A stretch of 62,274 nt of DNA, the filler included, from Basidiobolus ranarum (taxonomy: Eukaryota): the NCBI GenBank assembly GCA_040143965.1. It is 5 parts of 5 records of this genome, joined end to end, with 100 filler letters (N's around TTAATTAATTAA, not from the genome) between each part and the next. Parts side by side here need not be neighbours in the genome. Positions count along the whole stretch, not along the records: positions 12,489 to 24,874 come from JASJQH010007422.1; 4 more parts are not named here. One strand, given 5' to 3'. The position numbers were made by a program, and so were the translations under genes. This document shows, in pieces, positions 1 to 62,274 of the stretch (position 1 is the first letter of the stretch; each line of letters begins with the position of its first letter). The notes beneath the pieces are model-generated. The model saw only the letters and a list, made by a program, of their open reading frames with translations, was not told the origin of the DNA and searched no databases.

Positions 1-1
1 A

Positions 2-2535
2 AGTAGACTAGTAGTCTCACGCGCTGTAAAACAAATCACTCCAAAGCGTAAACAAATCTCCAGTTCATCTCAATCTTCTTGTGAAGGAGGCTCTGAGGAG
101 GAATCAACTTTGGATCAACGCTGTCCATCCGATTTTGAGGTTGAAGAGGATGGCGAGCAAACTGTGAATGGAAAGCGTAAGAAGTTAAGAAGTACGGTGG
201 AGACACCTCGAACACCTTTATCCTTCAAAGCAGTTGGTAATGAGCATAATCGTGATACACCTACTCCACGTTCAGCTGGTTCTAGCGTTCTCTGCAAAGC
301 ATTCCGAGTGCCCACCATGAAAAATGGAAACCCGTCTATGGACCCAAGTCAGCGCCTTCGTCCACTAACATTGGGAGTGCGTAGAAGGCCCGCGGTTATG
401 TGTCGCCCGCTTCATGACCCAGAAGAAGAGGGGGCACTTATATTGTATGTTCCACCTGTTTTAAGCTTAACTGAACAGCTGGAGCAACTCAAAAGTCATG
501 CAAAAACAGAGGAGCCTGAATCAAAAACATCGTCTGCAAAACAGCCACCACTACGAGTTCATGTTGTGGTTGATCCCAAGTTAACGAAAGTATTGAGACC
601 GCATCAAGTTGAAGGTGTAAGATTTTTGTATGAGTGTGTCACCGGACAAAGAGTTGAAGATGCATATGGTTGTATTATGGCAGATGAAATGGGTCTTGGA
701 AAAACTCTTCAATGCATTACTTTATTATGGACTTTAATACGACAATCACCAGATGCTGGAAAGCCTACAATTGATAAGTGTATCATTGTTTGTCCTAGTA
801 GTCTAGTCCGGAACTGGGCGAACGAATTAGGTACTGCAATATTAATACATTTCGTATTTATGTTTTCTAACCTAAACATTCTCAAGTCAAATGGCTAGGT
901 CCCAATAGCATCAGCCCATTGGCTTGCGACGGTAAGGGCACTAAAGAGAAAATCACCCAAGAACTTCAGAAATTCGTATCTGGCCGCGGGCGTATGAATG
1001 TATATCCCGTAGTCATCATCTCTTAAGAAACACTCCGCCTAACCGCACCGTTACTTCAAAAAACCCCACTCGGGCTTCTGCTTTGTGATGAAGGACATCG
1101 TTTAAAAAACTCGAATTCGCTTACGTTCCAAGCATTAAATCTTCTCCAAGTGCAACGAAGAGTCATTTTGTCAGGCACGCCGATTCAAAATGATTTATCC
1201 GAGTATTTCAGTTTGTTAAACTTTGCAAACCCAGGGCTACTAGGATCTCCAGCAGAGTTTCGGAAAAACTACGAGAATCCTATTCTTCGTGGACGCGATG
1301 CAATGGCAACTCAGCAAGAAAGAGATGTTAGTGATCTGAAACTAACTGAGCTTTATTCGATTGCAAACAAATTTATTATTCGACGTACGAATGACTTGCT
1401 CTCGAAATATCTCCCAGTCAAATACGAGCATATCGTATTTTGTAAGCTTAGTACGCTTCAGTTAGATTTGTACAATCTGTTTGTCAACTCAAAATCAGTT
1501 AAGAAGCTGCTCTCTGGATCTGGGTCCCAGCCTTTGAAAGCAATCACTATGTTGAAAAAACTTTGTAATCATCCTGGGTTATTGAACTTACCTAAAGATT
1601 TGGAGGGTTCCCAAGAGATATTGCCTCATAATTATTCCAATCAAACAGTCGATGCTCAGCTATCGGGGAAGATGCTGGTTCTTGAGCGAATGCTAATCAA
1701 CATTAAGAACAAAACTGACGACAAGATTGTACTTATTAGTAATTATACGCAAACTCTAGATATATTTGAAAAGATGTGCCGGTCTAGAAGGTTAGTCTGG
1801 TTTTGAACTCGGTTTAGCCATTGCATGTTATCTAATTCTTCAATTTCTATTCTAGTTTTCAATTCTTGAGGCTTGATGGTTCTATGACGATTTCCAAAAG
1901 ACAACAATTAGTAGACAAGTTCAATAATCCTCAAGGCCCAGAATTTGTCTTTCTTCTCAGTAGTAAGGCTGGTGGTTGTGGTCTCAACTTGATTGGTGCT
2001 AACCGTTTAGTTCTTTTCGATCCTGACTGGTACGTCTGAATCTCTGTTATAATGTTTCCGAATTTCGTCTTAACTTAATTGCCTTCACAGGAACCCGGCC
2101 TCAGATCAACAGGCACTAGCCCGTGTATGGCGAGACGGTCAGAAGAAGGATTGTTTTATATATCGATTCATCGCTACTGGATCGATTGAAGAAAAGATTT
2201 TCCAGCGCCAATCGCATAAGCAGTCGCTAAGCAGTTGTGTCGTAGATGAGGAAGAAAATGTGCAGAGACATTTCTCATCGGAAAACTTGAGACAACTATT
2301 TAAACTAAACGGCGAAACTATGTCAGAAACACACGACACTTACAAATGTCGGAGATGCCTGAAAGGCCGTCAACATCAAAATGCCACTGAACCCATGTCA
2401 TATGGTGATAGTTCATCATGGGATCACTTCAGTGAATTAGAATGGATGAAGGTTTACGACACTATACTCAGAGAAGCTGGAAAGGGAACAGCCTCTTACG
2501 CTTTCCAATACAAATCCCAAAGATTGGGTACATGA
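2..2535 (+). CDS. RAD54: DNA repair/recombination SNF2-family ATPase Rad54 (5' partial; in-frame TAA at 1024-1026)
   Basis: The frame is open from the window edge. Exons are about 2-830, 887-1790, 1856-2029 and 2091-2535. Motifs: [112 protein letters not shown]. One premature stop reads PVVIIS*ETLR. Confidence 0.95.
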
Positions 2536-2865
2536 ACTCTAAGGTTCTATTAACATTATTACATTACCGTTTGGTTGGCATATGTCATATAGTTTAACAT
2601 AGATGATTCAATTTGGTCCACCTTCACGCCACATTACTTTGTACAGCTTTAAAACATCGTTGAAAATGACATTGATTTACCTTCATATCCTGTAATAGTA
2701 TCGTTTATTATAAACATATGGTGAATCGATTCAAATGCTGTCAAGGCTCCTTATTTTAGTTTTGTAATTTATTCAATGAAAGAGATTATTGACGACCATA
2801 TTTCGAAATCTATAACTAAGTAATCAAGAGAGGCTACGTATATTCAATGGAATGAAAACATCATA

Positions 2866-5800
2866 TCAACTGATAATCTCTAAGATAGCAGGACGACAGG
2901 ACATGTTGGTGGTTCCTCTTATTAAGATAAATTGTTTGAGAGTTCTTGGTTGACTGCATGAAACAACGAAGTTAGCGAAAATAAAGACATCTGCGAATCA
3001 TGAAGATTTACCTTTTTTCCGCCTGATAAAGCTTATGAAGTCCAGCTGTTGAGCAGCATCCAATGGCAAATCCATGGCCCTGTGTGAAAGAATATTGCCC
3101 ACTAGTAATGTATCCAATGATTGATTCTGAAGAGGGAACTGAATTTGGCTAATTTCAAATTGTCAAATTAATACGTGATGGAGATAAAGAAATGGAGTAT
3201 AGATTGAACTCACGATAGGATTTTCTCGAGCAAATTGCTCCTTCTTTTTTAAAGAAAGGTACTTATTCCAAGTATCATAATCCGAATCAGATGGGACATA
3301 AATTAAAGAATGAGACCCAGGTGCTCCACGGTCTAACATTTTGATTCTTACACAGACTACTGCTCTCTGTGCATCGGGGGCTTCATCCAACTTTATACAC
3401 CTAGTCTCACCTGCGCTAACAACATTTTCGAGTAGGTTTTTGTTGATAATATCAAATGAAGTATTCACATTGGACTCTTCGAATCCACTTTGTAGTAAGT
3501 TCATTGCTTTTTTTCCTCGAAGTATCCAAAGTTTATCCTTAGACGTAGGTTGCTTACTACCCACCAGTAAATGGAAGGGTGCTTCAAATGGATGTTCGAT
3601 CTTGAGCTTCTCATAATTAGGTCTTTTGGCGGGGGGTTTTCTATTGAATACTTCTTCCGATTTGGCTTTTTGTTGGTCGCTGTATTCGCGGTAAGCCTTT
3701 GTTCCAGGATAATCGTAGGGGAAACAGGGAAGACCAGCTTCGAAATGCATGGCGTAACGTTCACGAAGTCCTAAAACAGGAGAAAAGTTATGGAGCTGAG
3801 AGGATAAAGCATGTAGGTAAAATATGACCAACCGCCAAATCGAGCACCGGCAAAAATAAATGATTTCCAAAAGGCCATTCCCCAACCTGAAGGGATAATC
3901 AGATTCCATCCATTACTCCATTCTGGAGAAGACAAAGAATCAGCTGAGGAAGTCAACCCATTTCTTTGAATCAATAATATAGGGATCTTCGCATCAGAAC
4001 TTTGTGCCTTCAATTTGGTTCCAGGAATTAGATTCTATAAAAAACGTTAAAAATTAAAACAAATAATGCATCATGACGATTAGTTTTGACAGTACATTGT
4101 TTCGACGTTCATTCAATTGTGCCTCGGAAGCCATTTCAGAAATCAGTTTTTTTCTGATCTCAGCACTCCAGATGTCTGAAGCTGCCACATTATCAGGCCA
4201 TTCACTGAGTAATTGATTGAGGTTACTATCAGCTTCCGGTAAGATATCACCAGATCGGGAGTTTACTTTTTGAGGGAATCTAGGAAGCGGTAAGAAACTT
4301 GCGTCAGAGAGACTTACTATCAGAAATGGTCCTCTATTACTTACTTAAGGCGGGGGTCATCTACTACAAGGCCGAGAACGATGCCAGGTGGGAGAGAAGA
4401 GGTTGAGCGAAGGTAAGACATTTTTTTCCAAGCCTAGATTCAGTATATGCTTTAGGTCAAAGATCGAAGATACGAGCATTATAAAATTCATACCTCTGCG
4501 CTTGGACTTTCGTTAGATACTGAAAAAACGGCGTCAAGAAGTGCTTGAGATCTTGGGCCCGTCAATTCAAATTGAACCAGCTCATCTCGAAGATCTTGAA
4601 CAATAACGTCTAACAAGTTGGCGCATTAATAAGATTACATCGCATGACAATCGAGAGTATCAATCAACCTTTAGACAACTTCAATTGCTCAATAGCATCC
4701 ATAACCGTTTCATAACTTTCATCATAAGTAGATGGATGTACCCACATCCATACGAATCTTTCTTCAGGATCCTCAGCAACAGGGCGCCAAACTAGCGTGC
4801 CAGGGCATATAGCAGCTGAAGGATAACTCATAAATTTGTACAAAAAGGTAGAGCACTGGCGCTTTCCAGTGCTAAATCTAATTCCACCAGCTGATGGGCC
4901 ATTGGGATCGGTAAGGGAATTTAGAATTTGAGTTATTCCCTTCTCCGAACCTGAAAGCTGGATGCAACCAAAATATGAAGCATCATGAATCAATGACAAA
5001 TATGAACTCGCTTTGTAAGAGCTTCGAATGCTCTTTTCATTTGGATGCTCGGCCTAAAGTTAGTTTTAAAAAGGTTAGAAACAATGGAGATCTTTCTTAT
5101 GATTGGAAACGGTATATATATTACAAGCTTATATCCCCATTTCTCCACAATTTTGGCTCTCTTTGAATGCCAAATATGCGTTTCGAGCCATCTCTTGTTT
5201 GCTAGAGATGTTATGTTAGAGTTGTTACATTTGTAAAACCTACATCTTATACATGTACCTTGTCTTCGCTTGTATTCATCCATTATCGATCCTGGTCGTC
5301 TCTTTTTACGTCTGCTAGGTCCTTTTTTACTAATTGTATTATCGTTTGCCATCTAAGTACAGATATCCATTGAGAAAAAGCTCGAACAATTTGGTTGACT
5401 AGGAAAATGGGCAAAATAATTACTTCTCTTAATGCCTTTTCTCTTAATCTAACAGGGAGTCGTTTAACATTATGACTAGCTGCTCTTCTACGAAGATGCC
5501 GAGGAAGACTTTGAAAAGCACGTTGAACAGCACCTTCCCTATAACATATGGATATTTAAATACATATATAAATATATGATTAGATTGATTTTAAAGAACC
5601 CACTTAGAACGACGGATAGCATTTTGCATAGCATTGATTTCAAAAGAACGGGCCTAAAAATCCAAATCAACTTGCTTAAAACAAATACACTCTTGATTGA
5701 GAAATGTTTAAACCCACAGACGAGTTAGTAACTGACCTCAGCAAAATCAACTACGTCGATAGTTCGGGGTGCTCTTCCTATTTGAGTCTCAATTCTCCTT

Positions 5801-5958
5801 GATTCCTGATTACGTGCTGAAAATTCAAATTTTACGTGGTAAATTTGAGGCCATTCAGATTTTTGAACGGAATTAAAAAAATCACCTCTTTTTTTTTCTC
5901 TTCCCGTCAACTCCGATGGATTGACATTTCTTTTGTTTCCTCGTATTTCGTCGGACAT
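2866..5958 (-). CDS. POP1: RNase P/MRP protein subunit Pop1 (multi-exon)
   Basis: Motifs: [109 protein letters not shown] at 5958; the last exon ends [13 protein letters not shown] at 2866. Confidence 0.93.
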
Positions 5959-7006
5959 GTCTAAACGTGATAAAGAGACCAAGTATGGAGACCGGTACTC
6001 TTAATCTATTTTTTACTTAGCGATATTTTTAATCAATCCGAATCTTGGTATGGTTTTGATTTTTCAAGTAAAAATGCACCGTATCTGCTGAAGTAACGAA
6101 AATCTTTTTTTCCTTGGATCAGCCTGGTGGATCTGAAATCAGCCTTAAAATGGTTAGTTCTAAACCGGTAACGGTTTCAATTGTAAAAAATAAATAGCGA
6201 AATATTGTCTCTCAATAACAATATATTTATCGCACTTCAGCATCGATAGAACTTCAGCTAGTAACTAGATATCATCACGTGATACCAATATGTTTTATAT
6301 TTCTGAATGTATGTTGAAATCTTGGAGAATCGTCCCCAACCGGATCCTTTTATAGTTACAGCGTAGAACGACTGTTGCTGTATTAACAATAATATATTAC
6401 AGCGCTAGATATCCAAGGATTGTTCTATATTTGAAGACATTGAAGACATTCTAGCAAGGTAGCTGCGAGGTTGTTTTCGTGTACGAGAAATATGGAATTT
6501 CATGGATGAGATCCATATTGGTGCTGAGCGATATACGATTTGACAGCTTGTCCCTATACAGGAATCCATCATTAGATAATGAGCTAAATGGCTATAGCAG
6601 AAACCACCACTTGATCACATTTGTAGGATACACCGGTATTGCGATAATTTACGACAAACATTTCGTCAGGATCGGCTGCCGAGAAACATGTACAGAATCC
6701 AGATAATCGTCAAGTAGAAAGTTATCTTCGCTGTGTCCGTTTCCCTGATTCTGAGGCTTATCAACATCAATTCAAATCCTTGAAAAGTTTCAGTATTGAT
6801 CTTCGACACGAAAACTGCTGCAGATATCTATATCAAGTCTACACTTCAATTTTATGCTACAAACAATGAGGCCAGTTTAATTGGGTCTGATTCTATCTAC
6901 AAAATCGTCAATACCATTCAAAAATTCAGAAATGCAATTTTGAAGATTCAGCTTTAACTTTTCCTTAGACAAGGTATATAATCAAATATATCAAATACAA
7001 ACTCAA

Positions 7007-10000
7007 ATGAGCATCGCCGAAGTACGTACTGGATTGGCTTCGCTTCGAACACAAATAAGCAGCCCACAAGTAACCTTGCCCATAATACGAGACTGTTTAA
7101 GAGAACCGCTGGAATTTTTAAATTCAACTAAAAAACCTACCAATGTAGCTCTAAAATATCTACCAATCCCAAATCCCTCACTTCAAAAGTATTTCTTAGA
7201 TCGTTTACTTCCTGGGTTTCAAGATTTTCTTTTGGAAAATATCGTAGAAAACTGGTTGGTTATTTTTGATGATGCAGAGAGAAAAGCCATATTTGATAGT
7301 TACTTTGTTGGGTTAGACGGCGGAAAGGAGTTCAATCAAATTATTGCTTTCTATGCTGTTCAACGACTAGTAAAGATTATCAGCAATAATACAACTCCTC
7401 TCCATACACACGTAATCACGACTGTCATCCGATTGCTACGTACTATATTTTCTCGCTTCACAATTCTGAACTTCTTGCAAGTCCTTCAAGAAGATTTTGA
7501 CAAAAGTAGAGAAAAAATTCGCTGGCTACAATACAAAGATTTTATTAGCCTAATATGTTCCATACCTACCAGGATGGGAAATTTGCTGAGCGGGAATATA
7601 CCTGAGTTGTTCCGTTCTGAGTATCTTTTTTAATAAGTTGCAGATTAGTAAGATTTACAAACATATGAAATGCCTTAACTTTATGACTATACAAGTATTT
7701 TTATAACGAAGCTCTTGGAGCAATCCGATGAGGCAATAGCCTGGTATGCAAAGCAGGACCTCACTGGTATGTTGATTTCTGATGTTCTAGCTTCATATTC
7801 GTGTAGTGCTGAATTATCTTTATCTTAGTCAACCAGGCTACCTGGATAGGTCAATGTATTGGTGAACTTTACCAAAAAACAGGACGTCTTGGTTATGGAA
7901 GTAAGTCCATTTCTCACAACTGCTATCCATCTTTTCCAAATAGGTTACTAAAGAGGATATTTGGAATTTGTTTATTCAGAGCTTTTTGGTGCTTCTCTCT
8001 ATACGTATTTAAGGCGAAATCTTCAAAGCAGTTATTCCAATAATTATCGAGCCATATACGAAAAAGTTCTAATCAACATGAATGAGTTAGAGATAGACAA
8101 ATTCATGGATTCATTACTGCGGTCTTCAGTTCGACAAGAAATAGGACTAGAACCTCCTCATGGTACGCTTATTATTCAAATACTCGTCCATTTGATCCTA
8201 CTGACTATTGTTGATTAGAGCGAACTAGCCTCGAAGCTACCAACATATCGATCACACGAGTAGCAAAGTTCTTTCATAGCTTTTTACGAAGATTTTTGTT
8301 CGAACAGAACTTACGAGAGGATGAGATGCTTTGTTCTATGAACATCAAATTTTTATTTACTGAGAAGTACCTCATCAATCGTACATTTGAAAGTGAGATT
8401 TTGCGAGCTCAAATATGTATACTATCTGGATACCCCGATATCACCCCCAGTGCAGGTAACTCCATTGTAGAAAAGTGGTCCAGACCAACATCTAATGAGA
8501 CCTGTTAGCAAAACCACTTCTCAATAGTACATTCAAAAAGCTACTAAAAACCTGGGCCGACCCGATCTTTATACAACATGGTTCAATGGAGCAACATTTA
8601 TGTAAGAAACCTTGGGGATTCCTCTTAGATCATCAGATTCTGTGTGAATTACCATCGTCTGACCGTTTCTTCAGATATCACGAAAGCAATATTGATCTCT
8701 TTAGGCTACTACGATCCATCGGAGATTGAGAAACTAAATGTTCTAAGCATATTTATGCCTGGAGTTACCCGATACTTGGAAAGCACTAATACATCAATAC
8801 GTAAATACGGAATGGTAAAGTTATGTATACATTGATTGCATCTGCTCTATTTGTTCATTCCAAGTATATTCTGAACAGGTAACTGCTGAGTTGTTTGCTA
8901 AACGGATTGGCACCAACGAAGCACAAACAAAACCATTGGACTTCGGGTTAGATGAGAGTGATCCAGATATACAAATGCTCAGAAAGTTAACTGAGTTTCC
9001 TGATGGTTTGATTCCAGAGCGAGGTTCAAGTGAATTTTCTTTTTACCAGATCAACTCTACTTCGTCGAATTCATATCTCATACCGTTTCTTCTGCAGCAG
9101 AACCAGAAGAGTTACAAAACACCGAGGAAGACTTGTCTAGTGAGAAAAGCGCTAGTATTGAGGACAATTCGGATGATGAGTGGGACCCTGATAGTGCTGA
9201 TATCCTTGAATTGACTACAGGTAATTTCTCAATAGTCGCGTTCGATGTTTCTTGTCCTAACTCTCTTGATATATTCAGGCTCAGATTCAGACGAAGCCGA
9301 GGATGATGATGATGATTTAGAGCCTTACCCCATGGATTCTGAGGATGAGGATGAAGGTGATGGCAAGAGCAAGTTGAAAAAGCCCAAGTAACTTATAAAC
9401 TAGTATGACTCGAATCTTTCCTAGGCTAAACCATTTTCTCTTGAACTAAGATATCTGTCTGAGTGCTTGAGTTATCTAAAAGCTGACGAAGAGCCGGATA
9501 AAATCGAAAATGGTTTAGATACGGCTGTTGAAATTATACTGAATGCTACCGAGCATGAACTAAGTAAACTGACAAGATGGGTACTACTTGGATAGACAAC
9601 AAAATTAACATTCTTTATAGGTGTTTACGGGCAGGAGTTTGTCAGGAAACTTCTGAGAATTCAAGACACTTATGAGCTATCGGGCTTTGAAAAAAACCGC
9701 ACTCACGCTTTGGTTACTTTGATAGTCATGTGCCCAAATGTTACTAATAACTACCTTATAGAGCAGTTCTATGAGCGTGATTATTCAATGTCCCAACGCT
9801 TTTTGATACTTAACTGCTTAGTGTTAGCAGCGCAAGAGTTATCGCAAGTAACAAAAACCCCTGTAGAAGCTGATTCATCGGTAATTAATATGATTCTTTC
9901 CAAATACGCATTGGCTAAACTATTGATGTTTAGAGCAAGCATGATAAAACTATCGAATATGGTGGGGAAATGTTGGATTCTATAATAGAAGACATCCAGA

Positions 10001-10755
10001 AAATAGGCATCGGGAATGGAAAAAACAGGTGGGCTTCAAGGCGTCAAGAGGTTGAGAGACGTAGGGGTCCTCCCAGTAAGAACAGATTTGCTCAGGTAGC
10101 TGGAAGATGGTTCTTTTTCGCTATAATACATGGAGTAGGTCCATCCGCAAGGTACTCTATTGATTCAAATATCTACATATTTGGAATGAACCTACTGACC
10201 GGCATCAATATTTTCAGCGATATATTTAATATTCTTGGACACCCGGTTCTATTAGAGAAATTTGTTACCGCATTAGCAACGCTTCTTTATCTTTCAGGTT
10301 AGTACACTCGTAAAAAGAGTATTCTATTCTGATGACTTTCACACAAACTCCCTATACTAAACTCCATGATTTAAATAGTCGGGACTTTAGACTTCTCCAA
10401 GATGTGTAGGGAGTTTTGGGATTTCTCAAAGTCACTCAAGTATTACTCTCATGAGGGAGTAATATCCGGTGTGATTTTTGGTTTGCTGGTTATTGCAACA
10501 GTTTTACCTGGAAACACTTTAGTTCAGGAATATCCCAGAGAATTGAGCGAAACGAAAGAGTGGGCAAGCGGTAAGTAGAGACCATGACTTTCGATTGTAA
10601 TGTATGTGACCTCACCTATATTCTTTTCAGAATTATACGACAAAATCCAAAATGAAAAACTGAAATCTCAGTGCTTGGGCTTGCTGATGAAGTATCAGCA
10701 GATCGTATCTGAATACCAGAAAGAATTATTTATAGAGGCCGGCATAGTGATGTAA
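7007..10755 (+). CDS. TEL2: Telomere length regulation / TTT complex protein Tel2 (many exons)
   Basis: Hand-spliced exons stay in frame. Features: acidic DSDE..DDDDLEPYPM linker, YLSECLSYLK, LIEQFYERDYSMSQRFLILNCLVLAAQELS (Telomere_reg-2-like) and NRFAQVAGRWFF. Stop TAA at 10753-10755. Confidence 0.85.
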
Positions 10756-11578
10756 AATATAGATTATTTCTTAACAGCGATGATTGTATTGGAATTTGTT
10801 ATATTATCAAGGATATAATAAACACTAGTGAATGGACTTTAGCGCTGACAAATATTAGTGTATCATATCCTCAAACAAACCTTCAACATCATGCATAAAT
10901 AACAAGTCTTAAGGCCAAAGACTATGAAATCTTGCAAAAAATCCGAACTAGAAAATAGATACGGAGAATCGAGGGTTGCTTATGATATTAAATGCAGACT
11001 TTGTTGTTAGATCACTAGCTCCAATCGTGGGATTACAAAATGTAAGAGCTGTAGTAACGAACTAGGGACGTTAGAAATCTATGTTAGGCTGTATTTGTAA
11101 CACTTCGATAACTCAAACAAGCCAACCAATCTAGACCATGTAAGAGCAACCGTGAAGGTCAACTTCCTGGCTTTGAGCATTCCATGTTAAAGAGTCCAAA
11201 TGATGGTAGCACCGCCAGCTGGGCTCGCACTTCGCAAACTACAAATGGAAGCTTATAAAACAAATCAATACTAACGAGTCTCAAGATGAATAGCCAAGTG
11301 AACCATATATCGTCCTTCCCTTGACTGTTCTAAGCGAGGCACGATTAAAAGACTCCACCTACCTACTAGTAGCTGATCGGATTATATGTCATACTAATAT
11401 TCAAGCTTAGTATTTGATGAATGTGTTCTAAACATTTATTCCCGAGATATTTTTACATGGTTTCAGATTCTCCTCCACTCGCATGTGTCCAACAATTATT
11501 TAAAAGAACCTCTAGAGACTCTGGGATGTCAACCTGGTATAGTATATCAAGGAAGAAACAGATACATCCCTCAACACA

Positions 11579-12388
11579 ATGCACTTAACTATTGCTGAAA
11601 TCACAACCTCTGCTTTCTACGCTCTTTTTATTCTGTTGTTTTTTCAACGAATCTATGGCCAAGAGAATGGTCAAAATACTATCAACGAAACGGAAATTGA
11701 CGACGAGCAAATAAATCAAGCATTGGAGTTGGCCAGGGCGCTACTAAGCAGTGAAGAGGCTCAAAAAGCCCAAGAGAATTCCTTACCTAACAAGCCTATT
11801 GAAGCATCATATCCGAGGCAAAATGAACTAAAGAGGCAGGAATATTCATCAGTAGGCTTTCCACAAGAACAGATACGTACATTCTCTAATGACGAGAGAT
11901 CTGGACCAGAACAACCTGAACAGCTACCTGAATACGAGCAAAGACCCTACCCATACAGGGAACCTTTTCCTGGCCCCACTTACCCGCGCCCTCCTCCTAG
12001 ACCAATTTTACCAAATCAAGCTAATTTTTACTACCCAAAGTCAATAATGTATCAGCGCCAAAGCCAACAACCACCATACTTTGGAGGTCAAACCTATAAC
12101 CCCCCTTCATATTATCCTAATTATTCCCCATTTAATCCACCTGGGGAGATGTACCGTTCGCTGACTCCATACAGAGACTATCCTATCTACCCAAGTGTCA
12201 ATTATGAAAGTATAAATAATCCGCGAACTTACGATGAAAACTCTTCTTCGAGATTAATTCAGTCAATATCGACACTGCGACAAGAAGTTAGAAGGCTCAA
12301 ACTGAACAATAGACTGGCCAAACAAACAGTAGAAGACCTACAGAAAGCTACTCGAGATGTCGAAGAACTTAAAGCGATGGTGAAGCGG
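11579..12388 (+). CDS. Putative secreted Pro/Tyr/Gln-rich protein with C-terminal coiled coil (3' truncated by contig end)
   Basis: 270-codon intronless open frame with a hydrophobic N-terminus (FYALFILLFF...IYG-QE), a P/Y/Q low-complexity middle and a heptad-like end (ISTLRQEVRRLKLNNRLAKQTVEDLQKATRDVEELK). Confidence 0.7.
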
Positions 12389-12488
12389 NNNNNNNNNNNN
12401 NNNNNNNNNNNNNNNNNNNNNNNNNNNNNNNNTTAATTAATTAANNNNNNNNNNNNNNNNNNNNNNNNNNNNNNNNNNNNNNNNNNNN
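12389..12488. other. Artificial contig spacer (N44-TTAATTAATTAA-N44)
   Basis: Same 100-nt spacer occurs four times; the 12-mer gives stops in all six frames. Confidence 0.99.
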
Positions 12489-12786
12489 TATTCCCAAGAC
12501 ATATATTAGTTAGATCTGCTCTGCTGATATATCCTGCTTAAACAGTTCTAAGATTCTGCACTTAACTGTTTCTTTGGTTCAGTAAAGTTCAAGACTTTTC
12601 ATCCACTTTTCTCTTGGACACAACAGAAAGTTCTTACAAATATTACTAATTCATAATGTTGATCCAGTTTCCTCATTACTCTCAATAGTATATAAGGGAT
12701 ATTTTCAATAAGTAATTTGTGAATTATTAGGCTAAAAAGTAGCCAGTCTACTTATGGTAAAATTAAAATACTAAAAAGCTTTCAGT

Positions 12787-13145
12787 GTCTGAAGGAAAAC
12801 ATCTGCACTTGGGTTTCCCAGAGACTTACAAATGTATAAAAATTGAAAAAATATTCAATATGAGAAATTTCCTCAAATTCATAAAAATTATGAATACTAG
12901 ATTAGGCTGTGTTATAATGTTGAAAACAGTGTCTCTTCCTTAGAGGTGTCAAAGGTCAGAGAACTGACCTTTGGAAAATTTGGGCAAGCCCAATTCTTCC
13001 CATATACAAGTGACTTGAGTATATTGTGACAGAAGGGTGTACATGGGGGATTGCATCCCCCAAACCCTCTGCTTTCTTTTTATACTGGGAGGACTATATC
13101 CCCCAGACCCCCTCTTTTCATCCTTACCAGAACATCTATACCCTA
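12787..13145. repeat. Hairpin-rich dispersed repeat, copy 1
   Basis: Aligns by eye, same orientation, with 15517-15900 (shared GGTTTCCCA, AGTGTCTCTTCCT, AAGGTCAGA..CTGACCTTTGGAAA, GACAGAAGGGTGTACATGGGGGATTGCATC, CCCCAGACCCCCTCTTTTCATCCTTACC, ATCTRTACCCTA). Confidence 0.85.
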
Positions 13146-13617
13146 AGAGACTTAAGCTAGCAGAGTTCTTTAGGACATCTGCTTTGTCAGCTATAATATG
13201 CTTGAACTTAATATGCCAGAGAGTTGAGTTAACATCCATGGCTTCAATACTCAATGTTCCATAAGTTTTGATAACTATCTGTTTTTGTTGCAGTTCTTCA
13301 GGTTGCATAGCATGGTATTGTGCTTGCAAAAAGTTAACATCATCTTGAGGGATATTGATTTTTTCCATAATCTCCTCCATTCAATTGAGGATTAAACTGT
13401 GTGAAATCACTATTAAATTGGGATGCAATTCCAATGTCTCTAATATCAGACTTAATACTTGTATTGTTTTTCCTAATCCCAATGCATAAGCTGATATCAT
13501 ATTATGATTGCATGCTTTGGGCTATTTGAGCCATAGTACTCCAACTTTCTAATAATTCTTTAATTGCACCATCAAATCAGAAAAATATCTGAGTGGAGTA
13601 CTCTCTGTGTTGAACAA
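13146..13617 (-). pseudogene. Decayed SNF2-family ATPase N-lobe fragment (Q motif to motif II)
   Basis: One frame reads VQLKNY*KVGVLWLK*...MISAYALGLGKTIQVLSLI...PNLIVISHSLILN*MEEI...IVIKTYGTL...STLWHIKFKHIIADKADVLKN. This matches SNF2 YQxxGVxWL, ADxxGLGKT, LIVxPxSLxxNWxxE, ITTY and DEAHxxKN. It is cut off at repeat copy 1. Confidence 0.82.
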
Positions 13618-15516
13618 TCAGTTGTTGTAAATCCCATCTCATTGCTAGTTTGACCAATAAGCTGTTGTGTGCTAAGGTGTTGCACTTCACAAGGAGGATA
13701 AAGCCACATTTGGTTGTCAACATTGTGAATAGAACCAGTACTGGCATCATTGGTACATTGAATCAAAATGCCAAACTCATTCACTAACTCCATAAATGTT
13801 GTGCCTAAGACACAAATTTTGGAGTGGATATAGAGCTTCTGTCAAGTATATGACATCAAGTTCAAATCATAAGATTCTTTAGGAATATTGTCTTCTGTAG
13901 GGCACTGCTGGAACTGATATCCTCCAAGAGCAAAAAATTGGTCATAGACATGAGGGAGTGTTAACTAATTATGTGCAGATGGCATATTTAGTGGATTTTC
14001 CAAAAATTCACTTGTTTGAATGGTTCATCACACCTATTGCTCACAATTTCTTCTGTATTGTGAGTCTCATCCACAGAGGAATCATCACCAACAAAGCTAT
14101 CTCCTTCCATGTCAACTGGCTAATTTTTGGGTGAACTGTATGATGTGTGTGCTTCTGAGGGGGATGATTCAATAATAATTGTTAGATTAAATAATAAATT
14201 GCTAGTCTGCATGCCATTCAAAATATCAAATAGCACAATTCTTGTATCTGAATGAAATCTACTCTCTATTTAGCTTTCTAGCTTGGTGATTCTTAATCTT
14301 GGCTCAGCTGGGGATCACTGTAGCTGTTGAATTTGCCTACACATGACTAGAAGAGCTTTGTGACATACTCCCTCTTGATACTCAGTGAATGTTTCCTTGA
14401 CATGCACATGGGCATCAGCAAAATGATCATTTGTTGCAGTGGTAATTGTTCTATGCTCTGAAGTTGGCTGACTTTCTGGAATACTTAGCAAACATGTTTG
14501 CCTATCACTTCAGACTGTTCTACCACAGCCCCTTCCCCTTCTACCTCTTCCACTACCTCTTCTTTGGTTTTCTGGTTATGGCAATTGAAGCCTAGGGTAG
14601 ATAGTTCAATAGATATATGCACTGTTGTAGGAGGTGATTACCTTTTAGTCATCTTGGGTGGATGACTACTTTTTCTGACTGCTATCAGATATATTGATAT
14701 GCAACTATGAGAGTGAATGTTTGACATAAACTTGAAGCTTATTTATTCACATGTCCCAAAGTTTGTCAACAATTTGTTAATTTTTACTTTTTCATTATGA
14801 CCCAATGTTATTTGATAGGAACTGTTGTAAGTCATTTAAAGAATCAAGCTAATATACTCTATGTAAAAACATGCTGACTTGTGCAGGTGTTAGATGTTTA
14901 CTTTCTGGCATTAATGCCATCATTCTCTCCAATTCCCCAAGCTCTATACATATAACTTGGTATTGGGGAGGGCTTGTACTGAGGTGCAATAGTTGATATA
15001 TTGCAGCAGTTCCCTCTGCTCTATTTCTATGTGGAACAATAGAATTTTGGGCAATTTGATGCCTACTTGCAGCCAGTTATTCTATAGTGCCCAATGCATG
15101 GGTAGTTTGGTTCCTACTAGGCACCCCTCAGTTTTTGGATGGTTGGTTTGCCATTGTCCCACTTCAAACACTACCTTTAACTTTTCTAGTAGGTAGATGT
15201 GGGAAGCAATCTAGATATTTTTGTTGCATGATCTTGATTAGACCTTTATATAGATCATCTTTGAGAAGATATGCTCATAGTTATATAGCAAAGGCAGAAA
15301 TGATGCATGCTTCATCATATCAAGTATCATATCTAACCATAATCTTTACTCTCATCTGTCATCAATGGTATACTTTGCAATTGTCAACATGTCAGTGGTT
15401 ATGATAAAGCATAGCCATTTATTTCTCTGGAATAATTGAAATGTGCAGTAGCTTATCTACAATCACCATGTTAATCTTTAGTAGTTACTTATGCCACCCT
15501 TTTATAGTAAATATGG

Positions 15517-15900
15517 GTCCAAAGGAGAACATCTATAATTTGGTTTCCCATAGACTTGTAAATTAATAAGTTTGTAATATATCAAAAATATTATATATCT
15601 AAGAAATCTCTCATAATTCATAAAAATTGTAAAAGCAAGAAAAGGCTGTGTTAAATTATTGGAAATAGTGTCTCTTCCTCAGTTCTGTCCAAGGTCAGAA
15701 ATCTGACCTTTGGAAAACTTGGGCAAGCACAGTTCTTTCCATATACTAGTAACTTGAGTATATTCTGACAGAAGGGTGTACATGGGGGATTGCATCACTC
15801 ATACCCCCTGCTTTATTTTTATACTGAGGGGACTATGTCCCCCAGACCCCCTCTTTTCATCCTTACCCTCCCTTGCCCTTACCAGAATATCTGTACCCTA
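15517..15900. repeat. Hairpin-rich dispersed repeat, copy 2
   Basis: Direct-orientation homolog of 12787-13145, with a short CCCTT-like insertion near its right end. Confidence 0.85.
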
Positions 15901-16560
15901 TCCTGTCACTAAATATCAGTAAAATGTTGTTTAACCTTCCCTCTGTTGTGATTGGTACATTAGCAAAATAGGGTCCACATAACCTGGTGCTTTTCCTACA
16001 CTATATCCCTTTCCCAATGACTTCTGCCAGCCATCTCCTGGATACTTACTTATCGCCTTGGCTGATGCTCTCATGATTTCTACTCCTTATGTGCTTCAAT
16101 ATACTATTGTTATTGACAAATACTTAGCAGAAAATGGCATGGAGCTTTTGGTGCATAAATCTATCTTACTTAGCTATACCATCTCTCTTTATGCAACTGA
16201 GAAATCATGCTACATATAAGCACTATATTTACATCCTCAAAACATGAATACATCAGTAGCCAAGTTAAGTATGGACATGATCATATACCCTCAAAATATA
16301 TGGGTACGTTGTTTTCCTAACTGTCACTCTGTTTGGATTAGTTCTTAGGGTACATAAAGTTCACATCAGTTGGTGCTCTTCATCCCCTCTGAGGAAAAGT
16401 AAATATATCTGATAATATGATTTATTGTTAAGGTATGTGCATTCGAGATGACTTAGTGTACTAGTTGCTCTCAATTTCAATGTGGCAGGGAATTTACATC
16501 GCCGATATGTAGCTATATATAGATATATGAGACATGAATTTCTGATACTCCGAATGTTAC

Positions 16561-17556
16561 TCAGTAGTATGAAGGTGGCAGAGAACTAAGCGCCACTTGA
16601 GCATCCAGAGACTGGCAGGCTACATGATACGAAGGGGGTAATTCAACTGCACAGTAAGCCGGAAGCTGGTTTAACTCTGATGTACCAATGGTTATAGGAA
16701 TATACCAGATGGTATAGTCTTTTTCACCATTTTCATTTATCCAGTCGATACGAACAACTATCTTATGCGTAACCTCAACCAACTTATTAATGCGATCCAA
16801 GTCTGCATAACTTGGTATACGCATGATCAATGTCTTGAAATTCTCGTCGGTTTTGAATGTAGCAGATGAAGTGCTGAGGAACTTCACAAATTCTGCCACT
16901 GACAAGCGAGATTCATCGCTCTTGGATGGAATATGAAAGTATGTGTACTCCTTGAGATTACAGGTAACCTGTGTTATACACACTGTCTGGTTCAGTGGTA
17001 GTGCAGATACTTCAACAGCAAACTTCTCATCAGGCGTATATACATCGGTGGGCAGTGTGACTTTACAAGCAACTTTATTGGGAATGGTATGCTCAAGTTC
17101 GTACGCCTCCGAAAGCTCCTCGGTCGTGCTAATGCTATGATGAATGTAGACCGGTACCTTCGATTTCAGATTATAACTGGTGAATGCAGTCTCCGCCACT
17201 GCCTTTAGGGTATACTTAATCGTTCCAAAATCTCCTTGGAAGGACTCAGGTAAATCATTTGGAATCAAAACCTCAAAGGGGAAAACGTGCTGTCCAGAAA
17301 TAGGAGCAGCTTTATGAGGTTCAAAGATTGTTTGTGCCAAGTTGATAATATTTCGACGAGTTCTTTTGATATCAGCTGGGAAGACTAAGGATAATTCACC
17401 ACTAAATTTGAGATATATCCTTTTGATTGTTGACGAAGCGCTTGAGTTGAAGGCAACAACGCCTCTTAGACTTGGCTGTTGAGTGTCCAAACCCATAGAG
17501 CATATGTTGAGTGTGTTGCTTTGAAGAATTGTGCTTAGAGAAGATGAGGAAAACAT
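16561..17556 (-). CDS. Alpha-arrestin (ART-like ubiquitin ligase adaptor)
   Basis: Intronless 331-aa ORF with an arrestin-N signature (LRGVVAF, IKRIYLKFSG, GQHVFPFEVLIPNDLPESFQGDFGTIKYTLKA), arrestin-C (VEVTHKIVVRI) and C-terminal PY motifs LPAY, PPSY, PPSY. Confidence 0.9.
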   Translation of the reverse strand: MFSSSSLSTILQSNTLNICSMGLDTQQPSLRGVVAFNSSASSTIKRIYLKFSGELSLVFPADIKRTRRNIINLAQTIFEPHKAAPISGQHVFPFEVLIPNDLPESFQGDFGTIKYTLKAVAETAFTSYNLKSKVPVYIHHSISTTEELSEAYELEHTIPNKVACKVTLPTDVYTPDEKFAVEVSALPLNQTVCITQVTCNLKEYTYFHIPSKSDESRLSVAEFVKFLSTSSATFKTDENFKTLIMRIPSYADLDRINKLVEVTHKIVVRIDWINENGEKDYTIWYIPITIGTSELNQLPAYCAVELPPSYHVACQSLDAQVALSSLPPSYY

Positions 17557-20383
17557 GTTAACATGGGTTTGAGAAAAGAAGTAATAAAATATAGTCTACA
17601 ACACTGCATGCGACCAGCCTTTATAGTTAAATATTATGGTGCAATCACCATATACTTACCATATGTTATTGCCCAAAAGGTACACCAAGGGTGTGCTTCG
17701 GGAATTAGAGATCAAGATCATCATTAGAGCAGCGCAACGACAAAAGGAAGCTGCTTTGGGAAATATTTGCTAATTCAACTTCGGTTAGTCCAATCACAGG
17801 GACCGTAAGAATTGATCCGAGTTGCCGAATCTAAAAATACCTGTAGGAACGGATTTTACGAGTTAAGTGAAATTAAATGCCAGTTATGACGATACAAGAT
17901 TGTCAACGCCCGATATGATTTACGATACATTCTAGAAGTAGCCTTATTTGCCTATAGCATACACCTTCCTTGTGCCATGAGTCAAACAAATCAAGATTAA
18001 GTTGAAGATTAACATTTGTAAGAAAAAAACTGAAGCCAATCAGGGCCACTCATACAACCAATGTAAAATCATGGAGTGATTTTCAGTAGAACCTTCCGCG
18101 AACATGCCTCATGATGAACATCCAATGCACGAAGGACATAAATTCACGCACGATTTGGCGCTTCTAATTTAAAACTATGATGAATTCATACGATCGCTTC
18201 AAATCCAATGCCGCTCTTAGCGACAGTATTTTTTATCTTTCAGTTGTTACATTAGTAGATGTCGCCATTTGGGTAGAGCAGGGAATATATCTGCGCTCAC
18301 TAGTTCAAGGTTTTTCTTGTTGAGTATGTAGTGAATGTTGAGGTAGTACTTCCCACAAGAGTGACTTCTATTTAGGTCATAGCAGAAGTTTTGCCGTGCC
18401 TAAATCATGAGATTCGGATGAAAGTATATAATGGGTTACACGACAAAGTGGAGATGTATTTCTATATTGGGCCCATCGACCCCAATATTAATAAGCTAGT
18501 TGCAGGTGCAAAACCTCTTTGGTATGATCAGGTGGCCCAAGTTCACCTTTGCGTATCTGACGTATTTTACTGACACTACAGTGAATTTGATGATGTTTGA
18601 TTGTTCACTTCAATTTGGTATAAAATTACTAGATGCAAGTGTAAAAACGGAAAATTTAAACTTCAACTGAAGGTACGAGTAGAATGTTAGACGCCGCTTC
18701 ATTTAAGGTTTTGTTCTTTTGTTAGCTGTACTGCAGCTTGGCCTAACAAAGTGAAGGATCGGATGGTGCCAAACTGAGTCGGTACCATAAGTATTGGCAA
18801 TGATGATTCGTCTTCGGATACTATACTGAAACCACTGATTCAACGACTGGTAAGTCACTATTTGGATAGCGACATTTCGCCCCCCCCCCAATATTTGCAC
18901 TGAGAATATCTTCCCACAAGCGGGAAGTTGCAGTCCTTCTCCTGATGTAGTGGCATTTCTATAGCAAGTTTTTCATCTCCTGACTTTGCATTGTTCTACG
19001 ATCTAAAATTAAAAATAGTTCCCCACAAAGTACTTATGTATTTGAGGACTGTTCTGTGGAGCTTAGTAACGCACCAACATAAAGCAAGGGCAGTGTTTAA
19101 TCAACATTAGAAACTAGTAACCAAGGCTGCTATGATCCCTATGTTGGAGTATTTTTACTTCCACGTATATTGTGAATGATGGCCAAGCTACAATGATATT
19201 TGAAGTAGCGCTGGTAGCAAGGCAGGAATTTTGGCGAGGCACATATAGCGGTTTGTTCACGTAGAACCCTAGAAGGTCAAAATCAATGCCACCCGATGGT
19301 GGAAGATATCCCAGTTCTGAAAGTCACTAAAGATAGATATTGACCAGCATTATTTGGAATGGCTTTACCTACCATCTAAAAGTCCATAGAAGCCGGATTA
19401 CATTATGAAGTAATTATCGGAAAACATATACTTGTATCAGCAATAAACTATTTGACTGAGCTAATGCTCTGCGATATACATATATCTAGTTGTAGTTTCT
19501 GAAGTAATCCTGACAGCATGAAGATAACTGAATACCTAATAATTAATATTATATACATATTGTTGACATATCATGACCGAGCACCTACATATTCAGATGA
19601 TGTATCAAACTCGTTCAATACCTCTCAGTTTACCTCAACTTCTTACTCACCCATATGCTTAGTCTTGAGCTTATCTTCAGCATGCAACAGATCTTAACTT
19701 CCACTGAGCTTAGCTAAGTGATCACAATTTATTTATTTAACCTCCAAATACTTCATAAGTAAGTTTATTGTTTAATCATCTCATTCATGTTTTGATTATC
19801 CTGAAACATGATATTTCATACATATCTTCCACATATGAACAGTCAATCTTGTATCACACACTGGTTGCCAACAAAGAGATTATCCACTCAATCATTATGG
19901 CACGTGACATTAGATGATTTCTTTGCTTCGGAAAGATATCATAACAAGATGTACTTCATGGCAGAAAAGTAAGCTATGCACGAGTACTGATTCAGGCCTT
20001 TGAAGTCCAGAGATGATTTTAGCAAACTATGCCAAAGTTGGTAGTATTTTTATGTCAGACTACTTGTGACTATTTGTATTGAAATACGATCGTTAAATCC
20101 ATTGAATAGGTGTGTCACTTGAATCGATCACAAGTAAACAGTGTTTGAATCAAATCAATATTCGGAACCTACCATAATTTAATCCAGTTTCACTCCAAAC
20201 ATTATTAGTGTCCACCGATTTTTAAAGGTTAATTTAAACTACTTTGCAGTATTGAGTATACTTACCCCAGTAGTGGTTTTAATCTTAGAGCAATCAATCA
20301 CTCTTTAGACTGTCTTGTTTAGGATGAAAAATATTTTGTGGACTAGAAAATATGAATTCCCTCTGACTAATATTATTCAAAAC

Positions 20384-23269
20384 ATGCGTTCCCGAAATAA
20401 ATACTATGCTGTACGTAAAGGCCGTATTCCTGGTATATTTAGCGACTGGAAAAGTTGCCAAGCACAAGTCCATAAATTTAAGAGTGCTCAGTTCAAGTCC
20501 TTTGAAACTTTATCTGAGGCTACAAATTATTTGGATGCTAAGCCTGAACAATTGGAGCATTGTACCGAATCCAATAGCTGGAAAATAGTCTTTGGGAAAT
20601 CTAACCCAGACCAGAAGAATGTACCATATACCAGCCATGAGGCGGTGTCTCTTCCATTCAAAGACCATGACGAATTAGATTTAGATTTAGCTTTAGAATA
20701 CTACTTTGATTCAATGCCAGAAATAGCGGCCGAAACCGAGGAGGTACTGACGCCATACATAAGAACAGAATTACGCAAAAACGGGTTTATTTTTAGTGAA
20801 TATGTGGACCCCACATGGTTAGCAGCGCCGACAAACTTAACTGAAGAGCCCCCTGATGTTATTGAGGCTGAACAAAGAATTTATAGCTCCACGATGACTG
20901 AGCCAACCTTTAAAGAGAATATTAGAAAGAAAAGTCCCTCTCCGGAATGTATTCAACCTGGAGGACTGAACTCAAACGTGAACCAAACTGCAAAAACTCC
21001 AGTTGAAGAAGATTCATTCTTTGATTGGAAGTCGGATTTTATTGCGTTTAACGATTCTTTTGAGGAGTTCGAGATGACTGAGACAGAAAAAGTGAACTTA
21101 TCGTTAGAACAACAACAAGTTTTGGAGGCATTCGTAAGTAATTCAATTCAAGATATGTTGTGTAGTACTCGTATCAACCCTGACTTAATCCTACTTCACA
21201 TCGTAGCAAAAAGAATCGAATTTATTCATTACCGGATCAGCTGGTGTAGGCAAGAGTTTTATTTTGAAGGAGGTTATCAAAAAATGTTACGCAATGAAAA
21301 GGTTTTGTGCTGTGACCGCCTCTACAGGAATCGCGGCTATAGCTTTGAACGGGCATACTGTACATTCCTTTGCACGTCTCAACCTAGGTCAAGATCCTGC
21401 TACAAAGATGTACTTTTACTTTCAATTCGATAATACTTTCCCTAGTCTATTCTCAACTAACATCTTTCAACATAGTGCGGCGAAGATTCTGTACAATTCG
21501 ACGTGTAAATCAACCCGGGAACTAATGAAAACCTTGGAGGTGTTGATCATAGATGAAATATCTATGTTATCCGATGATATTTTTGAAAAGTTGAATGTGG
21601 TGTTGCAAATGGTACGAGATAAACCCGTGCCTTTTGGGGGAGTGCAAATGGTCATCTGCGGAGACTTTTATGTAAATTCATATGCCTATAACTCTGAGTA
21701 AGGATTCCCATCATTAACCTCTGTCGCATTTCTTTAAACACAGCAACTTCCCCCCGTTCCTAGCAAACGTTATTGTCCAGTATGCGGCTCTGATGCTAAT
21801 GCCTCGGCTCCTAATCATGGACGAACTATGGTGTATTGTGTAGGTGAAGTAAACAATGATTTGTGCGGGACACTGTACGATACAGAGACAAGATTTGTGT
21901 TCGAATCTAAAATATGGGACGCAAGCGAATTCCTAGTATTTGAGATGAAGCAAGTATTTCGCCAATCTGATGAGCACTTTGTGAAGGTTTTGAATAAGAT
22001 ACGACTTGGAATTTGTGATAGTGAGGTACTTGCTACCCTACAAGGATGCAATCGCTCTGTTCATAACGAAGTAAGTTCCCATTGTATTTTCGGAATGTAG
22101 CAGATCCCGTTGACTGAATACCTCACAGAGTATATCTCGTTTGTATTGTACGAGAGACCAAGTCATGCACGAAAACACCCGAGAATTTCTGAAAATTCCT
22201 GAAGCTGTATATTGCTATGAGGCATTAGATGGATGGCCCCATCCACAATTTGCATACTTAGCTGACCAGGTGATTGATTTATGCATTCGTATCTGTCTAC
22301 TGCTAGATGTTTAAGATAGCTTATTAGATCAGCCAAGGCCCAATCCCAGATCAAATCAAGCTGAAGGTTGGATGTAAGGTACTTCTTGTCAAGAATATCA
22401 ACTTCAAACTAGGTCTCGTTAATGGAGCCCAAGGTGTTATCACTCGCGTAAGTCCGTGCACCAGTTATTAGAATGTCCTCTCATCTTGCTTACCGTTGAT
22501 AGTTTGAGCAAATCAGACCTACGCACAAGCATCCCGAATACAAGAGTGAGCCATACCCCCTTCAGACTGCATTTAATGCCTGGGAGGCCATGGAGACACA
22601 TCAATGGGTTCCGGTGGTCAAATTTGCCAATGGTATTGAGTGCGCCATTAAACAGACCTATTGGACCATAGAAACGATGAGTTGTGTGATAGCCTGGAGG
22701 ATTGGCCTACCTTTAATATTGTCGTACGTATTATACATATTCATGCTTCTATTTCTCGCTGAGCCAAGGTGTTTAATTTCATTCTACCACAGGTTTGCTA
22801 TAACCGTACATAAATCGCAAGGAATGACTCTCGATTACGTCAGAGTAAGACTCATTCATATACTCATATCAGTCGATATTGGTTGTTCAAAAGTAGCTTT
22901 TATGCACAGATTTCGTTGCAACGAGCTTTCTCTCCAGGTCAAGCTTATGTTGCTATTAGCCGTGCACGTAGTTTAGAAAATCTTCAGTTGGACATGTTTA
23001 ATGACTGGGTTATTCGAGCACACCCAAGAGTTAAAGAATTTTACCAAAAGATTCAAGAGCCTGTCATACGTTCATCTATGACAATCAAAAGAAAGTGGGA
23101 ATCAACAAAATCAACCCCTAACGCCATTGATTGTGGAATATTCGAGAGGGGGCTTTCGAAAACCCCAGATCATTTTGGGGATAAAGGGATGCCCGATCAA
23201 AAGGAGCAACGTTTACATGAGCTACCGTCCGAAGTTCCTCGAAAGTCCCTGAGGTATTTCAATGTGTAA
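20384..23269 (+). CDS. PIF1: Pif1-family SF1B helicase with N-terminal RNase H1-type hybrid-binding (Cauli_VI) domain
   Basis: Nine exons: 20384-21133, 21207-21409, 21476-21671, 21744-22070, 22129-22269, 22328-22447, 22503-22723, 22793-22844, 22910-23269 (alternative in-frame ATG at 20324). Motifs: FITGSAGVGKS, TASTGIAA, TVHSFA, LIIDEISML, PFGGVQMVICGDFYQLPPV, QVFRQSD, LKVGCKVLLVKN, LVNGAQG, AITVHKSQGMTL, GQAYVAISRARSL. N-terminus: KYYAVRKGRIPGIFSDWKSCQAQVHKFKSAQFKSF. Orthology to canonical PIF1 is not established. Confidence 0.92.
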
Positions 23270-24393
23270 ACACCTGTCTACCTGAAGGGTGCAGCAACCG
23301 ATTTAATCTAGGATTCGTATTATCCTTCTGTATACTTTATGCTTGTTCTATACAACACTTGTTACCTATTTATATTCAACCGTGTATCTGTTGCTTAGAC
23401 ACTGAGGTTCACTTACTACAGATAGAAACCTCGCATGCACCATAGATTACACCTATCTATGCCAAAGCTAGGAAGCACGTTCTTTGAATACTGGTTCGAT
23501 GCGAGAAACAACAATAATATTTGAAATAAACAGGCTTAGCGATCTTAATAGTAAATACGTCGATGGCAATCCTCAGTACTTTTATGAATGTCCACACGTT
23601 TATTTCACCGAGGTAGTTAGAACAACGGTTTGCATTTATGAAAATCGTACGCACTATGCTTGAAATATGAACTTTCGTCGACTTGCAATTTACCAAATTT
23701 CTCCAACAAGCACTTGGATCCAATTTTAAGCTGTATAACTGGGACTGAACGCCTGGTTACTAAAAATCGTAGCGAAGAAGCGCTGAAATCCAAGTCACAC
23801 AAGAGTATATTAACGTTGGTGGAAGTTCCGGAATACTTGTCGAGATTCTAATGAGATTTCATTGGTACAAACATACTAGTGAGTATATATAACAGTCCAA
23901 TCGCTCAGATAAGAACACTTCCCTCATTTGCTTACAATTTAGCACGACCAATTGGTTCTCTTTTAGGCAATGACTTGGGTGAATTCCAGGATGGATGTCT
24001 GCTGTTCGTTTGCTGAATTCGATGGGTGTTATTTCATGATTTGATATTAAATAGCATGATAATAAGTCTATTTATCTCCAATCCACCAATTACATAATAA
24101 TAGCAAATGGATTTGTAGTAGTCAAATCCAAGCCTAACATCCCCAACCATAGGCGAGACTGAAGTGAAAAAAGAACCAGAGCAATATGATCCGGATGAAG
24201 TGTGTAAACGGAGGAACCGTTCGGAATCAGATACCGGAATTTTCTTAACCTGCCAAAATTGAACACTACTCGACTCAATTGTCTTTGACCAATATAGATT
24301 GAACATGCGCCCGAAATCGTGGCCTGGCCAATTTGGTTCTCATTATAAATAGCAAGCTGTGAGATTGCTGCCTGTACATCTCACCCGTCTTTG

Positions 24394-24874
24394 ATGTTTT
24401 TTCTGACGCTTTTGGCTATCGTTTCAGCGGTTCAGATCGGAGCTGTTCAACATCCTTCGTATATTGTTGGAGGCTCTATAGTTCGAACGAACGAACTTCC
24501 GTTTGCTGTTCATCTTTTAGCAGATAATTCCCCCAGGTGTGGAGCTGCCATACTTAGTCCCAACTGGATTGTGACTGCTGCACATTGTATAACCAAGAAC
24601 AATGCCCTCATCACATCCAAGTTGACTGTGACAGTTGGTAGTGCAGGAGAGGGGAAAGTCTATCAGATTAAGAGTATGGTCTACCATCCTGACTATGACT
24701 CCACTAGTTTTAAAAATGACATTGCAATAATTCGAATGGAAAACTCACTTCCTGTCAATTCCAAAACTCAACCGATACCGATCAGTCTTGCAACAGTGGA
24801 GCCTAACGAGACTTTAAGAGCTGCCGGATGGGGACAAACCGAAATGGAAGTGAACTCAAAGCAATTACGTGAGG
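24394..24874 (+). CDS. Secreted trypsin-like serine protease (S1), 3' truncated
   Basis: Signal peptide, IVGG mature N-terminus, CGAAILSPNWIVTAAHC (catalytic His), NDIAII (catalytic Asp), AAGWG. TATAAAT lies upstream at about 24344. Confidence 0.93.
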
Positions 24875-24974
24875 NNNNNNNNNNNNNNNNNNNNNNNNNN
24901 NNNNNNNNNNNNNNNNNNTTAATTAATTAANNNNNNNNNNNNNNNNNNNNNNNNNNNNNNNNNNNNNNNNNNNN
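24875..24974. other. Artificial contig spacer
   Basis: N44-TTAATTAATTAA-N44. Confidence 0.99.
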
Positions 24975-26532
24975 TCTTCTCATGGTACACAGGAAATTGT
25001 CGAGAACAAATCTCCTGAACTTATCTGGTGCATATGCTACTGTTGTGATCTCTACAACAAATACTGAAGTTAATATGCCATTCTGATTCACACAGCATTT
25101 CGTATGATCGAAGAGCCTCTTTTCTCACTTTGGCGATGCCAACACCGATCAAACAACAATCCCTGACATACGAATAGTGTTTGGGGTCACGATCTGGATG
25201 TATTTTTTTTGACTTGCTGTATAGCACTGTTGATACTACTTCCACAGCAGATCACTTGGTTGAGGATCGATGCTTCCAATCTTCTCCTCAAACTACCTTC
25301 GTCGCTGCTGTCGCGAGGAGGTAGTAGGTGAAAGTTCTACTAGTGGATCGATGTAGTGCCGCATCTCTTTATCTTTTGTCTCAAGGATATCTCCAAGTCC
25401 TCTTCACTTCCTGTCTCAGATAGAAATCGAAATGACCAAAGTAAGCTATATTTTAATTTTAGGGGCGATGATTTTCGAGTAGCTAGTTTAATTGGGGAAC
25501 GTCCATATATCGAACACTAAATATACAATCGTAAGCCTCACACTCCATTAGCGCCTTGGAATCTTGATCGTATTCAGATCGATGTAACAATTAACTTAAG
25601 CTCAATTCATAATGTACTGATCACAAAACACAAACCCTTGGTGGCAACTGGACTTAAGGATCCGATCCTTTTTGGGCCAATCAGGAGGATTCAAGGGACA
25701 CATGGAGGTCACGGCGTCCTCCAATCCATCAGAGAAGAGCCTGAGGATTTCCGTTTTGGGATCTTGCGATGATCCTGTAGCTTTTGGTTAAGCATGCAAT
25801 TCTCGTACCAGTTGTTGTGCTTAATATCATAAGCCTTCAGTAGTCTGCAAGTTCTGAAGCAACTCCGGAACACCCCAGTCAGCTTCCACTAGCCTTCCTG
25901 CCAGGCTTTGTGAAGTGGCTGGTCGTAAACTCATTTCGAACCCATCTGGCCAATAAGCGCCATACATCATCGCAACGTAGATACCTCAAACTGAGATAAT
26001 TACGACTACGTCAAAGTGGACTGTTTTGGGCGTTAGCCTTGAAGATCTTGCTGGGAAGCCCTGGTTTGTTTTCCATAAATTTCCTCCCTAAAAGAAAACA
26101 CTGGTCGGACAAATCGGGTACGTATTGCATGGTACTGATCACCAACTTGATCGGAAAAACATGTAGGGATAGCTTGGAATGGTTTTGGCTTCGATATCTC
26201 AATTAATGGGATAATAAAGATCTTAATTATTCCTCCCTGACAGCCAATGAAACGTTGAGCGCCCTTGATTCTGACCAGTCTAGGCTGCAATCACTTGGTA
26301 TTGGCCAAAGTTCTGATGGCCAATCCTGTCTTGGCAGCTGCTTGCTGATCACATCTCTTCTTGATCCATTTCCATTCTAAATCTCTTTTAACAATTGCTC
26401 ATGGTTGCCACAACGAGCAATTTGTTATATAAAGGCAGGTTTGTCCGGGTTGATGTCTTTCATTATTCGGATTCCACGATTTCCTTCATTCGATACACAT
26501 TACAAGCATCACAATCGTCACTGATATTAAGC

Positions 26533-26937
26533 ATGCCCAATTTTCATAAGTTCCTAGAGTCCCTTATTCACCCTAAGAATCAGGCCAGAAATAAATCTGG
26601 GCATCCCGGGTCCAAATCTGAAAATTCAGAGTCTTTTCGCGAGTTAGAGACATTCATCTCGCGGGCCACGTTGGAAAATTATTCTGATGAAGATAAAACC
26701 TATTTCGCTCGCCTTTCCGGTCTACTTGACAAAAATTACCACGAAGTAATGGATAAATCGAATGTATGTAGCTACAGGATCACCTCTGAAGAAGTTCGTG
26801 AGCTAGAAACATTTATTTCCCATTCGTCATTAGAGTCTTACACCCAAGAGCAGAAGGTAGATTTCGCTCGTCTTGCCGGTTTACTGGACAAAAGTTACCG
26901 ACAATTTATGGATGATTCCCATCTCTTGGCTTGTTGA
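26533..26937 (+). CDS. Small hypothetical protein made of two ~53-aa tandem repeats
   Basis: TATATAAA at about 26426 and ATG at 26533. Repeats are RELETFISRATLENYSDEDKTYFARLSGLLDKNY and RELETFISHSSLESYTQEQKVDFARLAGLLDKSY, with many synonymous differences. Confidence 0.75.
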   Translation: MPNFHKFLESLIHPKNQARNKSGHPGSKSENSESFRELETFISRATLENYSDEDKTYFARLSGLLDKNYHEVMDKSNVCSYRITSEEVRELETFISHSSLESYTQEQKVDFARLAGLLDKSYRQFMDDSHLLAC

Positions 26938-29900
26938 AAGTATACCTCACTGCCACTGTCTGCTATCACCATTCAATATTTCGCATTATCCTTTCGCTGT
27001 TCTCAAGGACGAATCTTCGAACTCGAAGATGTACTTACTGTCATTATTTGTTGTATACTATATTACTTATAGAATGTAAATAAGTTTGTTTTTCAAAACC
27101 ACAATGTCAACCCGTAGCTCACACAATATAGAGCCCTAACTTTACTGACCATTCATCATCATTAAGCGAATAAACACACTCCTAAGTAACATAGGCCTAC
27201 TTGATCAATCATGAAGTCACTTCAGTCATTAATTTTGTATGCAAGGGCGGCTCTAACACTTCATCCAAATATCTCTTGCATATCTGCTGCTGACATGCAT
27301 GATTGCTAGCTGATACCGAGATTCTGAATAATCTTAGGCGACTTCCACCAGGGGAAGATCTAAAGCAGATATTTGCTACGATTGTTTGCATCGAACATAA
27401 CATTCATGTACTTTACTCAAAGGGTATGGAATATGTAGACACGGGTCATCGATATGCAGATCTATATTTGGAAAGCACCTACATCATGCATGTAGCTATC
27501 TCATTGACTATGTGAGCTTGGTAGATGTGAAAAGCCTATCTGTATTCACTGACGCTTGTAACGCTTGGTCTAGCGAACCTTGAATGGTGAGATAAATGCA
27601 TGGCCTCACGCTAAATTTAGATTTCTCATGGTACGAGCATTCGTTGATCCAAACGATGACCACGTTTGTGAGGTGGGTTTTCCTGCTTTCCATTTCTGTC
27701 CGTCAAAACAATTGAGAGTGGCTATAATTATCACTCTTGGCATATTGCGGCTGAATTGCTCATTTGATGGAAGAATTGAAAGATGTATCATTCAATCATA
27801 ATCAACGCATTGGAATTCCTTCATTTATTGATGATTTCTGTTGCAGATGACACCGACACCGACACCCTGAAGTGCCATCTACATTGGAGAGGAATCCTAA
27901 TCATTGCTCTCTCTAACACAAGCAGATCAAGTTCGATAATTCCAGATTGCTGCTTAGGTAATAGATTGATTTCAGATTAAATCGCTTTTAGTCCGATTAT
28001 GAAATGAAAACGTGTTGAAGGGGAGATGAGCATTTGGTATCTTAATAACGCAAGTATGACCATCTCACAAAGGATGTCTTTGAGTGATTATATCATGATC
28101 TACTTGTCTTGAGAGGTGCTCCTCCCATTTCTCCCAGTTAGCAATTCCAGTATATTGGTTGGGAATCGGAGTCATAGTTATGATTTGAGTTACTTCGTGT
28201 TTCTATCGATTGAAATTCATCTTTGGTTTGAGACTCGGACAGAGATTACCCTGGTTGTTATTGGCATTGATATACCAGTGAGCTGCAGACTGAGTATTCA
28301 TTACAGCAAAGGCGCCGGGAAGAATACGCAATGAGCCGATTCACCACAACCTGCATACACTATGAACAGGCTGGCTGGCCTCTAGCTAAGTCTTCAGTTG
28401 CTGGCGGGAGTGCGTTCAGCAATTGGAGATGGCTAATTCATGGAACAGCTAAATGAACATAGAAAGGCTGACAGCAGAGAGTTTCACTTCACCATGATGA
28501 GGGAATCCGCACTCAGTCTTCACCCTCCTCCATTATTGATCCATGACATTAATGATGCGCAAATCATTGCATCGTAAGTAGGCGCTCTCCATCCAAAAGT
28601 TGTTTGAATTATAGACACTCCCCCTTTTCCATTTCCCTAAATAATCCATCGACAGCACTCATTCCTGGCTGTATGAATCGTTGATAATTGAACAGACTAA
28701 ACATTGATGTAGATTCCTCATCGCAATCAGAATAGGAATGGGCATGTTTCGACAAGTGAATACAAATACAAATACAAATACAAAAAGTGATCCCAGTTTC
28801 TCAAACTATCTTCAATGATTTCCTTGACACAGAGCCAATAAAGGATCTCACACTCTGGAAATCTCTTTCCCATGCCTTAGTCCCGGAGGATTAAATTACC
28901 TTATTCTACTTAAGCATGTGTAGTATGATGAGCTCGTCCTAGTAGACAACTTAGCGTCGTGTACAAGTCAAACCAAGCCTGCTCCTGTATAGATAGATTT
29001 CGCCCAAATGACACTCTTGACTCTGGTTCGATAATTGGGGATATCGTATACCTATCGAGTAATCTTTTTTCTAGACAAATGAGAACGTGATTGCCCACCG
29101 CCTCCAACTGGAAAAAATGTGTCAGAGGCCATGGATACAAACACCACTAAAGCCCGTGACTTGATCGTTCGATCGTTTTTGAAGGAGACTTCAAGAGAGA
29201 ATTACGACGTAAACATTCACATCCAGAGATGGTCTATTATGACTGCTACTTTAGCATCGATAAACTCCATAATTGGTATTATCTAGAGCTCCTCAATTAG
29301 GTTGATTAAGTTTCCCGATAAAGTTCGCGAAGTCAAAAAAAGCGCCGGAAAAGTGGAGAATACACTAATTATCAACCAAATGGGAAATTAAGCTATATAA
29401 TCTATCATTCAACTTGATTCGTTTGTAAATATACATTAGCTATGTTTCGAACTCAGCCAGAATGGATAAGTTCTAGCTATTCGTGTTGAAATCACCGATG
29501 GTGCTGATAAAAGTGAAAAACTGACTTGCTCCAGTGGGAAGTATACGTTAACCCCAATATTGTCTTTGAGATGGGGGTGAAGGCACCACGGAAGGGTAAA
29601 CACATCCTTAGAATGCAACATTCTCTATATTTCTCCCGAGAAATTGCCATCATCCTCATAGGAGCTCTTCTTCCGGTTGAGACCTTCCAGTAGCGTGGAG
29701 CCACATCTGTCATATGACCACTTGCTCCGAAATGAATTCAGTTTTGTCGTAGCATAGCCAAGTGATCCCCTAATGAGAGAACAGGAGTGGATAAGGCGAG
29801 GATCTCAATGGTATGGGTATCGGGCTGATTCTTTTCATAAAAGAAAAGCTCTCCTTCCATATTGGCTTGTTTGGAAGCCATTTTCAGCCTCACTGATCCA

Positions 29901-31044
29901 AAACCGTAGAGAGAAGTGAAAGAAGAGGCCAGTGTATGCCCAGGCATGTCCTAGATTGAAATGGAAAATTGCACTTGTATATGGAAGTAGCTTATTTAAA
30001 ATTAGTATTGAGGTTAGCGGTATGCAATTAGCCCGACGAGAAAGATAATCCGGGTAATTTATGAAAGCCGTGTAAACCTGAATATTTTGCCCAGTAGCTC
30101 AAATGGGCCTTCTCGAGATAAAGAAGGACCCTGCTGGGAAATACTTGTATTGTATACGATCTTAATACTGAAATACTTGAGAATATTATAGTTGTGGGTT
30201 ACTGGTTTTAGCATGTAGTGATCTAGGACCCGATTGGACTTGACAATTGTAGCTACTCAGTTTCTTTAATATTTTTCAACTTTGAGACTGTGTGGAGTGC
30301 TATTACAGGTTGATTAAGGGTGAACTTGGCTAGAAGGTAAAGGGGAAAAGGGTTGACTCATGTTCCTTATCTTGTCTTTAGATTGTTGAACAGCACATAA
30401 TATTCAAGGACGTGGATGTAAATTCCATAGGTTTTGATGTAGCCATGTTCTCTCACTAGCATAAACCTTGTCTTTTCTCTCTACATATCATATCTTTTGT
30501 ATTTATTCTAGTCAATATCTGGGGTAGTGATTTTTTCCTTGTTGGTTTTTATGACAAGTATTTATTTTCAATGGGATACTTGTTCTCCTGATTGATAGCA
30601 CTTGCCTGATTGTACTTGAAAGTTAGGACTACTGGGCGTATATGCCCACACACAATTTGCGAATCAGAAAGATAGATTTAACATGAACATGACTATTTAG
30701 CAAGAATGGATGACAAGGGTTAGAAATATGGCTTGTGCTTGCTCCACAGTATATGGTACACGAGTTGGTTTACTCAGCTCATTGCATCTATTATCTTATT
30801 AGCTCAACTTGTATTTACTGTCAAAGGTGTAAATGAATATAGCCTAGCTTTGTGAAATTTGTACTATTCATCCTAGCAGTTCAGCCTACAAAAGTATATG
30901 CTTATTTTATTTAGATATTTCAGAAACCCCAGTCGTATGCTTAAGATATATAATTATAAACTAAATTCCGTGGTTGATTATTATTGAAATTAAGAATGAC
31001 ATGTCTCCTCTCTGATTTGAAAACTTTGCCAAGAAGGTGGTAAT

Positions 31045-31737
31045 TACTGAAATTAGCATTGCCTAAGCACCTATATAGTCATATATAGCTTAGTATTTAG
31101 TTATCTTGAATTGAACTAAGATATCACTCATCATTCTCCAGAGGAATTTACTTAGAAGTTCTCAGATATCTAGATTTTTCAAAGATGCCCCAAACTTTGC
31201 ACACATGTTCCTGGGACCTTCCTTAACACATCTTACATGTTAGTTTGTTTACATCTTGACAAAAGTATAAATGTCAACTGAATACTCAATAAATCAATAA
31301 GTGAAAACCACCAATTTCTCTAATTCTCCAAACCACTTCCAACAGGCTCCCAAATACTTCAATAGAAATTATCATTGCCTAAGCATCTATATAGTCATAT
31401 ATAGCTTAGTATTTAGTTATCCTATATTGAACTAAGATATCACCCATTATTCTCCAGTGGAATTAACTTAGAAGTTCTCAGATATATAGATTTTTCAATA
31501 TAGCTAGAAACTTGGCACACTTGGTTCTGGGACCTTCCTTAGCACATTATACATGCTAGTTTGCTTACATCTTGACAAAACTATAAATATCTACTTTCTA
31601 TTCAATAAATCAATAAGTGAAAACCACCAATTTCTCTAGTTCTCCAAACCACTTCCAACAGGTTCCCAAAATACTTTAACACTAAATACTAAATTATATG
31701 TGACTATATAGATGTTTAGGCCATGCTTATTTCATCA
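31045..31737 (+). mobile_element. Two head-to-tail Copia-family LTRs (31045-31364, 31365-31681) plus an inverted LTR 5' fragment (31682-31737)
   Basis: Both copies align to the LTR at about 60836-61159, which is followed by a Copia PBS and gag. Ends are TACTTCAATA and TACTTTAACA. No CpG. Confidence 0.88.
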
Positions 31738-33924
31738 GGATGATGGATCAAGAGTGTTCATTAAGCATATAAACATAACAGTCTCATAATGAAGTATTTT
31801 CCACCAGAAACCATAGAAGCTGTAACATCATACTTACGTATGATGGATTCATTCGACTAGAGTGACAAGTAGACAGGCTTGAATATCTAGCATATTGAAC
31901 CAGCTTCGCATAAAAATACATTTCAGGTATCCTGTAATCACTATAAGTATCTACTGATTTTCCATAGATACTATTATATACTTATGTAGTTGTAAAGTTC
32001 AACTATTTATGTCCCAACTTGCTTATAATATGGAAGTTCAATCAGGTAAGTCCTCATATAATTAAGGTTTAGCATCAGATGCATGACTATTTCACTTCCT
32101 GATCTTTACTCAGCATCTTATTTAAAATATGTAAAGTGTTGCATCATGGTTCTAATAAGTATGATGAGAAAAATCATTTACTTGGCACTCATCATACTGG
32201 AGTAAACACTCTAGAACAATTTTTCATTACCCTACTTGCGCGAGCAAATACAGTGATCAAATATGGCTACAGCATAGCCTTGTAGGAGTTAGGGTCTGTA
32301 CTTTAGCAAGGAGGGATTGACATGAGATGCAATGAATAATTACAAGCATAACCACTTCTGGCTAATAGACATGGTCCTCTCATTATATGTTAGTGTAAAC
32401 CTGCGTTCAACTTGCCCTGAGAAGCCCACACCATTGATAAGGAGATGCATGTACCGTCAAATCATTACCCAGAATTGGCATTTTATTAAGGCATGAGGTC
32501 ATGAAATGTTATATTCCATTCATATTCCAATCCTTTCCTCAACAAACTAAAGGAGTTCGCGAAAGTTCGATATTGCGTGTAGCAAAATCCATGCTCCCCA
32601 TGCGGGTTATATGTGGAAGAGCGTTTGGCATAGAGAGATGCACGAATATCATCAATACTGGCGCAACGTCTGCGGATGCTGGCGAGTTGACCGAATGTTA
32701 CTGGATATGACGGAGTGTAAATACCATTCTGGATACTACCAAAATTTAAGCTGCACAGTGGTGGCGATCCTTAGAGTATGCAATCAAATGCAGATAGCGT
32801 CTAATATGCCTTACTAGGCACGAAAGAGCACCAACGTAACGAGTCACTTGCTCCAGCGCCACAGCAAATGAAAGGATCTTCTCCAATGCACAGAAGACGT
32901 GGCAATCGTTGATAAAGGGGGCGCTGCAGTTTCAACAAGCTACTCTTACACACTCCATAACTAATCGGAGCTTGATTTGACAACAGCTTGCTCGATTTGA
33001 TTGAAATATTTCGATGTACTTGGAAATGGGTTACACTAGACAGGCTGTGTATCCCCAAACTCGATCAGTTATGGATTTCTCGTGCTGCACTGTGGCAGCG
33101 AGTACATATTCTCTATGGAAGAGAATACAAATGATATAATGCTACAGTATTGAGTTTGTTATACATTTTCAGAGCTCCAATGCTCAGTCCACTTGATGTG
33201 TCCAGACATTCCTTGATCAGCTTTGCCTTGCTCGTGGATTTCATGTATTAGGTGCTTTACTTTTGCGTACACAATTATCCTTTGTCTCCATCGAGTTTAG
33301 GTTTTTCCTTTTTGGTAATTGCCATTCAATACCATCACTTGCCCTACTTGATTAGCCTCATTTGCTTGTGTATATTAACTCGAATCATCCCAAAAGTAAA
33401 TAAATGAAATCACTGTGTCAAGCTGTTCAATTGTTTCAAGTAATAATATAAACAATATACTTGCAAGCATTTAATCTTTATTTTACAATTTGTACTATTT
33501 TCTACTACTTTCTAACAGGTCTTTAAACAACGCCTTTTCCATCCACGCCCCTTTTCTTAATCGATCATATACACTTCTGCTATTAAACTTATCCAGCACT
33601 CACCAGGCTACTTATCCCTCTCTCCGAAAAGCCTATTCCAAAATAGCCTTTCTTTCCCACACTCTGTTCTCTACCTTTTTCCAACGCGCTGGTCGTTCAA
33701 GTAAATCACTGAGACAAACCTTCTCTAGGTTAAATTCAGCTATTTCTTCAAACTTTACATAACATTGTTATCCATTTCCCCTTTCGATTGCCATTAACGT
33801 CTCCAACATTAAACTCCATTTTCTTACCTTCGATAATTATTTGTGAAAGCACTCTTATTTCTATTCACAACTCACCTTACAAACATTTGTCAAAATTCTC
33901 GCCTTACTTTGCCTCCTTCACCTT

Positions 33925-36597
33925 ATGTCGGATCCACAGCCTACTATATTGATTACAGAATCACCTATCAGTGAAACTCCGCCTTCTGACTTTAACTTGA
34001 GAGTATATTAGTCATTTAATGTCATATATAGACTTTCCAGTAGTATTAACACCAAGTGCACTTTTGTAGCTACTCAAGAAAACCAGTTCCAAACCTCGAC
34101 AAGATTCTTGTTTGGATTCGGTTGATAAAATGGACAATACTCCAACTGGCTTTATGAAAACCTCTCTTTCTACCTTTAATGACGATACTTTTCTCGATGA
34201 GCTCGCTCCTGGCCTAAGAATTGAACAAGAGGCCGGTATCATCGCCAAGAAACTATACCTAGATGATAAAGAACTATTTAAGAAAGAAGATATCGCTCAG
34301 TTTCTTGGGAAACGGTATATACATGCACCCTCTCTATTTCCTATTGGAAAATTATCCGTTGATACTAATACGCAACTCTTTAGAGGGGAACTGAACGTTT
34401 TAACTCTAGAAAAGTATATGAACCATTTTGACTTCTCCAGAATGCGACTTGAGGATGCTTTCCGGTAAAGTACTAGCCGTATTGCCCTACTCTCGAGTCA
34501 TGTTTCTCATAATTTTCATAAATATTTAGCTACTTTTGTTCAAAACTTTTCTTAAGGGGTGAATCGCAAGCAATCGACAGGATCCTTAATCAATTTGCAC
34601 GAAGATATTGGGAGTGTAACCATAACAGTGTTTTTTCAAATCAAGGTACATTTACATTTATGAATATGGAGTACTTTCAATTCTCTCAAAGACTCATCTG
34701 ATTTAATCGTATGGCGGACTGAAGATACTGTATATACTATCGTGTACTCATTATTATTACTCAATACGGATCTCCACGTGGCCAATATCAACAATAAGAT
34801 TTCAAAGCAAGATTTTGTCAAAAATACTCTAGCAACAGTTCGAGCATGCTCTTTACTCGATGCCAACAACGATAATACAATAGGCTCAGTTGCTAGTAAA
34901 ACCAATTTTTCTAGTAGATCTAGTAGTTTTGGCTCAGAAAGTGAATATGGCAGCTATAGTAGTCATACAAGTTGCAACGGGGACGACCTTACTTCGCTAT
35001 TAAAAGAAATGTATTCCTCTATAAAACACAATCAAATCCCACAACCTTTTGATTGTAAGCCTAGGCGTAGATCCTCTACAATGAGCATCATTGGAAGCCT
35101 CGGTTTGACTAGATCTCAATCTGCCCATACTCTGAGGAAGGTTCGAAGCAAGCTAAGCTCGAAGCCATCTTCACCTAGTATTAATCGCCGCGGTAGCCGA
35201 AACTCGTTTCTCACCGGAAGTAGTAACGCATCTATCGGATCAACTGAACCCCCCTCACCCATTAGGACTGTTTCGTCTACAAACACTTCATTGGGGATTG
35301 AAACTTATGGTTATTCAAAGTCTGGTATGCTTATACGTAAACATCTATTCGAAAAAACAGATAAGAAAGCACACAATCGTCAATGGAAAAACTGTTTCTT
35401 GGTAGTGGATCGTGGTGACTTAAAAATGTTTAAAACCAGTAAAGGTTACCAACGTGGAGATAACTCTGATCTTGTGGTATATATTTCGGAAGTGATATCA
35501 AATCATTCATTTACTAAAATCGTACTTGGTTTGTATTTAGGATGCCTCTGTGCAAATGGGACATATCCCACTTCGACATAGCTTAACTATTGCCCTTCCA
35601 CCTCCTGGTTACTCTCCAACTCGGTCACATGTTTTTGCCGTTCAACTTCCTAATGGTGGTGTTTATTTATTTCAAACCGAGTCACGTGAACTGGTTCAAG
35701 AGTGGGTTAGTGTATGTAATTACTGGTCAGCTAGAGAATCAAAAGAGCCCATGCCTGGCGGTGTATGTAATGTTGATTATGGCTGGAAGAAAAGCTTTGA
35801 GTCCAAGACTAAGTTGGAGATTGAACTTCCTTTGCCAATTGGTTACGATGATCACGCATCCATAAGTGAATGGGCTCAGCCTACTAACCCTATGATCAGC
35901 TCGAGTCTCAGTGAGGTACGTTAACAAAGGAACAAAAATATCTCCAGAATGCATTCTAAATTCGTCTGATTACCATAGCATGCTCAACTTCAAACCCTTC
36001 TCCGGTATAATATATTCCTGGAGACAGAACTGGCTGAACATATGGAGCTCAGAAGTGTAATTCTTCAACGGGTTCGTTTCAAATTCAGGTTAAATGTTTG
36101 TTGTATAGAGACTAACATTTTATATTTATCTTCAATGAAAGTTCTCACCTAAATCCTCCAATATGAGTCGAGCTTTTTCAAACTGGGAACGAAAATCTCA
36201 ACATCTATTGCGAGAATTGATTAAATACCAAACATACGCAGATTCACTTAAATCGACTTTAGATTTTCTATCTGATCTGGATGAAGACGACTCTACTTGC
36301 TTGAGTGGCCCGCGCCATTCTAACTCCGATGTATTTGTGCCCAGCCCCTTGCGTCAATCCCAAAGATCAGTAACTGCCCCCGCCACATTAGTTAATGGTG
36401 ATGAATCCAATTATCAGGAGATTGAAAAAACTACTGAACTAAATCCACTTCGATGGGCTGGACTCGACGAAGTAACTTCACAAGAGAAGAAGATCATATA
36501 CGAATCCAATGCTTTTGAGATGGCTGGATTAGAGGTAGATGATGATAGTGTCTACGAATTATGTAGGGAGCACCTAAGTTCTTCCGAGTCAGAATGA
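33925..36597 (+). CDS. Sec7 + PH domain ARF guanine-nucleotide exchange factor (EFA6/PSD/Yel1/Syt1-type)
   Basis: Sec7 domain: YMNHFDFSRMRLEDAFR, LFLKGESQAIDRILNQFARRYWECN (glutamic finger), YSLLLLNTDLH. PH domain: GMLIRKHLFEKTDKKAHNRQWK, LRHSLTIALPPPGYSPTRSHVFAVQLPNGGVYLFQ, NYWSARESKEP. C-terminal coiled coil NWERKSQHLLREL. Confidence 0.92.
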
Positions 36598-37346
36598 CTT
36601 GGCTGATTTCAGTGAGGCTCAGGCATGATATGTTATTACGACACTTCCACTCCATTTTGCTCCTCGCATGCTCTGATCAACATGATCTTTCAGCCGTGTT
36701 CACCAAACCATTTTTTGTTTGTAATCAACTACAGGTTCAACCCACGCCCTCTCATACATCAATTAAAGACACCTAATAATTTTTGAACTTCTACACATGT
36801 ATTTCCACCTCTCCATCAATACTTGCTGAATAGATTGAGTCCAATCCAAGCTCGGCGTTCTAACCAGCCGAATTTTAATACTTTAAACCGAGAATCCCCC
36901 AGTAAAATCACAAACCTCCGCTCCCCATGCCAATAAAGTACGCTAACAACTCAAACATTTCCCGAGACAATTGAGCGAAATACAACCAACAAGGAAAGAA
37001 CATTCTTGTGTATCCAGAAACAAATTCCCATCTAATTCAACGATTTGTACTACGAAACCTCACGTATGACAGTATACTAGGCGTGGTAACGAAGAGAAGT
37101 CCGAAGTCAATTCGATTGGGGAAGATACCAGAAAGAAGCAGTGTGGGACAGACTTCAAATACATTCGTTGAGTTACTTTCATCCATTTTCCCACCTTTTC
37201 TCTCCCTATTAAGGAATCAACTTGACTTTCTTAAATGGATTTAGACTACTTAAGGCAGGTTATTGTTGTCTGATCACATCACATCTGTTGATTCGAATGA
37301 GATGGATCATTGTGGGTGGGTTTCAGTAGGTCACCTCGGAACTTGA

Positions 37347-37446
37347 NNNNNNNNNNNNNNNNNNNNNNNNNNNNNNNNNNNNNNNNNNNNTTAATTAATT
37401 AANNNNNNNNNNNNNNNNNNNNNNNNNNNNNNNNNNNNNNNNNNNN
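37347..37446. other. Artificial contig spacer
   Basis: N44-TTAATTAATTAA-N44. Confidence 0.99.
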
Positions 37447-38180
37447 ACCGAAATTTCCATGTAAATACATAATACCACTGTATATTTGATTCCAAGCAAG
37501 CTCTTTATTTCAATGTTGGAAATGGCATAAAATCCATTGAATATCCAACCAAGATCTTACGAGAATTGGCTGCTCAAAGCTGGATACTCTAACGAGTACC
37601 TCAATCTATTGTTCATTTGACAATCGATTTAGCAACGATGAAGTGGAAGCATCTGAAAGGTGTATCTTCTCGCTAATAGTGGATGAGATGGTAATAATGG
37701 TGGATGAGATCGTTCACTAAGTGGTTAAAGCAGACAGGCTAAATGAATTAAAGTTTGTTATTCACCAATCAGCTTATTTGGCAATGGAAAAACCATATCC
37801 CGCTTGTCAATAGCGATACTATCTCATTACCTATATAGTCACTTGTATCTTGTGCTTCTGTGTAATTCTTCGATCCAAGGTAGTGTCCAGCAATGATCCT
37901 TTTTAGAATCTTTGTACTTCATAATCGCGTTGGAGTACCGCATCTTTTGGGGGAAATGTAGATTGTGTGAAATGACACCCAAAATCCGATGTGAATTAGA
38001 AATGGAGCGTACTTCAATGGGAAATTTCCCTATTTGACATTTCTCAAGTTTAATTGGATGTTTAATTTATCTTCATAAATACTTCAACGTACAAAAATGG
38101 AAAATGGAGGGTAAATGAAAGACAGAAAATGTACAGGAATGCTTGTTTGACGGGATATCTTTAACAGAGGATATATGGCA

Positions 38181-40000
<1,820 letters not shown>

Positions 40001-40602
40001 TTGATTAGAACAAAGTAAAGATGAATATTCAGCAGTGAGAGCTTTAGTAAGATCGAAGATCTAACAATACTAAAACCGAGTTTGTGAGAAATCTGGGAAT
40101 CAATCAAATCAAAAGCACGTTCCATTCGTGATAAATCTTACTTTATCTCTTCATAATGTGTGACAAGGAAAGGTCGAAGCTCGCTGAACCAGTATGAATG
40201 ATGGGATCGTATAGATATTATATATTGATCATGAAACACCGAAGAGCTCTACCGACATGGTTCAGATTTCCCATTTCAGTCGTTAGTACGGACTTTGTGG
40301 TACCTACATCCACATCCACACCCACTAGAAATTGGCAACAATACAGGGATAGCAAAGGGATAGTAAAGTCTCTTGGCATCCACAATATTAATACAAGAAA
40401 TCGGATCCCCTCAAACCCATTTGTTTGTCAAGATCGAACACTGCATGTGAATTAATATATGGTGATAATGTATCAACGAATCTGTGCAACTCAGAGTGCG
40501 AATAAACAATGGATTTTATTAAACCGTATCGAGGCATCTCCCGAGGTATCCATCTGTTCCAACAGGGAAAATACAATCTAAAACTAACCCACAAGTGCTC
40601 AA

Positions 40603-42164
40603 CTATTCTATACATTGTTCAGTCTCCTTTTTTAACACTCCACGGTAAACTGTGTAGTGATGGTTTAAGGAATGATGAGTATGTATTTTGTACAGGCTCC
40701 CTAAACCACCACCTGTTGGATTCTCACAGGAATAGAATACTCTACCAATTCTAGAATGGACTAAAGCCATTGAACACCTATCGAAGACGAGAACATGGTT
40801 ATCGAAAGAAAATGAGTCTTGACGCAATTGAAACAAGCTTACATTACACACGGCTCTCGGGTAACATACAAGTCGTATTCACTACAAAGATACGGTGTTG
40901 CATCGTCTTGCTCAGCTTTACGTTTGCTGGGAACTTCAGAATCGCTATGTTTTCCTCGTCGTAATACCTCAGCTACTTGGTGAATAGCATTCATGGTAGC
41001 ATGGTTCAATGGATTCCCACTGCTCATTCGAGTGTCGTGACATTGGGTGATAATTTCTCCATTCCTTGGGTCTATCATGACTGCACCTACCGGGAACTAT
41101 AGATTTGGTGTAAGTATGGATGCTTCAATTATGAGGAAAGGATATCTTACTTCTTCTTTGTTTTTTCCTTCTTTCAACATTTCGATGGCCAAATTCATAT
41201 TTTCCTTGATTTTTAACAATTCTTCGTCGGATATCTTTGGATTTCTAACAAAAGTAGACATCTCAATGATTGCTCTACTACTTTTAAGAACTAAAATATT
41301 CTATTTTACCTATTAGCGTCTTCTCGGTAATTCAGAGGCCATAAGCGTTTCCAATCTTCGAATTGAATGCGCGTAAGAGGGGGATATTTAGATACTTGCT
41401 GGATCTTGGGTTGGATCAATTCGGACATCTTTTGCTCCTCAATAACTCTGCGTAATTCCTCTTCGTCAATCGTATCCGCTGCACATAGTAATATGTTTAA
41501 CGTAAAACCTATTATATAAAAACAGAAAGGGGACAATAAGTCACGAAATTCTTTCCTTCCATCTCTTCTCGCTTCTAATGTCAACAATTTTGCCTTAATA
41601 TACCTTCTTCATGGGTTTCCTTACGAATACGTTTAACGTGCTCTAATTTCTCTAACTGAGGTAAATATTTTTCAACGAACCTAGGGAGAATTTATAATTC
41701 GGGTAAGTACAATGTTTTGAAATTTGGTCAACTAGGGAAGAATTTATTCGCATTTCTTTTGTGAATGTGTAAGAAAAATAAAATTGATATACAATATTCG
41801 AACTCAAAAGATTCTACTCTTTGTGAAAATATCAATGTGTAGAAATACTTACTTCAAAACAACACTTGTCTGTTTAGGTTCCACACTAGAAGTATATACA
41901 TCCACTTTGAGGATAGAAAGTTTCGATATTAGAGGATTAAGGATTCAAATAGAAGAGCACAATATAAATGCGATATCGCAAAATTCAGTCAACTACATTC
42001 TCCACAAATGGATTTATATATCCGTAGATTTCTGTATATAAAAATAATCGCTCACCTGTAACCAGGCTTCTTGTCTCCTCTTCTGATAACACACGTTCCA
42101 TTTGTATATGATCGGTGTTCAAATCGGCCGTAACCTTTTGTTTATGATAAATCCATGGTACCAT
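40603..42164 (-). CDS. TAD3: tRNA adenosine-34 deaminase non-catalytic subunit Tad3/ADAT3
   Basis: Motifs: LEHVKRIRK, VSKYPPLTRIQFEDWKRLWP, PVGAVMIDP, PLNHATMNAI (no catalytic Glu), [40 protein letters not shown]. The start codon is uncertain (42164 or 42100). Confidence 0.92.
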
Positions 42165-42316
42165 CAATATGGCATACTATTTTTTTCCATACTAGTTAAA
42201 CAAAATGACCAATGGAATGCTTGAAATTTTAGCCAAGTCATATACATTTCCCCCTCAGATTTCATCCTATATTCTATGTAATACCAGAAAATCCCGCTTC
42301 AACTCTGTATAAAGAA

Positions 42317-42583
42317 ATGGACGAAGATACCAAAGGAGTGATAATACTTCTGAGCTTGGTTTGTTTCATTTTTCTGACTGGTTTGGTTTGGTGTGTCTGC
42401 TGTGGTACATGTATAGGTAGACAACTACTAAGTGAGATGGGCTTTAAAAAATGTATACCAACCTCTCATGACGACGAATGGCTACCTGTAAGCTTGGATG
42501 AATTGGAAATGGATCCTAGAATGTCGTATCCTACAAACTTTGAGTCAACATCAGATACTATAAATGGGTACTCACGAGTGTAG
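42317..42583 (+). CDS. Small single-pass membrane protein with juxtamembrane Cys cluster
   Basis: 88-aa ORF with hydrophobic GVIILLSLVCFIFLTGLVW followed by CVCCGTC, an acidic tail and a YSRV end. Confidence 0.6.
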   Translation: MDEDTKGVIILLSLVCFIFLTGLVWCVCCGTCIGRQLLSEMGFKKCIPTSHDDEWLPVSLDELEMDPRMSYPTNFESTSDTINGYSRV

Positions 42584-42834
42584 CCTACAAAGCAATTCAA
42601 TCTGGAAGAAATGTCAACCCCAGTTGCTTCCTTATAAAGTGACATTCCACTTTCAATCTCCTCTTTGTATAGAATTTATTAAATAGTCGATTGCGCCTTT
42701 GACTAAACCATCGGCGTAAAGACTTTCCCTGTTATGAAAGAGTTCTATTTTAACTGTATAAATAAATGAATTTATTATGTCTAAAGCAAAAGTACAAGCT
42801 CATTTGCATGGAGTCAGAATAAATTAAGAATTAA

Positions 42835-44502
42835 TTATTTTCTACATAGTTGGCGTAGAGTATGCAATATTGAAGTAGGCTTAAACAGTGTGGTGTGCAC
42901 ATGCTTTGATTGTATTAAACGTGGAGCGAACTTTGTAGTTACGCTAGTAGCATTGGATGCAATATGAAAATTGAAAGTATGAAGGCGACGTGATGAGTTT
43001 GAAGCAGCTCTAACTTGATTGCTTCTGGATGATGTAGTGGCACGAAAAGTAGGAGGTTGAGGACGACCCATAGTAATCTGAGTTAAAATTGAGATTAATA
43101 AACAAATACGATGCCATACTGTCACACATCAAACTTACCGGAAATAGCTTTCTATAAGGTTTGGTCATATTGAACATTTCTTCACCACTAGGGTAGATTT
43201 TGACATGGCGCCCATTCAATGTCTTGTTCAACATTCCTAGGCAGCTCAACGCCTCCTGGTGCGTATTAAATACTGCGAATCCAAATCCAGTTGATCGGTT
43301 ATTTTCATCACTGATTAGCCAGGTTTCTTTGGCCTTAAGGTTGTTGGAAGCAAACCATAACTCTAACTCCGATTGGGTGACTTTGTATGGGATTTCACTG
43401 AGATGTACGATGCGTGATTTTTCTTCAACAAAGTCGTTTAGCAAGACACCATAAGGACCTGGCCAGGAAGCCAGTTTTGCTTCATGATCTTGGAATATGT
43501 CTTTTGTACTAGGAATAACTTCAACTGCTCGGTTACGAAATGTACTTCCATTAAGCTCCAAGAACTTCAGTGCGTCTTGGTGATTCTCGAGGATAGCGAA
43601 GCCAGTACCAGTTGGTCTACGATACAAATTTCTACACATCCATATATCGTGAAAGCGAATCCCGTTCTCTTTTAACCAAGCAACAATTTCTGGATGGGAT
43701 GTTTTTATCGGAAGTCCACCAAAGAATACGTAGTTAGACTGTGAATTCAGGAAGTCGGTTCGAATCTTAGCCAAGTCGGCAGCATTTTTGAACACATCTT
43801 GATGTTGGTAACTAATCATTGATTCAATGATATTCCCTATTGTTAGGCAATCATTGATTCCGGAATGCTGTGGTTCGACTATTTGACTCTTTAACGTGTT
43901 GCACATCGTTATGAGCATAGAGTTAGAAGGTCTATGCTCTGGATGATGAGCTAGCCAATTATAAAACTCCACCTTCAGATCAAACAAGGTGCATTGTTGT
44001 AAGTATGAGGGTATTCTAAGTCCTTTGTTTTTCGCTTCTCTGGGGAACTGAATCTTGAGATCCCAGGGTCCATGCGTAACAAAGCAGAAGCTCTTTCCCT
44101 TGTCTAGAATGTTCTTCTGTATAAATTCATCCATGGTATCAACAGCATTTTGGAGAGTGCCCGCATTTTCAACCATCTCAGCAGTGATTTTAGTTAATTC
44201 AATACAGTATGGTGTTATCGGGGTGTTCTCGGGCTTACAGTAGCTTTGCTGCTTTTTAATCACATCTAAGGTTTTTGCATCATATACAACCCAAGAAAAT
44301 TCAATGATTTCCGATTTATCCTGAAAAGAAAAAATATTAGTTTGTTGAGTGCTTTAAAGATATCGTTGCTTCGAATTACTTTAGGAAATTGGATATTTGT
44401 AGGATCTTCTGGATTCTCGTCGCAAGTGGCCTCAAGATCCATGATTATCATATAATCATAGGGTATCTCAGTTTTTTTCGACGCGTGTAATCTTGAGGAC
44501 AT
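42835..44502 (-). CDS. ERI1-like DEDDh 3'-5' exonuclease fused to two RRMs (Nrp1/ESRP-like architecture)
   Basis: Exons 44502-44380, 44320-43139, 43077-42835. ExoI IIMDLEATCDE plus EIIEF, ITPYCIELTKIT, ExoII FVTHGPWDL, ExoIII HSGINDC. RRM1 VFFGGLP...TGTGFAIL...LELNG; RRM2 VHLSEIPYKVTQSELELWF...TGFGFAVF. Confidence 0.9.
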
Positions 44503-44943
44503 TTTATGTGACACTACGAAGGATCTCCAAGTTGTATCGGCGGCAAACAAAGCATCAACATCAAAAGCTAAAAGATTTTCAATTATCCATTGAGAATTAG
44601 GGTGGATAGTTATGCAACTAAATCTTCATTCAATGGATTTTTCACCTTGATTAACTTGATCATAATTGTAAGCAACATTGTACACGCATTCCCGAGTTAG
44701 GGTAGTTAAGTTCGGAATAATCTGGAGTAATTACCCATCACATTATCATTGCTTCATAATAACCTACATAGGCCTACAATGGAATGGAAGAAAAATGATA
44801 AAATAGATGCATATCTGAACATGATGACGATTGAGCGAACACTTCTATTGGCCTTTAATTATACGCTTTTACTCTCCATGCATTTGCCGATGCGCAGTTA
44901 ACACATCCGCGAGTGTTATCGATGATGCACTGTTTACAGAATG

Positions 44944-44971
44944 CTCACATCACTCACATCACTCACATCAC
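44944..44971. repeat. Short tandem repeat (CTCACATCA)x3
   Basis: Three perfect 9-mers in the intergenic region. Confidence 0.7.
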
Positions 44972-45251
44972 CCAGAATCTACTACCCCAATAAGACCCTT
45001 AATATTCTAGCATTTAAGTAGAAATAGAAATTTCTAGATATGTTTAAAAAGGAAACTATGGAAGCCAATACTAGGTTTGGCAAATAGCTACATAGTCGCG
45101 AATTGGTCAAATACTTGAATCCTACCCGGTACCTTTTTTTTCCTCAACTGGAATTTATACGCGCGCCAAGCCTTGTTAGATCTGCGTCTTTACCTCGTAA
45201 AAAACATTTCCTTAGCTGGTATTTAACCCCTCTAATAATAACTTGTGTAAT

Positions 45252-46235
45252 ATGTCGGCAAACCCATTCGATAAAAATGAATATCCCTCAGCATATCCTC
45301 CAAACCCAGTGGGTGATTCTTCTTACCCACCACAGAATTACAACTCAGATGTGAATCCTTGGTCCGCAAATCAAGCAAATGCAGGACCAGTAAATGCTTA
45401 TTCAAATGCTAATACCTCCCCTAACCCATACAGTGCTGCAGTTCCTAACCCTTATGCACAAAGTCCTACCTTCAATCCGTATCAATCTCCTACACCTACC
45501 AGAGATGTGATACCACCACAGCAAGGTGCTTACGGTGGAATGAACGCGTACGACTACAAGGAGCCAGGTTACGCCCCACACTCACCTCCTGCTCCTAAAT
45601 CTCCTGCTCCAGTTACAGCTTCTACTTTGGTATCTAAGCCTTCTGTTTCAGGTGGTGTACCAACGATTGCCACCTCAGGTTCCGCCAATCCTGTTCCCTT
45701 GGCTCCGCTTCATACTAAAGCAGCGCCGAATAAGTGGAGATTTTTGCTACGATTTGTTGGACTACTTGGTAGCATCGGGGCATTTGGTTTTAGTGTGGGT
45801 GCTGGACCTGTAAGTAACACTTTAGAGCTTTTTTATTGACTTGGTTAACTAACTGTATAATTTTCTTAGCATTCTGGGCGGCCAAACCCGTTCTCTGATA
45901 AATCTGCCATCATTTTTCTCTACATCTTGTCAGCGATTTCTATAGTGGTCCATCTCTTTTTCCTTCTGAATATGTTAAACAGAAGAGTCCGGAGTGGAGC
46001 CAAAATTCCACGCAAATGGCTTCTAGTCACCGATGTAGTATTAGCTGTCTGCTGGGGTTTTGATGTTGCATTTTTACTTGCTAAAAATCATTGTCCTATT
46101 GGTACATTGGGTGGGTGGTGTGACTTCTTTAACACCAGTATTTTCTTTGCATTTTTAGTGTTGGCAGTTACGGTTTTAGCTATTTTCTGGGATATGTACG
46201 GATGGTATGTCGAACGTAAAAACCGTCTTGCTTAA
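45252..46235 (+). CDS. Membrane protein with Pro/Asn/Tyr-rich N-terminus and four-TM MARVEL-like C-terminal domain
   Basis: Exons 45252-45809 and 45870-46235. NPF/NPW/NPY motifs, KWRFLLRFVGLL helix, four hydrophobic segments and C-x7-C (CPIGTLGGWC) before the last TM. Confidence 0.78.
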
Positions 46236-46870
46236 ATTTCACTTATATCAAAAGCGATCTTCATACCAAAATCCTTCATATATTCAGCGGTTGACGTAGA
46301 TTATGTGTCACTCCTATCTCTACCGTTAATTACCCTTTTCATTTTGCGCTTTCACCAACCCAAAGTATTTCTGTGCAGTAGTTTTGTTTTACTATTTTGT
46401 TGATCCGATCTTTCTCAATGTGTGTATATACTAATATATAAACCTGGCTATCCAGCCACAGCCCAAGAGAAATATAACTGAAATAGATAAATTAGTTTGT
46501 GTAAGAATCGTATGTAACACCACAAATACTCAATATACATGGCTCATCTACACAGTATCCCGATAATAACTTGTTTCATAGTACACAAATCAATTGGTGA
46601 TTCTAGAATATGAACAATGAACAGGTTGAAGAGAACAACACAATACTATAAGGAGTACGCCGGTGCCCACATCCTTCCCTCCCAAGATCCCCCCGGGTGG
46701 CCAAGGACTACATGCCCAAAAGATCTGGCAAAAAGTGAGTAGGGTCTGGAGATGTTTGGCTGTCTAGCTGGTATCGATTTGTAATGCAATGTAACAATTA
46801 GGGTTATTCCATCAATAGGTAGAATTTATTGTTGTCAAATTACAACATAAATGAATTTACAGGTTTGTAA

Positions 46871-47643
46871 TTAGTTAGGATCTTGCATTTCCTCCTGAAT
46901 TTCGGGTGGGAAGTTCTTGATTAGTTGTTTAATTCTTTCTTTCATCTCGTTGGTATCATTGACATTAGGGAAAGGTTCGTCAGGAATAGGTTTGCCAAGG
47001 AACTTACATAGAGGCTCCCATCCATCTTTAACTTCAAATACTAGCAGTTTATCTGCAGGAATGGTCCGTTTTACCTCTTCAACGTGTTGTTTGAAATAGT
47101 TGATAGCCCATTCTTTGTCTTCGAAACGTCCTTGGAAGCAACCGGTCGGCCCCCATGTTGATTTATCAATCATCTCTTGTACTAACTTTTGCTCGTCAGT
47201 AGCATAGCCAAGCTCAATTGCCTTATTCATAATCTTAGTTAGGCCATGGACAGTATCGTGGCAACTCTTATACCATCTCTCAGGATCTCGCACAGTCAAG
47301 ATTACTTTGGCATCAGGTGATCTCTGATAGAGGTCTTTGTACCACCAGCAAGCTGGGTTGTCTACTGTAGCATTATATCCATCAAATATCTTATCCCAGT
47401 TAGGATTTCCTAATGTTATATGTAATTTGAATGTTAAGAAGTCATCTTAGTTACTGTACAGGTAAAAATACCCTTACCTTCAGCAGCTTCAACCCAAAGA
47501 GGTGAGTATACCTCTGGCTTGGAGACGGCCACTATCATATGGTAGGTACGATATCCCAGTTTATCGAGCGCAGCTTTCAAGGACATGGTACCAGTGCGAC
47601 CGAAGCCGGCGCCTATTACTTCGAGATTACTATTATTGACCAT
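46871..47643 (-). CDS. Sulfotransferase-like P-loop protein (Sulfotransfer_4-type), paralog A
   Basis: LEVIGAGFGRTGTMSLKAALDKLGY..YHM, WDKIFDGYNATVDNP, PDAKVILTVRDPERWYKS, VKRTIPADKLLVFEVKDGWEPLCKFLGKPIPDEPFPNVN. One intron at about 47411-47477. Confidence 0.9.
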
Positions 47644-48267
47644 GTTCAAGTTTGTGATGAATATAGTCTGCGCATTAGGCCTTTAAATACTGTTGTTGCC
47701 AGTTGATGCATTAATAATAAAAGAAAGGATGTTCCTGCGTAATTTCTTCCGAGTTTATAGGCCAATCGGATCTCCAAGACAGTCTTACATACTCCCAACT
47801 TAAGGTAATAAATCCGGCTACTTTCGCACCAAGGGGTTTTCATACAATACACCACTCGTCCAACATTACAGAGAATTCAGAAACGAGGCAGTGAGGTAAA
47901 GAGTTTTGCCGGTTATGGTTCAGCATGTCTGCAGTGCCTCTAGCTTGATTGGATCGCACACACTCATGAGGACTTATGACGTTGTCTTATGGGTGACTCT
48001 GTCCACGACATTTTTGGATTTGAGTTACATTGTGCCGACTAATGAAATCATTTATAATATTAATATCTTCTATTAGTATTCCCAAGGGTTTGAGTTGGAA
48101 TTTGTAAGGATAGATGGAAATGATCGCTCCCTAGGTATGACAGGCTACTGGTATTAACAGCCTTCGACAATATCATTGATTCTTGAGCTATATATAACAC
48201 TGAAGTCGCGCTAGTTTGTATTGTAAGTTGAGCTGGTCAATAAACATTTTCCATCTACCTCTAAATC

Positions 48268-49040
48268 ATGGCTAAACCAAGTGAACTTCAAATAATTGGC
48301 GCTGGTTATTGCCGTACCGGTACCATGTCCACAAAAACTGCACTCGACAAGCTAGGCTATAACACCCATCATATGTTCGAGGTGATGAAAAACATGGAGA
48401 CCCAGGGCCCTCTTTGGCTTGATGTAGTGGCTGGTAGGTCTTGTGTACTCATCTGAATCTAAACTTGAGCTAATTATTTAACCTATGCTATATGATGAAA
48501 GGCAAGCCTGACTGGGACAAGATATTCGAAAACTACAGTGCCTCTGTTGATTGTCCGTCATTTTGGTGGTACAAAGAACTGAGCCAAAAGTACCCAGATG
48601 CCAAGATTGTCTTGACAGTAAGAGATCCTGAAAAGTGGTATCAGAGTTGTTACAATACAATATATCAACTTTACAAATGCAGTACTTTAATATGTGATGC
48701 CGATGATTTAAATCAAACCCATAAGTTGATCACAACTTTAGCAAACGAAGTCATATGGGGACCAACTGGTTGTTTCCAAGGGCGCTTCAAAGATAAAGAG
48801 TGGACTATCAACCAGTTCAAACAGCATATTGAAGAGGTAAAGCGGACCATTCCTGCAGATAAACTGCTAGTATTTGAAGTTAAAGAAGGGTGGGAGCCTT
48901 TATGTAAGTTCCTTGGCAAACCTGTTCCTGACGAACCTTTCCCTCATGTCAACGATACTAACGAGATGAAGGAACGACTTAAGCAGAGATTAACGAATTT
49001 ATCGCCTGAAATGAGAGAAGAGTTCAAAGATTGTATCTAA
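48268..49040 (+). CDS. Sulfotransferase-like P-loop protein, paralog B
   Basis: LQIIGAGYCRTGTMSTKTALDKLGY, DWDKIFENYSASVDCP, PDAKIVLTVRDPEKWYQS, GWEPLCKFLGKPVPDEPFPHVN. One intron at the position equivalent to paralog A. Confidence 0.9.
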
Positions 49041-49617
49041 TTTTATTATTGCTAAGCACCTCTTCCACCACGTTTGAATATTAATAAAATACACTTACTA
49101 ATGCAATAATGATAGTTCCTATTGGATATGTTTATAGTTTGATCTCATGACTGAAAATGTATAAATTATAATACCTTTCGACCTTGTGCTTGTTATTACT
49201 ACAAAGGTACTCATACGAATATCAGAATTAGTGCCATTATGTGGCTCAGCACATACTGGCACTACTTTGTTGTACCTGAGATTCAGTTTTATCTGCGAGA
49301 CCCTCAATGTTTCATTTCACAGCAAATAATTTCTCAATTATTGCCTTTAGTTTGAAAATGTGGAACAATGAAGGATTCGTATTTGACAGCCCATAGAAGG
49401 AATAGTTATATGCAATGATTTTTGGAAAATATCATTCTATGGAATAACACTAAATGTTTACCTTACTACTAATATCAGTGAGTACTAATCATGGTCTATT
49501 GCACTATCAGAATTTTGTCACTTCATTTCTTAATGCCAGCATTCTTTTATTTAAGTGTGCTTTTTGAGATGAATAACTCTTAAGAAATACTATGAAGACA
49601 TCGAGAATTCTAGGAAA

Positions 49618-49812
49618 TCATAGTATATCCTCAAATTCTTTCTTTATCTCAGATGGAGGGTCGACCAACAACTTCCTGGTTCTTTCTTTCATCTCGTGGG
49701 CATCGTTGACATGAGGGAAAGGTTCGTCAGGAACAGGTTTGCCAAGGAACTTACATAAAGGCTCCCACCCTTCTTTAACTTCAAATACTAGCAGTTTATC
49801 TGCAGGAATGGT
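49618..49812 (-). CDS. Sulfotransferase-like protein, paralog C (3' end only; 5' part beyond the contig end)
   Basis: TIPADKLLVFEVKEGWEPLCKFLGKPVPDEPFPHVNDAHEMKERTRKLLVDPPSEIKKEFEDIL-TGA. Not listed in the ORF track. Confidence 0.85.
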   Translation of the reverse strand, partial: TIPADKLLVFEVKEGWEPLCKFLGKPVPDEPFPHVNDAHEMKERTRKLLVDPPSEIKKEFEDIL

Positions 49813-49912
49813 NNNNNNNNNNNNNNNNNNNNNNNNNNNNNNNNNNNNNNNNNNNNTTAATTAATTAANNNNNNNNNNNNNNNNNNNNNNNNNNNNNNNN
49901 NNNNNNNNNNNN
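49813..49912. other. Artificial contig spacer
   Basis: N44-TTAATTAATTAA-N44. Confidence 0.99.
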
Positions 49913-49920
49913 CTATTATT

Positions 49921-50049
49921 TTCTGGAAAATTCTACAATCTTCCGGAACATTCCACAAGATTCTGGAATATTTGATGATTGATTGAGTTTTGACCAATCA
50001 AAACTTGATTTTGCCGGAACATTCCATGACTTTCTGGATTATTCTACAA
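49921..50049. promoter_or_regulatory. Heat-shock-element-like arrays (alternating nTTCn/nGAAn)
   Basis: TTC-tg-GAA-aa-TTC-ta-CAA-tc-TTC-cg-GAA-ca-TTC-ca-CAA-ga-TTC-tg-GAA at 49921-49968, and a second, more degenerate array at 50012-50049. Confidence 0.45.
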
Positions 50050-50126
50050 CCTTATTGTCAAAGTGAGGAGTTTTATTCTTTGAAAAGTAGTAATTCTTAC
50101 TTTGAAAATGCAAATTTCTTGTTTAG

Positions 50127-52710
50127 CTCTCCATATGGTGGTGGCCGTGGACGTGGTAGAGGAAATAAGCATTCCGGTAGTGGATCTATGCGCTCAAATA
50201 ATACTCCAGTTGAATTATCCGTAAGTACACGTTTTTTTATTAGATCCCATTGCCACTTGAGTAGATTGCTCTATACTGCACCTTCTGAGCTTCTATGTAT
50301 TGGTTGTATATTTTTCGCTCTAAATTCCAGAACATTAAACTTTTTTCTACTTGTGAATAAAAGATTACTGGTTATGAGGGAGGTACCCAAGAAGACTTGC
50401 TCGCTTTTCTTAAAAGAAAGGCACACAGACCAATTGTGATTTCTAACGTATGTAGTTCATTTTTAGTCTATTCTATTTAAGTTTTTAAATCATTTAACCG
50501 TTTGGTGTTTAGATTCGATATGAAAGTGGCACTATGTTCTTTGAAGTTGAGCATATGGGACAAGCAAAAACATTACAGAAACTCTCTGGAATTAGATTTG
50601 CTGGTTCACAGGTAAGGTGTATGTAGATCTTCCTTAGGGGTGTTCTTGGTCTAATCAATCTCTATGTTCTATAGCTTTTCATCAAGATCAAAGCAAGTAG
50701 TATGGAGACGGACTCAGGATCATCGCAAGTTGGGAGTACTATCGAGACTCTTCGTACTTTCTTAACGTCTCGCTACGTACCCGAACACAAATACTTGAAT
50801 TTAGAAAATATGGACGGTGACCCCATTATTCGACGTGCTAAGATCCGTGGTATTGGAACTGCTGGACCTAATTCCAATATAGGCCCTGCTATTTTCAAAT
50901 TGACCTCAGAAATGTTTCCTGATGTATGGTATCACAAGTACCAACCTCATGCCTTAAAGAGAAATCTGATGCTTATATACTCCTTACTTTAACCAGGTTC
51001 AATCCGTCTCATTAGCTTCCAACAGAATTAGGAACCTTTCTCCCCTAACAACGATGTCACATTTCTTGCCCCATATTCAAAATATTTCCCTCAAGGATAA
51101 TAGCATTCATCAATATCGGGATTTAGATAGCTTAAGTGGAAGCACTAAACTCAAGGAATTGAAAGAGTTAGTACTTTTGGGAAATCCTTTAAGGGATAAT
51201 GAGGTCAAGAAATCTGGGGATGATAGTAGCTACCGCAGGTGCGGCTTACTTTACATTTGTTTCATAGTTCTAAGTACTAATCTCCATCACTTGTAGCGAA
51301 ATTACGAGAAGATTTCCCTTCCTCAAAGTCCTCGATCAAATACCAGTAGGACCTACTATTCAATTCGATGTGTCAGAAGTTGAATCAGTTGCTACTGGAG
51401 ATGCTGTCTTACCAGCCCCTATTCAGAAAGGATTTGTTGACTCCGAGGGAACCAACGCCATGGTCACCGACTTTTTGACTAGGTTATTTCGCTTTGACGA
51501 ACTATTTTAATATGCTTGTAGTTTAATACTAATACCCATATTATAGATATTTCAATTTGTATGACAATAACAGACAGACGTTGTTGGATATTTATGACGA
51601 GGACTCAGTATTCTCATACATGGTGAATGTGACGTATCCTCCGCGTCAACGCCGTACGTCAACAAAGAATCTTCCAGATTGGAGTCAATACATCAGCTCT
51701 AGTCGGAATCTTAGTCGTGTTAAAGATTTAAGTATGTTTCCTTTTTTATTTTCATTATACGTGATATTCTCATGTATGTTTATGTATACTCATATTCTAA
51801 CAATATATACCTCAGCAAAAAGAACAGCATCATTAAACATCGGTGCAATTGCTATTGTCAACGCTCTAGCACAACTTCCCTCAACACAACACCCAATCCA
51901 AGATCAAAGCAAGTTTTGTTATGATACCTGGCAACTTCCACAAGTTCCTTCTGGTGCTGCTGTTATATTTATAGTTATCCATGGAGAATTCACCGAAGGT
52001 ATGGCTAGTTATAACTTTTGAAGTATTACAATATATTGACACATCATTAATCAACAGGAACGGAGGGAATCGAACGCTCATTCGATCGAACTTTTATGAT
52101 TGCTCCACCAACTCCTGGATCCAAGTGAGTTGGATGACCTTTTAGTCTTAATTGCCATCTAACTAACATCATTCAATCATTGTACCGACACATAGGGCTC
52201 ATCAATCAGGTCTTCCCTACGTCATTAGGAGTGATCAATTAAGTATTAGACATCACGTCAATTCTCAAGCATGGAAGGTTGATGTTAGCTCAGCACCTAC
52301 ACCTGCTACTATGAATCCTCTCTCTCTCCCTGCAGCACCTGCTCCTGGCGCCCCTATACAGAATATCTCTGTTGATCCTATGATGGCGGGATTGGTATAT
52401 TCATCACACGTCATATATGGAATATCGATCTGATACTAATGCATCTGGGTATATGTTTACTTTCCAGACTCCTTCACAACAAACCCAAATCGAGGAACTT
52501 CGACGAAATACTGGCCTCAATGTTCCATTCGCTATCCAATGCCTGTCTGAGAATTTATGGGACTTGGATACAGCTATCAAAGCTTTTCAGAGACTGAAGG
52601 TATGGATTCGATTGATCGGTTATGTTATTTGTGATGAGTTTGAATATTAATGTAATTGTTTTTACCAATTCTAGTCTATGAATGTTATCCCACCTGAGGC
52701 TTTCGTTTAA
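50127..52710 (+). CDS. MEX67: mRNA export receptor Mex67/NXF1 (first exon not identified)
   Basis: RG-rich start, RRM-like LQKLSGIRFAG, LRR (RYVPEHKYLNLENM, VQSVSLASNRI, ELVLLGNPLR), NTF2-like (YFNLYDNNRQTLLDIYD, IHGEFTE, RSFDRTFMIAP) and TAP-C (TGLNVPFAIQCLSENLWDLDTA...IPPEAFV-TAA). Confidence 0.93.
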
Positions 52711-53941
52711 CTTTATATAGACTTCACTTTTTATTCGATTCTATTCATCAAATATCAAACAACCAAATATCGGTAAACCACCCAGTTTTTTTTCGAACTC
52801 ATAAATAAATGATCAATGTAGATGTTACTAGATTTTCGGACATTGTTGTTCCATAACCAAACCCCTACTGGATGCGTAATATATCTTGAGCTTTCCACTA
52901 GCTAAATCAATTTCATCAACAAATAAACCAACGCATGATGGACCAATGGGTGGAATGGAAAGAAACGCGGTTATTTGGTTATACTTTGAAGGTTGGGTAA
53001 GATTAGGTTTTACAAATGGTTGGGGGCTGACCATATAGATACCGGAGTATCAGAGGTAAAATTGACGTAATTAGTCTTTTACCGTAACTTTAAGAAAGAA
53101 TTATCGAATTGATCGATTACCTTTTCAAGCATTTCAGGTTCCGTTATATGTTTATTTTTAGAACTGTTAAAGGAAATGTTCGATCATTTCAGGGCATCAT
53201 TATTGGTGGAATATAAGGGGACTACTCTAAATAGCTAATGAATCCAGTATTTCCAAAATAAACGATTAAATTAAAAGGAAAATTAGAGTTTCCACGACGG
53301 CACAAATTATAAGCATCGCTATAAAACTATATCAATACTTGGTGATATGTTCATAAGGTCTAGATCTCCAGTAACCATATAAAGATCAAGAATAATATGT
53401 AATTGGTCACCTTGATCTGGTGGCTGCCTAATCTAACGTTATAGGTTACCAAAGTCTCTACGAGCTAGTTCGGATTTGCTTGTAGCACAACTTTTGGTGC
53501 TCGGGATGATACTATATTGCGCAGTGGAAGGATCTTCGTTTGTGCTAGTATATCATAAAACCACCAAACCGTACAGTTATATTGATGAAATATAGTATTA
53601 GGTGGCTTCAAGTTCTCTATCCTTTTCAAGCTGATAAAGGGTATTCTCCATTTTCCATTTACCATACTAGAGATTGTATCACATAAAGATTGATCAGGGC
53701 TAATTAAAGATTCCTGTGAAAAAAACCATTGTTGTCAAGAGTTAAATTCCTTTTTTTGATAAGTGGATCGAAACGGTTCTTATCAATGCTACCCCGCCTT
53801 TCCATTCGATGTTCACACCACCATTCAATGCTCGTATTTAGATGAACTTCGGCAATACTCTTTATCAACCAACGCCATTTTTTATTATATGTACAAGCGA
53901 TGCTCTACTTGATGTTATCTACATTAAGAATCAGGGTGATA

Positions 53942-54598
53942 TCAAGGATTCAATAGTGACTCAACAGAGAAGGGAGAGGTGGCTTTTGGCAGAGTTGCAG
54001 CGGGTAACCTCCATTGATCAGTTGAGATGAACATGTGATGATATGACTCGGTGAGTGGATAAACATTGGGTTTTAGTGCTAACTGGTTCTCAACTTCCGT
54101 TGGTGTAATCGGACTAGCTGGTTCTGAAGATATCCTCTTATCGTGTAAAGCCTCAGCTAGTGAATCATATGAACAAGTAGAACTGGGGGCTGGTCTGAAC
54201 TTTTTGTTCATACCTGAATCTAGGTTGAATTCTTCCATTTCATGTTTTAATGTGATTGTGGTGGTCTTTGAAAGGTCCAACTTCGATTCAATCACTTCAT
54301 TACAGGAAGGACTTTTACCATGAATTCTTTTATGTCTCAGTAATTCATCCGAGCGAGCGAAACTTTTCAAGCAACCATAGAAGTCACAATGGTATGGCTT
54401 TTCGCCGGTGTGTGTGCGAAGATGTCTGGTGCGATGTTCTAAACGATTAAAGGATTTGTCACACAGATTGCAGGCATAGGGACGTGGAGTCATAGTAGCA
54501 CTGGTGGCTATCGAGAATGTGTGAAAGTAAGGGTTCGGCATGGGGGATTTTTTGTCTCTATTGAGGAGACTTGTGATGTTTAATGGACCATTGCTCAT
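53942..54598 (-). CDS. C2H2 zinc-finger transcription factor, CreA/Mig1 family
   Basis: [56 protein letters not shown] matches the CreA/Mig1 finger pair. Intronless. ATG 54598 is preferred because a TATAAATA lies immediately upstream of the alternative ATG at 54640. Confidence 0.88.
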
Positions 54599-55025
54599 TT
54601 TGAGTGTGTGGTAACAAATGATATCGAGGTACCTGATCATCGCCTATTTATAATGTTGGAACCTCTCAGGAACAACAAAAAACGAATGACCTAGAACTGG
54701 TGAACCTTGTTATGGCCCAATCGTAAAACGAATCTCCATTTTACCATTCGTAGACATCGCTATCACAATGGATTGGTTAGTGTGATTCTATAGAAAGACA
54801 TTAGGGTGGATTTAATAAAAAGGTGGATTTCAAATAATACTTTCTGTGATATAAAATTCTCATGTGGTCATATATCCATTATTAAGGGTGTCATGAGAAT
54901 TGCTGGCATCTAGAGCTATTGCCATTAATGCTTGATTAGTGAGAGCCACACGGTAAAAGTGAAGGCAGCCCTCGAAATGGGAGTTCATTTGCTTTGTTTT
55001 TTGTTTGCGTAGATTGGATGTAGTG

Positions 55026-55055
55026 ATCGGGTATCGGGTATAGGGTATCGGGTAT
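55026..55055. repeat. Short heptamer tandem repeat (ATCGGGT)x4
   Basis: atcgggt-atcgggt-atagggt-atcgggt-at. Confidence 0.7.
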
Positions 55056-55710
55056 TCAGCTAAGTGTTGCGAGTATAGAGTGTGGTGATCGAGTGTGGAA
55101 TTAGATATAACCTAATAAGACGATCAAGTTAACAAACAAAACCATAGGTTATCTATATGTTATTTAGAAGAAGAGGGATTTGGCCCAACCCAGCTTTGTT
55201 GCTTCATGTGTTGAACTGCCTAGATTAGGGTTTGGGTATACGGAAAACCCATATTGTTGTGGCACTTCTCGTTCGGCCAATAACAATACGGATCATGTTA
55301 TTCAGAAATAGGTCGCACCACTCTCCTAATTTCTTGAGTAGAATTTTGTAGAATGAGTTGATAGGTAATAATGATATGATAGGAGTGAGAGTATTTTATG
55401 ATATATGCATTTCAATGATCCAAATCATCTGATGTATACAACTTTAATGCTCTCCATAGATTACTTGCTTATCTTTCTCGTCAGAAACTTTTACATAATA
55501 CGAATATATAATTGTGGGGAAGTTTAATCTCCAATAAATTGAGGTACGTTCATTAGGACTATCCCATTCAAATTCATTGGTTAGTCACGTAGCACACCAG
55601 TCGTGAACGATAACGCAAGTCATATTTTTCCTTTAGTACGAAACAAAGCACTTGAATTTGTGGCTTATTTATAACTTGTGTAAACCTCCTTATATACTAA
55701 AGTACAAGTA

Positions 55711-57682
55711 ATGGTTTCCGAAAGTTCTGGTTCAGCTGATATTGCCGGTGAATACCACGAATACCTTAACCACACCGATGCTCTTTCTATAGCCAACATA
55801 TACACCGAAACCTTATCAAGTCCGGTAGCTGCCATTGTTGATGAGGTAAATGGTCTTTTCTGTGTGTATACCGTACTTTAGTATTTCTTTTCTGTGATAA
55901 ATACTCTCCCATGTAGTTTGTTCTTTTAGCTAAGTATATCAACTGAGAAATTTTCATGTTTTATATATACTGGAAGATGTTTGAAACGGGCTATTGTTGA
56001 CGAAGATTATGTACTGACGCCTCTTTGCTCATTATTGGTAGGAAACTAGAGACATTTCAGCTGCACTTGCCTCTGTTTCCTTCCCTGACTATAGTGGTAC
56101 CGATGACCCTCTTACTTTAGCATATAAAGAGTGTTGTCGTTCGGTCAATTTTCAAAATATAAGAGTATTTCCTGATGTTGTAGAGGATTCTCAAGACATA
56201 ACCAATGCATCCGAATCTGTAACCCGATCTGGTCTGGAAGAAGTTTTGAAAGAGATAGTCGAGGTAACAGCGCGCAAGAACCTTCCTATAGATGAAACTA
56301 CTGAAGGTGAAGCATCCAACCTTAATATCATTTTCCTGATTGTTTTTTCTCTTTCATATTCTTTTATTATACATACCTTTTAAGACACTCTCGTATTTGC
56401 TCTTTAGTCAGAATTTCTCTCTATTCCATATGATTACACTGGCTTAGAATTTTCCGATTTGGTGATAAAAATTAGTATCTTCTGAAGACGAGGAGTCAGA
56501 CCTAACTCCGCCAACTACTCAAAAGCAACCAGAAAAGTTTGGATTTATCACCTGGATCGCTAATATCAATACAAGTGTCAAGCATCTTATTGCGGGTGGA
56601 ATTGCTGGAGGAGTATCTAGAACCGTCGTCAGTCCTTTAGAAAGACTGAAAATCCTATTCCAGGTAAATATCTTCAAGTGAGTCTAGTGGAATACTGGTG
56701 TATTAAGTGTTTAACTAGGTCCAAGGCCCTGAGCCATCCAATTACAATGGTGTAGTACATACGTTAAGAAAGATATGGAGAGATGAAGGCTTTCTAGGGT
56801 ACATGAGAGGTAACGGGACCAACATCATTCGTATTGTACCTTATAGTGCAGCTCAATTCGCCGCATATGAGCAATTTAAGAAAGTAATGATGGAACTATT
56901 GTATACGAGGAATTCACTCATTCTCTTGGTTAATCTTGTTTCCTTTATATAGTTGTTAATGGAGAAAGGAAAGTCAGAGCTTGACACACCACGGAGATTG
57001 GCATCTGGAGCCCTCGCTGGAGTTACTTCAGTAGCTTGTACATATCCTCTAGATATTGTTCGTACTAGGTTAAGCGTACAAAGTGCCCTCGCACTACAAG
57101 AAGTTGAGGCAGAGGCCATAAAAGCAGGTAAAGCAGGTGGTAAACTGAACATACCAAAATTACCTGGTATATGGGAAACCATGAGATCTATTTACCAAGT
57201 AGAAGGTGGTGTGAGGGCGCTGTATCGCGGCTTAGGACCCACTCTAATGGTATTTTACAATTGTACAATTATCTGTTGTGATCATCGATATTGAGTCAGT
57301 CTCCACGTTGACTTAGGGAGTGGCGCCATATGTTGCATTGAATTTCCAAGCGTACGAAGTGCTAAGAAAATATTTCACACCAGCCGGTCGGGATTCACCA
57401 TCAGGAACTCGAAAGTTAGTATGTGGTGCTCTCGCTGGTTGTATAGCTCAGACCATCACGTATCCTTTAGATGTGCTAAGACGTCGTATGCAAGTTACTG
57501 GTATGGCCAACGTGAACTACAAATACCGGAATACATGGCATGCGTTGAACGAGGTGATACAAAAGGAAACCATTCGAGGTCTCTACAAGGGGATGATTCC
57601 GAACTATCTGAAGGTGGCACCAGCGATCGGTGTCAGTTTCTGGACCTACGAGCTTTGTAAAGATTTTATGGGAGCCAAGTAG
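55711..57682 (+). CDS. Mitochondrial carrier (SLC25; YPR011C/SLC25A42-like) with probable acidic N-terminal extension
   Basis: Three carrier repeats: HLIAGGIAGGVSRTVVSPLERLKILFQ, YPLDIVRTRL and YPLDVLRRRMQ; also RGNGTNIIRIVPYSA. Upstream exons 55711-55845 and 56042-56306 splice in phase to exon 56476 (5' exons less certain). Confidence 0.88.
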
Positions 57683-58016
57683 GAGAGTTAACCATTCCTT
57701 GTCCGCGTTCGCATTCACGTTCGCGTTCCTGTTCGTGATCAATAATCCGTGTTCAGTAGAATTGTTAGCAACCAAGTGAACAGATCAAAAGATATTTTTG
57801 TTTTTTCTTTCATCAAGTAATCTTCGCTGAAGTTGTGAATTAACATATTATTTAAGCTGATTAATATGGATATTAAAATGTGAATCAGTAATTTTATCCA
57901 CTACTTATTATCCACTTCCTCAATAATACGCTCATTATATGGCTTATATAGCGCTGGTTTTATTATAGAAATTAGAGAAATCCCAGGTAGTCGAAGGAGT
58001 TGATATAATATAGAGA

Positions 58017-59053
58017 CTATTGTAACCACGTGAGAAGTGGCCCCAACATAAATGGTATTACTACCGCCAACTTGGATAACTGATGAGCTTCAGAGACTAC
58101 GAAGCATAAATAACGAAGGTTAAAGAGAACGTCTTATCGATGGCAATAGAGATATATACACAAACTGACTTACCGATATTGAATGTTTGCTGTGGAAAGT
58201 TTGGTGAGCTTCGGGACAATTCGAACATTTCTCCTTCATACAAAGCAAAATCTCCAGGTATTATCGCAGCATTTCGTCCTCTATCACTAAATACAAATAG
58301 CCGATAGATACCCTCGGATGTTTCATGCGGAATTTTCCAAGAAAAATTGGTTAAATTGGCGGGAATATTGGTTGCCACAGGAATTCGTACGGAATCTTTC
58401 AAGGAAACCGCTTCGATGGTAAGTTTCTTCAGTGGAGCTTTTAGCCCAACGAAGTACCATGATATATTCATGTTGATTGGAATCGTAAATAGCTGTCCTA
58501 AATGGGGACTGGTGAAATGAATACTAGCAGGCAGATTTGCTCCACTGTTCACATTCCTTCCTTTGTCGTGGGGATTGGTTCTGTTGCCGTCCTGAGGCTT
58601 GACTTGAGAGGGTGTATCTTTCAGTGGGGGAGTTGGTGCCTCCAGTCCATCCTCTTCAACCTCTTCCCTTACCAGAAAATTCACGTTGTTTTGATTGGCA
58701 GATTCTGGAGCTTGAAATAGGTGTTAATATGTTTGCGTACAAGATTGCATAAACTATGTACCATTTTCTTCATTTCCCAGTATTTGTTCATTCAAGGTAT
58801 CCAAGTCCGATAATAAATCTTCTCGAGTGAGAGCGGGAACTGGAGTTTCCTGAGCAAATGCATCGTTGTCTAAGTTGGGGATTTCTATCTTGTCAAGAAT
58901 GTCCTCTTCAGTTTCGTTGAATATAAATGAAGTGGTGTCCATGTGAGTGTCTTCGGATTCGAGATTCTCACCCATAATAGACTCCTGTCCGAAGGTTGAC
59001 ACGAGGCCATGTAACAGTAAAAGCAAAGAACAGGTTTTAAGTGAGGGAGCCAT
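58017..59053 (-). CDS. Secreted, probably GPI-anchored protein with acidic N-region and Ig-like beta domain
   Basis: Signal peptide MAPSLKTCSLLLLLHGLVSTFG; beta domain SIHFTSP...NISW...NFSWKIP...GIYRLFVF; hydrophobic last exon VSEAHQLSKLAVVIPFMLGPLLTWLQ-TAG. Three exons. Confidence 0.75.
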
Positions 59054-59338
59054 CTTTATATGAGTATTGAAAAGCTCTGTGGCACTTCTTTATATAGTTG
59101 GCGACTTTTAATATCCGACTCTTTTATTGATAAAATCAATTCCCCTATATCGTTTCAGTTGAAGGTAAATTTTCTACTCGAACAAAGTTCCATCCTGGGC
59201 AATAGCAACAACAGAAATGACCAGTCGAAGTGCGACGTATATGGAATAGTAAATAAAGTGGTAAATAAGTAAAGGGAATTTTCGAGCGTAAGGTATATAG
59301 ACTGGGATGAGGTTGATGAATATGTGAAGGATTCGTTC

Positions 59339-60240
59339 TTAAAACCACCAAAAGCGAAGATATATCACGAATAGAAAAGCTAATATGACAATAGCTGGCA
59401 GTCCATATTTACGATATAATGCTTGAAGGTTGAGGTTTCTGGCATCCTTCTTGTATTTAAGCGACTCACCACGAAGCTGTTCCGACATAGAACTCATACC
59501 TAAAATAAACACTTGGTTAACAAAGTAGCCCTTGTATAAAATAAATATATCCGAAGACATACGATCCAAACTATCTCCACGCCAAAGTAGATCCTCCATG
59601 TTTTTGGTCATGATCTTGGTAACATCCTGGAGATCCTCATTCAATTTGGTAAGGTTATGTTGAGTGCGGGAGTCTTGGTATAAACGCTTGGTCTTTTGAA
59701 TAAATGTATCTAAATAAAGTAGTAGTCTGTTTAATAATTTGATCTGAAAAAAGTCATAAGGCATTCTTACCGAATTTGATAAAAGCATAAGGTCGTAGAT
59801 TGGGTTTGGTAAGCTCGTTACCGTAGCTGACGAAAAACTCCTCTGCAAGTTCATCCAAAAAACTAAAGGCAAGCTTTCTGGGGTACTTTTTATCACATAC
59901 ACACAGGTAACAAACATCGTTGGAAATGAGGTAACTTTTGGAAAAACGTTGAGTCAACAGAAAATATCAGAAGAAAATAACCCCCTGACTTACTGCATAA
60001 CATATTTGCCAGACTCAATGGAACATCTAGACTCTGAGTTGGGTGTAAGCTTCTTGAAGATTAGCTTCGCTTGGTTCTTATATTCAGCCAATTCAGTTTC
60101 TGACTACACAAGTTAGAGTCAAAATTAGACAGATGGAGCTATGAAGTATTATCAAGCAGTTACGGTACCTGCTCATCGTCCATGGAAGCAGCAAGGGGAA
60201 GGCCATCCCCAACTCTAGCGATGATTGTAGATAGAACCAT
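59339..60240 (-). CDS. SEC22: R-SNARE Sec22
   Basis: MVLSTIIARVGDGLPLAASMDDEQ, YKNQAKLIFKKL, CDKKYPRKLAFSFLDELAEEF, RPYAFIKFDTFIQKTKRLYQD, NMEDLLWRGDSLD, and C-terminal TM ending FWWF-TAA. Confidence 0.96.
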
Positions 60241-60835
60241 AATTAACAAAGTATCCGAAGAAACGTTCGAAATATTAAGACCAAAATAAATTAGTCAGTT
60301 ATGGATACTGCAGGTTACCAAGATACAAGCTCCTACTGACACGTAGTATCGACTCTACAATGGATGTGACTCCTGAGATCTTAAGTTTCTGCTCAAATTG
60401 GCTTATTTTGTGAAAGGGTGATTGGCTATTTAGTACGCCAAGTAGATTATTTTTCCTGCGGATTGAAAACATTAAACCTCAAGTTAATAGCCGCTTAATT
60501 AAAGTAGGAAAGTGACATGAACTGTTTACTAGTTTACTATAGTTGCAAGTATTTGAGATGAATTTGAGGTATTTACCATTATTAGAATAAAGATCTAAGC
60601 AATTTTTGTGTGTTTCATTCTATTTCCCAAACCTTTCTGAGATGTATAATCAATATATCAAACTCCGCTAAATATGTATTCTTCCACCGGAAGTTGTTTT
60701 TTTGATTCTTATACTTATTCCCGATTACTTCTCCAACAAAAAACTACTAAACATATCAACATTCTTTAGTATTTTGACTAAAAGAGCCCTTGTACTTTTC
60801 TTTTCAAAGATGGACTAGCAGTTCAGGAGATAGTT

Positions 60836-62274
60836 TGACAGATTTATGTCTAAGCACTTATATAGTTATATATAGCTTAGTATTTAGTTAACCTGTATTG
60901 AACTAAGAAATCACTCATTATTCTCAAGAGGAATTGACTTAGAAGTTCTCAGATACATATATAATCTTCAAACTTGTGCTAAAAGCCCCACATTTGCACA
61001 CATATTCTTGAAGGCTTCCTTAGCATATCCTACATGCTTGTTTGCTTACCTATTCACAAAACTATAAATGTTAGTTTTCAACTCAATCAATCAAAAGAAA
61101 AACCACCAATTCTTCTAGGTCTCCAAGCCACTTCCAACAGGCTCCCAAGTACTTTAACAGGTTATGAGCCCCAAGCTTGCACTCTGTAATATTTACTTCT
61201 CAGATTTATGGACCTTTTCCCTCATATGAAAGATTGAATGGGACCAAGTATCAAGTTTGGAAAGTTAAAATGAAAATGCTGCTGCAAGAAAAAGAGCTTT
61301 GGGACACTAACATAGGAGATAAAACAATACAAAACTATCTGAAACTGAAGTATTACTCCAGGTTAAAAAAGAATAAAGTACCTTTAATACAATTTGTCTT
61401 AATTTTAAAGACAAACTGCTAATTCAATGTTCAACAACCAAAACTGCCAAGAATGTATGGAAAGCCTTGAATGATACCTACCAAACATGTTCTGCTACCA
61501 GAATGATGTTTCTAAGAAGATAATTCTTAAACCCACAGATGAAGCCAGGAGAAGATATCAAATAACTAATTAATAGAGTTACTATTTTAGTGGATGATAT
61601 GAAATGCATTGGAGTATCTACTACTGATTGGGATATCTTGGTTACAGTTCTGAATAGCCTGTCATACAGGTTTCAGAGCTTAGTAATGGCTCTAGAATCA
61701 AGAACTGATAATTTGACCTTTAATTAGTTATTTGGCAGACTTCTGGATGAAGATTTATGCAAATTGGGATCTAACCAAAAGAATGAAGAAAATGCTTTAA
61801 TAGGCTATGGAAAACCTTTCTATAGAGATCAAATACACTTTGAGAAGAAAAGTAACCCAATCTGTGTTTGCTGTAAAAGAACATGAAATTTAATTAAAGT
61901 TTGCTTTCAGAGAATTGCAAAAGGAGAAAAACATACTGAATCTGGAAATGTGATTATAACAGAAGATCACTTGCTCACATCTGCTGCATCAATGACTACC
62001 AAGAAGGATTTGCAGACATGCTATATTGATTCTGGAGCTTCCCAACTTTTCACAAATGAAAAACATTGGTGTGTGGATTATGAAAAAATCACAATTGAAA
62101 AGTTCTTATGGGAGATGACAGTATATTGGATGCCATTGGAATGGGAACAATTCAAGTCAATATATGTTGGAGGATCTTGACATAATGGGGGTAGACTTTG
62201 AGTATTTAGAAGCAACTTATGATAGTGTGTTTTAGTTAGTTTATTCTTAAGAGTATATGGTGACTTATATAGTA
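60836..62274 (+). mobile_element. Degenerate Ty1/Copia LTR retrotransposon, 5' part (LTR, PBS, gag, protease)
   Basis: LTR at about 60836-61159 ending TTTAACA; PBS GGTTATGAGCCC at 61160-61171; gag ERLNGTKYQVWKVKMKMLLQEKELWD and TAKNVWKAL; decayed zinc knuckle CVCCKRT*NLIKVC; protease YIDSGAS. Stops and frameshifts present; no CpG seen. Confidence 0.92.

What the first reader, a model, noticed from the sequence alone, without database searches (positions are those of the whole stretch)
20384..23269. RNase H1 hybrid-binding domain fused to a complete Pif1-family helicase: candidate dedicated R-loop / RNA:DNA-hybrid helicase
Seen: exon 1 begins with KYYAVRKGRIPGIFSDWKSCQAQVHKFKSAQFKSFETLSEATNYL (20399-20533). 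It continues without a stop through a ~190-aa acidic linker into LSLEQQQVL and splices in frame to the Pif1 Walker A exon. All helicase motifs are intact across nine exons, and there is no RNase H catalytic domain. Known: this is the N-terminal hybrid-binding domain of eukaryotic RNase H1 (Cauli_VI family; Y/F-Y-A-V-x2-G-R, the conserved Trp and FKxF are all present). Canonical Pif1 has a different N-terminal domain, and yeast Pif1 preferentially unwinds RNA:DNA hybrids. Inference: domain shuffling built a helicase targeted to hybrids (R-loops, Okazaki primers, telomeric or retroelement hybrids) that unwinds rather than cleaves them. I do not know this architecture as a characterised system.
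Basis: partly seen in the sequence, partly recalled or inferred. Interest (0 to 1): 0.88.

Follow-up and report, generated by a model that had tools for sequence, protein, structure and literature searches.

The report
Pif1 helicase with RNase H1 hybrid-binding domain

Summary
Window 20384-23269 (+) is a nine-exon, 789-codon gene. Exon 1 carries a full RNase H1 hybrid-binding domain (HBD; Pfam Cauli_VI, 72.5 bits, E 3e-20). An alignment-based model of it superposes on human HBD 3BSU at 0.8 A. After a 188-residue acidic linker the same open frame enters the Pif1 domain (LSLEQQQV), and all helicase motifs follow. No RNase H catalytic domain is present.

The novelty claim does not hold. HBD+PIF1 proteins are present in public databases: 3 of 120 word-search hits and 16 of 150 profile-search representatives. 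The named ones come from Agaricales, Polyporales, Sebacinales, Tremellomycetes and rusts. A preprint reports that an earlier bioinformatic study found "RNase H1-like" accessory domains on amoebal PIF1 helicases. I found no experimental work on any of them.

What is new is modest. The source looks like an early-diverging, Mucoromycota-like fungus. Its helicase core is excluded from the basidiomycete HBD-Pif1 clade (AU p 0.002). It shares a four-cysteine insertion with HBD-less proteins of Sporobolomyces and Salpingoeca. The fusion therefore probably arose more than once.

The function, tethering a 5'-3' helicase to RNA:DNA hybrids, is inferred. No transcript data were available.

The parts
20324..20326 (+). 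Upstream in-frame ATG, 20 codons before the modelled start (MKNILWTRKYEFPLTNIIQN). A possible alternative start.
   Evidence: the frame is open from 20309, with in-frame Met codons at 20324, 20384, 20714, 20894 and 21074.
20384..21133 (+). Exon 1, 250 codons: HBD, acidic linker and the first conserved motif of the Pif1 domain.
20399..20533 (+). RNase H1-type hybrid-binding domain (Cauli_VI, PF01693), residues 6-50.
   Evidence: 72.5 bits, E 3.2e-20, profile 1-44 of 44; ungapped match to 3bsu_A, E 8.3e-9; model pLDDT 86.8, 3bsu_A rmsd 0.8 A over 46 columns, TM 0.91 by target.
20534..21097 (+). 188-residue acidic linker with no family match, probably disordered.
   Evidence: D+E 39, K+R 16; no Pfam hit there; open-frame P 2.9e-6; the single-sequence model has pLDDT under 50 across it, which is only weak evidence.
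21098..21121 (+). LSLEQQQV, the conserved motif that opens the Pif1 domain, still inside exon 1.
   Evidence: it lies in an ungapped block with the [LC]-[ST]-x-[ED]-Q-x-x-[VI] motif of 10 of 10 aligned homologues, at the same spacing to Walker A; the PIF1 profile starts at positions 1-3 at this motif in 8 of 8 homologues scanned.
21134..21206 (+). Intron 1, 73 nt, GTAAGT...TAG. It shifts the frame into the helicase frame.
21207..21409 (+). Exon 2: Walker A GSAGVGKS (21234-21257) and motif Ia VTASTGIAA.
21410..21475 (+). Intron 2, 66 nt, GTACTT...CATAG with a CTAAC branch site. It holds no stop codon and its length is a multiple of three, so retaining it would not break the frame.
   Evidence: the 22 residues it would encode are absent from all homologues.
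21476..21671 (+). Exon 3: Walker B IDEISM, the Pif1 signature and the start of motif III (PFGGVQMVICGDFY).
21744..22070 (+). Exon 4: the rest of motif III (QLPPV), the Cys4 insertion and motif IV VFRQ.
21774..21866 (+). CxxC-(17)-C-(8)-C insertion between motifs III and IV. A putative zinc-binding knuckle with no Pfam family.
   Evidence: an insertion of over 50 residues with at least 4 Cys occurs in WIN and 7 of 120 hits (5 Sporobolomyces, P0033, Salpingoeca P0058); 0 of 150 canonical representatives have it; only a sub-threshold GRAM hit.
22129..22269 (+). Exon 5.
   Evidence: tblastn with P0005..
22328..22447 (+). Exon 6: 2B/SH3-like segment KLKVGCKVLLVKN...LVNGAQGVI.
   Evidence: The aligned stretch of the homologues is Pif1_2B_dom.
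22503..22723 (+). Exon 7.
22793..22844 (+). Exon 8: motif V HKSQG.
22910..23269 (+). Exon 9: motif VI GQAYVAISR, a basic C-terminal tail, and the TAA stop at 23267-23269.

Best explanation
This is one intron-bearing nuclear gene of an early-diverging (Mucoromycota-like) fungus. It encodes a 789-residue protein with three parts: an N-terminal RNase H1-type hybrid-binding domain, a roughly 190-residue acidic and probably flexible linker, and a complete Pif1-family SF1B helicase that carries a four-cysteine insertion.

Most likely mechanism. The HBD docks on the minor groove of an RNA:DNA duplex, such as an R-loop, primer, telomeric hybrid or mitochondrial hybrid. The linker keeps the motor close by. 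The Pif1 core loads on adjacent single-stranded DNA, moves 5' to 3' and strips the RNA. Hybrids are thus removed by unwinding rather than cleavage. The tether would compensate for Pif1's short reach per binding event.

Shown here: the gene structure, both domains, the predicted fold of the HBD, intact motifs, and recurrence of the architecture elsewhere. Inferred: hybrid binding by this HBD, helicase polarity and activity, the in vivo substrates, and that the HBD is present on the mature protein.
For: Single gene:
- The HBD and the first Pif1 motif lie in one 250-codon frame whose 188-codon linker would be open by chance with P about 3e-6.
- The block LSLEQQQVLEAF|QKESNLFITGSAGVGKS spans the splice junction without a gap against 10 of 10 homologues.
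- The HBD sits at residues 6-50. In the other HBD-Pif1 proteins it likewise lies at the N-terminus: alignment starts at residues 3-44 in the 17 proteins with an N-terminal copy, while P0245 shows only a partial match at 154-175.

HBD:
- Pfam 72.5 bits.
- 3BSU E 8.3e-9, ungapped.
- Alignment-based AF2 model with pLDDT 86.8 matches 3bsu_A at rmsd 0.8 A.
- Trp22 and Lys38 align with human W43 and K59. W43A and KK59/60AA are said to compromise hybrid binding (PMC10639055, passage).

Helicase:
- PIF1 99.4 bits on exon 2.
- ScPif1 5o6b E 7e-24.
- All motifs present.

Functional logic:
- ScPif1 preferentially unwinds RNA-DNA hybrids but only 15-20 bp per binding event (PMC8998199, passages).
- PIF1 is listed among R-loop-resolving helicases (PMC10641170, passages).

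Recurrence: the same fusion occurs in 16 of 150 representatives. It sits on helicase cores that do not form one clade (AU p 0.0021), which argues that the fusion is selected for.
Against: - There is no transcript evidence for the start codon or for intron 1. In-frame Met codons at 20714, 20894 and 21074 could give HBD-less isoforms.
- Human K60 is Ser39 here, and is Ser in most Pif1-linked HBDs, so affinity and specificity may differ. HBDs also bind dsRNA (recalled).
- The helicase sits on a long branch of 1.3-1.8 changes per site, so function may have drifted.
- No close relative was found that would show purifying selection. The best identity is 41-44%, and nothing was found in metagenome contigs.
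- The review read notes doubt that ScPif1 acts directly on long R-loops.
Confidence: 0.6

Rival explanations
1. The fusion protein is real, but the HBD is not an R-loop targeting device. It serves another role of RNase H1-type N-terminal domains. It could bind dsRNA or primer RNA in mitochondrial DNA replication. It could act as a regulatory or auto-inhibitory N-terminal domain, as the ScPif1 NTD does. It could be a localisation or interaction module.
For: - The ScPif1 NTD already modulates ssDNA affinity and hybrid preference without being an HBD (PMC8998199, passage).
- The human K60 equivalent is Ser.
- Two in-frame ATGs 60 nt apart (20324 and 20384) recall the dual nuclear/mitochondrial start sites of ScPif1 (abstract of 10.1101/2024.01.21.576553 in the listing).
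- RNase H1 itself has a mitochondrial role (recalled).
Against: - The fold and 4 of 5 contact residues match a domain solved on an RNA/DNA 12-mer.
- The 20-residue N-terminal extension is short and contains a Glu, which makes it a poor presequence.
- No experiment exists for either reading.
Confidence: 0.22
2. The HBD and the helicase are not on one polypeptide in vivo. There could be a small HBD-only gene followed by a Pif1 gene that starts at an internal Met. Alternatively, alternative transcription or splicing could separate them.
For: - There are no RNA data.
- HBD-only small proteins are common: Atlas clusters of 89-161 aa with Cauli_VI, one mostly basidiomycete (scores 0.82-0.83, leads only).
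- Internal Met codons exist.
- The exon 1 query found no longer homologue (0 of 1828 candidates).
Against: - There is no stop between the HBD and the Pif1 motif in 250 codons, against 16 and 29 stops in the other frames.
- The Pif1 domain begins inside exon 1.
- The identical domain order is annotated as a single protein in many other fungi.
Confidence: 0.08
3. The gene is a fast-evolving, possibly decaying or mobile-element-derived Pif1-like copy (Helitron-like or an expanded family) without a conserved cellular role.
For: - The branch is long and the placement unresolved.
- No close orthologue was found.
- The own genome is not held, so copy number is unknown.
Against: - The frame is intact over nine exons and every motif is present.
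- The gene has eight spliceosomal introns.
- No Rep or transposase family was found on the exon pieces scanned.
- The neighbours look like ordinary cellular genes from their ORF translations: a Rad54-type ATPase confirmed by homologues, and mitochondrial-carrier-like and trypsin-like ORFs by reading only.
- The only flanking repeat is a 23-nt pair at 78% identity with an 11-nt exact core, roughly what chance gives in 9.5 kb.
Confidence: 0.05

Closest known systems
Basidiomycete Pif1 proteins with an N-terminal Cauli_VI domain, for example P0111 Serendipita sp. 398 FRC16_005162, the Serendipita indica 'related to PIF1 protein precursor' cluster, and P0313 Grifola frondosa PIF1
   Same: The domain order is the same: HBD at the extreme N-terminus, a variable linker, the LSxEQ motif, then a complete Pif1 core. 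The HBD has the same KSF variant in place of human KKF.
   Different: Their helicase cores form a well-supported clade (SH-aLRT 99; 22 rows in the 56-row tree) inside the canonical fungal Pif1 clade (also SH-aLRT 99). The window protein is outside it (AU p 0.0024). They lack the Cys4 insertion, and their linkers are shorter (about 40-120 residues) and unrelated in sequence.
Cys4-insertion Pif1-like proteins of Sporobolomyces spp. (P0004, P0005, P0008, P0012, P0019), Salpingoeca rosetta PTSG_03482 (P0058) and the unnamed P0033
   Same: They share a cysteine-rich insertion at the same site between motifs III and IV. They group with the window protein in two of three trees (SH-like 84, SH-aLRT 93). 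A clade with them is not rejected (AU p 0.43).
   Different: They have no HBD: 0 of 5 Sporobolomyces proteins by Pfam, and no match in any of the 7 to my own HBD profile. Their N-termini are long and low-complexity, and their insertions are longer.
Eukaryotic RNase H1 (human 3BSU and 6VRD; yeast 1QHK)
   Same: The N-terminal HBD is homologous and shares the fold: 46% identity and 0.8 A to 3bsu_A. As in RNase H1, the HBD is joined to the enzymatic domain by a linker; that this linker is flexible is an inference.
   Different: The effector domain is a helicase, not the RNase H nuclease; no RNase H family hit was found. The linker is about three times longer than the RNase H1 connection domain (that length is recalled). 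Human K60 is Ser here.
Saccharomyces cerevisiae Pif1/Rrm3, S. pombe Pfh1, human PIF1
   Same: The SF1B core has all the same motifs and the Pif1 signature. The best solved match is ScPif1 5o6b/8xak at E 7e-24.
   Different: Their N-terminal domains are described as not conserved and hold no HBD (PMC8998199, passage). The window core is probably not an orthologue (AU p 0.041 for a clade with 16 canonical fungal rows, which is borderline).
Amoebal PIF1 helicases with 'RNase H1-like RNA binding' accessory motifs, as reported in Andis et al., bioRxiv 10.1101/163188, citing their reference 14
   Same: This is the same idea in print: a PIF1 motor fused to an RNase H1-like nucleic-acid-binding module.
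   Different: I could not read the primary paper. It is not in the library, the preprint's reference list is not held, and supplements are closed. So domain order, homology and taxa could not be compared. The unnamed P0362 and P0373 may or may not be of this kind.

Membership tests
RNase H1 hybrid-binding domain (Pfam PF01693 Cauli_VI) | Full-length match to the family profile above the curated cut-off | tested here: met
   72.5 bits against a cut-off of 21, E 3.2e-20, residues 6-49 on profile 1-44 of 44.
RNase H1 hybrid-binding domain (Pfam PF01693 Cauli_VI) | Small three-stranded sheet plus two helices, superposable on a solved HBD | tested here: met
   18-row alignment model, pLDDT 86.8, elements E7-12, E17-19, H22-29, E36-40, H43-51; 3bsu_A rmsd 0.8 A over 46 columns, probability 1.00; next is 1qhk; all other matches have E above 1.
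RNase H1 hybrid-binding domain (Pfam PF01693 Cauli_VI) | Nucleic-acid contact residues (human Y29, W43, F58, K59, K60) | tested here: inconclusive
   The alignment gives Y8, W22, F37 and K38 conserved, and K60 replaced by S39. The importance of W43 and K59/K60 comes from PMC10639055. Y29 and F58 are recalled.
RNase H1 hybrid-binding domain (Pfam PF01693 Cauli_VI) | Preferential binding of RNA:DNA hybrids | not testable with these tools
   Needs gel-shift or fluorescence binding assays with the purified domain.
Pif1-family SF1B helicase (Pfam PF05970) | Profile match above the cut-off | tested here: met
   exon 2-3 piece 99.4 bits against a cut-off of 25.9. ScPif1 and human PIF1 structures at E 7e-24 to 1.7e-21.
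Pif1-family SF1B helicase (Pfam PF05970) | Motifs I, Ia, II, III, IV, V and VI, and the Pif1 signature between II and III | tested here: met
   GSAGVGKS, VTASTGIAA, IDEISM, PFGGVQMVICGDFYQLPPV, VFRQ, HKSQG and GQAYVAISR. All are colinear with 10 homologues.
Pif1-family SF1B helicase (Pfam PF05970) | 2B/SH3-like insertion domain | tested here: met
   exon 6 aligns at 48-53% identity to the stretch that is Pif1_2B_dom in the homologues. The window exon itself was too short to scan alone.
Pif1-family SF1B helicase (Pfam PF05970) | ATP-dependent 5'-3' unwinding | not testable with these tools
   Biochemical assay needed.
Canonical fungal Pif1/Rrm3/Pfh1 orthologue group | Helicase core falls inside the clade | tested here: inconclusive
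   outside a 31-row clade with SH-aLRT 99. One search test B: AU p 0.041, delta lnL 20.2 (LG+G4, group named after seeing the tree, long branch).
Basidiomycete HBD-Pif1 clade | Helicase core falls inside the clade, meaning one shared fusion event | tested here: not met
   One search test A: AU p 0.0024, delta lnL 49.2. One search test D (all HBD bearers as one clade): p 0.0021.
RNase H1 enzyme | RNase H catalytic domain | tested here: not met
   no RNase H family among the hits on 5 exon pieces at E up to 0.1. Exons 5, 6 and 8 were not scanned by Pfam but align to helicase segments.
Helitron Rep/Hel transposase | HUH Rep domain N-terminal to the helicase, few or no introns, element termini | tested here: not met
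   exon 1 hits Cauli_VI only; eight introns; no meaningful terminal repeats. Copy number is untestable.

The most novel reading that the evidence does not exclude
The RNase H1 hybrid-binding domain has been captured independently by different Pif1 lineages. One capture is in the canonical Pif1 of Basidiomycota. Another is in the Cys4-insertion paralogue seen here in an early-diverging fungus. Others may be the unnamed P0362/P0373 group and the amoebal proteins. If so, this is convergent, natural evidence that RNA:DNA hybrids are a principal in vivo substrate of Pif1 motors, and that tethering overcomes their short processivity on hybrids. The window protein would be the only one among the 270 examined that combines the HBD with the putative zinc knuckle.
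Probability: 0.45. Interest if true: 0.6.

Novelty: new member of a known kind. Interest (0 to 1): 0.45.

Why it matters
Whether Pif1 helicases act directly on R-loops in cells is still argued. The review PMC8998199 (passages) describes conflicting results at tRNA genes and notes ScPif1's 15-20 bp reach on hybrids.

A natural and recurrent fusion of the standard hybrid-recognition module to Pif1 is evolutionary evidence for a direct role. It also offers ready-made proteins for a clean test: full length against HBD-deleted or Trp-mutant forms on RNA:DNA and DNA:DNA substrates.

For annotation, the useful points are two. The PIF1 of many basidiomycetes carries this domain without comment. And a second Pif1 lineage, marked by a cysteine-rich insertion, has acquired it in this fungus.

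Tried and rejected
Steps that gave nothing:
- Own genome: not held, so I could not ask about copy number, a second canonical Pif1 or an RNase H1 gene.
- Exon 1 as query for longer homologues: 0 of 1828 candidates scored. The linker is not conserved and HBD words are too short.
- Single-sequence AF2 of exon 1: mean pLDDT 39, uninformative. I replaced it with an alignment-based model of the first 60 residues.
- ESM Atlas with exon 1: only Cauli_VI clusters at 0.82-0.83, below the level at which hits mean much.
- Close relatives in JGI metagenome contigs with exon 4: 256 pattern matches, none confirmed.
- Earlier findings of this scan: nothing by place, words or sequence.

Phylogeny:
- The careful IQ-TREE search and the AU test under the C20 mixture model did not finish on one CPU.
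- I fell back on a 33-row set under LG+G4. By the tool's own notes this set-up is somewhat more prone to false rejection.
- The three tandem two-helicase proteins P0001-P0003 were left out of all trees.
- The 33- and 56-row sets were hand-picked from the 270 proteins.

Considered and rejected:
- A Helitron or other mobile element (see rivals).
- A 23-nt direct repeat at 20015 and 23445 bracketing the gene, which is at chance level.
- Source organism in Pucciniomycotina. The Sporobolomyces hits first suggested this. I dropped it after the Rad54 fragment gave its best identities (71-73%) to Glomeromycotina, Umbelopsis and Mortierellomycotina, with a flat 62-73% across the 120 listed proteins, which span several fungal phyla.

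Literature: ten searches.
- 'Pif1' with 'Cauli_VI' gave 0 papers.
- 'PIF1' with 'RNase H1-like' gave only the Andis preprint.
- No experimental paper on an HBD-Pif1 protein appeared.
- Subscription journals, the amoeba paper itself and all supplements were out of reach.
Full report
WHAT IS THERE

The region was read directly and all frames listed. An ATG at 20384 opens a frame that runs without a stop to beyond 21133. tblastn with four homologues, plus the splice signals visible, gives nine exons: 20384-21133, 21207-21409, 21476-21671, 21744-22070, 22129-22269, 22328-22447, 22503-22723, 22793-22844 and 22910-23269.

Joined in a script, these make 2370 nt, 789 codons and one terminal TAA. The eight GT..AG introns are 55-73 nt long, and several have CTAAC/CTGAC-like branch sites.

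THE TWO DOMAINS

Exon 1 matches Pfam Cauli_VI (RNase H1 N-terminal domain) over the whole profile, at 72.5 bits against a cut-off of 21 and E 3.2e-20. It aligns without a gap to the human RNase H1 HBD solved on an RNA/DNA 12-mer (3bsu_A, E 8.3e-9) and to the yeast domain 1qhk.

A single-sequence fold of the whole exon was useless (pLDDT 39). A model of residues 1-60 built on an 18-row alignment reached pLDDT 86.8. In the PDB it finds only HBDs: five 3bsu chains at E 6e-5 to 9e-4 (chain A at rmsd 0.8 A over 46 columns), then 1qhk. Everything else has E above 1.

Trp22 and Lys38 align with human W43 and K59. W43A and KK59/60AA are reported to compromise hybrid binding (PMC10639055, passages). 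Human K60 is Ser here.

Exons 2-3 match PIF1 at 99.4 bits and ScPif1 structures at E 7e-24. Motifs I, Ia, II, the signature with III, IV, 2B, V and VI are all present and colinear with ten homologues. No RNase H catalytic family was hit.

ONE GENE OR TWO

No RNA data could be had, so the case is comparative and statistical.

First, the 188-codon linker between the HBD and the Pif1 motif is open, while the other two forward frames of exon 1 hold 16 and 29 stops. From its composition the chance of that is 2.9e-6, and 1 of 200,000 shuffles stayed open.

Second, the Pif1 domain begins inside exon 1. LSLEQQQV lines up with the [LC]-[ST]-x-[ED]-Q-x-x-[VI] motif of 10 of 10 homologues. The block across the junction, LSLEQQQVLEAF|QKESNLFITGSAGVGKS, is ungapped with identical spacing. 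In 8 of 8 homologues scanned, the PIF1 profile starts at exactly this motif.

Third, the HBD lies at the very N-terminus, as it does in the other HBD-Pif1 proteins.

HBD-less isoforms from the internal Met codons at 20714, 20894 or 21074 cannot be excluded. An upstream in-frame ATG at 20324 could add 20 residues.

WHOSE GENOME

The window is gene-dense, at about 38% G+C, and its neighbours look like ordinary cellular genes. A Rad54 fragment is 71-73% identical to Rhizophagus, Glomus and Umbelopsis. Identity then runs on a flat 62-73% plateau across the 120 listed proteins, which include Mortierellomycotina, Mucorales, Zoopagomycota, Ascomycota and Basidiomycota.

The source is therefore an early-diverging fungus, most like Mucoromycota, with no close annotated relative. 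The window's own protein is not among the 120 best hits listed for the exon 2-3 query (best identity 44%).

IS THE ARCHITECTURE NEW? NO.

Among the 120 best proteins found with exon 2, three carry Cauli_VI plus PIF1 in the precomputed lists. All three were confirmed by Pfam at E 6e-17 to 5e-12. Five Sporobolomyces proteins have none.

A profile of those three, searched against 1.84 billion representatives, gave 61,818 hits. Among the best 150, my HBD profile finds 16 clear N-terminal HBDs (domain E below 1e-7) and two remnants.

Names recovered:
- Agaricales and relatives: Volvariella volvacea, Marasmius oreades, Mycena citricolor, Ephemerocybe angulata, and a cluster holding a Schizophyllum amplum fragment.
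- Polyporales: Grifola frondosa, Abortiporus biennis, Phlebia brevispora.
- Sebacinales: Serendipita sp. 398 and S. indica.
- Tremellomycetes: Kwoniella newhampshirensis and two Cryptococcus species.
- Rusts: Puccinia striiformis and Austropuccinia psidii.
- Remnants: Ceratobasidium and Phanerochaete.

Several are labelled 'ATP-dependent DNA helicase PIF1'. In the 56-row tree they form a 22-row clade (SH-aLRT 99) inside the canonical fungal Pif1 clade (31 rows, SH-aLRT 99). Sixteen of those 22 bear the HBD.

In print, Andis et al. (bioRxiv 10.1101/163188, introduction) say a bioinformatic study found amoebal PIF1 helicases with 'RNase H1-like RNA binding' accessory motifs. I could not read that study. 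None of ten searches found an experiment on such a protein. The library lacks most subscription journals, and supplements were closed.

WHERE THE WINDOW PROTEIN SITS

It has a long branch (1.3-1.8 changes per site) and no close relative.

In FastTree on 260 rows it joins Salpingoeca P0058 and five Sporobolomyces proteins (SH-like 84). In the 56-row PMSF tree it lies in a 9-row set with these, P0033 and P0023 (SH-aLRT 93). In a 33-row LG+G4 tree its position is unresolved.

A discrete character agrees with this placement. A CxxC...C...C insertion lies between motifs III and IV. It occurs in the window protein and 7 of the 120 hits (those same proteins) and in 0 of the 150 canonical representatives.

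AU tests on the 33-row set:

| Test | Rows forced into one clade | p-AU | Outcome |
|---|---|---|---|
| A | Window + basidiomycete clade | 0.0024 | Rejected |
| D | All HBD bearers | 0.0021 | Rejected |
| F | P0362/P0373 + basidiomycetes | 0.018 | Rejected |
| B | Window + canonical fungal Pif1 | 0.041 | Borderline |
| E | Window + P0362/P0373 | 0.08 | Not rejected |
| C | Window + Cys4 proteins | 0.43 | Not rejected |

Caveats: the groups were named after trees had been seen, the model is LG+G4, long branches are involved, and the mixture-model tests did not finish. With those reservations, the HBD seems to have been joined to Pif1 at least twice.

HOW IT PROBABLY WORKS (INFERRED)

The HBD would anchor the protein on an RNA:DNA duplex, and the long acidic linker would leave the motor free. 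The Pif1 core, loaded on neighbouring single-stranded DNA, would move 5' to 3' and displace the RNA.

ScPif1 already prefers RNA-DNA hybrids but unwinds only 15-20 bp per binding event (PMC8998199, passages). A hybrid-specific tether would be expected to raise local concentration and allow repeated attempts. This resembles what the HBD is said to do for RNase H1 processivity (recalled).

Possible arenas are R-loops at transcription-replication conflicts, telomeric hybrids, primers and mitochondrial DNA. Nothing here discriminates among them.

VERDICT

The architecture is already widespread in databases and has been noted once in the literature. This gene is a new, probably independently fused member, in a different Pif1 lineage and a different fungal phylum. 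Interest is moderate.

Noticed in passing
window 21774-21866: A four-cysteine insertion (CxxC, 17 residues, C, 8 residues, C) lies between helicase motifs III and IV. It has no Pfam family. Only 5 Sporobolomyces proteins, the unnamed P0033 and Salpingoeca rosetta P0058 share it. It may mark an unrecognised opisthokont Pif1 paralogue with a zinc knuckle.
   Followed up: partly
window 20324-20386: Two in-frame ATGs lie 60 nt apart ahead of the HBD and bracket MKNILWTRKYEFPLTNIIQN. This is reminiscent of the dual-start, dual-targeting arrangement described for ScPif1. The peptide is short and contains a Glu, so this is only a thought.
   Followed up: no
P0041 (Ceratobasidium sp. AG-Ba PIF1) residues 8-52; P0248 (Phanerochaete sordida PIF1) residues 8-39: These carry degenerate remnants of the HBD (E about 3e-4 against my small profile) at the N-terminus of Pif1 proteins that sit inside the HBD-bearing clade. 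This suggests secondary decay of the domain in some basidiomycetes.
   Followed up: partly
P0001 (1305 aa), P0002 (1480 aa), P0003 (Ceratobasidium theobromae, 1165 aa): These were the best-scoring hits to exon 2. Each holds two complete Pif1 helicase cores in tandem in one predicted protein. They were left out of the trees.
   Followed up: no
P0362 (684 aa) and P0373 (669 aa), unnamed records: A third group of HBD-Pif1 proteins falls outside the fungal canonical clade (AU p 0.018 against joining the basidiomycetes). Their taxon is unknown. They may correspond to the protist cases mentioned in the literature.
   Followed up: partly
window 12389-12488, 24875-24974, 37347-37446, 49813-49912: Four pairs of 44-base N runs recur about every 12.46 kb. 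The regular spacing suggests masking rather than assembly gaps. None touches the gene.
   Followed up: no
window 46874-47446 (-) and 48474-49037 (+): Two divergently oriented ORFs encode clearly paralogous proteins (...WDKIF..Y.A.VD.P..WWYK.L....PDAK..LTVRDPE.WY...), about 1 kb apart. This looks like a local duplication. The family was not identified.
   Followed up: no
window 2-2532 (+); 24349-24927 (+): The neighbouring ORFs look like ordinary cellular genes: a Rad54/Rhp54-type SNF2 ATPase (71-73% identity to Glomeromycotina and Umbelopsis) and an ORF with an IVGG trypsin-like start.
   Followed up: partly
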